A stretch of DNA of 64,000 nucleotides from Dimorphilus gyrociliatus (Eukaryota > Animalia > Annelida): positions 179,540-243,539 of the forward strand of contig CAJFCJ010000007.1 of NCBI GenBank assembly GCA_904063045.1, in the 5' to 3' direction. Below are positions 1 through 64,000 of this stretch, piece after piece. Numbering within the stretch: the first letter of the stretch is position 1; the number at the start of each line of letters is the position of its first letter. The position numbers and the translations under genes are program-made. The notes beneath the pieces were generated by a model. The model saw only the letters and a list, made by a program, of their open reading frames with translations, was not told the DNA's origin and ran no database searches.

Positions 1-190
1 GAAATTATGGATCCAGGAGATAGTACTCATCTTTATTATTCAGCAAATAAGAAAGATATTGAAAAGAAGGAACAAAACAAAAGTAAGCATACTGACAATG
101 AAACTAATAGATTAAACCATCCAGATAAGAAATCACGTTTTACAAAACGGCCCTTAAATAAAATACGTAAGTCGGAATTTTGTAACATGG

Positions 191-202
191 TGCGCATGCG
201 CA
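191..202. promoter_or_regulatory. NRF1/EWG palindrome TGCGCATGCGCA
   Basis: Perfect 12-bp consensus in AT-rich context; suggests a promoter near the window start. Confidence 0.55.
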
Positions 203-1893
203 CGCATTGTTCTAAACGTTCATAAATACAGTGTAAAAATTGAAAGAAACAAAGATAATAATTGTTTTAGATTTAAAGAAAATTTATTTGAAAAGAATTA
301 AGCTTGTGCAGGACAAAACGTCTCTCTCCATTGATCATTCTTTTTTTTGTTCTGAGAAAAAAATTCAATATATAGATCAGTCAATTTGCCTAGCACCCGG
401 GTTAGATTATTAGAATGGAAGCTTGCTAATAATAACTCCAATAAATTATTCAAAGCAATTGCAAATATTCCATTGTTCAACGCTTGGCCGTCTTAGAAAC
501 GTTTTTTTTTTCTCCACACATTATTACTTTCAATGAAATACTTCGATTTCCGGCTGCCAGACGGGATAATGGCTGTTTTGTCAAGTTGTAGTGTCGTGTT
601 CATTCATCTTATTCCTATCGCCTATGTTTTTCTCCGAAATCGAATAGTATTAAATCTCTATAGTGCATAAAGACGGACGTAATAGAAGACAACTGCAATC
701 TACTGCAATGTATTAAGGGGCTAAGAGTATTACGTGCGTCTTCTGGGCAGCCTTTTAAAGTGCGTATTTAATACTTACTTAAAATAGCTTCAGTTTTATA
801 AATAATGTATACTTCCGTCTGTAGGTTTTAATTGTTCTCGTGATTTTAGTTATTTGTTATATGAGAAATTTAAACATTAAACTCGATTATTAAAATAATT
901 TCCAGTTTAAAAAAGACTATGCATTCTTTATATTCGAACAGTCGCTTTAAGGGATTTTATTAGACAACTACTTCCTTTAAACGAGAAAAAGGTGTATTTT
1001 GCGAGCGTGTACTTGTTTATAAGTGAATGAACTATGTATAGCGAGAGACAAGATATTTAAAATAGAAAAGCTTAAAAGACAAAATAATAGGTGGGAAAAA
1101 AAAAAGAGAGCTAAAATATATTTCTTTACAGTGCATTATATGCACGCAAGTTTGGTAGAATAATCACAGTTCATCCTTCCTTCCTCTATTTAACTTTGTT
1201 CTTAAACCCTGTACAAAAAAATCCCATTCACACTACCGTATCCAAACGTGTAATAGACCAATCAATATAACTTGTTAAAAAAAAAATTACTACCCCGCAT
1301 GTTTATGGTCTACCGAATCAAAATCGACTATGTAACCAATGTGAATGAGCCGACTAACGAATCGGAATGAATTGCCTGTAGATTACATCATTTCCCTTCG
1401 TTTTTCCAAGATATTTTCTCCGAATGCAATTCGTAAATATTTCTAGTAAATAAAAAGAGAAATAACAAAGAAAACATCCCTTTATAATTTACCTGCATAA
1501 GCGAATAATTTAGTCTATTTGATGTTTAGCTTTTAGATTTTTTTTCCTCACAACAAATGCACACTTTGCAATATTTAGTTTTCAAATATTAATTTATATC
1601 TTACCTATATAAAATAAAGAGTTCATTAGCTCTTAGCTTTTTATACTTGTTGTGAAAATTGACAGAGAGAAACCATATTTTATTGATAATATTCTATAAA
1701 ATATCTAAATTTAATATGTAATATCTTAAAATAAATTCATAAGTGATGTTATATTTAATAAACCGCACCCATTGTTTACAAATTTCACAATTTAATACAA
1801 GATGACTCAACTGTTATTGTCTTATTTAAAATTAATGGGATTTATTCTATATATTGTAGTCATGATAACTTATCTATTGATAATTCATAACAG

Positions 1894-4800
1894 CTCCGAG
1901 ATGCGAGAAAGATCAAATTGAATGTCCGACAAGCGATGGCAGAAAGAGTTGCTATCCGAATCCCGACGGAAAAGGATGCCGTACGTATACAATTTACATA
2001 TATTTGAATAATATTGCCAAAGAAAAGGTTATTTTATAAAAAGAGATAAGAAATAATAAGAAAATTTTGTTCTTACTTTAATTACAAAATCTTATAAATT
2101 ATATTAAATCGTATTTATCTGTTAAAGAAAGAAAAAACACTCTCTTTTGTGATTAATTATCTGAAACAGCAAAAGGAAATATTGGCTCAAAAATGATTTC
2201 TGTTTTCTTTTTCTTACCATTAAAAGGAGCGCTGCACGCACAGATGCATTTGCAACGAAATTTATTGATTGCTTTTACTAAAAATGTGTAACTGGGAACT
2301 TAATAATGGGTCTTTAATTATCTTATATTTATGCAAATGCAGATAAATATCTATCATATTTGCTTTGTAGTCTAAAACTATTTCCGTATAGGCTATAACC
2401 AAAATTTTTCAAGCTTCAAATATCTTCACTTCCTTTAATTTTCCTTTATTACCGATTATACATGTTTAAGAATATATATATATATATATATATATATACA
2501 GTATATACAGTATATACTTTTTATATATGCTAATTCATGCCAATGACTTTAAATCCACGTATGCAGTATTATTCACGGCATATTATTCTATATGTATTGC
2601 ATGGTCTTATACTAGTTTTTGGAAAGAAAGAGAATTCATCGATTATACTTTAGCCTAACAAATATGTGGCGTTACTGTATTATTATCCATTATTGTCGTG
2701 AATAAGGAACGGGAATTTCTTTCTATCACCTCTTCTCCTTCTCTCTCTCTCTCTTCCCTATTTGTGTGTCCTCCCTTTCTCAACGTTTCTTTCGGTTTTT
2801 TATAACTCTCTCCCTAATATGCATACCCTCTTATTCCTTTCTTTCATTACTTTACTTCCCTGGAGTAAAATTCGTTGACTTCTGTGTAATTTACTCCTCT
2901 ATCTACCTACTTCAATTATTTGATATTGTAAGAAAGAGAAGACAAAGGAAATAAATTATAGTAGACATTAATTTCGTTACAGATAGAATAATTCTCTGTA
3001 TGAGTTTGAAGGTTTAATTAAATCAGAATACTGCTTTAAACTTCTGCGAGGATAATTAATGTTAAAATATAAATGCAGTAAGCCTTTTAAAGAATATATG
3101 AATAGACTATGTACTGTAGATATACATATATAGATATATATGAGATGTATATATCTCAGCATATATACGAAACAACCTATACAATAGTATATATATAGAG
3201 AGGGAGAAAGTAGAAAGATAATACAGACAAAGAGAAGAATGACCTAACAGCGTTTCTATCTTAGTAGAATAATGTAAACATTACAGATACTATATGTATT
3301 TTTCAGGGATGTAATTGCGTTAGCAATAATAAATGATAGAGATAGTGTTTTAATCTACGCTTTTGGCTTAATTAGCTAATTATTTTGTAAAGGCGGGATA
3401 CTAAGCTCTTATTATCATAGTATTTTGACAATTTCCTGAAGAAATCATGTAAAAAGAAGAAAATCTAGACAGCTACTTACTTATTTTCGTCTGGTAATAC
3501 ATTTTGCGTCAATGTCTTTAAAATTTATCATTACGTGTTTACAAGGACATTGAATGATTTTTTTTCCTTCGCTTTTCCATTTATCTTTTTCCTTTTCCTT
3601 ATCCTCTGTCTCTCCCCTATCTATCTTTTTTTCTTCTTTTCTATCTCCATTTGGATAGTCCTAATGTACATCACTGGTATCATCTGTGAAATAGAGTGTA
3701 ATGTTTCCCTTAGGAACTATGTAGTCAAATCTTTATTCTGCCGTATATATTGAAATTAACCTACTTTTTATACCAAATTCCTCGAGGAATGATTCTATAT
3801 TTAAACGTATAAGGAATAAAATTTTCTATTAGTCTGTATGACACAAATTTTTTGAAAACTGTACGCTAGCTTTGTGTAGTGAGATAATAAAAAAACAAGT
3901 AATACAAATTAATCATGTGACCTTTTGGTTTGTTTTCAAATATCAAGTTATCAATTATAAGAAAGTGATTATTATATTCTCTGAAAATAAACGATATAAT
4001 ATCACTCAAGAGAAAGGACGGAATTTTTAATCTTTTTATTTACCTAAGGGAAATATGTACATTGAACTTAACAGTCAACTATTGAAATTTATTAACCTTT
4101 ACAATATAATGACTATACGCTTTTATATATTTTAAAAACTGCTATATCTTGCCTATTATTATACTGTAATCATTTGACTCCTATTCTTTTTCCTTGTCTC
4201 ACAATGCATTTTTCTTCTTTTTCAATTCCACTCTACAATAGGAGAAAGATTCTTAAGCAATCGACCTTGTAAACAAAGAGTAATGATAATGGTAATAGCT
4301 ATGTAGAACTCAAAAATTGATACTCTTTTTGTTCTGAAAGCATAAATTATAAATTGATTTCTTTAAATATCAAATGTGTTTTAACATTCTCGTCTGATAT
4401 CAGTGTTGATTTTTCAAATTGTAAGAAAACAGAGGGAAAGATGATTTACAGGTGAAATAGAGAAAAGTCCTCTTTCAATATTGATTTCTTTTTCATAGTG
4501 GGAAAGAAGTCTCTATTAGGAGCTTCTTGTTGAAGGCGTTACCTTCCTATACAAACACTTTTTCTTTGGCAATTTAATCAAGCGGAATCTTTTGATTAGA
4601 ATAGTCTATCCTTTATACAAATTCCTTGCGTGTAATGGCTAAATCAGTGTCGTTTTTTCTTCCTTTTTTTCATTTGAAAAAAAAAAACAGCAAACATAAC
4701 TTGTCCTGCTCACGTTCCATTCCACTGCAAAACTCAGTCTTATTGCTTCTCTCAAAATCAAAAATGTGACGGAACAACCGATTGCCCCGATAAACTAGAC

Positions 4801-7438
4801 GAAAGCAATTGCCCAACTACGGCCCTGTCGTCGAAGGACATAAAGTTAATAATAGCTTTGCCTCTGACTGGAATTCTGCTGATCGTCTATTTGGTAGTAA
4901 TAATTAAATGTTGGAGGCATAGGAAGCGATTAAGAAGCCGATCCGACGAAGAAATTGGCAATAGAACAGAACTTCGAAGAGTAAATAGGAAAGAGTCAGA
5001 ATCGACTTATGCACGGGTTCCCAGCATTCACGCCAATGGTAGCGTTCGATCAGAAAATGGTAGCGTTCACCGGGAAGGAAGTGTTGGTAAGTAATTCTAA
5101 TAGCTATTATAGAGGATATCAGCGTTGCGTGTGATTTAGAAATCATTGCCAAGTTTTATGTCCATGTGAAACAAAATTCCATATATACTTTAGCTTATAT
5201 CAAAGACTTAACAACTTAAAACAAATCAATAAGTTTTACTTCTTCCTTTATTCAAATTTCACATTTTCTCCCAAAGTTTTTGTAGATGTTTTATTTATTT
5301 GTACTTCCATTTTATCTTTTTATTTTACATATAAAAATAGTAAAGCGCCTTTTACAGTACGGTAAACAGTAACAATTACGTAAAGATTCGTATAGGGAAT
5401 AGAAACCAACATTCTTAAAGTCTGCAATCGATACTTCCTATTTTCTTCTTAATATTCATTATATTTACTCAACAAACAAAACCGTTAACTTCTTAATCTT
5501 CTGGATGGATCTCCTTCACTTTTTGTTTGAACAAATCATTTAGCAAATACATCTTCAGCCTTCTGTAGTAGATTCATGAAACATTCCTAACAATGATGTT
5601 CCCTTCCTTTTTTATAAGATGATTCAAATGAAAGATTCCTAGTTTAGTTGGACAATAGATAAGGAAAAAGTATAAAATATTTAACAAAAGGATCATAAAT
5701 TGTATGAAAACGATCAAAAGCGTTATATTATTGAAGTTGTTTTTGAATAAAGAGAAATTAGAGCAATTAACATATTAAATGTAGCTTTTTGACGTAAAGC
5801 GTCCCTAATCTGTAAATGTTAAGGTTTGTAAATATAATCTATCAATACATTGTTAACATGAAAATTGTTAAGTTAATAAAAAGATATACGACGCTAAACT
5901 GAACGGGTCAGTGAACAATTTAATAACAAGTAATTTAGCTGATAACCAAAACTGGAATAGTTCATCAATATATTTTTACAATAGAACTAAAAATATTCTA
6001 CAATTTATTACTTTTTTTACCCTTTTTAATATAATTTATATCATTGAACAGGCTCGCAACCGGATAGCGCTAGAGCTAGAGCAGATTCGATTGTATCCGG
6101 TATACTAAGAAGCCGCGAAAACTCAATCAATACGCTCGGAATTCCCGGAGTCCTAAGTCGTGAACCAAGTCACGTGACACTAGGTGTACCGAGCCGTCAA
6201 GGGACTTTTAAACTTCGCCGAAGCTTTGAGAGTATTCCAGAAAGCGTTAGGCGAAGTGTTTCCAGGGAAAGTTTAGGAGGTGTTGGAGAACATGCTCATA
6301 CCTCGCAGAATAATGATGGAAGTGAAAGGCGAGAGAGGACCGGTAATGGTCGGCCGGCTCCGCCAACATACGAAGAGGCAATTGCCGAAGGGACTTTTGA
6401 ATCGGACGAAGAAGCCGATGCTGACGATGAAAACGACGAGAGGCAGGTAAATACGAGGTTTCTTTATAACATTAGTATCTTAGAAAGTTAACCAGTTAAA
6501 TTCGGTTCACACATTGACGTATGCAAATAAGGCGCCTAATTTTATCTAAAAATAGCAATAAAAAAAAGAACATGGAAACTAACTTTACAATTTTATTGAA
6601 AAAACTGGAAAACGGGAATGTAAATACAAAATTAATAAAAGTTCCGCTGTAAAAAAATCCAATTCATAGAATATTAAAAAACCTCTCTCTTCCTTCAAAT
6701 CGATTTAAAAATGGAAATTGATTAAAAAACAGTTGTAGGAAAGAAAGAAAAGTTAAAAATAATTTTTTTTCTCAACTCCTTCCTCTCTAAGAGAGAAAAC
6801 AAATTTATTCAAAGAGAAGTAGCCCGAGGCTGAAGGACTTTGACAAGATCATGCTTAAGAACGTGCTTAAGCAGTACATTTCTTTTCGGATATGCAAGGC
6901 TAAACTTATTTCCCAAGCCCACTTTAAACGAATACGACTAATAAGAGTGTTACCTCAGCTCTGTTTTCATTCTCGTCTTTCCATATAAAATTGCAAATTT
7001 CCAGTATTTTTTTTTATTCACTCTTATTTAATTGATGCATTAATTCAATAACAATGCAAACAATATACTTGGTGGGAATTATGAAATATTTATACATCGT
7101 TTACACATGTAGAAGTGTGCAATAGACCGTTTTTTTATTATATTTAAGTCATATTTCACTGAATTTCTTTCCAGCTTCTAATTATTTATTAATTTTCAGG
7201 ATATAGCATTATATTCATAATTTGCATTATGCTTTTGTATATATTTATATAAAAATTTTTTAATGTTCTGCTATGTGATTAATCGACATTTATAATTAAT
7301 TCTTTTTCTCCTTTATTTATTTAGGATTCCGAGGCCAAGTCCGAAGATGGTGCTAGTGAAAATAAAAAGTCCAAACTTAAGCGAACCCTCTCCAAAAAAC
7401 TGCAGAAAAAATTTCAAAACTATGTCGTTTGTATGAAG
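1894..7438 (+). CDS. Single-pass LDL-receptor class A (LDLa) domain protein with cytoplasmic PPxY motif (LDLRAD3/4-like architecture); 5' end not resolved
   Basis: Phase-compatible GT-AG exons 1894-1980 (APRCEKDQIECPTSDGRKSCYP, partial LDLa-like), 4691-5086 (complete LDLa CPAHVPFHCKTQSYCFSQNQKCDGTTDCPDKLDESNC, then TM LIIALPLTGILLIVYLVVII and stop-transfer KCWRHRKR), 6052-6446 (PPTYEEA, acidic tail) and 7325-7438. The signal-peptide exon was not identified. Confidence 0.75.
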
Positions 7439-10387
7439 GTAAACAACCTGCACCGAGAAGATGAATCCAAACAAACAAAAACCACCAAATATTTTAAAAA
7501 AATCCACTTTAACGAAACAACCAACAAATCAACAACCACAAAAAAACCATCGAAACCGATATTTTGCTCTTTCTGTCTCTTTTTTTTCTCTCTCTATCTC
7601 TCTCTGTCTCTTCACGCAATCTTCTTTCCGCTCAAACGAAAAATATTCGCCACGTTTTTTTCTCTTCTCGTTATCCGTCGAAACAGAGAAATTAACGATT
7701 TTTTTTTCTTCATTTTTTCCATCATATTTTCCTGCAAAATCTCTACTTCCTCGAGGGTAAGTTTCATTTAATCTTTATATATATATATATTCGCATGCGC
7801 CACATATATATATATATTTATATTTAGACGTATACGTCGAGTTATAAATAGATATTATGAATGTACAGTATAATTTATAGTCAAAAGCGAATTATAATCA
7901 GAAATATCCTTAAAATAGTTCGCATATGAATATTTTAACTAATGAAACGGATGAATTGTGATAAAGTACAAATCTGTTTGTCAATTTGAAAATGATAATG
8001 TGTTATACAGCAAGGCCATTGTTATATATTTGTAAAGTACACGCAATAGAAACCTAGGTTACGTTATTAACTTTATATTGGTATAAGATAACTAATAATA
8101 TCATTCATAGAGTCATACTTTTTGTAAATAGTGCAACTAATATTTTAAGTCTAGTTAAATCTAACTTATTTATCATGATACTAATTAATTAAACAGTGTA
8201 TAATTATTTCTTAAAACGCTCCCCTTGCCTTTAACACCTTAAAGACTTCTTAAAAAGCAAATTATCAAGTGCATTATGCTTGGTTCTATCGAGTCCTTTC
8301 TTATGGACTGTAAAACATAGAGAGAGATATAATATACACTTGCACTCTCTCACGTACAAATGTATTAAAATAGGTTTCCTTACTTCACCTTCATCTTAGA
8401 GGTGAAGTTGGAATATCGCACTCGAAATTTTCGGTTTTTACCGGAAAACCTCTTTATTTATAGATAATTAAAAGTATTTAAGTAAATTTTTAGCAACGTA
8501 AGCAAGATCTTAGTCATAAATTAATATTAGTTGTATTTATTTGCTGCATAGAATAGATAAAATGAATACAAAGAAAGAGAAAGTTTCTCCCTATTTTTAC
8601 AATTAAAGTAACAAAGGAAAAAGCTAAATTTTATAAATGACTGTAAGCCTACGTTTTTTTAAGCTAATACAACGGACAGAAAAATAATCATGAGAAAAGA
8701 AAGGAATATCTTAAGACTTAACTGGGTATTTTCCATAAAAGCCGTTCCAAACAATAAATAACAGTGGATTTGTCAATAAAATAGCTTTATTTCTTAGACA
8801 GTTTCCATGGAGTTTACAAGAAATACTATAGAAACAGAAAGACATCATTTATCAATCAAATAGAGGGGGAGGGACGGGAGGGGGGAAAGCTACAAAAGAT
8901 ACTAGATTCTAGACAGTTTTAATTCCGTACTCGGACAGTAAACGATCGTAAATTCTATGTTTCCTCTCTATTCCATTCTTATCCGTTTCTAATTTTATAT
9001 TAGAAACAACTCAGAAGATGAATAAAATTGCTATATAATATACAAGTAAATGATGATAATGATTCTGGAATAACAATAGGTTATTATTCACACGTCACCT
9101 TACTTATTAGATTTGTTATGACAAGGTTTTGTACTACATAAAATTCTACTAGTAGCTTCCCTTCCCTTTTTTTTTTGCCTTTTACAATCCCAGTAGCATT
9201 GTTCTTATCGACTATCACTTTTCTAATATTGATAATATTAGCTAAAAGCAGGATATTTACTATACAAACAGCTTTATACATATTCTATAAATAATTATAA
9301 GTCTATAGACAGTGCGATAATATAGTATTGATAATAATATAGGAATAAAATAAGTAAGACCTCCATAAAACCGAGACGATGATAAAGTAAAATAAGTAGT
9401 TAGGCGGTTACCTAATTGAGCTAAAAGCTTTTCATTTTAACCATAAATTTTCCAAGAACGCTCCTTCATGATATCTTTTTTTGAAACAGATAATTGAACT
9501 TTAAAAGGGTAAAAAAAAGGGAGGTTTTTTTGCACCAAATAATACTATCATTCCAAAAGGCTTTTAAGCTTAATTGACTACAGCTCAAAATCCGGCTGAG
9601 ACGTAAATGTTTACTCATTAATATTCACGGCAGGATATCTTTTGCAGAAAATTTGAGAAGAGTAATCTTAATTAAACGCATCTCAGCTTAAAATGGTCTA
9701 ATTAGTTGCATAATTGTTTTAATAATCATAGATGTAAAGTAAAGAAAAATAGTTAAATTCCACTTTTTGTACTCTACTAATCTGTTAATCTGGAATATAT
9801 ATTAAGGAATTATTTAGTAAAAAGCTATAAATACGGAAACGTGAGCGTACATGCATAAAATAAACTATAGTATGAATTATAAATAGCACATCCATTATAC
9901 ATATTGCAGCTAGGGTAACGCAAATACAACATATAGAAATATATATCACGAACATCGAAATCCGATAACTTATTTGCATATAGGACTAATCTAATCAAAT
10001 TTCAATTTTTCTCACAGTTTGAGAGACTTCTCTCTTTTTCAAGTAAGAGAAAAATCAATGGATTAATCAAGCCGAAGATGTTCTAAAAAAAGACTCTAAC
10101 GACCGGACGCCTTTAGGGTTACTTCCGGCCGACAGAAGAAATATTTTAGTGGTCAAACAAGATCTGGAAATGTTCCTTCTATTTTTTTTATTGCTAAAAT
10201 AAAAAAATTGTAATGGAAATAAATAATTTACATGGAAAATTGTCTTTTTTCTATATTTTTATTGTTATCCAAAGTTTATATCAATTTACTCAAGAAGCGC
10301 CTTATTGCATATTAATTAATTGTGTAATTGAAGTTCTACTGATTCAATTATATATTTATGCTAATATGTTTAATACTGAATAAACAG

Positions 10388-10707
10388 GGATCAATGGAAG
10401 AAGACGAGGTAGACATGCAGAACGAAGCGTCTCTCTATGCAGATATAATGGGACTACACAAATCCTCAAGCGTCAATTCCTTAGGTAGACAATATCTCTT
10501 TAAAAAGATACATATGTATTTTACACAATTCTTTGTTAATTTAAATAAATAGGTGGAGTAGCTGCACGAGCGGCCGCAACAGGCATGATTCCAGGGCCAA
10601 CATCTGGAAAGCGAAAGAGGAGGAAAAATCCACTTTTGGGTTTGGACTTCGGAACTGGAAATTATACATCGACTAGCTCAGATTATGATTCTGATAGTTC
10701 TTATTAA
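10388..10707 (+). CDS. Two terminal coding exons (GSMEEDEVDMQNEASLYADIMGL...GKRKRRKNPLLGLDF...DYDSDSSY*); either the C-terminus of the LDLa gene or a separate small gene
   Basis: Exons 10388-10484 and 10553-10707 with canonical splice sites and a 68-nt intron, phase 1 matched. The phase-0 start is compatible with the exon ending at 7438. No family recognised. Confidence 0.55.
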
Positions 10708-11703
10708 GAAGAGAAAGAAATTTAAAAGGCCTAAACTTTCGTCAACTGTTCTTCGAATGTCTTCTGACCAAATTGTGAAAAAATGTTTTTTTTTTTCTCA
10801 AAAAATTTGTTTGATAAAAAGTAATAAGGTGAATAGCAACAAAACTTTTACTTGATTGCTGTGGTTTTTTTAAAACTTGGAGTTCTCTGGGAAGTTCCTT
10901 CAGATGGCGCTATTCGTAAACTTTCTGGACGTCAACCAAAGTACACAAAATTATTTTCAATAACTATCCAGTTTATTCTCTCTCTCTCGATGTATATGTA
11001 TGTATATACATACATACATATATATATAATATATATATATGTATCTACACAATGCATACCTCAGCCGATAAACAAAACCCAGTAACAGCCAATACCAAGT
11101 TCTAAATATGGATCATAATCAATGGAGATATTTAAAAAAAAACACACACACAAATTAACTCTTATCTTATACTTTCAATTATTTCTTTTTTTTGCCTTCT
11201 TTCAAAACAAAAGTGTATAAGAAAAAAAAAGACAGACTTTTTCTCATCATCCTACTGCAAAAAAGACTACGCAAAAAAAACCTACAAAACCTTTTTTTTT
11301 TTAAAAAAACAAACTTAACTTCATCTGCAATTCTTGGAGAAAACAATTTTTTAGCTACAAAAAAAATATATACAATAGCAAAATATGAAGAAAAAAAACT
11401 ACAAAAATACCGAACTACTTTGAATATTTTACCATAAACTGTGTTAGCAAACTATAACAAAAAAATGCTTCGAATAATCAAAATTTCTCGATCTTGTGCA
11501 TAAGAAAGATAATGTTTATAAGCAAGCAAACAAAAATAACAAAGAATATAACAGGAAGATAGCAAAAACATATTTCTTTAACTCCTATTGAATTACTATC
11601 GTCTTTTTTTGCTTTTGTTTCTGGAATTACAATTACTTTAATCTCTCTTCTCAAAAAATATAAAATTTTTTCTTCCCCTCCCCTTCCTCTCAAAAAATAT
11701 TAT

Positions 11704-11800
11704 CTCCTCCTCCTCCTCCTCCTCCTCCTCCTACTTCTCCTCTTCTTCTTCTTCGTCTACATCTCCTTTTATTCTTCTTCTTCTTCTTCATCTTCTTCTT
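11704..11800. repeat. (CCT)n/(CTT)n trinucleotide microsatellite
   Basis: Directly visible ctcctcctc... followed by cttcttctt... Confidence 0.9.
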
Positions 11801-12776
11801 CTACTTCCGTAAACGAAAAGGACAAACATGTTTTAATATTTTAGCAATACTATTAATTATAATTATACTTGTTTAGTTACATTAATTTCTCTAAGTATTA
11901 TTTCAATTTTCTTTCTCTATATGTTTGCTTAAGAAAGAATGTTAACAGAAAAAAATCTGTATCAACATCTTCTATATAAGAAACAGGAACATCAGAAGAA
12001 GTTAACAAAATGTAAAGAAACTGTGTTAACACTTTTTTTCTGTTAATTTATCAAGTTTGTTAAACTTAGAAGTATGTGAATACGATACTTTTGAAATGAT
12101 TGCAAATGAAAGAGAGGGAGAGAGAGAGAGAGCGAGATAGGAAGGAAGAAAGAAAGAAAGAAAGAAAGAAAGAGATATTGAAAAGACAAAACAGAAAGAT
12201 GCCAAGAGAAAGAAAGATAGTAAATAAAAAAAATGTACAAGGAACTAGTACAAATATATGTGAATGAAAGACACGTATTGTTTGCTGTATATATAACAAA
12301 CTTGCATTGTTATTGTTGGTGAGGATATATACAGTTATAATATATATTGATTAGGAAATCTTAAAATGTGAAAAAAGTAACCTAAAGAAAATGCTCTTAC
12401 TGTGTATATTGTATATTCGAGTGGAAACATTTTCCGTATAAAAAAAAGACAGACTGCTTAAATTTTTTGCTTTACTGCAAAAAAACAAAAAAAAACAAAA
12501 AAAATGACAAACATTAAACAGTTATGACAAAAATATGAAAATTATCGTGATTATGATTATTATATATGTATTTTAAGAAGAAAAGAAAATCAAAATACGT
12601 TTTTGTTATGGCGAGAAATACATAGATGCTCAAACAATGCACATATTAAAAAAAATTATAACTGTGTGTTTCAATTATCCGTATTACACTCATATTATAT
12701 GCTTAGCTTTTTGCAATTTTATCTATATGTACTATATATATATAGTATATATATTTAGAAATGTACTAAAAAACTA

Positions 12777-14376
12777 CTACCATCCCTTACAAGGCTTCCA
12801 AGTATCAACAACATCTTCTCCTAATTAGAGGAAAAGAAACTTATTATTAATCTGTTAGAAATATAATGGTTTTTTTTTCTCTTGAAAGAATTTTTGTTTA
12901 CCGTCGTGTAAATAATAAATTGAAAACATAGCTGCCGTAGCGCAAGAATGATAGGGAAGTAGGAATAAAGTTGATCCAATAGGATATCTATTTTAGTTAT
13001 TTATAGAATATAAAGAGAGAAGAAAGAAATAGGTTAAAACTATTTCGTTATTGTATATACTCTTACTTTTTAAAATCGATATCTCCTCTCGTTGCAGTAA
13101 CATATCCAATTTCTTGAGTCATTTTAGTTACCCTTCAAAATAATTAAAGAAAGAAATAATAGAAGTCAATATAAAGTATAATATAATACTAAAAGGAATT
13201 ACTTAAGTCTAGGTTCATCGTAGATTAGGCAATAAGATCCGTTTGGTAATTTACCCTTTCCATCATGACTTAAAGCCAAAAATCCTTAAAAGTATTGAAT
13301 CGAGAATGATAAATGCAATAGATATAATTTATTCATGTACCGGCGTCGATTAGCATTTCATTCCTAGATGGATAATGACCGATTATTCTTGTCATTACTC
13401 TACCAGCAATTTCGTTAACATTACACGAGCCAATAACTGATTGTTGGACATCTAATATATCATGTATATAAACATTTTACTATAAAAGCTATATATAAAA
13501 CATAAATGTAGATATATTTAATTATACCATAAAAAATGTAATTTCCGGGATGGAATTCATTAAGATTAGCCATTTTCTTCCCCGGTATGGAACACGTTGG
13601 TGTAGATCCTTGACCAACAATCTTCACTTTAATATCATTTTCCTCCAGGTGTTTTGAAACCTTTAATAGTTTTTCAACGCAACTATTTCCTAATTCTTTT
13701 AATTTATGCTCTCCAGTTACTTCATAACTATTACCATCGTGTACGTAGAGTCCTTCTAATTCTATATGCTCACAATTAGTAATTAATTTAGCAATTTTTA
13801 ATATCTTCTCTTCATTATCGTATTCTATTCCTTCTCTGCCTCCTCCGCACTCAATAGCCAAATATACGGTCCAATTTTTCCCTTCTACTTTATTATCTAG
13901 TAACAACTGTAATCCCTCTTCGCCGTCTATCATTAAATGGAAGGATTTTAGTTTCTTTCTCAATTCCGATATTCTAATTTTTTTTGTTGGATAAAAAGGA
14001 AATTAAAGAAGAAAAACAACAAAAAATATAGGATTATATAGAAATTATTGATAAATATTTATATTGTAAATCTGTTATACCTGGCCAATTTATCGTATGT
14101 AAATATATACCCATATAGGATATCATCGAAACCATTTGCAGCAAAAAATTCGGCTTCAGCAATAGTTGAAACAGTTATTCGCTGTTTAGTGTTATTTGTC
14201 ATAAGATTACCAGCTTCTATTGTTTTAGCGGTTTTCATATGCGGCCTTAAAACAACTTTAAATTTTTCGCATATATCTATCATCTTTTTGGCGTTGTTTG
14301 CAACCTTTTCGCGGTCGATCAGAAAACATGGCGTTTGTAAATCTTGAACCTTTGCAGGGCTTGTTAAATTTTCCAT
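12777..14376 (-). CDS. DSD1: D-serine dehydratase-like / D-threo-3-hydroxyaspartate dehydratase-like PLP enzyme (fold type III, Zn-dependent)
   Basis: 7 phase-consistent exons (14376-14081, 13973-13528, 13451-13341, 13284-13203, about 13132-13067, 12987-12902, 12820-12777). Motifs TPCFLID, LRPHMKT (PLP Lys), [40 protein letters not shown] (His/Cys Zn ligands) and C-terminal WKPCKGW*. Confidence 0.92.
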
Positions 14377-16716
14377 TGTTACTTAATATACAATTGAACA
14401 ATGAAAGGTCAGAGAATAGAAATGTTTTACGATAAGCAATCTCTTACTTAAAAAATAGAAAACCGAAAGGTCAAGGATAACGTATACTCGTTTTCATGAG
14501 TGTTTGAAGTATATTTCACGTTTTAATAATAACAAAGGAATACTGATAATAAATCATTTTTTATCAATTTTAATAATATTTTTCAAAGCCAAGTTAATAA
14601 ATGCGAAATAATATTAAATTTATAACATTTATAAGATTTTAGTACTCGAATAACCGGTATTCAAACACAATCATCAATAATTTCTATAATCAAATTACTT
14701 ATACTATTAATTATTCTACATCTCATTTTCGTAAAATAGACAGACGTTATTAAGTAAATCAACAATCCATTGACGCCTAAAACACTAAAATCATACACTT
14801 TGAATAGAGGGATAAAGCAATACGTACATTATGGTCTATAAATAGAATTTGTTTTTTATATACAAGAACAGCTAGTTCGATCTTGTAACAATTATATGAA
14901 AACAGATGTTATAATTACAAGATAAACTCATCGCTTAAATTCTAGTGCGAAACTATACTATAATAATAATCCTCTTTCAGGAATTAACTTTTAAAGCCCT
15001 TTATTATTAATTTTTCTTTTCATGGCAACCTTCGTGAGATTTTGTTTAATTAACCTGTTATCTAGGTAAAAATCTTAACGCTGTTAATAAACTTGATTTT
15101 CAATTCTCTATTATAGAAACGTGTAAAGGTGAAAAGAAGGAAAAAAGAAAACGTCAGTGGAAACGTTATAACGTTATATATTACATGAAGTATCGACAAC
15201 TGAGAAGACAATCTCTCCATCTGTAGTTTTAGCTAAGAACTATTTATGCGAATAGTACAGTATATATGCTAAATACTGCAATATAAATGAAAATAAGGAT
15301 AGTTAAACTGAGGCCATAGATGAGAACGGTTTTTTTTTATCAATAGCTCTTCTTTTGTTTAATAACTATCATATTTAATGTTTTACTTTTAATAATCGAA
15401 AATAAGGAAGTTTAATTTTTTAATTATAGAAACCTGCTTTGATTTCTTAAAAGGAATAGGTGAAATATTTTATTAGCGAAACTCGAAAATTATACTTTGA
15501 GGAACTTAATTATAATAAACGACTATTTTACAGGTAAAAATATAAAACCAATTGATTTTGAAAATACAAAGGAACCATCAAGTCATGATCACATAGGCAC
15601 AAATGTTATATTCTGATCCTATAGAATAAAGTGTGCGTGTTTAAAGGAAAGTGCGAATGTATTTGCTTTCCACTGTCGAGAATGACCCTTAAAATCTGAA
15701 AGACGAGAAATTCTGTATAATTACTTTTACTGAATTGATTACGACTATTGTATGCTTTAACACATTTATTTTATGATAAATTATCCAAGATTGAGTGGAA
15801 GCTATGCGTATCTTCCATTAAGGTTGAAGATATAGAATAGTTGTTAAACTATACGAGATATACTATATACAAGGCCATCTTTTAAAATGGTAGATATTGT
15901 AGACTATCAAAAAGAAGTTTCCTATTTTCCTTATAATTAACAAAATCACTTTATTATTGACTATAAGGTTAATACACTACCAGATTCTCAAAAAATATAA
16001 CACTCTTTTTTGCTTCATTAACAAAATGTTGCGGAAGAGGAAAGATATTTTTTCGATGAAAGGCAACATGACCTAGTTTGCCTACCTTATTGTCATGCTT
16101 AAACCAAATGAAAAAAAAAGACTGAAAACAAAAACCTGTGTCTGGCTTTAGCAGAAATTAAAGAAAGTATAGTTTTTTTTCCCTTTTTTGTCAATGTCAC
16201 ATACTTTTTCCCTTAGCTAAAAAGAAAAAAGGCGGAGAGGTAACTGTCTCTCAAATGGAAAGAACGGCATATTTTTAATGTACATAACGAATAGTAATAC
16301 AACTTAAAAGCTTAACTTTTAACTTAAATAAAAGAAGTGTAAAGGAAACTTTTAATGTGATAGCTACTTTTATTATTTCAATTGTGTAACTATTTGAAAA
16401 TCGTGGCGCATATAGTTAATAAACATAGTTCTGAGCCTAGTTTACAGTTTTAATAATAGAGATTCCTTAACAATGGAGGGGATTTCTTCTTTTTTCAAAT
16501 ACCATTCTCTGCAAGATTTTTCAAGCATATGATCTATCTGTGGCTACTCTCTCTGGTGATGACATTTAAAAATCTTCCTTCTCTTGTTCTGCTGACCAAC
16601 TACAAATAATATTTACACCGAATTTACTTATGTCATCTTGTTTCATGTGTAGGAGTTATATATTTCTTATTAATATACCACAGTTAGAACGCTTCCAACT
16701 AAGCTATGAAAATAGT

Positions 16717-16737
16717 CACGTGGTTAAAGTGACGTCA
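16717..16737. promoter_or_regulatory. E-box (CACGTG) plus CRE (TGACGTCA) composite
   Basis: gtCACGTGgttaaagTGACGTCA between DSD and the GPCR. Confidence 0.35.
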
Positions 16738-17674
16738 ACAAATCTAAAGCTCATTGTAATCTTTACTAGTTTGTCAGAAGAAGGGTAACATACTCTCAGA
16801 ACAATACGTATAATGGATAATACTAAATCTCTCGCATATGATTATTATTTTTTCAAAACTGTCCTAGAATTAGAAAAAGGTTTGTATGATTCATAAAGCA
16901 TTTTCATTTAAAAAAATTATGATATTAGTCAAAAGAATAAAAAATACTTTATTTATTTGAGTATAATAAAGAATAGAATTCAATGGAAAAATAGTTTATA
17001 AAACAATGGAAGAAACGTTAAAATAGTAAATAGTCAAATGCTGTATAATTTATTATTTTGTGTTTATATTTTAGTCATCGCACTGGATGGTCTATAATAA
17101 TAACTCCTATTAAAATATTAAAAAGACTATCTCTACTAACCAAATAAAGTAGTAGAATACATTTTAAAATTGGTTTTAGACAAATGTATTGCTGTTGGCC
17201 AATCTTATTAAGTCTGTTTTACAAATTGAAGAAAAATTGAAATAGTTTATATTACTTGAAAAGTCAATCAGTTTGTTTAGTGTTATGATATAAAGTTAAA
17301 AAATAGGCTTATTATGAATGACTTGACTAGAGAATATATTATTTAAGTTTAACAACATAATTATTAACGAACAAAGTATCACACTAAAAAACAAGAGACA
17401 GTTGTCAGGGTTCAATTGACAGGAAGTGCGGGATCCTTTAATACGATTGAATTTATTAGACTGGAAAGGCTTTGATGACCATAAAATTGGTTTTGCTAGG
17501 AGCAATGAAAGAAATATAATTGGTTAGACATTATCTCAACGCAAGTTATAATCAAAAACAACCATATTATCCTCTCTTTAGACAGAGAATTTATGTAATC
17601 AAATTTTTATCTCTTATACATATTTCTACTTTTCTTTACCAACAGTCAGCACCTTAAATTCATCGTTTGACAGT

Positions 17675-18679
17675 ATGGACTCAAATATCTATAATAAAGT
17701 TATCCCTATCATATCGATTATTGGAATAATTAGTAATCTGGTTAATCTTATTATATTTTCTTATCGCTACACTCATTTAAGAAATCAATTTAAAAGAAAT
17801 CTGACACCAACTACAAAATCTAGATACGCCATAGAAAAGGCAACTGTTTTCTTATTCTGCGCTTGGTCAACTTGCAATTGTCTAACCAGCCTTTTATTAA
17901 TACCGTACATGTTCTGCCATAGAACAATTTTTGTCTTTGAATATAAATCTTTTAATTTCTTTTTTCGTCTCTATGGAGAAGCGTTGCAATACTTATTCAG
18001 TCATCTAGGAATATGGTTAGCAATGGTTACTGTAATATCCCAAATGATTTGCATAAGAGAGATCCAACGAGCTCATGTTTTCGTCAGAACGAGAAATCTT
18101 TGGTTGACATTAAGTCTAATACTTGTTACCGTTACAATTGGTCACATTCCAATGATGTTTAAGTACAGGTACAGATTATACAGAGGGAAGTTGAAATCTG
18201 AAGTTTTATACCTACTAGACATTGGCTGGTTCATGGGGTTGCCTGAGCAAGTTGTTTCTTGGCTTTGGTTAATTTTGGGCTACTTTTTACCATTACTTAT
18301 TTTTGTGTTCTGCATAATAGTTATTCTAAATGAATTAAAATCCGAAAGAATAAGATTCAAAAGTACGAGAAGAGCTGTAAAAAGAGCAGTTTATCTTGTC
18401 TGTATTAACGCATTTCTCTTTCTCATTCTACAAACTCCATCACAAGTTTTTAGATTTATTTTGATCCCTTGGAATCCAGGTGAATTGAAAGAGACTTTTT
18501 CAAAATTACGCTTTATGGCTTCTCTTAGTGATCTATCAGCTATTTTATACTATGGATTTAATTGTTTCATTTGCTGTATTGTTGATAAAAAGCAAAGAAT
18601 AACATTTTATAAGCTAATTTTATTTTGTTTAGGTAAAAATTTGATAGAGAATAAAGACTCCCAAGAGGATACTATATGA
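17675..18679 (+). CDS. Intronless class A 7TM GPCR, FMRFamide/sex-peptide-receptor-like or chemoreceptor-like, with degenerate motifs
   Basis: 334-aa ORF with seven hydrophobic segments. TM1 GIISNLVNLIIF, TM5 GYFLPLLIF, TM6 FLILQTPS, TM7 YGFNCFIC. Confidence 0.8.
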   Translation: MDSNIYNKVIPIISIIGIISNLVNLIIFSYRYTHLRNQFKRNLTPTTKSRYAIEKATVFLFCAWSTCNCLTSLLLIPYMFCHRTIFVFEYKSFNFFFRLYGEALQYLFSHLGIWLAMVTVISQMICIREIQRAHVFVRTRNLWLTLSLILVTVTIGHIPMMFKYRYRLYRGKLKSEVLYLLDIGWFMGLPEQVVSWLWLILGYFLPLLIFVFCIIVILNELKSERIRFKSTRRAVKRAVYLVCINAFLFLILQTPSQVFRFILIPWNPGELKETFSKLRFMASLSDLSAILYYGFNCFICCIVDKKQRITFYKLILFCLGKNLIENKDSQEDTI

Positions 18680-20446
18680 GAATTTACAGCTAAGTAGTTG
18701 TTACATAATTAAACAAGACAATCTATAGAACATAAGATTATATATTCTTTACTGTGTTGTTTTTCTTTCTCCGTTGACTTGTTTTTTAATAAATAAAAGA
18801 AAATAGAATATTTCTACAATGGCTAAGTCATGTCATGTTAATATAAGTCATAAGAGACAGTAGTATAGTAATATCCATTTTACACAACACTTTTCTTCTA
18901 CTCTAATATCATGATCTTCATATTATAAACTCCATAAATCTCTTGGACATATTTCAGTAATAAATTTGATCTATTCCGCTATGTTTAATATTATATAACA
19001 AATATATTACAATATAAGCTAGATATTATACTCTTCAAATGTCTTTTAAATACTTTTTCTAATTACCTCAAACGTTCTTAAATTAATTCGGCTGTAATAG
19101 CAGGAATATTAAAGAATTTTCTCTCTTTCTTGTCTGATATAAAAGAACAAGAAAAGATTCGAAAACATTCTAAAAACTTTGTTACGTATTTTATTTACTG
19201 ATTATATATTCGTATTTAGTTTAATGCTCTTTTGAAGAGATCGTAAAGCATCTTTCTGCCAAAAAGTGCCTCTTCAAATTTAATAGATTTTTGCTAATGT
19301 AATAGCCTATTTACACGGTAATATGACATAAAATCATAGTTTTGACATTTTTCCAGTATTATTATTTACGTTGTTTATTTGCTAACGTACTTGTTTACAT
19401 ATAAAACTGTAAATTTTTTTTTCTTTTATACAGCTTCCAATCCTATATCCTTTTATTGAAAGGGAATGAACCAAACCAATGTTTTATACGTATTTCTTTG
19501 ATACTCGTGTTCTGTATGAAATTTTTTTTTTTTAGGATGGGGGAAATAATCAATTAGAAATATTGTAGACAATTTTTTCTTTCTAAGACCTATTTTTAGC
19601 GTCCAAACAAAACCTATTTAAAAGTTCTCCCTCCCTTTATCTTCGCCTTCACCCTTTTTTATGAATGTCTTTCGGATGCGCATAGTGTCAAACTTATAGG
19701 CAATTTATCAAGATAATAGAAATTATATAAACTATATATATAATATTCAGTATATATTACTTTACTGGTAAAAAGAATAATCTTTTATGAACAGACTTTT
19801 ATTTTCTAGTACTGTTAGTCCACTCATTGATTTTCTTTTGTTCTGTCCTATCTTTTCGTTCTCTAATTCGGTCAAATGATAAGAAAGAAAAAACAGTTTA
19901 AGATTTATATAATAGAGCTTTTAAAATGAAGCTTATCTAAAGCATAACATACAATATACAGTATAAATTATAACAGATTACAAAGGTTATTCGAGTTCAA
20001 AAAATGACAAATCACCTTTTAATAATTATATTTCTTCTTTAACTATCTAATGATTGAATATCTAGTCTATAATTTGTTTAAAGGCCTTTTGACTATACTT
20101 TGATTATAAGAAAATATTCTATCTATCGAAAGGTAATGGTAAAACTGTTATAGAAAATGAATACTTAAAAAGTACGCATTTGAGGAAAGGAAGATAATTC
20201 GTAAAAACTAATATAACCAATACAATTTTACAATATGGTTTCCTGCTTCTATCTCAATAAAATCATAATCTGTATTACGTATTATCACTACCGAAAGTAT
20301 AAGGAATCTGTAAATAATTCAATAATATAATACAATTAAATGATAGTTTTAAGTTTATATTTACAATTTTGGTCATTGGAAAAGATTTTTATCCTTTAGA
20401 ACATGTTCATTCCTTATCTTCCTTAGCGGAAAAATATGCGTTGGAA

Positions 20447-21211
20447 TTATTGCAAATTTTCATTCGATTTCATTCTCGGTTTCGGAATATAGTTTGCCAA
20501 AAATGACAACCTATCTACCATACATTCACACCCAACTTTAATAGGTATCATTTCCCTCCTCCAAGCGTGCATGATAACGGTCTGACCTCCTTTTAGGACT
20601 AAGGTGCAGTATCCTTGCCTCCTCCTCAGTAAATTAACATTACTTAAAGATGTAAAGCACTTTCCATGATTACTATTTGCAATTGTTATACATCCAGTTT
20701 CTGATGGGTGACAATAAGCTTCATTCAAAATACTTGGCCAATATTGAGTCGAATCCAATCGAGTGGTCCCAGCACATTCAGTACATAAATGTAGGTAACC
20801 ATCGTTCTCTCGACCTCTTGGGCGACAGTAATCTGTTAGTTTCGTATCTGTAAGCGAGAGTCCGTCAAACGTTTTATTCTGGCCCTTAATCTCTTTTAAA
20901 GCGGAAATGATATCGGATCTTTTCAATATAGTCATTCCGGACACTTCTGTTAAACTCTGTAAAGTTTCACGAGAATTAATTAAATCTCTGAAATTTTCAT
21001 CGGCTTCTCTCTGATTTTCAGCCACTATACCCGAATCAAAATATTTCAAGTAGTTCAGCTTATCCTCTCGAGTCCACTCTACTTCAGAATATTGCGGATG
21101 TAGTGATCTTAGAGTACCACACGGAATGGATATATTGTGAACAATTAGCGTAGAACACTGACCATCACCGAGAAATAGGAAAAGAAAACCGAGATGAAAT
21201 AACCAACTCAT
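20447..21211 (-). CDS. Secreted trunk/PTTH/noggin-like cystine-knot growth factor, intronless CDS
   Basis: Signal peptide MSWLFHLGFLFLFLGDGQC (Met at 21211; the ORF extends to 21250), dibasic KR site, and cystine-knot pattern LCTEC...L...YWPSILNEAYC...C...GKC...LLRR...C...W...IKVGCEC. Confidence 0.78.
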   Translation of the reverse strand: MSWLFHLGFLFLFLGDGQCSTLIVHNISIPCGTLRSLHPQYSEVEWTREDKLNYLKYFDSGIVAENQREADENFRDLINSRETLQSLTEVSGMTILKRSDIISALKEIKGQNKTFDGLSLTDTKLTDYCRPRGRENDGYLHLCTECAGTTRLDSTQYWPSILNEAYCHPSETGCITIANSNHGKCFTSLSNVNLLRRRQGYCTLVLKGGQTVIMHAWRREMIPIKVGCECMVDRLSFLANYIPKPRMKSNENLQ

Positions 21212-23492
21212 CTCGAAGCCGTTTAAATTGAACATTTTCATTACAATCATTTTAATTCAGTATGATAACAGATAACGTTGTGTCAGATTCGATTATTCAT
21301 TCATAAAGATATATTCTGTATGTATATATATATATATAATATAGAATTGATTATTTCGGCTAGTTATATTTTATCTACAGTCAAGTACTACTAATTTCCA
21401 AAGAAATCAAATGATATTTTTCTAATTTCTTTATTGAAAGACTTTACTTCTCTTTTAAAGTAAATACACTTGAAATTCCAATACACTCTTCATCTTAAGT
21501 ATTACCATATTGATATCTATTATCAATAGACTCAAAGGGATAAAATGTTTTTCCAGTTTAATAATCTACGAATTTTTCTTCAATGAATAAAAAGAGCTAT
21601 AATTACCTTTTCGTTTCACTTTTGATATTAATACACTGTCTTTTAAGAACCTGAAAAAAAGACACCCTAAGTAAAAAGTTATTAATAGTCTCAAATTTCT
21701 AATTTAAGGTGAATATAATTTTAAATAGGCGTATATACAGTAAATTTATATATACAATAAAGTAATAGATAATATTAAAACCTTTAAATATTTCATAGTA
21801 AAGTTCAAAATTAAAAGTTCACTGACCAATCTTTAATTGACCCTAAGACAGTTTGTTATATAATTTCTATATATACAGTATATATATGTTGATAAAAAAA
21901 ATGACCATTTCGATGTATTAGAACAAAACTGACTGTAAATCGTATATTACTGTATGTTTGAATAAATAATATATTTTCCTCTTTGAAAGTCAGTTTCGTA
22001 CAACTTAAAAGATAACTTAATATTTCTAAAACCTTATCTAGTCGTTTTTGTAAATTGTTTAAATATCTTTCAAAGCGTTAAAATAATCATTTAATCCATT
22101 TTATTATTTTTTTTCATACTCCTATTCTCCAACTTAAAATTGAAAAAAAACTATACATATGTATGTACTGATATTTTTTTGTATTGCAGCTTGGATTAAT
22201 GACGTTTAAAGGTGACATTATACTCTATATGTTACTTCTGAAAAAGTATGTCACGTAGTAAATTTGATACCAAACATTCAATAAAAAACGTAATTTTCCA
22301 TCTCAAGTTACTCATCTTATAAATAGAAAGTAGTATATATTTATTCATATCTTTACTTTTACCTAGTTTCACTTTTAAATTGTCGCATGTAAAGGTCATG
22401 TCCTTTTTTTTTTAAAGATCACCTAATTCATATGATTTTATTAATATCATCAATTTATCCTTATTGGTTGTATATGAAATTATAAAATAACGACCCCCGA
22501 TACGTGTAAGAAAAAGAAATATATGTATTTATCGATATAACAATCTAGATGGCATCTTTTCATTGATATTTTTATACTATTTAACTATGCTAAATAAAAA
22601 GTTCAAATAGCTTGGTCCTGTATAATTACAAGCTTTATAAGCCGTAATAATTATATTAGATATTAAGTAACTCGTCTGTTTACTTCGTACTTATCAAACA
22701 CATATATATATATCTAAATTATACAGTAGATATGATAAACCTTTTGGAAAAGATGGCTGTTGAAAATCAAAAATGCATATAACTAGCGTGATTAATGTTT
22801 CTGAATTGATTCCTACGCCTGAACGAGGATAATCCCTTGAGCCTTAATGAAACTTTTACAATTTACTCTTCTCAATCTTTTTCATCCGGTTTCACTTTTA
22901 CTGAAATGTATCTCTTTTCCCTTTTCCATCTAACTTTAAAATTTTAAAAGAATACGACAAAACTTAAAGACAGTCTTTGTTAAAGAGACAATGAAAATGA
23001 TGAATTACCCTTGTACATAAAAAAACGTTTATTGACATGATATCAGTTGCAATAGAGATGTAATTAAATATATTTTATCTTGTTGTCTGAACCTATAAGG
23101 AATGCGACGTGAGGTGATATGCTTTAGGTTTTTCTGTGTATTTAAATTTATGTTTTTAACATAAAACCCAATCAATCACTTGTTTAATTGTTATCTTTTA
23201 TCATAAAATTTATATCTAATAATGTCTTTGTTTTCTATAAATAAGAAATAAAAAATAGAAAGGAATTCAAGAAGAATATGGTCAAAAAAAAGTGTACAAA
23301 CAAACATTTTTTTATTCTAGGCTAGCAAAATCTTTAGGTTTTATTTCTCTTCTTTTCTTATTCTAATCTAACTTTGTTAGTCGACAAGGGAAGGAGTTAA
23401 TTCAACCATTTAGTCGCCTTTCCAAACATTTCTACCTGCCTCTCTTCGGCTATAGATGAAAACAAGCACGTCGTTCGTGTCGAACTAGCCAT

Positions 23493-24954
23493 TTAATTCG
23501 GTTTTGGCATAAAAAATATAATATTCAGCGTTAAAGCAGAAAGAAATACAAAAAACAATAATTTATCGACAAATGACGTGAAACTCTGCCAATAATTCGC
23601 TATGATTAAGTGACTCTTTTGTGTTGTCTCTTTATCGTCAGATGATGATGATAAGCATTCCGGTTTCATTGGAATTCCTCTGGAATGTTCCTCATAGTCT
23701 TCAGACGTTTTACATTTCTTTCGCAAGTTATGTATCTAGAAAATATTTTGATAAATAAAGAGAAAACTGGAAATATAAAAAAATCAATTTGTAAACCTGT
23801 CTGATTAATTTAGGTGGTACACACTTCAATTGGTTTACATGAACCATTATGAGAGAGAAAGAGATAACCAACGAATTAAGTACCAAGCTTATCCAACAAT
23901 AATAACTGAGTTTTATATTTCCATTTGGCGGCATCAGTTGTACAATAATTAGAAAGAAAATTACAACTCCAGAAAAAAGAGCCATGCCCGTCGATGTCCT
24001 ATCGGGTCTTGAAGGAGGTATTAGATATACAAAAGGTGTGATTACGGATAAAAGAACAACTGGTATAATGATAAACTGTGATATGAAGAAGCAAAAAAGA
24101 AAAGAAAAATGAGAAATTGCTTTACTTTTACCTTTTATACGAATTTTAAAAATATACCTGAACGTAGAATTCACTTTTACGACGAAGAACTAAATAAAAG
24201 AAGATATCAATGTAAGTATCAGAGCAGCAGCTATAATTACTTAGTTTTCTAACACCAAAAGTTTCGAGCATTGTAAACTCAGCGTTTTCTAAATATTCAG
24301 ATAAATCAACAGGTGTATTCTCCGCTATTCTTATATCAATAAATTCACTTGAATGAACCCATGATCCAAATTTTAGGCTACAATTTTGAACGTCAAACGG
24401 AAAATCTCTCATATTAGTTTCGCAACTAGATTGATAAATTATTGGCGGTATCCACTGACATATTCCATCGTAACCCAAGAGTATGTTTATATCCAGGGTA
24501 TCCTTTTCAATGTTTCTCCTGGATATGCTAACAAGCAAAGAGAAATAAAAAAGAGATTCATAAAAAGTAATTTAACTACTTACCTAGAATACAAGAAAAT
24601 GTCAGGAACCCAAATATCGTGTGGTGATACAGTTAATTTTCTTATACCACCAAAATCTTTCGGATCCCAATTATGAATTTGATCTTGCCAACTCATCCTT
24701 TTCCATACTAAAAATTCAATATATTGCATCTTCTCGTTTAGTGAGAGAATTTGCACAAGCAATAGGCTAAAATTTACTTGTAGGGGTTCGGAGAATGTCA
24801 ATCTTGGAATAACGTTTCGATTTTCCGAGCCTATTTTACTCTTAAGATATCGTCGTAACTCTAGTTCATGAGAAATATTACCTTTGGTTGAAGAAACTAC
24901 TGAAACAATTACCAAAATAAGAATAAATAAGAAAATCTTCCAAATCCACTTCAT
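23493..24954 (-). CDS. Nicotinic acetylcholine receptor alpha-type subunit (Cys-loop channel)
   Basis: 4 exons (24954-24584, 24527-24158, 24075-23797, 23735-23493; introns 56, 82, 61 nt). Signal peptide, loop A WVPDIFLY, Cys-loop CETNMRDFPFDVQNC, loop B FGSW, loop C YSCCSDTY with vicinal Cys, and M1-M4. Confidence 0.95.
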
Positions 24955-26654
24955 TTAAATATAGATTTTTGAGCAATACGAGCAAACATATGCTCTTTCC
25001 TATCAAAAGACGGTTTGAAAAATGAGCAGAAGCACCTAATGCAAATCCACCCCTATCGGATTGTTGCTTAAATACATTTGCTCCCTGATATTTTCAACCT
25101 CAAAACATTCTTGAGAAAGAAAAGCAAACTATCAAAAGTAGACTTTTAAATTATAAAATTCTCCAGTATTGATAAATCTTGTTCATATAAAAAGATAAAA
25201 TTTCTAAATAATCAATTTTCTTATTGATTAATAACTTTTTTTTTCTATATACTGTATATATTCTACTTCTAATTGAACATTACTAAAAGTCCTACTATAT
25301 CCAGGTTCTATTCATTTTATTACTTCAATATTTTATTCTCTCGTAGTTTTCCATCCTATCTATATCTTGCAAATACCAAACGTAGTATTGAATTCTATAC
25401 TATAAATACAATCAATCATAGATTCATTCTTTTATCGGTGAAATGCGCAATCCTGAAGATAAACATTTGCCTGAGATGTGGGAGAAATTGTTTCAACTGT
25501 TTATCTTGTGACAAGACATGCATAATATAAATAATAAGCAAGGATGTATATTATATTTACTATATATATATATATATATATATTCAATATAGAGTACTCT
25601 TTCCTTTTAATGTGTTTATGTTATCCCATAGGTGGCGACACACAAGCCTGAGCTGCAATTCGAGAGAATAATGATTATCAGCCTAAAAAAATCAATTATA
25701 GAATTGATCACTTTATTTAAAAAATTATTATGTTATTATTTCTCTAAAACAGAAAAAAAGGAGCAAAATAATACGAAATCGGTACAAAATGTAAAAACAA
25801 AACAAGAAAGAAGACGAAAAACTAAAAGTCAAAAAATCGAAAAACAAAATTATTTCCTTCTTTCTTTGCTTTTCTTTTTTTTTTAAAGAAAAAAGAAAAA
25901 TACGAAAATATAAAAATAAAACATAAATAAGATCTTTAAATTCATTATGTTTTCTTTTTAAAATATGATATCCACTTTTCTTTCTTTTATTGCTCTGATT
26001 GTCTTTATTATCTTTCCTCGTTAAAAATAGTATATTACAGTATCTGTAAACTATACTTATTTGATTATAAAACTAAACTTAGTAAGATATACTGTAACGC
26101 ATAGATATAAAAATAGAAGAGAGGGGTAGGGGGTAAAGAGTGATAAACAGACATAGAAAAAGTTATCATATTATCATATTAACATAACAATATCTTATTA
26201 ATAATTCACTAATCGAATATATAAGTATAGATAAATTTTTTACTCTATTAATTCCCTTTAACGTAAACGTATTTACCGAATAGATAAAATAATGCTTTTA
26301 TAAGAAAAACCTTATTGACTATCGAATACTTTTCTCTGTTTTTTAATATATATACATAGATTAGTGTAAAGATAATTTAACTTTCCTTATCCTTTTCCTT
26401 CTTTTTTAATGAAAACGAAATTGGGAAAGGGAATAAAACATATATATATATACAGTATATATACAGTATATATATTAGGCTATGCATATATATACATATA
26501 TTTATATATGTGCATAGAACTTGAAATCAATAATCTATAAGGATATTATAGATCAAAAAAAAACACTTAATTGGTTCCTCTGAAAAGTAAAAAAAGAAGG
26601 AATTTTGGAAGTATTAATTATCTTTAACGAAAACTTATTTCTTTTACTTTAAAT

Positions 26655-28129
26655 CTAATCAGAGGCTTTTAAAAATTTGAGTCTATTTGGTCTGGTTAGT
26701 TTTTTATAGGGTGCGTCTGGCGGTGACGGAATAAGAATCTTATCTTTTGAATTGACTGATATATACATATCCTTTTTCTTAGGTTGTAATACTTCTGGCT
26801 TTTTTAAGTGAGTTTGATCGTCCTCTGAAATTGAATTGAGGGAGTTTTTTATCCTTTTCTTTCGTCTGAGGAGGTTACTATTTATTAAATTGTAATTATC
26901 CTTTGCTAATTTATCAACAGGCGGTTCGGGTAGATCTTCCGCTATGCTGTCCAAATTACCAGGCGGTAGGAGTAATTTTTTTCGGGTTTGTTTCTGGAAG
27001 CTTTTTAGTGTTTGTAATGCCTCTTGAAGTAAACGTTTTGTTTCTACCTGACGTTCGTCACGATCGTTATTCGAAGACGAAGGTTCACTGAATCCGCTGG
27101 AATCACTTCCGCTTCTCTCTTCCTTTTCTTTTTCTTTCTCTTTTTCTGATTTGTCAGACATAATTAAATGCCTCTCCCTCCTTAACATTTTTCTATAACG
27201 AATCATTTCGTGAAGGTCTGCAGCACTAGCAAATTTCACTTTATATTCCTTTTTATCAGGTCCAATGTACGATTTTTCAGCAGAGTACGATTTCGATCTT
27301 AACCACATATCTACGTCTAAGGGGGGATCATCTAAAAGCTTGGGCTGCTTCTGCCTTTCGCGCCTTAATTTTCTCTCTTCGTTTATCAACTCCCTATCCT
27401 CTTTTGATTTAACAGTCTCCCGACTGATTATTTCTGGCTTATTAGTCTGAGATAAGTACGATCCTCTTAAAGTCCCTTTCCTTAATAAATTCTTTCCATC
27501 GTTGTTTAATTCTTCCTCTTCTTTTCTCGGTTTTTCCTTCTCTTTATCGACAATAACATACTTTTCAACACGATTATCGAAGGTAACTGTCTTTTTTAAA
27601 GGCTTTAACATCTTATTTCGAGCGTCTTTTTCGGCTTTTAAAGCCAGAGCAGCATCCTGTTCATTCTGAAGTATATATTTTGCTGAATATTCTAATAACT
27701 TTTTTTCCCTGTCCTCCGCCTTAATAGAAGGTAATTTTCTCTGCTTGGGGGAATATACTTTTCGTGCGTTTATGTGTAACGGTAACTGAATTGTTGGAGG
27801 CTGTTTTAAATATTAACAATTACCGTTTGTAGCGTTAACAAACACAATAAATAATTTTACAGTGATGAACACATAATTGGATTAATTAATGTTTTTCGAA
27901 CCTCGTTTAAATCGATTCCTTTCTTTTTTCTTAATTCCTTTAATTTTTTGGAGTAGGCCATCATCGATTCGTTTGCCTGAGTTTGTTGCTCCTTTAAACT
28001 AGCGACGCTCAATTTAATCTCGTTTTCAAATTTCTTGACTTTCTTCTCGTAATCATTATGTAGTTTTAATGGAACAATGGTTTGATTCGATAGAATCATC
28101 GATCCTTTCAAGTAACCAGAGCTTGTCAT
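26655..28129 (-). CDS. Uncharacterised basic/charged, partly coiled-coil protein with two RVxF-like motifs
   Basis: The 318-aa ORF extends upstream in frame to an acceptor near 27800 (SNNSVTVTHKRTKSIFPKQRKLPSIKAEDREKK...). The upstream coiled-coil ORF MTSSGYLKG...LNE starts at 28129. The intron phase joining them is not cleanly resolved. Confidence 0.6.
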
Positions 28130-28508
28130 AATTAGTATATGAAATTTCACATTTATCGATCATTCGACGCTGGCCGGACGCTTTGTAGTAGGACCGTCTT
28201 ACCCTTTCAATAGAAATGTCTACTATTACGATTCGTCCATTTACATAACAGCTTATAACTGTCTGTAAAGTAAATAAAGTAGAAAAGTAATTTTTTCCTG
28301 TAAAGACAGTGGACAGTAACTAAAGAAATAAACACCCCCCCAACCAGAGTCAGCGAACTGGATTAAGTTATAAAGAAACCGTCTTGAATAGAGGCTATTG
28401 TTATTTTTACAGGATTTATCTAAGGAGAGAAAGAGAGAAAAAGAGATATATAGACAGACATAGAGAATGACACATAGGTTGATTGAGAGTGTGTATAGGT
28501 GAGCCAAC

Positions 28509-28511
<3 letters not shown>

Positions 28512-28560
<49 letters not shown>
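28512..28560. repeat. (GA)n microsatellite, about 24 units
   Basis: Uninterrupted agagag tract. Confidence 0.97.
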
Positions 28561-28564
<4 letters not shown>

Positions 28565-30632
28565 AAAGAGAGAAAAACGAAAGAAAAGAAGGGAGGGATA
28601 TAAGGTAAATAAATTGATTTATTCTATAACAAAATTCATAATCAATTTTTCATAGACAGAAACTCTCTCACGTAGCTAGTTAAAAGAGATTTTATTATAT
28701 CTTCAGTATTTAATATTTTATAATAATAAAATAATATTTAACTAGGAATAATAGAGATAAGCACTAAAAGGAGCACTACAATCCATTTAGTAGTAATAAA
28801 AAAAACGATATAAATGGTAAGAACGAAATATTAGTAAATTAATACTTACAAACTTTCAACTCCTTTACAAACTACTAACTAAATGAGTCGCGAATAGTCA
28901 AACAAAACAGCGGATCTTCATCGGAAATCAATTTCTACTCGTTCCAGATAAAAATCACTCTAATTGTTTTTCGTCAAAGTCACGTTTGTCGTACAAACAT
29001 CGATCGGAAGTGTTTGAATGGAAAATAAAAGGGAGCCGCCTTCATATTTTACAACCTTTTAGAATTATAAAAAATATAAGGGAAAAGGACTTTAAAAGAG
29101 AATAGATATAATGAAAAGAGTATATTTTCAGCCTATAAAACTTAATTACGATTTTACCCTTTTATAAAAAGATATCGATAAATTATTAAAAAAGTTTTAC
29201 AACGAAAATGAACTAGTCTTTTGTTTTCTTTTATGTATATTTTTAATTTCTATCCATTAAATTTCAGGTGTGTTTCTAGATTACATAATTGCATTTTTAT
29301 TGAAACCCGATTAAGTAAAGAAACTAGTTTAAACGCTTCTTTTCTCTATATTTGAAAATGGTAAGAGAGTAGAATTGTAAATAGGAATAATGTAATTTTG
29401 TTTTCTATTCTTGTAACTAATAGTATTAAGGGATTTTACAAAAATAAATTTTCTCTTTAAAGACATACTGTTAAGGCTATTAAATACAATTGGATATCAA
29501 TTTAAATACAGCATAGACTTTATATTAAGTATTCCCCACTATATACTTATATATATATATATATATATATATTAATATAGTATAAATAATTACAATACCT
29601 ACCTATTATATATTAATACTACTTTTTTCCAGTTGTTTGATTATATGTAGTAGATGGCGTAAGCTGTACTCTCATTCGTTTTTGCTTACTCTACAAACTA
29701 ACAAGTTTTTCAATTAGTTGTCTTTTTTTATTGTTATTGTCATTTTCTCTTGATGAATGTAAAGAATTATTTTTCGCTTACCATTCACTTTTTTTCCGCT
29801 TATTATTCAATTCATTTAGATTTTTAATTTTCCTAGTGTAGTTTTACTATTCAAAATTGTTGCTACTATTATTAGACAATATATTTATTGAATAAAATTC
29901 ACTCAGCGACTGATGGTTAAACTTTACATAAAATATTCATTCTCTAAATAATAACGTACTATAGATGTAGATACATTATTACATGACTTGGCATTTCTTA
30001 ACGGTTGAAGGAGTGTAAATACGCATGTATAATATAATTTATTCTTTATGTTGGTACACACCATAGCTTTTTATTGAGCTTCATTCAAGTACAGATATTA
30101 TCAACAAGTGAAATCATAATTGAGCGATGATAGTGATAAAAAACATACCAATTATAAATGGCGTGACTCGAAATGACCTCAAACTGAATAGGACGCTTGA
30201 ATGAACATACGTTCAGGTAACGCGGTCGGGCGATGCGTCGCGTCAAATGTTCAATCATTTGAAAAGCGTCTAATTTCGATTTATGAAAATTTCATTAGCT
30301 CTCCGGTCAAATTCTATCAATTTAGCTCAGCAATTGTTTCATTTTCACCCTTTTCGACCTTGCATCTTTTTGAAGTTGCGCATGTGCTTCTTTGAAATTA
30401 AAAAGGCGATATTTCAGCATTGAATTTCCAAATGCAGAAAAGCTGAAAAGTGTACCGCCCACGTTCTCTTTAAAGCAGGTGCAATTTTGGCTACTTCAAA
30501 GCGATTTAATAAAATTAGACGAAAATTTACAGCTATCATGTCCCTTAATCCTTCTGCAATAAAACGTCTCAATTAAAAAACGCTCTAATCAGTGCGGATT
30601 TTTTACAAGGGCAACCGTAATGCCTTTGGCTA

Positions 30633-31112
30633 TTATTCTAAACAAAAAGACACTCGAAACTCATGATTGAACACCTCCTCATAATCGCTCATTTTCTCGC
30701 AGCTGCTCCCTTTGTACAAGAATCTATTTCCGTTCAAAAGCCGACCTTCACCTCCCACCTTCTATAAGAATCCAATGAATTTACATAACACGTCCTCCTT
30801 TTTTTTCTATTTATTAGAAGATGGGCGGAGGAAAGATGAATTCAGATCGGGTTAAATGATAATAAATACTGCAACACCCGCACACACGCTTCTGCACAAT
30901 TAACATGCGCAGGTGTAAAATATGACGTCACCACTGACGTCATCATTGCATAATTTACCATCTCGCAACGTCTACATGAGAAATTTATTGTGGATGATAG
31001 AATTTTTTCAAGTCGAGTACTTATTCGCCTGTCTAGCATCAATTTACATGCTTTATTCAAAATTTGCTCGCTTACAAACTGTTTAATGACACGTTGACAA
31101 ACTGCGTTCAAT
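30633..31112 (-). CDS. Candidate extra 3' coding exons (31112/31101-30959 and 30761-30633), possibly alternative SKOR C-terminus
   Basis: Canonical acceptors (cgacag, aacgcag, cttatag) and donor ATG|gtaaat. The spliced reading VCQRVIKQF...INFSCRRCEM|KVGGEGRLL...FCLE* is open. Confidence 0.35.
30923..30942. promoter_or_regulatory. Tandem perfect CRE palindromes
   Basis: TGACGTCA-ccac-TGACGTCA. Confidence 0.5.
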
Positions 31113-31590
31113 CTGTCGAATAAAAGAGTAATGAACTAAACAAAATTTTTACTTTACTACAACAAATCTAAACCTATTTCATAATAATAAATAATAAGTA
31201 TAATGCTATTTAAAAATAGCATATTGCAAACATTATCTATAGGGCAGCATAAAGTAATAGTTATTAAGTGATGCGATAAAACTTTCTACTGCAAGTACAG
31301 CACATAACATATAAATTCTTATGTCTCTTTTTTTTGTCGTTTTTTTTGTGACATATATACTTAAAACAAGAAAATAGACAGGATACTGTAAACACTGAAG
31401 ATGATAAGATATAGCATATTTTATATACCGAATATTGCATTAATTTATGTAATACATACTAAATATACATTATATATAGTGTGTATATACATTTATATAT
31501 TTCAATGTATATATTGTGTACATGTTATCGTATTTATATATTTATACGGTATATGCTTTAAGTATGCTTGTTAGAAGAATTACTAAAAGT

Positions 31591-34342
31591 TCAATGAGAA
31601 ACATCCTCTTTCTTTTGTAAGATCTTGATTAATTCTGTTTGAAGCTGTTCTGTAAGAAAGGTTTTTGACCAAATATTAATATATTTATAAAATACAGAAA
31701 ATTTAATCTGACGCTTGGCACGTGTCAATTAAAAAGATGCCAGGCGGAAAAAAAGCAGGTCAAACTGTCCATCCCCCAGGCGAAACTTGTATGTTTTATT
31801 ACCGAGCTGTCAATGTATTTATAAAGCGAAGTGTCGGGTCCTTTGAGATTTTACATCATTATTGTAATAATTCCTTTATAAATATAACAGTTACTTTTTA
31901 GTTTTATTCGTTTAAATAAGAATAATAGCGGTTTTTTTTAATTATTTTAAGCTAAAATGTTTGTTTAATAGATGTTTATTTTCGCTATTAATTAGGAAAA
32001 TGGAGGATAAAACAGGACAGGGTTCACCAATTACATATATTTATTCTCATAGGACATTAGCTATTCGAAAAAAAATGATTAAAATTTGTAAATGACAGCT
32101 CACATATTAGCTTTATTATGCCCTTAGAGAACTATGGAACGTGACTGGGCAGCTCACTCACCTCTGGTCATGTTGTATACAGCGTCTAAAGAGGAGTCAC
32201 TTTTGTTCTTTTCCTGCAAAACAATTCATTATATAAGCTGGTTTTTCGAGTAGCCTCGGATAATCCCGATTTAAAATAGAACGAAACTGGAGATCAAAGG
32301 CGGCTCTTCGTTATAAAGGTCATTTAAGGCAGATATTATATGTAAATCGTACTCGAAATTCGTTTGAACTTTATAAAAATATTACAAACAAAGCTCGGCC
32401 GCTCGCCACTCTCTTTCCCTTTTATAATATTTATTATATATAATATTATACTATAAGCGTCAATTATGATATTTTCATTTCAAACAAAAAGAATGTTTTG
32501 GTTGTTGAATTCTAATTACGATTTGAGAAGGTCATATCTCCAATGAGAGGATGACATTTAGAACAGACTGTCTTTGTTTTGAGTACATTTACTTGCTAAT
32601 CACTTCGTGACTCTGTCTGCCAACGACAGATGTTTGTCTTGGCACTGGCAAACATTCATGTTTTCAATACATTCATGTATTTTCATTAGTTGATTGAATA
32701 CACTGGAATCGTAAATACTGCAAAATGCTGCGATGAATTGTCAATGCTCACTCGGCTATGACAAACCTCGATTGCTCGTTTTAATCGAGTTTGATCAAAA
32801 CGTTTATCGCATTAAGTTCTCTTCCGCCCTCAAAATTTACCAATAAAGCTTAAATACATACAATAATATATTCATTCGAATCTTTCCGGAAAACAAATTA
32901 TTGGCAATAAGGAAAAAAGAAACGCCTGAGGGCATGGAGTTGTATATGTTTACACTCTAGATTATATTAACAGGTGGCTGTATACTACATGTCGATTAAT
33001 TTCTTTTTTTTAACAAATTTGATCTAATAGCCGTATAAATATAATTAGAAATTAATTTGCGATTACTATCGATTGATTTATTATTGATTAAGTAAATTAC
33101 CTGTTCAGTTGTCTCCATTTTCGCGTCCAGGGGCGTCGAGGCGTCGACGTCGGTGACGTTTATGTCGTCCGGACTATCAGCTTCCCAGGGCACATCGTCC
33201 CTCGGCGTTGACGGCGTTGAACGCTCGTCCTTACAATTTTGATTGGCCTCTTTCTCTGCGGTTTGCCCCATTTTGCTAAAATCAAATCTCTCCGATTGAC
33301 CGAAGCTGAGATTTCTTGCCCATAAATAGCCTAAGGGGTTAATGTAAGGGGGCGGAGCTTTTTTATTCCAAAATTCCAAAGCGTTCGCCTTATTCTGGAC
33401 GGGGACATCCGGCACTGGAGGTGAGAAAGGAAAGAAAGGAAATGCCGGATGAGGAGATCTCGGGACGTACGGCGGATTGTTGAATGGCAAAACAGGGAGT
33501 CTCGTTGGCAAAGAAGGATTAGGCGTCATCATCTTGGGTCGCTTATAATTCTCCTCTTCCTGTTTAGGAGGCGATTTTGAAGGTGTTATTATCCTCTTTC
33601 GGGAGCCGCCATTGAACATTGCTTTAACATCCTCCCAAGCGTGAACAAGCTCTTCATGGGGTTCGGTATAATCTAGGTGTAAGTGCCTTCTCCAAGAATT
33701 GAAATTAGCTGCATCTGGATGTTGATATTTGGCATTGGGAGTACGATGAAAATGGAAGATAAATTTGTTAGGCGAAAAGAAGAGATCGCAAAAAGAACAA
33801 CGAATACATTTCGCTCTGGAACTATTATAACGTGAGGGTACAAACTGACCCTTACAACCCCAGCCACATTCGTGATAGACGTTAAAGGCAAAATTATCGG
33901 GCAACTTAGGAGGTGATATCTCTTCTAGAAACGACGTTACCAAGCGTTCGGCTTCTCTCTTCGTAATCATACCACAACGGCGAGATGATATTGGCATAGC
34001 TCCAGCCCTCCTTAATATTTCTAATTGTACTGCTCATTTAAAAGAGTCAAATTCAATATTTAATTAATTAAATATTGTATTTAAATTACCTGGCGTGCAT
34101 TGGACACAAGTTATACCAAGGGCAACTCTTCGATTATGAATTTCGTTATATGAATAATTTTTTAACAAGGAATTTGATATCTGAGCCAAGCATAGACGTT
34201 CTTTTCCATCAATAAACAAACTTACAATAGGCACCCCGTGTAGAATAACAGTGCCAACTGTATTTTGTCTCGGATCAAAATCATTAATATCCGATGTTGT
34301 TGGAGGAAAAGAACCAGGTAACAAAGCTGTTGTATTATCCAT
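31591..34342 (-). CDS. SKOR: SKI family transcriptional corepressor (SKOR/Corl/fussel ortholog)
   Basis: Exons 34342-34090, 34029-33101, 32213-32162, 31649-31591. Ski/Sno domain GVPIVSLFIDGKERLCLAQISNSLLKNYSYNEIHNRRVALGITCVQCTPVQLEILRRAGAMPISSRRCGMITKREAERL, SMAD4-binding SAND-like domain YHECGWGCKGQFVPSRYNSSRAKCI...SPNKFIFH, and C-terminal coiled-coil start NMTREQLQ. Confidence 0.95.
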
Positions 34343-34587
34343 TCTTTAATTTCTTTTTTTCTATCTTTACCTTTTCTCTCTATCTTTTTTTCTTTTCCTA
34401 TTATATATTTAAATATATTAAATATGTAATACTCTATCTGAGAATTTTTCCTTGCTCTATTTGCTTTTTTCTCTCTCTCTCTCTCTCTCTCTCCCTGCCT
34501 CTGTCTGTCTGTCTGTCTAGTTATCTTTCTTTCTTTCTTTTTCTATCTCTCTCTTTCTTCTCTCTTTTATATTTGATTCGTATACTG

Positions 34588-34621
<34 letters not shown>

Positions 34622-35372
34622 CACTCTTTCTAATTTATTTTCAAAAACCTATAAATAAAAAAGAGAAAAAAAACTTGGATGTAAATTCGATGAAATTACC
34701 CGAATATGTACTCGAAAAAATTCAATCAACGACTTCCATTGACCTACGAAACGACGCGTTCACGAATATGCGATTACGAATCGAGCAAGTAATAAATAGG
34801 ATAATTCACTAACAAATTGCGAGAAAATGTTCAACCGACTGGAAGAAGAGCAAGCTGACGCGCAGCTGAGGTTCGCGAAGCTTTCAAATATTATATAAAA
34901 TTCTAATATGTTTTATAAACATCATTTATACATAAGACAATTTATAAAATTTCTACAAATATCTGTTTCTTTTATAAACAAATCTTATAAATACTTGATA
35001 GAAATTACTTCTTGATTTATTAAGGTAATTTCTAGGAAAATTAAAAAAAATAAATATATCACCACCGGAGGGAAGTAACATATATAACGTCATATATAAC
35101 AATTAAAATATTTTGTTTAGCCTGTTAGATCTTGAAGATATTGACGATTTATCGAAATTTGTGCCTACTTTTAGCTGCGACCTTTCAAAAAAATTAATGT
35201 AAAAAACTTGCTTTATCTTTCTTATTTGAAAACAAAATAAGTCTATTTAAAATTGTCGATAAATTAGTAAATATAAATGTTTTTATATATATTAATAGAT
35301 TAGTTAAAATAATAAGGAAAGTAAGTTAAAGTCATACATACCTCTAATTACTAAACTTTAAGTTTCGAACTC

Positions 35373-35537
35373 GGGCGGAAAGCCAATGGACGATCAAAGG
35401 AAACGTTTACCAATGATGTTGATTGAATGTAACAACACAAGACATATGCAGCCCAGCAGGACATTCTCTCTTGCCTTGCCCTTGTTTGTACTGGGTGCTG
35501 ATTGGTCAACTTCCACAAGGGGCGAGAGCTGATTGGT
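35373..35537. promoter_or_regulatory. GC-box plus four CCAAT boxes plus TCF-like site upstream of SKOR
   Basis: GGGCGG 35373, CCAAT 35383 and 35410, GATCAAAGG 35392, GCTGATTGGT at 35497 and 35528. Confidence 0.45.
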
Positions 35538-38500
35538 TTAAAATATTCTTTATTGCATAAATTTTCTCTACAGTAACATAAAAAAAACGTTTATATTTAC
35601 TTTCACGGAATATTTTTTTCCTTTCTCATTTAACTATATTAAAAGTTCAACTTAACAAAAGTCATTTTTTTAGCATTGGAACTGAAAGTCAAAGAGTTAT
35701 TTTTATCACTAACCAAGTGATAATTAAATTACTAAACTGACAACTGTCTTGTATTATATTCCATTTCTCGTAACAGTATCGACTCTTATTCGGTATCTTT
35801 TCCAATTTCTTTCAAAACATCTTTATGCGTTCGTTTCGTTAAAGTTGAATGTTTTTTCTTTACATTTTATCTCTTTTTATATAGTTTATTAGAATATGTA
35901 TATGTGTATATAAATATATATATTAATATATAGAAAAGAGTATCAGAGTCGTAAACAACAATTAACATAAATACTCTGTAAACGCGAAACAACCGTAATA
36001 TAATGGCAGTGTAGAGTGCATAATTAATATATGAGTTTTATTGCGAAAACAAGCAGCGGTGCATAAAAAGTGAAAAAGATGAGAAAACGTTCGAATAAAT
36101 TTTACAGTATTGTATTTATAATCATAGTTAAAAGGATTTACACCGCAACCGACTGTGTTTTAAAAGCTGCTGACAATTCTTTAGGTGAACAAAAGATGTC
36201 GGACATTAAATATTCCTCTTAAGTTTGCTTTCGTGTTTGTAATAATTGAATACCATTAACTTTTATGTTTTTCTATTTTCGCTATAAAGTAAATTGGAGA
36301 AAAATATCGAATTGATCATGAAGAAATAGAAATAAATATGACAAAGATTACTATCCATTGAACAGTTCTCATCTTTAACTTGCTTTCTTTTGTTAAACTC
36401 TTAAAGACAGATAGAATGAGTGTTACTTTTATTTTAATGAATTATGTATAGAAATAATAACAAAAAGTATGTAGTATATAGATTCATTTATGTATAAATA
36501 TACAATTATATATATATATATATAGAATTTGGAATATATATATATATATATTTATGTATATATAATATACAATACAAGAATTATTCACACTCGATCATGG
36601 GCATCGAACAAAACGTAATTGTATTCAAAAAGAGTGCATACATATTTCTAACCAAAATGAAATATCATCCTTGTTGTTTTTCCATTAAACGCATTATTGA
36701 CGTCTTTTATAAGTACATATTAATATAAAGTACATTAGATAACCGATATGTACGTATATGTTATGCAAAATACCTCTTTTTTTATACATGAAGTAGGATA
36801 TTAATTTAAAATAAAGCATAAAGTAGTTGTGTTTTGTTTAAGTTAAAATCTATTATTTCTAATAGTTTTTTATTTGTTTACTTATCTTTTCTTACCCACC
36901 ATTTTTCTTTTGAATTTTTTTACTTACTCCAAATATATAGAACAATTAAACATTGAAAATTCATATAAGTTCTTACATCTGGCGTATTATAAAGCTCTCT
37001 ACCTATATACGGGCTCAACAAATAAATTCACATCAAAAGAGCAGTTCTTTTTTTTTTACCCTCCTTCTTTCCCCCCTACCCCCTCACCTCCTCTCTCTCT
37101 CTCTCCCCCCCCTCCTTCCTTTTTCCAAAACATCTACGTCATGTATTTATCCCATTTTTCTCCTTACCATTTGGTCCTTCTATTACTTGTTGCATTTACC
37201 CCTACTAGTGAAGAGGGTCAATTATTTCTTTTTGCGCTACTAAAATAGAAATCTAATTTAAGATTATATTCTTTGACCGTCGAGATAAATGAAAAAGTGT
37301 TTATTCGATGTAAAAATAGCTTACGTAAACATAAAATGACCGTATAAACCAAACTTCTGGAATTTTGTTTTGATAAATACTGAATTTATAACATATGTAC
37401 AACGCATATAAAGAGTATATAGATAATTAAATAAAGAGAAATAATATGTAATGCGCTTTTAATCAAATGCCCGGCATATTTATTATGCATATATAATGTC
37501 TGTTGATAGAAGTAGTTAGAGGTTTGCGCCTGCGCTGTGCATTAAATTGAAAAGAACGTTTTATTCGACGCTCAGCAATAAATTAGCAGTTTGCAGTATA
37601 GTTCTATACTTTATTCAATGGCTATTTTACGAGTACAATAAGTTGCTTTTGAGCGCACCATTTAAGCTTATTGTATTGTTCCTTTTAAGATATTGTTACT
37701 GTTCAATTAATCAATCCTACTTTGGCTTTTTTTCTTGTTCTAAATATGAATCAACAAAAGACCTCTTGCGTTTGACGAGACGCTCTCTTTTTTTTGTCCA
37801 AAGCTTACACGATTAATCATCTTGGAAAAAAAAACGGTGTCTGAAAGGACGATAGTTTGACTGCAAAAGAGCGGTCGCAGTAGATTAGGCGTCTAAGCTG
37901 AAAATTGGCAATTAATGTGTTGATGAAGCCTGATAATTGCAGTGCACCAAGTATATCGACTTCTCATTAAGTGAGTTGCAGACACACATTTCATGGGAGA
38001 CGAGATCTAATGACAATAAATGTTCTCCTCCCCCAATCGATCGTAATTTAGGAGAGTAATTCCTTATAATTCATCACTATTATATATTATATCGAACGCG
38101 TGCATATCGTTCATCTAAGATAGTGTTCGACCGGGCGTCGCTAATAGTCAAGGCGTCTGTGTGGAAAATATTATCAAATTTGATTTCAACGCCTCGGCAC
38201 CACGCAGGCCAAAGGTTAGTGCGTAGGGGCGTCACTCGGGGAGCCTTTGTCGTCACGGAATTAGCTTCGGTGTGATTTCCGTATGAATAGACGCTTCAAC
38301 ACTCGTCAACATTAATTAGCGAACGTTCGACGCGACGACTCTTTGCGCGGACACGCGTACCTTTCATTAAACTTTCATTAAAACATTTACCGCACAAAAT
38401 TACTATAAAATGTCAAACAGATTCGACGTTTGTTTTTTAATCAACGAAAGTTCATTAATTATTTATTTACAGTTTAGCTTTTAGCTTTTCCTGAATTTTT

Positions 38501-38660
38501 AATCTACAGCAATTAAATGCATCGTCAAGGCACCAAAAACTTCAACCTTTATCAAAAATTCCCTTTTTCCATCATATTTATACGAATATAATTAAACTGA
38601 ATAACAAAATAATTAGATTATAAATGTCGGACAACTACGGATGTGGTCACAGGTGGATGA

Positions 38661-38670
38661 GCGCATGCGC
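38661..38670. promoter_or_regulatory. NRF1 motif GCGCATGCGC, candidate promoter of the Hv-like gene
   Basis: Consensus core in a CpG-rich island, followed by possible donors (38830-38877) upstream of the acceptor at 40062. Confidence 0.4.
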
Positions 38671-40093
38671 CTGGCGATTGAAGTCACCATCTGTCCGTAA
38701 CGTCGTCATACATAACATTTTATGCACGAATGACCAAACTATTATTGCAGACTATTGCGGTTGAAAAAGTTCGTACGAGCAAAGGTCGTAGCAGCGAGAA
38801 TATTTCACCGACCTTTCCTAACCTGTACACTTCAAAGGATGTATGCATCGCACCTGGACAGTTGATTACGGAAAGGTTGTTTTTTTTCTTCTACAGTAAC
38901 AATATACTGTATATAAGTTTTAAAATATCAAAACACGTTATTCAAGTACATTTTCATTATTTGTGATAAAATTCTCTCTTTCTTTCCAAATGAGGGAAAA
39001 AAAGAAATAAAAATGAAACAAGCATAAAAAAAGGATTATTCTCATTTTTCTTTTCCTTTTTATGTAAATTTAATTGCTATTCTTATAAAGAGAAAGGGAG
39101 AAAAATTTAATTCAATTTTCTCTTTTCGATAAGCAACATTTTAAAGTCAAGGTCATTAATCAAAAGAGTAACACTGAAATTACAAACTATCTAATGCTTC
39201 TTTGTGTGTCATGCGTTGTGAAAAGATGTAAGTTAATCGCAGTTTTTTCACAATAGAAAATAGTTTCAAGTGTCATCCTTTCAGTAACTCTTTCACTTCA
39301 ACTAATTAATTTTTTTCCATTTCGTAATAATTTCTCGTCTCGTATATTTCCATAGAATTTGCAAATGATGCTTAACAATAATAATTAGTTTATAATGCTA
39401 TTTATTCTTTCTGTCCCCCTCTCTTTCTTTCTATTTGTCTACTTACAACCGTTTTTACTCCATTTATCTTCTAATCCCCCTCGCCACCCCTTCTCTCTCT
39501 GTCTCTCTCTCTGTCTCTCTTTCTCTGTCTCTGTTCTATTTGTATCACTTATTATTAAATTTGATTTAGAATCATAAATTTAACCTTTACTTGATTTAAC
39601 TCTCTAAACAGATCTATATTAACGTTTTACGTATATTTTTCTTTCTTTCTTTTAGTTATTCTTTGCTTTTCTCGCTTCCTTTTCCCGCCATCATCTCTAT
39701 GGTTCGTGTGTGATGTCTAAAACTACAATTAAATATCTTTTATACTCGATAGATGGCACTATTAAGTCTAAGATTTATCGTTACTTATTTTGAAGAGTTT
39801 TAAGTTTTTCGACAGGTGTCGCTTTATTAAGAAGCCGACGTTTTAAGGCATTCGGCCTGAGATTGATTCTGAATCAGCTTCAATACGTGAAAAATACACT
39901 GTTTATTTCGACAATATGATCCAAACAGCGAACACAAACCTATTGGATATTATTGAATTGTAGAATATTTATTAAAGTTTGTTAATTATTCATATTTATG
40001 CATAAAACAAATAATTAATAGGCGGCAAAATCTGTAATTATTTTTAAATTGATTTCCTTTCAGATTTAGTATGCTTATATTAAGAACTTTATC

Positions 40094-41510
40094 ATGATTA
40101 CGAGAAAAGAACGGATATCCAGATTTCGAAGGTATATTATATCGAAAACTTTTAAAAGATCCTTTGAAGTGTGACCCCTCAACTTGAATTACGTAATCCT
40201 TATTAATATTCCTAATGCCTGTATTGAATTTTTTTGTGCATGATACACTATTAAATGTAACCTTAGACCAAAGACGCGTGTATACAGTATGTAACTTTTG
40301 TGAACATATTCAACGGGAATATTTTAATCAGTCATAAAAAAAACCACAGTAGTTCGCTTAATTAAAAAGGGAAAAAAGGGTTACATTCCGAACGTTCTTT
40401 TAATCCAGGGCAAAAATATTCGAGCTGAAGAAAGCGCTTCGTTTTATTAGCGTCGATAGCTTGCGTTTATTTTCCCGCCCTCTTCCTCCTATCATGTATA
40501 AGTGATGCATTGAACTCACCTACGTCAGCATCCTACGCCGTGTTTACGGAAAGATTACGTAGTAAAGTCTGCCATTTATTTATATTTAAGCTGATACGGT
40601 CGGCATATTTCTCAAACGCTCGTATTAAAATTGAAAATAAACATTGAACGACTCTTGAATAGTTAGAATATATTCACAAGTTTCTTACCTTTCGCCCCTT
40701 ATAGTTCAATTTAGCTTAACTTGACACTTTAACCTTAAATCGTATAGAAAAGGATCGTAATGAGAATAAAACTCCCTAACCATTCATAACACAAGTATAA
40801 TTAATAATAGAGTTTTATTTGGATTCTTTTTAACAAGAACGATGTTTTTATGTTGTACAATCAAAGAAAATCCATAATTTAGTTAAACCTCAAACAATTT
40901 AAACGTTCACAAAGAATATAAACTCCCCAGTCTAGTATGAAAAGGTAAGGCTAAGTTACGTTTGAATATAAAATTCACAGCTCCGATATGGTTTTAAAAA
41001 TGCATAAATTATGCAAATATAAAAGTCTCTTAATCGTTTTATTAAATTTTAAAGTAAACAGAAAAATTGGTAAACGCCACATATCGCGTAATTGACATCT
41101 AAAATGAACAGGTGCATCGCCTGCTTTTTCCCTTAGCCTTCTCTCTATCTCTGTCCTTTTCTATTTATCTTTCCTACCCTCTATCCGCCTGTCTTGATAC
41201 TTTTTCCTTCAATATACTGTTCTTTTGTTACAAGGCTACGTATTCCACAACTAAATTATTTATAAACTATGTTTCCAGCTTTATTTCTCCTTCCATGAGA
41301 AGAACTCTTGATCGCCCGCCCTTTTCTTTCTTTATTTCCTTGCCCTATCATTTCCCATTATATAAAACTATGTGAGCATATTTTGTTAATATCTCCTAAC
41401 ATTTCTCCTCATCTATTAAAAATCCCTGAAAGAGATTTATGGTATAGATATATCTTTAATATAGACTATGTAGCTAGCAATATACATATATAAATTTATA
41501 TATATATACA

Positions 41511-41550
<40 letters not shown>

Positions 41551-44500
41551 CCTTTTCTCTTTTGTTTCAGGTGCAACACACTCTTACATGGTATTCTAGA
41601 ATCAAAGTGGACGCAAGTCATTATCATCTTCTTATCGATAGCAAAAGCATTATTAAACGTTTTTCTAATATTAATAGCGTTGGATTATTTAGTAGGTAAG
41701 GAGAAGAGAAATTTTATATTTTTATTACTTTGTTTATGTTTAGAGAATTCTTCGAATGCTTTGCTTTTTTTATCTATTTAAATATTTCACCCATCAAAAA
41801 CCTTGCAAGGGTCTTTAACCGAAATAAAACGTATATTGAACTTATACAATCAACAATAAAAATAATCAACACGCCAGAGAAAAATCACCCCCCTTCCCCC
41901 CTCTCTTTTCCTCTCTTTCCCCCCTGTAGAGTTGCACTTGTGTCAACAATCAATTCATTTATTCGTTTTTCTGGTTTTCAATTATTATCTTTCAACTTTT
42001 AAGCGGGTTTATGAAATTAGTTTATAAGAGGACTTTTTTCAAAGATATTTAAGTATTATATATATTTAAACTTTATGTTTATTTGTATAAATATAATAGA
42101 AATAGGAAATATGCGGGTAGCTTAAAGGCTTATGTAAGTTGGGATGAAATTTCTATATATCACCGTTTATATTGCATAATGTATGCATATGTAAATATGA
42201 AAGACGGCAGGTGCGTCATAAATTACTCTGAGAAAATAAAAAAGAAAGAGGAGGAGAAGAGAGAGAGAGAGAGGGGGGCAGAGAAAAAGTAAGGCGAAAA
42301 GGAAGAAGCAGGTGACAAGGAGGCTAAAAAATTTTTAAACAATTTATCATTTCTCGCTATTCCGCTCGTTTGCGTGATCCCGCTTCCCTGGCTAGCTTAA
42401 AGTTTTTCTTTCCATTCCCCCAATAGTAATAATTATAACCGTATAAGTTTACCTTTTCAGTAGAATGCGTGAGAAAGAATTTCTTTAGAAATACAAATAA
42501 CATAAATTAATAGAATAAACAGATGGAAAGAAGAAGGATATATTGTTGACTATTAACGTCAAACTTGTTAATTTAGTGAACAAAATTGGCAGGTAAAAAA
42601 AGACGAAAAAATTGAAGTAGACAGATAGAGAGACAAATAGACCGAGCAATTCAATACTATTGAAAAGAGCATGTTTTACATTAAGTTATTGTTACCCTAA
42701 GTCGCTTTTTATTTCTTATATTCCCTTTGTAAGATCTATACGCCAAGGTAGTAAAATATACGTAAAAAGGAGTATTTCTTTTTCATGATTTCAGACGGAG
42801 ATTTCAATACGTCTGTAGTTTCATTTTTACTTTATGGTCTTCTCATTTTACACATTTGTTTACTCTTTACACAGATAAGAATGTCGAAAGCGATGATGAG
42901 AAAAAAAATAGTCTAAAAGCCGTTCAGGTGACCCTGTTCTCAATCTGCTTATTCATAATTTCTATATTCATGTTAGAGGTTTGTATTTATCTCTTTAAAC
43001 CAATTGATTAAAGACAATAAAAATAATTATAGTAAAAAAACAAATAATAGATAATAAGTAAAATAACGAGGAAAAAACCTTTAATAAGAGGATTATAAGT
43101 GGTGGGTGGTTGAATGGGTAAAGAATCGAAGAATATGGATTATTTGACCTAATAGCGTCCTTTGTTAATTAGGTGTATAATGTGGTGAGAAGAAATATAT
43201 ATATTTGTATTTTATATATAAATATATAGGTGATTTAGGTTAACATAGAAAACTTAAGTAAAAAAAGAAAATCCAGCGTTGAGTGTGAAAATTAACAAAC
43301 GTTCGTGAAAATTTACGCAGGGGATTCACAGCCTAAAAACCGTCAAGTGTATTTGTTATCTTTTAAACATTCCCTTTTGAGACGATTAACCTTTTAACCA
43401 ATAAGAGAAAAAAATTGAATTCTTACCGCCTTGTTTATCGACCATTTATTACTTTAGCTAAAACTGACCTCATTTTTTTCCTATGAGAAAAGAGCGTCCT
43501 ATTTGGTAAATAGAACTAGGCCGCAAAATAACGACGCCGGTCTCGGTCTTCTCAATATGAGAGAAGAGTAAACAGGCAACCTTATCTCCTCTCTCCGAAT
43601 GCAAACAATCGTAAAAAGTCTCTTTCTCACTTTTGTTTTCCAACTTTTATGTTACTTTCCTTATGTGTATCAAAGTTTCTAGTTATTTTTCTCGTTTCTT
43701 ATCTTACCAAATGGATAATTTATACACACAACAATTTTATTGTCGCTAGTCATCGTTTCTTTATTCTTTATCAACAGATTCTATTAAGGATATTATGCAG
43801 ACAATTGACCATCTTGGACGAAAAATTGGAAGTAGGTTATTAAAAAACAATTTCAACAATAGATAAAACCATTAAATAATTTATGTCGCTATTTTTTAGT
43901 TATTTATCATAGATTTTTATAGGTTAAGAAAGTGAACGGAAGTCTAACTTCTTTTAATAAAGCATTCTAAAATATTTCTATAGGTCTTTGATTGCTTCAC
44001 CGTCCTCGTTACCTTCGTTCTATATGTCTCCTTCTACGGGGCTTTACCCACGTCTAGAGAAAATGCCTACGGCTGTGGATTACTTATATTACTTAGACTA
44101 TGGCGTTTGAATAAATGTAGGCATAGTAAGTACAAAATCAAATCATATATGTACCGACATCTGGCGGATACTTTTGATATTATATATAATGCAAAACAAA
44201 CAATCTACACGTACTATACATATAAATATTTACATTTAATTCTCATTTAGCCTTCCAAAGAAAGTATAAAAAAAGAAATACCTATTTGAAATGCCGATTA
44301 GAGAACGCTGAATTGCGGCTAAAAACTTTAAATGGATTAGTTTTGCAACAAAGAGTAAGTTGCCTTAGATATTTAGTTGCTCTTCCCTATGCCCTATTTT
44401 TATGTTTTAATTAATCTTTTACTGCTTCTTTCTCCCTTTTGAATATTCTTAGCGCGAAATTGAACAACTTAAAAGAATCAAACAACTTACTGGTAAGCTA

Positions 44501-44966
44501 TTATGCGATTAGCGTTTTTTATTGTTTTTTTCTTTTTAATCAATGAACAAATTTATTGAAAAGTTCATTAGCTAAAAGAAATAAACAATAATACTGTACT
44601 ACTTTTTAACTAGATATTCAAAACCTTCAAGTTCAATATTTGGGAAGCGCGCCAAATATAGGATTAGGAGCTGCAATTTCGACAATAGCTCCTTCAAACC
44701 CTAATGAAGCTTTGACGGACGCAGTAACTTCTACTCCAGTAAACAACGAGGAAAGGAGAACGTTAGATAAATCTGTGCTATTAGTCCCAAACCACTTATC
44801 GCCTATTAGACGGTCCAGGGGGACAGTTTCTAGTGGATATACTAATCCCAGTTTTGACGATATACCAGACGAAATGAAAGAAATTCAAAGAGTCTCGGAA
44901 GTACCAGTTCCCTTTGGTAGTACAGCAACAATAGGAGAGATATCAAAGGTAAATAATCCTCAATAA
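40094..44966 (+). CDS. Hv1 (HVCN1)/TMEM266-family voltage-sensor-domain protein, 319 aa, with non-canonical S1
   Basis: 8 GT-AG exons, all phases consistent: 40094-40131, 41571-41695, 42875-42978, 43778-43831, 43984-44125, 44251-44354, 44453-44492, 44614-44966 (960 nt). S1 QVIIIFLSIAKALL, S2 IISIFMLEILLRI, S3 KLEVFDCFTVLVTFVL, S4 GLLILLRLWRLNK, then coiled coil ending REIEQLKRI. Confidence 0.88.
41512..41548. repeat. (TA)n microsatellite just upstream of the Hv-like exon 2 acceptor
   Basis: TA tract preceded by TATACAG. Confidence 0.95.
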
Positions 44967-45401
44967 GCGTTTCCCATTATAATGTTAAATAAACTGGCCA
45001 TTAATTTTGACAGTTGGACATGCCTACAACGGATTTGTAATCCAAAAATACCAAAACCAAAAATTCAAAATCTGATTTAAAGTGCTCCTACTCCACTGCA
45101 AAACTGTTAAATCTTGTTGAACTATATAACAAAACTTAGTCAAAATATTTACGTCATATTGCATAATATATATATACTGTATATCTATATGTCTATACAT
45201 TTAAATGTTCAGCCTATTATCTAAAGAAAACTTTTATAAGTAATCAAAATATACGAAACTTAACAAATTTGATGATTATCTTGTTGATTTATATTCTAAC
45301 TATTGACCTACTGAAAGAGAACAATTGCGAAATATCTTTATTAATCTAGTATTAGATGTAATCTAGATATTTTTTGTCCTATACTAGAATATTTCTGTAC
45401 T

Positions 45402-45404
<3 letters not shown>

Positions 45405-45456
<52 letters not shown>
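45405..45456. repeat. (TA)n microsatellite, about 26 units
   Basis: Uninterrupted tatata tract between the Hv-like gene and SLC16. Confidence 0.97.
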
Positions 45457-45463
<7 letters not shown>

Positions 45464-45687
45464 TATATATTATACAGTTATATAATAGTTATTTCATCAT
45501 TTCGATCAATACTAGTTTTCTTTGGAAATTCTTATTATAATTTAATAGGTTTTTCTTATTATTATATTTCACTTCAGATGGCAGCACTCATATTTCAATA
45601 TTAAACTAGGTAATTGATTATTTTTGACAGACTATTAGAATGTTTCATAGTGAATCTATTGCGTAACAATTTATAGTAAAGTTGACG

Positions 45688-47250
45688 ATGGAAGGAAAAA
45701 GAGAATATCCAGAAGGAGGATGGGGTTGGTTTTGTGTTTTAGGTTCTGGAATAGTTCACATTATTTTCGGATTAGTTAATAGAGCATTCGGTGTTTTTTA
45801 TGTTGATTTCCTTGAGAAATTTCAGTCATCAAATAGTGTGATAGGAGCTCTTGGAGCTCTAAATATTGCAATTTTCGGATTATCCTCCCCATTTGTTGGT
45901 AGAATAACCGACAAACTGGGCTACCGGCTAACAACGATAATAGGTGCATTTATAGTATCAGGATCTTTCATCATCACGGGTTATGCTACACATCTAGCAG
46001 TACTGTTTGTATCAGTTGGAGTTTTATTGTCTTTTGGTATGGCATTATGTTTTTCTCCAAGCTATCTTATCATTAATATGTATTTTAATAAAAGAAGAGG
46101 CATTGCTATGGGCTTGTCGACCCTGGGTTCGGGTATAGGTTGTTTAGGGGCACCCCTAATCGAGATTCTTTCTGCTAATTATGGATATTCAAGTTCCTAT
46201 TTAATGTTAGGCGGTATAAGTTTACATTTAATTGTTTCTGGAGCTCTGTATCAAGTACCACCAAAAACCCTTGAAATTACAGATGTCGACATTGCAAAAA
46301 TTGAACTTGAAGATAAAATAGAAGATATCAGCAATTTAAAGAAATCCAATAAGAAAATGACTTTACTAAAATCCTGGAGAAATCTTTGTAGTAATTCATT
46401 ATTTCAGTCCGTCCTGTTCGCCAATTTTACGATTTGCTGTTTATCCGGAGGACTAGCAGCATTTCAAATAGCCTTTGCAATGGATAGAGGACATACAAAA
46501 GAAATATCTTCATACCTTTTTACTGGACTGGCAGCGGGTGATATACTAGGACGGCTTATGAGTGGTTTTATAGTGGACTTGAAATTAGTTAAACGATTTA
46601 GAACACATCTTTTTCAAATACTTTGTGCAATATCAGGAATTTTCACGCTTTCTCTACCTCTTGGTTCGTCTTTCACTTTTTATCTGGTTTTTTCTATACT
46701 GTAAGTTTAAAAATTTTTCCATCTTTTTCCTCATTAAATGAGAATTGATAAGACAGAGAGAGAATGCGCAGGGGAACAATATTTGTTCATCAGCAAGTTT
46801 CCTAAATACTTCATTGATATAATAAACTAGAATATGATGAAAGGGAGTATTTTGGGAAAACCATCTCTCTATTTACTTACTAATTAAATAAATTACTAAT
46901 TAATAGACACGATATCAACTAAAATGTTTTACTCGTTTTAGAAGGGGATTATCTATGGCTACATTGCTTGCCCAAAAATCCATAATGGTATCGGACGTTG
47001 TTGGAGATGATTACACAATGGATGGTTTAGGACTTTTGTTATTCGCTAACAGTTCTGGAATAGTCATCACCAGAATAGCTGGAGGTAAGAATATACTGTC
47101 GAACATTTACAGCTTTACATTTATTCGTGTAACATTTCAGGTTTACTAAGAGATACAACTGGCTCACACGATGTGTCTTTTTACCTGTTTGGAGCACTTG
47201 CTGTACTAAGTATTATTGTTTATGGTTGTAAAATAAAACTTGGAAAGTAA
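45688..47250 (+). CDS. SLC16: Monocarboxylate transporter (SLC16/MCT, MFS)
   Basis: Exons 45688-46700, 46942-47084, 47141-47250. N-terminal PEGGWGW motif, YFNKRRGIAMG loop, GDILGR and about 12 TM segments. Confidence 0.92.
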
Positions 47251-47831
47251 TTACAAATCGTATAGTCATCTTTTACATTACAAATATAGGCCAAACGATT
47301 AAGTATTGTTTTTCCTCTACCTTCAAACTGAATCGAATTATGAGTCATATCTTATTTTACCATTCAAATAATAACTCCTAATATCACATAATTTTAACCA
47401 TATGAGTAGTGTAGTATTTCCTTAGTACAAAGTCAGAAAGAGAGTAAAAGATCTTTCATTTTTCTCTCTATTTATGTAAAATATTTTGGATTCGTTTAAT
47501 TGTTAGAGATTCTATTCATCTAATTAGGATATATAATCTATTTTTAAATATATTTTAAAACACTTAGCATATTCATATAGCATTCTTCGTTTTAGAGCAT
47601 TTTCTCCTATTCATCTTTATCTATATATATCAATATTATATTACACATAAACAGTAAACAGTCTATATATTAACGGTTTTTTGTTATAAACACACAGAAT
47701 TTCTCATTTGATAAAATATAAAAACTATAAAAAATTTTTTGTACATATTTTAAAAGGATAAAAAATAAACATAAATACGAAAATATTTGCTTTACTTTTT
47801 GGAATCAATCAACTGCTTTCAAGTTTTTCGT

Positions 47832-49894
47832 TCAAGCATCTGTAGTTGGCTTTTCGAGAGAGTACGGTGGGGGAGGACCATCATCGTCGTATGTTGGTAA
47901 CCTAAGCACGTTTGGCGATTGATAAGCTTCAACGTTAGGCGAAAGGGGAGTGGTGCTAAATTGCCTGCTGGGTAGAGGAGGTGGGAGGCTAGAGCTTGGT
48001 AAAACTGCATAGACATTTGGATCGTCAATTTGAGATTGAAGGCTTCTCAATTTGCATTCTGCGACTTCCGCGTAAGGATTTTCACCCATAGCTTCTAAAG
48101 CTTTGGGCGCATCTGAATAAAAATTTGTGCTGCAAGCTCCTCCCCCTCCTATACCATTAGGACCAGCCGAACATGCTCCATCCGCATCAAAAACTGGATT
48201 ACAAGCGTTAATCACATCTACATCAAAGTGTTCTCGATTTAAATTAGCCTGATTTTGAACTTGTTCTTGTGGTAACTTTCTTCTGATGAGCATAGATCAA
48301 TAAACTTTGAGTTTTTTAATAAAATTAATTATTCAACTTACGCTTGTCGACGTCTGTAAACTATCAGGCTGATAGCAACACACAAAATAGTTAGAACCAT
48401 TATTACTATGAGGAGAATATACCAGTGCTTAGAAATAACAGATGATTCATTTTTGTAAAGTTTCTAAATGATAGAACAGTGTCTGCAATTAGTATTGTAC
48501 ATTGAATATTGATAAACGAACGTACTTCTTTTTGATTTGGAGCAAAAGAGTTTGCACTATTTGGTGATGTTGAAATCGGTATGTTACAATAAGTACCACC
48601 AAATCCAAAAATACAAATACAGCTCCCTTCTTTACATACTCCATGTACGCAGGGAACGTATGGATGACCCAATTCATTTTTATCCTTACAGGCATCCTTT
48701 TCGCATAGTTCACCAAAATATGCCTTACTACAAATACACATACCATTTGTCCGATTACAAACAGCACCATTCAAGCAGGATTTAGCATCACAAACATGAG
48801 TTTGACACTTATCACCGGTGTAGACACGCGGACAGGAACATTTCAAGTTTTCAACGCAAGTACCATTGTTTAAGCAAGGATTTTGCAAATCACATACATG
48901 ACTTTCGCAAGTTTTACCAACAAATTGGTCGGTACAAGCGCATTCAAACATTGCCTTTTGTGGTTCATAACAAGTTCCTCCATTTAAACATGGATTCGAG
49001 TCACATTCTTTTATATCTTGTTCACAATTTTCACCTATCCAGCCAGCATGACACAATTTCTTACCCGTTTTCGAATCACAGTCAAAATTGCTGTTTCGTT
49101 CTCTTTTACAAAAGACAGAGCAGTCAGTATGATAATAGTTTGTTCGACACTTTACCCAAAATTCTAATTCGATAGTGTTTCTTGTATTATAATAATACTT
49201 CCCCCGGAATGATGATTTTCTCTTTTCTCCATTTGCAGCAGTCTTTAAATCGAAGTGAAATCTATCAACCAAATCATCATTATTGTAGCTATCGTGATCG
49301 TGAACATCTATGTCTACAACTACTCCACCCTGTATTGTCATTATTAATCCCATTAGAACAGATATAAAGCTGCAGTAAATAGAATATAAAACCTGATATT
49401 TATCTCTAACTTGTATCTTATAAGGCTGAAGACCACTGAATCTTGTAACTTTATAGCGATTATTCTGTTCGGACGTTGTTTTGCGCCCTAGAGAGCATGT
49501 TTTCTTACTAATAGTAAGGAAAATAGTTAAAATCTCAACAAATAAATGTATATAGATATATATACTTTTCAGATAATTTGGAGAAGCAAACTTGAAAGAT
49601 GGGATCACACTTTTTCTTACTACCAGTAATAAAAGCTCCACCATCGCACACATCTCCGTCATGTTCCCTAGAATTTCCTTGCCATTGAATTAAATTGACA
49701 TAAAAATCAGCTACAATTTTCGCCTGAGCTATCCATAACTATATATTTAAACAGAGAGAACTTTAAATACGATATGATGTGTATATAACATGAAACTATA
49801 TACTGTATATATACTGTATATACTAATATATATATTTGTTTATATTTACAATAAAAATGGAGTAAAAAATGAAGTAGAAATTAAGAATTCGCAT
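47832..49894 (-). CDS. Delta-like Notch-ligand-type protein (signal, C2/MNNL, DSL, 4 EGF, TM, intracellular tail)
   Basis: Exons 49894-49850, 49738-49566, 49507-49393, 49329-48526, 48463-48342, 48282-47832, all phase-consistent. MNNL CDPIFQVCF, DSL CRTNYYHTDCSVFC...CHAGWIGENC, four EGF repeats and TM WYILLIVIMVLTILCVAISLIVYRRR. Confidence 0.85.
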
Positions 49895-51289
49895 CTTTCT
49901 TGAATGGATACGCAGTTATGAAAAAAAGGTATAATATCCTGAAAAGAGAAAAGTAAACAAACATAAGTTTAATAATAGTCTATAAGAATGTAATAATAAG
50001 AAACTAGGACAAATTTTTCATATTATTTATATTGTATTCGTGTTTTAATTTGTAATAAGGTCTAGGTGAAAAAAAGTTTTATGATCTATTATAATTGAGG
50101 TATTGAGAATTCTGTTTAAACTTTCTACATGTAATACAAGTAACAGTGAATTCTACACTATCTATTCAGTAAACTATTGGGACTGTTCCAAAGTCCTTCG
50201 TTAAGATCATGTTTCTTATATTGTTGTACTTTACCTTTCCATTACTCACTTACTAAGACATTGTAAAAGGAAGACGAAGAAAATAATACATAAGGACTAT
50301 AATATCAAAGAGAAATATAGGAGAATGTCAGCCTATTTTATATCTCTCTTTCTAAATATTAAAGCTAACTACATCCATTTATCTGTAGTAAACATTATAA
50401 AACAATATAGAAATTCGTCCTTACCCTAGGATCTGCCAATTACTTGAGTTAATTAACACATAAACAAAAACACAATAATCTATGAAATGTTTACGCCTTG
50501 ATAATCGAATATTCCAAAAGCCAAATCAAACGAAAAAAACAGTTAAAACAGTAGAATAAAATATATGTTTTTATATCCTCTAAATATAATTTCGTACGAA
50601 GAAACTTGTTGTAGTATGTGCGTACAGTCGGAATGTGTGTGAACGGGCTTTGATGGTATCCAACAATATAAATAAGTCACGTGATATATATCGTATTGAA
50701 ATTAGGAGCCGGAAATAAAATTATATATAAAAACTTTTGGTTTACGTATGGTATTACGATGAATGATTGGAATAATCCTAATATTACAATAGTTTAGTAA
50801 TCATAAAAACTGTATTTGCGGACAATTATTCTGAATCATAGAGGGAAAAGAGAGTTGAATCTATCCAGACATGGAACTACTGCTATTCATAATATTCTTA
50901 CTGTTGTACCAGGGAATAAAGGAGAATTATAGGCTTATATACAATACATTTCTTTTGTAAATCAAACGAGTGTTTATTAAATATATCGACATAAATATAT
51001 ATATATATATGTTAGTATATATTTATCATTGTTAAAAATGATATAATATTTCTCTCTTATGTTCATGATGAGAACTCGTCTCTCTTCTCCTCATTGAAAT
51101 ACTAATGACAAAACAGTTAATTACTTAGCTTTTCGAAAGCTTCTTAGTAATAAGAAAACTGTTGATTTTTTTGCCTATTGTATTTAAGATACTTCTTTTT
51201 TCAAAGTGTGGAATTTCTTTTCATCTTTATTTTACTTTTATAATTTGATTAAATCTTCATTATCGTATCGTTTCTATATCCCTCTTCCC

Positions 51290-51292
<3 letters not shown>

Positions 51293-51332
<40 letters not shown>
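51293..51332. repeat. (CT)n microsatellite
   Basis: Uninterrupted tctctc tract. Confidence 0.97.
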
Positions 51333-51336
<4 letters not shown>

Positions 51337-52800
51337 TCTTATTTCAGCCTAAACTGTACAAAAATAAAATATAAGTGCTTTTGTAGGTGGTGATAAAACA
51401 TAATAATTTATTTTCTTTAAGAAATGTTGTAGGTGGGTGATTTTCTTTTTCATTATATGCTTTCTTCAAAGAAATTACTCACCCTTAACCCTAAGTAGCT
51501 AGTAGGCTTAAGTATATTTAAAAAACGGCCTGAGTCGATTAATTACTCTTGGCTTATCATTTAAATTATTACTGTTATTACTAAATTATGTGTAATTTCT
51601 TTTATGCAGAGAGAATCTTAGTATTATTCATTCAGAAATGTATCAGATTTGTTTTTTGGGTACATTTCACTTATTACGCAGTTATGTTGATATTTTTTTC
51701 AACTCTCTATTCCACCGAGTACGAATAGAATATATAAAAATTCTTATATTTTAAAAGAATAGATATATTGTTGTTGTCTTCATTCTCTCTTTTAATTATT
51801 AAATATTAGTTTTATGTCGTTTTCTTTTCTTTTCTATTTTATAAAAGGCAATTTAATATTGATTTAATAAATGAAAAACGGAGAGGAAAAGAAAAATTGT
51901 TAAACTAGCAAAACAAGGCTTTGTTTGAAGGATATATTCCTCTTAGAGAAATGATAAAAGTCCCAAAGGGTATGCAGATGGAATATAATAAAAGGTTTAA
52001 ACAATATGTAATAAGTTATGAACATAACATGATATATAATTAAGATTATTTATACACCAAGATAAAAATAAAATATCAATTAATATATGAAATTTCACTT
52101 TGCTACAAAGAACAACTTCTCATATATCGATGATTCATTTATTATTTTCCAGGACTTTTATACAAAATTCTATTAGTGTCTAATGCGTTTCGTTTGTTTT
52201 TCTTTTGTTTTTTTTTTATATATATTTTCATATTGAATAAATCCTACTGTTATGTTACTTTTCAATCATTAACTACTGTATATACTACTTTCTCTTTTCT
52301 CTCTACTTTTCCTATTTATTTTCGTAATTTATATTAAATAGAATACGCATTAAAAACAATAGCGTCTTTAGAAGGACTAATGCTTCTTCGTTATTATAGT
52401 TGTTATTTGTCTTATTTATCTTAAATGAAAACTAACAGGTTTTACTACTATTACTACTATTATTGAAATTTTTGTCCTCTTTTGTATCTTTATTTAACAT
52501 CCATGATTCAGGATAAAGACTCTTGTCATTAGTGTTTTTCTGTTTTTTGCTTATGTTTCTCTGTACATCCTGGTTCAATGTCCCTCAAGAAAGTATCAAT
52601 TTTGTTGTATTTTTTTATCATAAATATAACAATGTTTTCACTTCGTTTCGAAAATCTACCAAAACATATTTACTTTTATTACTGTATTTAATTTTGTATT
52701 TTCGCGCCAAACTTGGACTATCTAAAGTGACTTAGAACAGTATTTAGAAGGGCATGTTAAGGAAATACTTTTGTCATTGATTTAATGTTTTTATAATAAA

Positions 52801-54227
52801 ATGTCCTCTAATGCCAAAGAAAAACATGTTTTACATATATCTAAAGAAGGTTTCAACTGTCCATCGAATCACTGGGACTCTCTTTCCGTATTTGTACGTA
52901 AATATTTTAATTGAGCGATATTTTAGTAATGTAGGCCGGCTCTTCCAGGCGTTCATGTCAATTAGAGGACTTTTAAATGACAACATCTCCATCGATCGAA
53001 GTCTTAGGTTCTCTCTATCATCACCCCTCGAATGGCTACGTAAGTAGTTTATCAAGCATTATAAACATTCTCTAATTAGATCGATTTTCAACGACAAATT
53101 AAATTACTTAATAGTTGACGAACCTTGGCTAGAATTGCCAGATGGTAGCAAAATTATAGGGGCAATGGATATAATGTATCACTTCGAAAAACAGGTAAGT
53201 CACTCTGAAACCTATGATGCTAATTGACGTAATTTCTCTACGAATTTCAGATGACGTCAGCAGTCACATCTAATTGGGCCCAATGCATGGCGTATTATTC
53301 TCTACTAAAAGAAAGACTAGTTCCTGCATTGGTAAGAATTATTAAAGTTATTAAATTTGAACTAGTTAGTCCATAAGCCTAGACACTCTGATTAAATTGG
53401 CTTTTGATAACAGTATAAAGAATTCTGGTTAAATCCAGAAAATTATCTTAATAGTACTTCTAAAGAATATTCGAGAGCTGTCGGCTTCCCTCTAAATTTA
53501 GTTTATTGCGGAATGAAGAGGAAAAGAATTTTAAAGAGCTTAACTTTTGAGTTAAAGAAAGGCGAAGAAGAGATAAAACAATCGGATGAAGTTCTAGTTT
53601 GTATTTAAACATCTATAATGATGCTAATACATTCATATATGTTATGCAACTTTCAGATATTGGGTAGAGCGAAAGAGTTTCTTAACATTCTGGAACGTAA
53701 GCTCAACGATAAAGAATACTTCTTCGGCGATAAGTAAGCTTTCAACATTAAGCTTTAAACCAAGAGTTATTAATCTTGTTTTTTTTGTCCACTTTTTTTA
53801 CTATAAAAAGACCAAGTAGCTTGGATGCAATTGTTTACGGACATTTAGCAATGCTACAAAACGCTAAATTGGTTATAATACCTTTGCTAAATCATCTTAA
53901 ATCTTGCCCAAGCCTTTTAGCTCATTGTCAAAGAATGGAAACTTTAGTTAATGCAAATAGTATGGTTTCTGTTTTTAATTAATAATAATTGTTCAGTAAC
54001 TACGTATATTTTTTTTAGAATTTACTAAAGTGGATACAAATGAATCAAGGGAGAAGGCTGCAATAGACAAAGAATTCCCTAACCGTATTCGGAATATAAT
54101 ATTAACTGCCGTCTTCGGAATAAGCACCTTACTTTTATATACAATAAGCACAGGGATTATACAGATAAACGTGAATCAAGATGATATATCCGATAATGAG
54201 ACAGAAGAGGAGCAGCTTGAAGATTAA
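52801..54227 (+). CDS. MTX1: Metaxin-1/3 (mitochondrial outer-membrane SAM-associated, GST-like fold)
   Basis: Eight short exons that splice in frame. N-terminal CPSNHWDSLSVF|AF, AYYSLLKERLVPAL, EFWLNPENY, GFPLN, KEYFFGDKPSSLDAIVYGHL and C-terminal TM NIILTAVFGISTLLLY. Confidence 0.9.
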
Positions 54228-54470
54228 CTGTTAACAGAAAGAAGCTATTTTCTGGCCTACTTTCACCCTTTAAACAATAAGTCAACCATTCATAAATATA
54301 TTTCTATCACAAATATTTTACGATAGCGTCAATCAATTCAAATAACAACAACAAAACAGGAAAAACAATCATTACACGTAAAAAAAAAGTTAAATTTTCT
54401 TCTTTTGAGCATTTTAAGGCTTTTTTCACTTGATTACAATAGCTTTTCAGATTTTACTTAACATATATAA

Positions 54471-56030
54471 TCAAACATAACCCTCTTTATACTCTTCATT
54501 GATTTCAATGTATGTTGAAGGTGAGCGGTAAGATTCTAGTTTTGTTAACCTTGTAGAACTACTTCTCAAATCTTCATTAGAGGAAGTGGAATCTCTATAA
54601 AGTCTATGGTCTGCAAAGTCATAACGAAATTTCATGGGATTTGGTCTTTTGATAGCGGATTGCTTTCCACCAGGGATCAACCTATTAAATATTTTTAATT
54701 AAACATTATTAAACACCTTCAAGTCGACTATCCCATCTGATAGATTGGCCCTGAGAACGAATTCCCATTTGTGGTTTCATTAAATTCTTAGAAAAACATT
54801 GAGACCGAGAAGGAGGCCAATCGTCAGACGGCGATGTCGAAATTTAATCATTTCTACAACGGTGCGATCGTGTATTTTCCCTATTTTCTAGAATAAAAAA
54901 ACCGCAAACATCTCAACAGGTATAGTCCTGTAGAAATCGTAAGATATTTTTTGAAAAATATAGAATTTACGTACGTACTCAGGTCTGTGAACCCTTCCTC
55001 TTCTTTTCACAATTCTAAACTTTTGGCTAGCAGCACGCCTATCTTTTCTGCGAATCGAGGGTGAATCTGTTATTCCGGCTTTGCAACCCATTAAATTTTG
55101 CATGCAATGCCTAAACGATTTGTTCAAAACCCAATAGAGAATAGGATTAACAGCACAATTAGCGTGAGCTAATAGTAGAACATAATTAAAAATCATTCGA
55201 ATAGTTGTTGCCGTCTCTTCACCAGTAGTTAAATCCATAACAAATGACATAATGCTGTAAGGCATCCAGCATATAATGAACATGAGAACAACAATGAAAA
55301 GCATTTTCGTTATTTTTCTTTTACCAACATCGATTGAAGTTCCGTTGAGGTTTACCGAATTCGATTGCAATGGACCACTCCATATTCTTCTTGCAATTGA
55401 CAAATAACTAGATAGCATGACAAGCATAGGCACTATATACAAAACTATTAATACACATGTACCATAAGATCTTCTAAATAAGATTCCCGTTGTTCCGTTC
55501 ATACTGCTGCTCGTACAAAAGTATATTGATTCTGGCCAGTTTGTGACTGGCTTTGTCGTTCTCATAGCCAGAAATTGTGGAAATGCGCAGAGGGCAGATA
55601 AAATCCAAATTAAAGACAAGGTGAGCATTGCTTTCGCCTTTGTTGCAATTCTATGTCTCATAAACGACTTGAAAGCAAAGTACCTGTCCACACTTAAGGC
55701 AGTTAAGGTGAAAATACTAGCGAAGACTGTTGTACCTAAGGATAATTATTAGTGAATGATTACTATCTTCCTTATATTCTCTTCTCTCTGCTTTCTCTTT
55801 TTGGGTTTCTTTATCATTAAAACAAGTATACTTTACAACAGCAACATGGTTCAAGGTAGGAAGGATTTTTAGCCGCTAGTGATTAGGAATATAAGAAAAG
55901 GCTAATGAATTTATTTTTCTTCTTAGTGTAGTAAGAAAAACAGGAGACAATCATGTATTTAAAATGTACAATTTGATCCTTCTAGGGACTGTCTCCTCTT
56001 TTGTAAGAGGAACTTACGCTGAATTAATTG

Positions 56031-56072
<42 letters not shown>

Positions 56073-56469
56073 CGAAATGCTCGGTAAATTTGATATAAGG
56101 AATTGAAGGAGAAAGCAACCGAATACCTTGTAAAAGGTTGGAAGACTTGCACAGAAATTCTCCGTAATACCATCTATTGTCAACAGCGTTTGCAACTGAG
56201 AGAGGCATACATAACAGTGTCATACATAAGTCAGCCACAGCAAGATTGACCAAAAAGAGGTTTTTGACCCTTCTCATTTTCTTAAATCTGACTATTACTG
56301 ATATAACAAGTGAATTTCCGGTAAGAGCCAATAAAAACACTGGAATGTAGAGTATTAACAGGACAATAGTTCGAGGTTCCTTTATAATTAGTTGCGAGGC
56401 AAAGAAACTCTCAATTATTCTCCTGTATTCTTCTGTTTTATTTCGGACAGAATCATTTGTACGCATCAT
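54471..56469 (-). CDS. Class A neuropeptide GPCR (orexin/allatotropin/QRFP-related group)
   Basis: Exons 56469-56127, 55735-54979 and probable terminal exon 54681-54471. GNSLV, NLFLVNLAVADL, WYYGEFLCK, SVDRY, CWMPY, HANCAVNPILY. The ligand cannot be assigned, and the last-exon choice is less certain. Confidence 0.9.
56036..56068. repeat. (GA)n microsatellite in GPCR intron 1
   Basis: Uninterrupted gagaga tract. Confidence 0.95.
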
Positions 56470-58396
56470 ATTTATATTCTAAGTGAAAAAAAGAAAAGAA
56501 AAAAACATTGAGTTATTCGTACAAACCAATCAGAATAGATAAACGTACAAAGGAAAGAAAAACTTGTCTAACAAAGGATGAACGACTTTGTGTGTGTTTT
56601 TTTAATAAATATAAAAAACAACTTACACATAAAATGCTGGAGGATTTGAAAGGATTTAATTTCCTATTCAATACTTATGCGAAATGTTTAATACCTCGTT
56701 CCTTTTATTCAGATAGCGTCTAACTTGATCGTAAAATATCTGCTTTTTATATTCAGATAAAATGAATTTTGCCGCTTTCTATCAATTCATCAGTCGTCAG
56801 TTTACGTCCAAGAAACGAAAGAAAATATTTTTTAGCACCAGAATATGGCATTACAAACAACTCTAATGAACGAAGCTTCGACCTTAGCAATTTTCTAGGC
56901 GTTTATGATTGCCCATCTATAATAGCGCCACCTACCCCTTCAAATTAGACAGATTCTCAAAAAACAGGAAAAAAAAACTTATCAAATGTATCCTCGGTTA
57001 ATTGCGATCATAAAAGTAAACAAACAACTGCAATGAGCAAGAATTCTGAAACGTGTTTAATGCATTATGAGTAATCTAGGACAATAATTTTCCAAACAGG
57101 TAGACCGTGAGGCATAAATGTATACTGAAAATGCACTCATCATTATAAATATATATAATATCTATAATATTATCACTGAATAATCGCATCTGAGTGTTCA
57201 AATCGAACATCTTAAATATTTATTTATTACGGAATATCAAACAGAAAGAAAGGACATTGACATACCCTTCCTTCGTTACCTAATGGCAATTTTTTCCCCT
57301 TAAAATAACATTAGTTTTTGAATATTCTATTTAATAAAACCAAATGAACTTACTGTATATACTCTTTTTACCAAAACTGGATATAGGATAATCCTTCTTT
57401 CCTTAATAGACACGGAAAATGGATATTTCTTTTTGCAGCAATATCCGTATAAAACTACATTTCATTTCATACATGTAATTCGTATTTCTTTTCTATTATA
57501 TTAATATAATGCACTTAACAGTTCAGTTGCATGTGATACCCAATGCTAAAAAGCAAGAGTCGTGCACTAAGTACTCCCAACGTTCTATATTTCTTGGCCA
57601 GCTGGCATAATTAATTAATTAATTAAGCATTCTAATAACCAAAAACCGATTATTTTACGTCAGTGTGAAGATTCTATAAAAAATGGCATTTATTCAGATA
57701 TTATCACCTGCTGTAAATGAAAATAACATCTTTTGAAAATAAACAATTGGCTAGGTAACAAGGTATTCCATTTCTTTTGGTGTTAACCTATAAATAATAC
57801 CATGTGCTAGACTTATCATCAGTGTAAGATATCATCAATAAATTTAAAAGTAAAAATACAGTATTATTAAAGATATAAGTATTATGCTTTTCAACATATT
57901 AAACCTTAAAGGATGTTATATTAAATGTCTATATTAGCTTTAATGACGTCAAGAATTTTTAGGTAATAGACAAATTTGTAATGAGATCTAATAAGGCAAT
58001 AAAAGAATGATTCAGTAAGAGAAAAATTGTATTAAATGTACGCTTTTCATAAATAAAGCATTGAGAAAATAGATTAATGAAGTAGGCGCATAAAATTCTC
58101 TTTTATTATGATTTTGTTTTCTCATAAACTGTTACAGCAGCAAACTTCTACTGCAGAGAAATATATTTGGTGCATAAATCAAACAATTAAAAGAAAATTG
58201 ACAAACAAAATCTATTAACTTTCTAATTGTGATAATATCTCCTGATTGTTGAATAATTTATAGACAATATATTATATAGTTAGAAAATTATTGGAGAAAT
58301 AACAATAATGTTACCCTTATTTAAACTAAGAGTAATACAAATCAACTTTTCTCTATTGACATTGTAAAATGTAAAGATAGAAAAGTCAACATTCTT

Positions 58397-59265
58397 TTAG
58401 GAGTTGTTTAGTTCTTCATTTTCAACTTTTATTCTCTGTTGTAGTTCGGAAATTAATTTTTTTTCTTTGCAAATCTGAATAAAAACAATCAAAACCATTC
58501 TTTTCAAGGAACACTGTACATAAACTGTATATCATTACCGTTTGACGTCCGTCTGCTATCTTCTCTTGTATAGATTTTAATTCGGACTCTTCATAGGCCA
58601 CTTCTTTTTGAAGTTCAGTTTTCAGTTGTTTCAGTTTACCTAAATTCTGCTTTCTATTTTTTACTATTGTATTCATTATAATTAGCATTATTTCTTTACT
58701 AAGTATCATTATTTGAAAGATTAACCTATCCGTTTTAATTTCTTTAATTCTTCTTGAGGTTCCCTAAAAACTGAGCCCATTCTTAAGTCATCAATAACAG
58801 TCGTTCTCTCTTTCACAGCTTCGTTCATAGTTTGCCTTTCTTTTTCCTTTTTATGCTGAAGATTATTCAAAATTGATTGACTCTCTCTAAACTTTTGTTC
58901 CAGTAATGCTATATCTGTACTTTCAAATGTTTTGATATCATTGACCAAAAAGAATACTCTTTAGCATACCTTTATTGCATTTTTCTGATCTTTCTTCTAA
59001 TTCTCTCTCTCTATGGAGACTAAATGAGAGACTAAACTCTGTATTTTCTAAAGTTTTACGAGTACTTTCACAGATACTTCGCACTTTGATAGAAATGATA
59101 TCCTATTAATCGTTTGACTTGCTAAAATCTTGAATTTATTAAACCTGTATCCTCAGTTTTTGTCAGACTTTCCAATTCAGCTTTAAGAACATTCTTTCTG
59201 GCTTCTTTTTTCTCTATTGAAGCCCTCATTGAAGTCAAAAAATCAGTGATTTTATTCTCATCCAT
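58397..59265 (-). CDS. Uncharacterised coiled-coil protein (about 200 aa, about 5 exons)
   Basis: MDENKITDFLTSMRASIEKKEARK... then heptad-rich exons DIALLEQKFRESQ..., VKNRKQNLGKLKQ... and ICKEKKLISELQQR...NS* joined by short GT-AG introns. The first intron acceptor is uncertain. Confidence 0.6.
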
Positions 59266-59344
59266 TATAACGATGTCTATTAAGCGAATATAAGTTTATT
59301 TACTTCTATTTCTTGCAAAATTATGGGAATAAGTTTTCAAACAA

Positions 59345-59352
59345 CCGGAAGT
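59345..59352. promoter_or_regulatory. ETS/GABP motif CCGGAAGT about 80 bp upstream of the coiled-coil gene ATG
   Basis: Perfect consensus at a typical proximal-promoter position. Confidence 0.45.
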
Positions 59353-59894
59353 TTATCACCCAGTGACATCTGCTTTTCTAATTAGGAATAGGGGGCGCTC
59401 ATCTTTAAATACTCAGGATTAAAGTATAGAACAAAATGAGAAAGAGAAAATCTCGTAAAAAAATTATCATTCTAAAGAAAAAATACATTCTAGAAGAAAT
59501 TAATTTTATCCCACAGTAGAATTATCCAGGAAATTACTACTAATTTCCTATTTCAAAGCTTGTAATATAGAATAAAGTAAAAATATAAATTTCTCTTCTG
59601 TAATTTATATTAGACAAAGAAAAGATAACAAAGAATATCACTAATAGAATTTTAGGTTGATTTATAATTAAATTGAAAGCATTCTTGTATCTTTTACTTA
59701 GTCACGAATTTATCTTGCGGTCTAAGCACGACATATATGGAACAACGTTTATTAATTCTAAAAAATAACTGTCCATCTTAAAGGGAAAATGATTAAGGAA
59801 TAACTAAAGACACCACACATAGTATCAAACGAGACTTATAATAACTTTATTGTGTTAATTTTTAGGATAAATTTGAGAAGATCAAAAGAATGTG

Positions 59895-61325
59895 TTACAT
59901 TTTAGTTAGAAGTATTGAATTTGTCTCGTTGGGATCTTCCGTAGCTTTATTTTGTGGTTCTTCAATTAAAATTTTTTCCACATTTGGTGTTGCAAGTGTC
60001 TTAGATTTTTCAAAATATCTTACCATTACTTCAAAGACTATATACATTAATATACACATTAAAGCCCCAAGAAGAGATGCGTATAGGACTGAAAAAGGAG
60101 AGACTGAGTCAAAAAGAACTCCTACCACGGATGGACCTATTATATTTCCAAGTGAACTACCGATTGATAATATCCCAGCAGCAATGCCATTCATTTCTAT
60201 TACTTCCGAAGCTCTGAGAACAACTGAAGCGTATGTACTACTCATTCCTAGCCCGAAAACAGCCGTGCTTATCCACATAACCATTGGGTGGTATTTGCAT
60301 AATATGGCAGAGGTTAACATTGATAAAAATGTCAAAACAGTAGTAATAATAATCATTGTTTTAGGGCGTAGGAAAATGGATATTGGAACAGCCAAAAACC
60401 TCCCGACTGAATGAGCGCCCCAAAGTACAGATGTTATTAAAGGACCGTCACTCTTATCCCAATGTAGACCCTTGATTACAAAAGTTGCTAAAAAGTGGCC
60501 AGGTGTATCTTCAGTAACAAGTAACCAAAAGTAAAACATAACGAGAATAACTAAAAAGGCTATTCGCTTCTTCTTGTTTAACATTTTAATGTTTTTATTA
60601 CATTCTCTGTTAGAAGGGTCGTCAACAGTACTTGTTGCTTTCGTGAAAATGGTAGATTTTAATAGAAAAAACAGTATGGTAAACATTAAAATTGATGGAA
60701 CGGCTATGATGCCTGCAATAATTCCTGCGTAATGTACTCGGATATCTTCATTTGATGCATTAAACCCTTTGGTTACAGTTTCTGATGTTGTATTATCGCC
60801 AATTTCATAAGCATTTATGTCTTTAGGCAATTCTTTAAGTAGAAAAGGCTTAGCGATAAAGGGACCTATTGCAGCTCCTAATGACCAAACAGCATGGGCT
60901 GTCTGAAGAAGTGGTTTTACCAGCTTCGAACCTTTCCATACATAGACAATATATGACTGTCCTCCACTATCAACTGCACCCATAAATATACCTGATAGAG
61001 TATTAAAGAATATAAATAAACCTAAATTCGGAGAGGCGGGTACTGCAGCTATAGTTGCTCCAATTCCTAAATTTGCCACGGCAAACCAAAATTCGTTACT
61101 TACTCTGTCATAAAGTACAGAACAAAGGAAACTGCCAACTAAATAGCCGAAAGCATGAAAAGAAATTCCGATTGAAATTCTTTGGGTATCTGTATTTAAC
61201 ATTATTTGAAAATCAAGTAAGGCTGGACCGAACAAACCGGCACACACTCCCAGCACAAAAAACGATAAATAAATAGCAAGGGTTCGGAATTTCTTCCTCT
61301 CTACTGTATTGACGCTGGAATCCAT
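59895..61325 (-). CDS. MFSD4: MFSD4 / sodium-dependent glucose transporter (NaGLT1)-like MFS transporter, intronless
   Basis: 476-aa ORF. GLFGPALLD, GYLVGS, MGAVDSGG, LQTAHAVWSLGAAIGPFIAKPFL, WGAHSVGRFLAV and about 12 TMs. Confidence 0.88.
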   Translation of the reverse strand: MDSSVNTVERKKFRTLAIYLSFFVLGVCAGLFGPALLDFQIMLNTDTQRISIGISFHAFGYLVGSFLCSVLYDRVSNEFWFAVANLGIGATIAAVPASPNLGLFIFFNTLSGIFMGAVDSGGQSYIVYVWKGSKLVKPLLQTAHAVWSLGAAIGPFIAKPFLLKELPKDINAYEIGDNTTSETVTKGFNASNEDIRVHYAGIIAGIIAVPSILMFTILFFLLKSTIFTKATSTVDDPSNRECNKNIKMLNKKKRIAFLVILVMFYFWLLVTEDTPGHFLATFVIKGLHWDKSDGPLITSVLWGAHSVGRFLAVPISIFLRPKTMIIITTVLTFLSMLTSAILCKYHPMVMWISTAVFGLGMSSTYASVVLRASEVIEMNGIAAGILSIGSSLGNIIGPSVVGVLFDSVSPFSVLYASLLGALMCILMYIVFEVMVRYFEKSKTLATPNVEKILIEEPQNKATEDPNETNSILLTKM

Positions 61326-61659
61326 CTAAAGCAGGTTATCATCTGATGAACAGCTTCTTAGAATGAATTCATATTTATAGTTTGGTAGATAAGATAGTAC
61401 GCCGTTTAAAGAACAAACGCAAATATCTCTCCTAGCAGACACGTGTAATTAGAAATTCGCAGACGAAATATTCGCTCGTCCAAACTTCATTACCAGTTTT
61501 CTGAAGAAATCACGAATCTTTATAAATTATTTCATTTGTTTTCTATTAGGCCTATTACAATTTTTGGAAAACGAAATATGTATTTTTAAAAAATTAAAGG
61601 ATGTTCGATTAAAAATGAAATGATCAATAGTGTTTAATAAATAAGAAAAATAGAAAAAG

Positions 61660-64000
61660 ATGCCTAAAAATTCCTTAAGTACTAAGAAAAAAGTCTTTAA
61701 AAAGAAGCTTACTTCTCCTACAACTAATAGAATACGTAGCGGTTCAGTTTATTCATATATTTCAAAAAATTTAACACCTAAAGTCAGTATAAATCGTGAC
61801 ACTGATATTAAACCTAATCTTGTTGATGTGTCAACTGGTATTTCTCATCAAAATCTATTTGATATTCAAAGAGAAAAAGTTGAATTATTAAAGACATCAG
61901 CTGTAAATAATAATACAATTAATAGCATTAGCTTTGAAGTTTTTATTGAGGCGTATGAAGATGTTAATCAGTCATTTCATAAAAGTGTAAGGCCTGAAGA
62001 GACTCTTAAGCATTTAAATAACATATCTAATAATCTACAACGATGTATGGATCTTTTATGGACCCATTTATGCGCAATACAAAATTCTACTATAAATGCT
62101 CGAGAAGAACTATATGGAAGATTGGATAAGGCAATTTTCAACAATGATAAAATAACTTTAAATGGTTCAGAAGATGAGTTAAATTCGTGGAAAATTAACT
62201 TAGAACTTGCTGAATTAGCCGAAGAAATGGTTAAAGCTGCAAAAATTACAACAATTTGCAAACAAGTTAGAACAATACGAATTTGTATGCAACTATTTAT
62301 TACTTTTTAATTTAATCCAGGCAATAACGAGGACAACGGAAATTGCCGAAAGACTCAAACTAGAAGCTAATTTATTAGAACAGAGAATTAGAAAAGAGCG
62401 TAGCTTTCAACTAGAAAGAGAAAAGCGAGCTTTAGATGAGAGAAAGAAAAATGAGTTCAAACAAATCAAAGAAAGACAATTACAAACAGAAAGAAAAAAT
62501 CGTCTAGAGAATGAAAGAGTGGCGATACTGAGGAGAAGCGATTACAAAATCAACGAATCTTTTAATTTTGAATATCCCTATCAGATTTCAAATGAAGACG
62601 GCTCAACAGAGCTGTGCTGCATTATCCGAACTAATTCGAAATCCTTCACCGAAGATTCAATAAATGTTAATCCACTCAACGGTACCTCTTTTCACTACGA
62701 ACCTAATGATGAATTAATTAGTAAATTAGTTCAATTAGAAAGTAACGAATCCAACTTATTGAATAAAAATAGTCTTTTCTTAACAATACCTCATTATATG
62801 AATAGACTTAGCTCTCAAACAAGAGAACCGATTGTAAAATTTTTATCTAAAGAGAATAATTGGAGAGAATTAAAAACGACTGAAGTTTTGATAGAATCGA
62901 AAAAAGAGCTCAAATTTGCGCAAATAGAATTAAAAGAATTTGGAACTTATGCCGTCGTAGCCTGCCTTAAAAGAGATCATTTAGTAATTACAAAAAAAGG
63001 AGGCAAAATTAAAAGTGCTCTTGACCCCCGATTAACAATCTTTTCTAAACCGAATACCTTTCCTGATAAGGAACATTTTACAGTTGCTAGTCAAATTGTT
63101 GACAGGTGATTTATAGATGTTATAAATTCAAGTTTTTCCTCTTATATTTTGTTTATTTAACAGCAACAGAATTAACGAAATGCGGTCAATAACTTCTTGT
63201 GGTCAAGCTGTTTACAATGTTTCGGCGTTTTACCACTTGCAATGGGAAAGCCATAAACTGTTAGAGAAAATTACAGTTAATGTTCCAATCAATCCAAATC
63301 CAACGAAAGCCAAGAAAATCGCAAAAGGATTAAAGCCACACGAGAAGAAATCTGGCAAGAAGTCAAGACTTAATGAAGGGGAAGGTGAAATTTTGTACTT
63401 GGTGAAATCCTTTGGAAGTGGTGACAGATGGAAAACTGACAGTATAAATGTAACAGTGAAAAAATTGGATATTGTTCAATTCACAACTCAGGAACCCTTA
63501 CAGAAATTCATCATTATTCGTATGAAGGCTAGATCAAGTGGGGAAGAAGCCTCTATTGTTGCTGAGACCTTGTATAATCTATTGCAAAAACGCTATGCTG
63601 AAGTCTTTGTTCGACAGCATAAAGATAATCTCAAACATTTAATAGTTACAATAGTGCCCTCTATGAAATCGGATAAAATGGGCCTTACTTTGAACAACCA
63701 TGGTTTTACAGCAGGTGAAGAAGAATCAATTGGGGTTGAACTTTTTGAAGGTGATCTTATAAAAATTCAATTTTGTGGCAACATGCAATTTCAAAATGTG
63801 AATCAACAAGTTGAAATGATATACAATTCTCAATTAGATACCAAAATCAGCGCCATTATTCAAGTTAAAGATCAATATCTACAAAAAAATTTCGATAATT
63901 TTAGAGCAATTCTACAACTAATACTAAAAACAAGATTAAGAAAGATAAAATCATCACAAAAGTCAATAACAATTGTTCAACCAATAGAAAACAATGAAAT
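61660..64000 (+). CDS. DTHD1: DTHD1-like ZU5-ZU5-UPA(-death) scaffold protein with N-terminal coiled coil; runs off window end
   Basis: Exons 61660-62265, 62321-63105, 63164->64000 in frame. ELCCIIR, ZU5 TKKGGKIKSALDPRLTIFSKPNTF and UPA-like LFEGDLIKIQFCGNM. The death domain is not in the window. Confidence 0.75.

Follow-up and report, generated by a model that had tools for sequence, protein, structure and literature searches.

The window considered here, a 64,000-nt stretch of the very small genome of Dimorphilus gyrociliatus (contig CAJFCJ010000007.1, positions 179,540 to 243,539), contains on its forward strand an expressed gene of nine coding exons whose 322-aa product is a member of the Hv lineage. 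The preliminary description of this locus proposed eight exons, and a sequence check confirms GT..AG borders for all of them and an in-frame product of 319 aa. Transcript evidence consists of contigs from four public RNA runs belonging to two studies (X1, 2017; X3–X5, 2020), and spliced contigs in all four runs demonstrate that the gene is expressed and spliced. The proposed junctions are matched by these contigs, with joints at 41695/42875, 42978/43778, 43831/43984, 44125/44251, 44354/44453 and 44492/44614 in the four runs, but the C-terminus of the original model was wrong, as an extra 3' intron had been missed. The joint 40131/41571 is absent from the joint rows, from which rows close to a TA repeat were left out, and it is deduced from contig geometry, with 66 letters lying between 39976 and 41569 (record 11).

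The 5' end of the gene begins with an untranslated exon, the 3' part of which spans 39900–39976; contigs extend about 47 nt further upstream of 39900. In 4/4 runs this exon is joined to position 40064 across a GT..AG intron. The first coding exon therefore occupies 40064–40131 rather than 40094–40131, although the ATG at 40094 and the 3' border had been placed correctly. Translation is assigned to this ATG because an in-frame TAG lies upstream at 40067–40069, and the exon encodes M1–R12 and part of residue 13. An eight-codon upstream open reading frame at 40071–40097, known from sequence reading only, ends in a TGA that overlaps the main start codon (ATGA).

The second coding exon (41571–41695) encodes the stretch preceding S1 and S1 itself (residues 13–54), including a polar face formed by S35, K38 and N42. 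It is followed by an exon at 42875–42978 for the acidic S1–S2 loop and most of S2, with the codons of F86 at 42967–42969 and of E89 at 42976–42978. The end of S2 and the S2–S3 linker, with R93 (K157 in human Hv1, hHv1) and E107 (E171), are encoded at 43778–43831. S3, the S3–S4 loop and S4 share one exon at 43984–44125, which contains D110, Y121, R145, W147, R148, K151 and H154. A basic segment behind S4 and the opening heptads of a presumed coiled coil are encoded at 44251–44354, REIEQLKRIKQLT within the heptads at 44453–44492, and the end of the heptad region together with a Ser/Pro/Thr-rich tail of about 100 aa at 44614–44948; the borders of these exons are again those of the RNA joints.

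The overlooked 3' intron is 65 nt long (44949–45013, GT..AG), and the corresponding joint 44948/45014, recorded as 44946 to 45012 with a cut shifted by +2, occurs in 4/4 runs. Since this segment is spliced out, the protein has 322 aa, not 319. Its C-terminus is EISKLDMPTTDL, in which the border falls within ...GEISK-LDMPTTDL, and the last exon (45014–45100) encodes LDMPTTDL, a stop at 45038–45040 and a 3'UTR reaching at least 45100. Retention of the intron leads to a stop at 44964–44966, so that the ...VNNPQ ending of the 319-aa model would be that of an intron-retained form. The protein ends in T-D-L, a candidate PDZ-type ending of three residues only.

The product starts with a 27-aa N-terminus, followed by the helices S1–S4, by heptad repeats that begin immediately behind S4, and by a tail of about 100–110 aa. 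Hydropathy places S1 at residues 28–50, S2 at 73–95 and S3 at 108–124, with a charged S4 at 139–154. There are thus four hydrophobic helices and no pore domain, and 322 aa leave no room for S5–S6. S4 reads GLLILLRLWRLNK, and its opening ten residues (GLLILLRLWR) are identical to those of human Hv1 (chain 5oqk). The motif RxWRxxR/K with its conserved tryptophan is present as R145-L-W147-R148-L-N-K151, and the spacings F86–E89 (3) and E89–D110 (21) equal those of F150, E153 and D174 in hHv1. The gating-charge machinery is intact: S4 has R145, R148, K151 and Trp147, Phe86 forms the charge-transfer cap, and E89, E107 and D110 make up the inner acidic cluster. The earlier identification of an intact, expressed Hv-family voltage sensor with a presumed coiled coil is borne out by the RNA contigs and by these hallmarks. 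The coiled coil is predicted from heptad counts only, one register having mostly Leu, Ile or Val at positions a and d over about residues 167–210. Pfam searches with separate exon pieces returned no match, VGPC1_C included; no phosphatase domain is present, and the Ser/Pro/Thr-rich tail has no Pfam match. Against solved chains, the S3–S4 exon matched 5oqk alone (E=0.47), while the S1 exon alone had no match among PDB sequences and the S2 exon retrieved nothing meaningful.

The central feature of the protein is found in S1, where the codon AAA at 41644–41646 places Lys38 at the position of Asp112, the selectivity filter of Hv1, and AAC at 41656–41658 places Asn42 one turn above, at the position of Val116 in hHv1. 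Spliced contigs of the four runs differ from the genome by zero letters anywhere, and neither GAT nor GAC is seen at the AAA codon; the lysine codon is confirmed by contigs without any other letters. Placement of the helix was examined with an ungapped register test, in which a 29-residue stretch of 5oqk served as the human Hv1 reference. The register with K38 opposite D112 scored 29 with human Hv1 and 24 with Lingula Hv1, with the next best registers at 10 and 8, respectively. Shuffled sequences reached the observed score in 10–26 of 2000 cases (0.5–1.3%). The register, which depends on a single short alignment, is supported, if not beyond doubt, and the earlier assignment of Lys and Asn to these two sites is upheld by codon, RNA contigs and register test together. 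S35, K38 and N42, the counterparts of V109, D112 and V116, share one face of the helix.

The remaining correspondences drawn initially with human Hv1 also agree with our analysis: L45 stands at E119, A49 at D123, F76 at H140 and Y121 at D185, and the retained equivalents are F86 (F150), E89 (E153), D110 (D174) and R145/W147/R148/K151 (R205/W207/R208/R211). Thr113 occupies the position of V177, which belongs to the hydrophobic gasket. No Asp or Glu occurs in S1 residues 28–50, and the acidic filter residue of the Hv family is thus missing. The outer half of the helices also lacks acidic side chains; the nearest, Asp51 and Asp55, belong to the outer end of S1. An alternative, Asp-carrying S1 exon was not found in the long introns 1 and 2 when every exon peptide was compared with the window by tblastn. 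The second-best S1 match in that comparison, at 17676–17762, was rejected as it sits in a GPCR-like gene.

Asp112 is the best-studied residue of Hv1, and to our knowledge all natural Hv channels that have been tested functionally carry Asp or Glu at this site. That non-acidic Hv1 mutants let anions through has been regarded as a laboratory curiosity. A natural lysine at the Hv filter, with the gating machinery kept, offers a direct test of whether the Hv scaffold is used for something other than protons, the alternatives being a flux of anions or, as with TMEM266, voltage sensing alone. When Asp was engineered into S1 of hHv1, sites 109 and 116 yielded currents, whereas most of the other sites did not (PMC4969798). 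Proton selectivity needs a pore-facing carboxylate and is lost when residue 112 is non-acidic (PMC4969798, PMC4429351). The charge swap D112R/R211D remains proton-selective, and Asp works at 116 too (PMC4969798). Among natural filter variants, a 2023 review lists Glu for stick insects, Limulus and Balamuthia and Gln61 for a Saccoglossus sequence that lacks the Trp, but no Lys (PMC10377628). Two further candidate parallels were rejected. Serine at D112, D123 and D185 in an Eisenia Hv (PMC10377628 supplement) is not evidence, because the machine-read file garbles highlighted residues, including those of human Hv1 and Notospermus. Similarly, the lysine of the bdelloid rotifer ArHv2 lies in S4, not in S1.

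Among known systems, several features are shared with Hv1/HVCN1/VSOP, including the lophotrochozoan Hv1–Hv4. These proteins also consist of S1–S4 without a pore domain, share the S4 motif RxWRxxK with the Hv-specific Trp, have the equivalents of F150, E153, E171 and D174 at identical spacing, and carry heptad repeats directly after S4. Molluscan Hv4 and fungal Hv are likewise reported to have Lys at the third S4 position (PMC10377628). The differences concern the filter, Asp or Glu in Hv1 but Lys38 here; the positions of E119, D123 and D185, which are all neutral here; the Zn-site histidines, both of whose positions lack His; and the C-terminus, since Hv1 ends after the coiled coil whereas a tail of about 110 aa extends beyond it in this protein. 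Voltage-sensor domains of the Ci-VSP type likewise form a stand-alone S1–S4 sensor with no acidic S1 filter residue. However, VSPs have no S4 Trp and carry a phosphatase instead of a coiled coil (PMC10377628), in contrast to Trp147 and the lack of a phosphatase match here.

Searches for relatives of the gene gave little. A search with the S3–S4 exon among 1.84 billion protein representatives gave three matches, of which P0001 and P0003 were chance matches to HYR-repeat and DUF6956 proteins, leaving P0002 as the only real one. Homologue searches started from P0002, alignment A2 and the S1 exon yielded nothing beyond P0002 or lacked any candidate with three words in common, and two metagenome scans (with A2 and with an S1 alignment) gave pattern matches and no relative. 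The sole relative found is L001, a 988-bp metagenome fragment without S1. It has Tyr at the D185 position, as here, and two intron positions in common with the Dimorphilus gene, one at the ..LE|I.. exon end and one before the coiled-coil exon (QR|REIE). The two organisms differ in G+C content (45% vs 31% here). An HMMER alignment of residues 34–61 of the L001 open reading frame to the S1 of Hv1 was rejected, as this segment represents S2 plus an in-frame 57-nt GC-AG intron; once that intron is removed, ..LE and VFDC are 18 residues apart in L001, exactly as in the Dimorphilus gene, and the exon border coincides too. A profile of L001 and the S3–S4 exon, run against 177,635 solved sequences, retrieved only Hv1 (3wkv, 1.7e-7; 5oqk, 8e-6) and, close behind, Ci-VSP (1.5e-5). 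The shared Tyr and the two shared intron positions indicate that the Tyr-bearing type is older than D. gyrociliatus. They also weakly favour the distinct Hv subfamily suggested at the outset; no other relative turned up in these searches.

As to function, our preferred, still tentative interpretation is a voltage sensor or modulator that is not proton-selective, in the manner of TMEM266. In the absence of an Asp–Arg pair, the crevice would be unable to select protons. S4 would still be driven by voltage, probably at more positive potentials, and the protein would dimerise through the coiled coil. It may then act as a voltage sensor or modulator like TMEM266, signalling or anchoring via its tail and carrying no proton current; if the crevice passes ions, Lys38 and Arg148 would favour anions. 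By analogy, TMEM266 (HVRP1, C15orf27) offers a precedent, as a relative of Hv1 in which positions 112 and 185 are both non-acidic and a coiled coil is followed by a long tail. As the preliminary description states, it has Val at the filter position (Val111) and carries no proton current; it nevertheless senses voltage (PMC6392501). Its coiled coil mediates dimerisation and its long tail is disordered, resembling the predicted coiled coil and long tail here.

The comparison with TMEM266 has its limits. Val111 and Met185 of TMEM266 are hydrophobic, whereas Lys38 and Tyr121 are charged or polar. TMEM266 keeps E118, D122 and H139 of the Zn2+ site, in contrast to Leu45, Ala49 and Phe76, and its N-terminus is about 100 aa long rather than 27 aa. 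The TMEM266 family is reported to be confined to vertebrates (Papp et al., PMC6392501). The resemblance is more likely convergent. The more polar S1 face (Ser, Lys, Asn) also weighs against a TMEM266-like role, the core of TMEM266 being more hydrophobic. Judged from these side chains and Thr113, a wet, possibly conducting crevice fits better than a sealed one. A further counterpoint to an absence of current is that hHv1 D112K itself conducts (PMC4969798).

These observations lend some weight to a possible, though less probable, alternative, namely that the voltage sensor of this protein itself provides a natural, voltage-gated route for anions. With S4 moved outward, Lys38 and Arg148 would create a positively charged constriction, with Ser35, Asn42 and Thr113 as its lining, through which small anions such as Cl- could pass. 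The initial statement that hHv1 D112K and D112V/V116N are anion-permeable is confirmed, both being Cl- permeable (table 3, PMC4969798), and at these two S1 sites the mutants and the Dimorphilus protein agree in their residues. In addition, an uncompensated Arg+ at the filter draws anions (PMC4429351). The polar pore face of S1, the replacement of V177 by Thr113, the retained Trp147 with a full charge-transfer centre, and the expression of the gene point in the same direction. However, the mutants were studied in human Hv1 with E119, D123 and D185 in place, all absent here, and their currents were small and differed by expression system (PMC4969798). Moreover, single V109T and V177T changes produce no leak, no natural case of such a channel is known, and no orthologue shows conservation of K38 and N42. 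The hHv1 mutants keep E119, D123, D185, R211 and the wild-type hydrophobic gasket; because all of these are changed here, the behaviour of the natural protein is not readable from the mutants. The same changes provide a natural background in which to ask which of them (E119L, D123A, D185Y, V109S, V177T) are required to accommodate a lysine in the crevice. A slightly less probable extension would make this protein, through Lys38 and Asn42, the first natural voltage-gated anion channel formed by a voltage-sensor domain itself; together with the relative of the L001 type it would then define an Hv subfamily not yet described.

It is improbable that the protein is still a proton channel, in which a deprotonatable Lys38 or Asp51/Asp55 takes over the role of the filter, or in which the true S1 register differs. 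In its favour, support for the S1 register is only moderate, every other Hv hallmark is retained, Asp functions at 116 as well as at 112, and the D112R/R211D swap is proton-selective (PMC4969798). Nevertheless, no Asp or Glu is found in S1 residues 28–50 or in S4, which leaves no residue for a filter at another site or for a charge swap. Both Asp51 and Asp55 sit past the D123 position, and every current-giving non-acidic substitution at 112 lost proton selectivity (PMC4969798). The least likely explanation, a decaying or lineage-private copy that is transcribed without a selected function and is heading to loss, would account for the strong divergence (one relative among the 1.84 billion representatives), the joint loss of four acidic positions and the lack of a Lys-bearing orthologue in the homologue and metagenome searches, but it is opposed by a reading frame unbroken across nine coding exons with canonical splice sites, by spliced contigs far deeper than intron contigs in the four runs, by the precise retention of F86, E89, E107, D110, R145, W147, R148 and K151, and by the same derived Tyr and intron positions in L001, which comes from another organism.

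The Hv-like gene of Dimorphilus gyrociliatus is intact and expressed. The sequence between 39800 and 45300 was read, and the eight exons implied by the preliminary description were joined by computation; AG/GT borders occur throughout, and the in-frame join gives 319 aa. Four public runs, which are labelled '?' or 'DNA?' and behave as RNA, were aligned over 39900-45100. Every run contains one contig of about 0.9-1.2 kb without any intron, with GT..AG borders and a depth of 60-340, while intron contigs are short and shallow only (depth 8-53). Each of the four runs has joint rows for six of the seven proposed junctions. The remaining one, the first (40131/41571), is implied by contig geometry, and it is unlisted because the repeat of intron 1 is passed over in read alignment. 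A long (TA)n run occupies 41479-41560 in this intron. Contigs of depth 8-16 lie within the longest internal intron (intron 3, 42978-43561) in three runs, and since one of them begins at the last exon base, they resemble unspliced precursor, not an additional exon.

The part of the proposed splicing that did not stand is the 3' end. An extra intron of 65 nt (44949-45013, + strand) is seen in all four runs, and the stop codon of the corrected protein lies at 45038-45040 (+). This protein has 322 aa instead of 319 and ends in ...GEISKLDMPTTDL, its new C-terminus reading ...LDMPTTDL. The final T-D-L has the pattern of a putative class I PDZ ligand, and the intron-retained form would lose it. At the opposite end, the public runs show a 5'UTR exon with its end at 39976, spliced to 40064 (+). 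The ATG at 40094 is the start, given the in-frame TAG at 40067. The first coding exon also contains an upstream open reading frame of eight codons (40071-40097, +), whose TGA overlaps the main ATG (ATGA) and which may be a translational control element.

Lys occupies the filter position of the protein, and the residues next to it on the pore face are polar. In the joined exons, AAA at 41644-41646 encodes residue 38, as initially described, and the codon is real, because the four runs, from studies of 2017 and 2020, show no differing letter; this check is at the contig level, which low-level RNA editing or minor isoforms would escape. All ungapped S1 registers were scored against S1 of human Hv1 (from HMMER output) and of Lingula Hv1 (letters from the PMC10377628 supplement). 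The register originally chosen came out on top, with scores of 29 and 24 (runners-up 10 and 8), equalled in 10-26 of 2000 composition-preserving shuffles. In it, K38 corresponds to D112, N42 to V116, L45 to E119, A49 to D123, and S35 to V109. No alignment is needed to see that Val29-Leu50 (after Gln28) has no polar residues besides Ser35, Lys38 and Asn42, which share a single helical face. A second, Asp-bearing S1 exon was sought in the long introns and was not found. The best off-target match of the S1 peptide lies in an uninterrupted rhodopsin-type GPCR-like frame at 17400-18600 (+; …NLVNLIIFSYRY…).

The voltage-sensing hardware is complete, and the outer half of the domain is devoid of any carboxylate. 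Hydropathy reveals three strongly hydrophobic helices and a charged S4, with no candidate S5-S6. The S3-S4 exon (47 aa) contains GLLILLRLWR exactly as in human Hv1, and its sole solved match in PDB is the human Hv1 chain 5oqk (weak, E=0.47). According to the human Hv1 segments in HMMER alignments, F86 and E89 correspond to F150 and E153, R93 to K157, E107 and D110 to E171 and D174, Y121 to D185, and R145, W147, R148, K151 and H154 to R205, W207, R208, R211 and N214. The spacings F86-E89 (3) and E89-D110 (21) are those of human Hv1. S4 is followed by a strongly basic stretch, then by about six heptads whose a/d positions mostly carry Leu, Ile or Val, and by a Ser/Pro/Thr-rich tail. The hydrophobic gasket of Hv1 (V109, F150, V177 and V178; PMC6754559) has Ser35, Phe86, Thr113 and Val114 as its equivalents.

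Among 1.84 billion representatives searched, the S3-S4 exon recovered one real relative, P0002, with 60% identity over 44 aa; two further matches were due to chance. P0002 is carried by L001, a 988-bp metagenome contig of genomic DNA of another organism, richer in G+C (45% vs 31% here). Spliced L001 is identical to residues 56-200 in 57 of 152 columns, retains the equivalents of F150, E153 and D174 as well as RLWRxxR, and, like the window protein, has Tyr where human Hv1 has D185 (TFVLYLSF vs TFVLYVSF). Its introns, at 153-209 (S2; 57 nt, GC-AG) and 519-580 (presumed coiled coil), occupy positions common to both genes, between …LE and I… and between …QR and REIE…, respectively. The gene caller read through the first because it stays open in frame. 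The window gene's intron that separates the S2-S3 linker from S3 has no counterpart in L001. At 26.5 bits, its S2b-S4 exon passes the Pfam cut-off of 25 for Ion_trans, and a profile of L001 and the window exon against all solved sequences recovered only Hv1 (1.7e-7, 8e-6) and Ci-VSP (1.5e-5, 4.8e-4). The likeness to L001 indicates that the type predates the species. The relative's S1 was sought in protein and metagenome sequences and none was found; L001 itself does not include S1.

The mutant background given earlier is accurate: human Hv1 D112K and D112V/V116N both carry current and let Cl- pass; D112V and D112I are non-conducting (PMC4969798 table 3). A 2023 Hv survey names Glu as a natural filter variant, and also Gln, from a single hemichordate sequence that lacks the Trp; Lys is absent from them (PMC10377628). 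A literature search found no paper describing natural Lys at an Hv filter site. Functional-site residues in the machine-read supplement of that survey were distrusted, since highlighted letters are garbled: S4 is misprinted for both human and Notospermus, and Eisenia has Ser in place of Asp at three sites.

Because a pore-facing carboxylate is required, classical proton selectivity is very unlikely in this protein. Our tentative leading reading is a voltage sensor or modulator like TMEM266, which combines Val111 and Met185 with a coiled coil and about 250 aa of tail, and which senses voltage without proton current (PMC6392501). Dimers would form through the presumed post-S4 coiled coil, with putative output via the tail and its T-D-L end. 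In human Hv1, D112K alone moves activation by about +46 mV (PMC4969798). With all four outer countercharges lost and a fixed positive charge present, S4 of the Dimorphilus protein should activate at positive voltages, a shift that might be offset by Asp51/Asp55 and by the acidic loop between S1 and S2.

The more polar S1 face and gasket set the protein apart from TMEM266 and favour a true anion-permeable pathway, a less probable but serious alternative. The accepted proton-selectivity mechanism requires an Asp-Arg (or Asp-Lys) pair, and removal of Asp leaves uncompensated Arg+ and favours anions (PMC4429351). A residual proton channel is much less probable. D112R/R211D of human Hv1 remains proton-selective, and Asp functions at 112 or 116 only (PMC4969798 table 3). 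A decaying gene, at this intact and expressed locus, is the least probable of all.

An MFS (SLC16-like) transporter-like frame occurs at 45682-46704 (+), starting 640 bp past the Hv-like stop. Further frames resemble a SKI/DACH-type protein (32996-34342, -) and a Delta-like DSL/EGF ligand (47832-49662, -).
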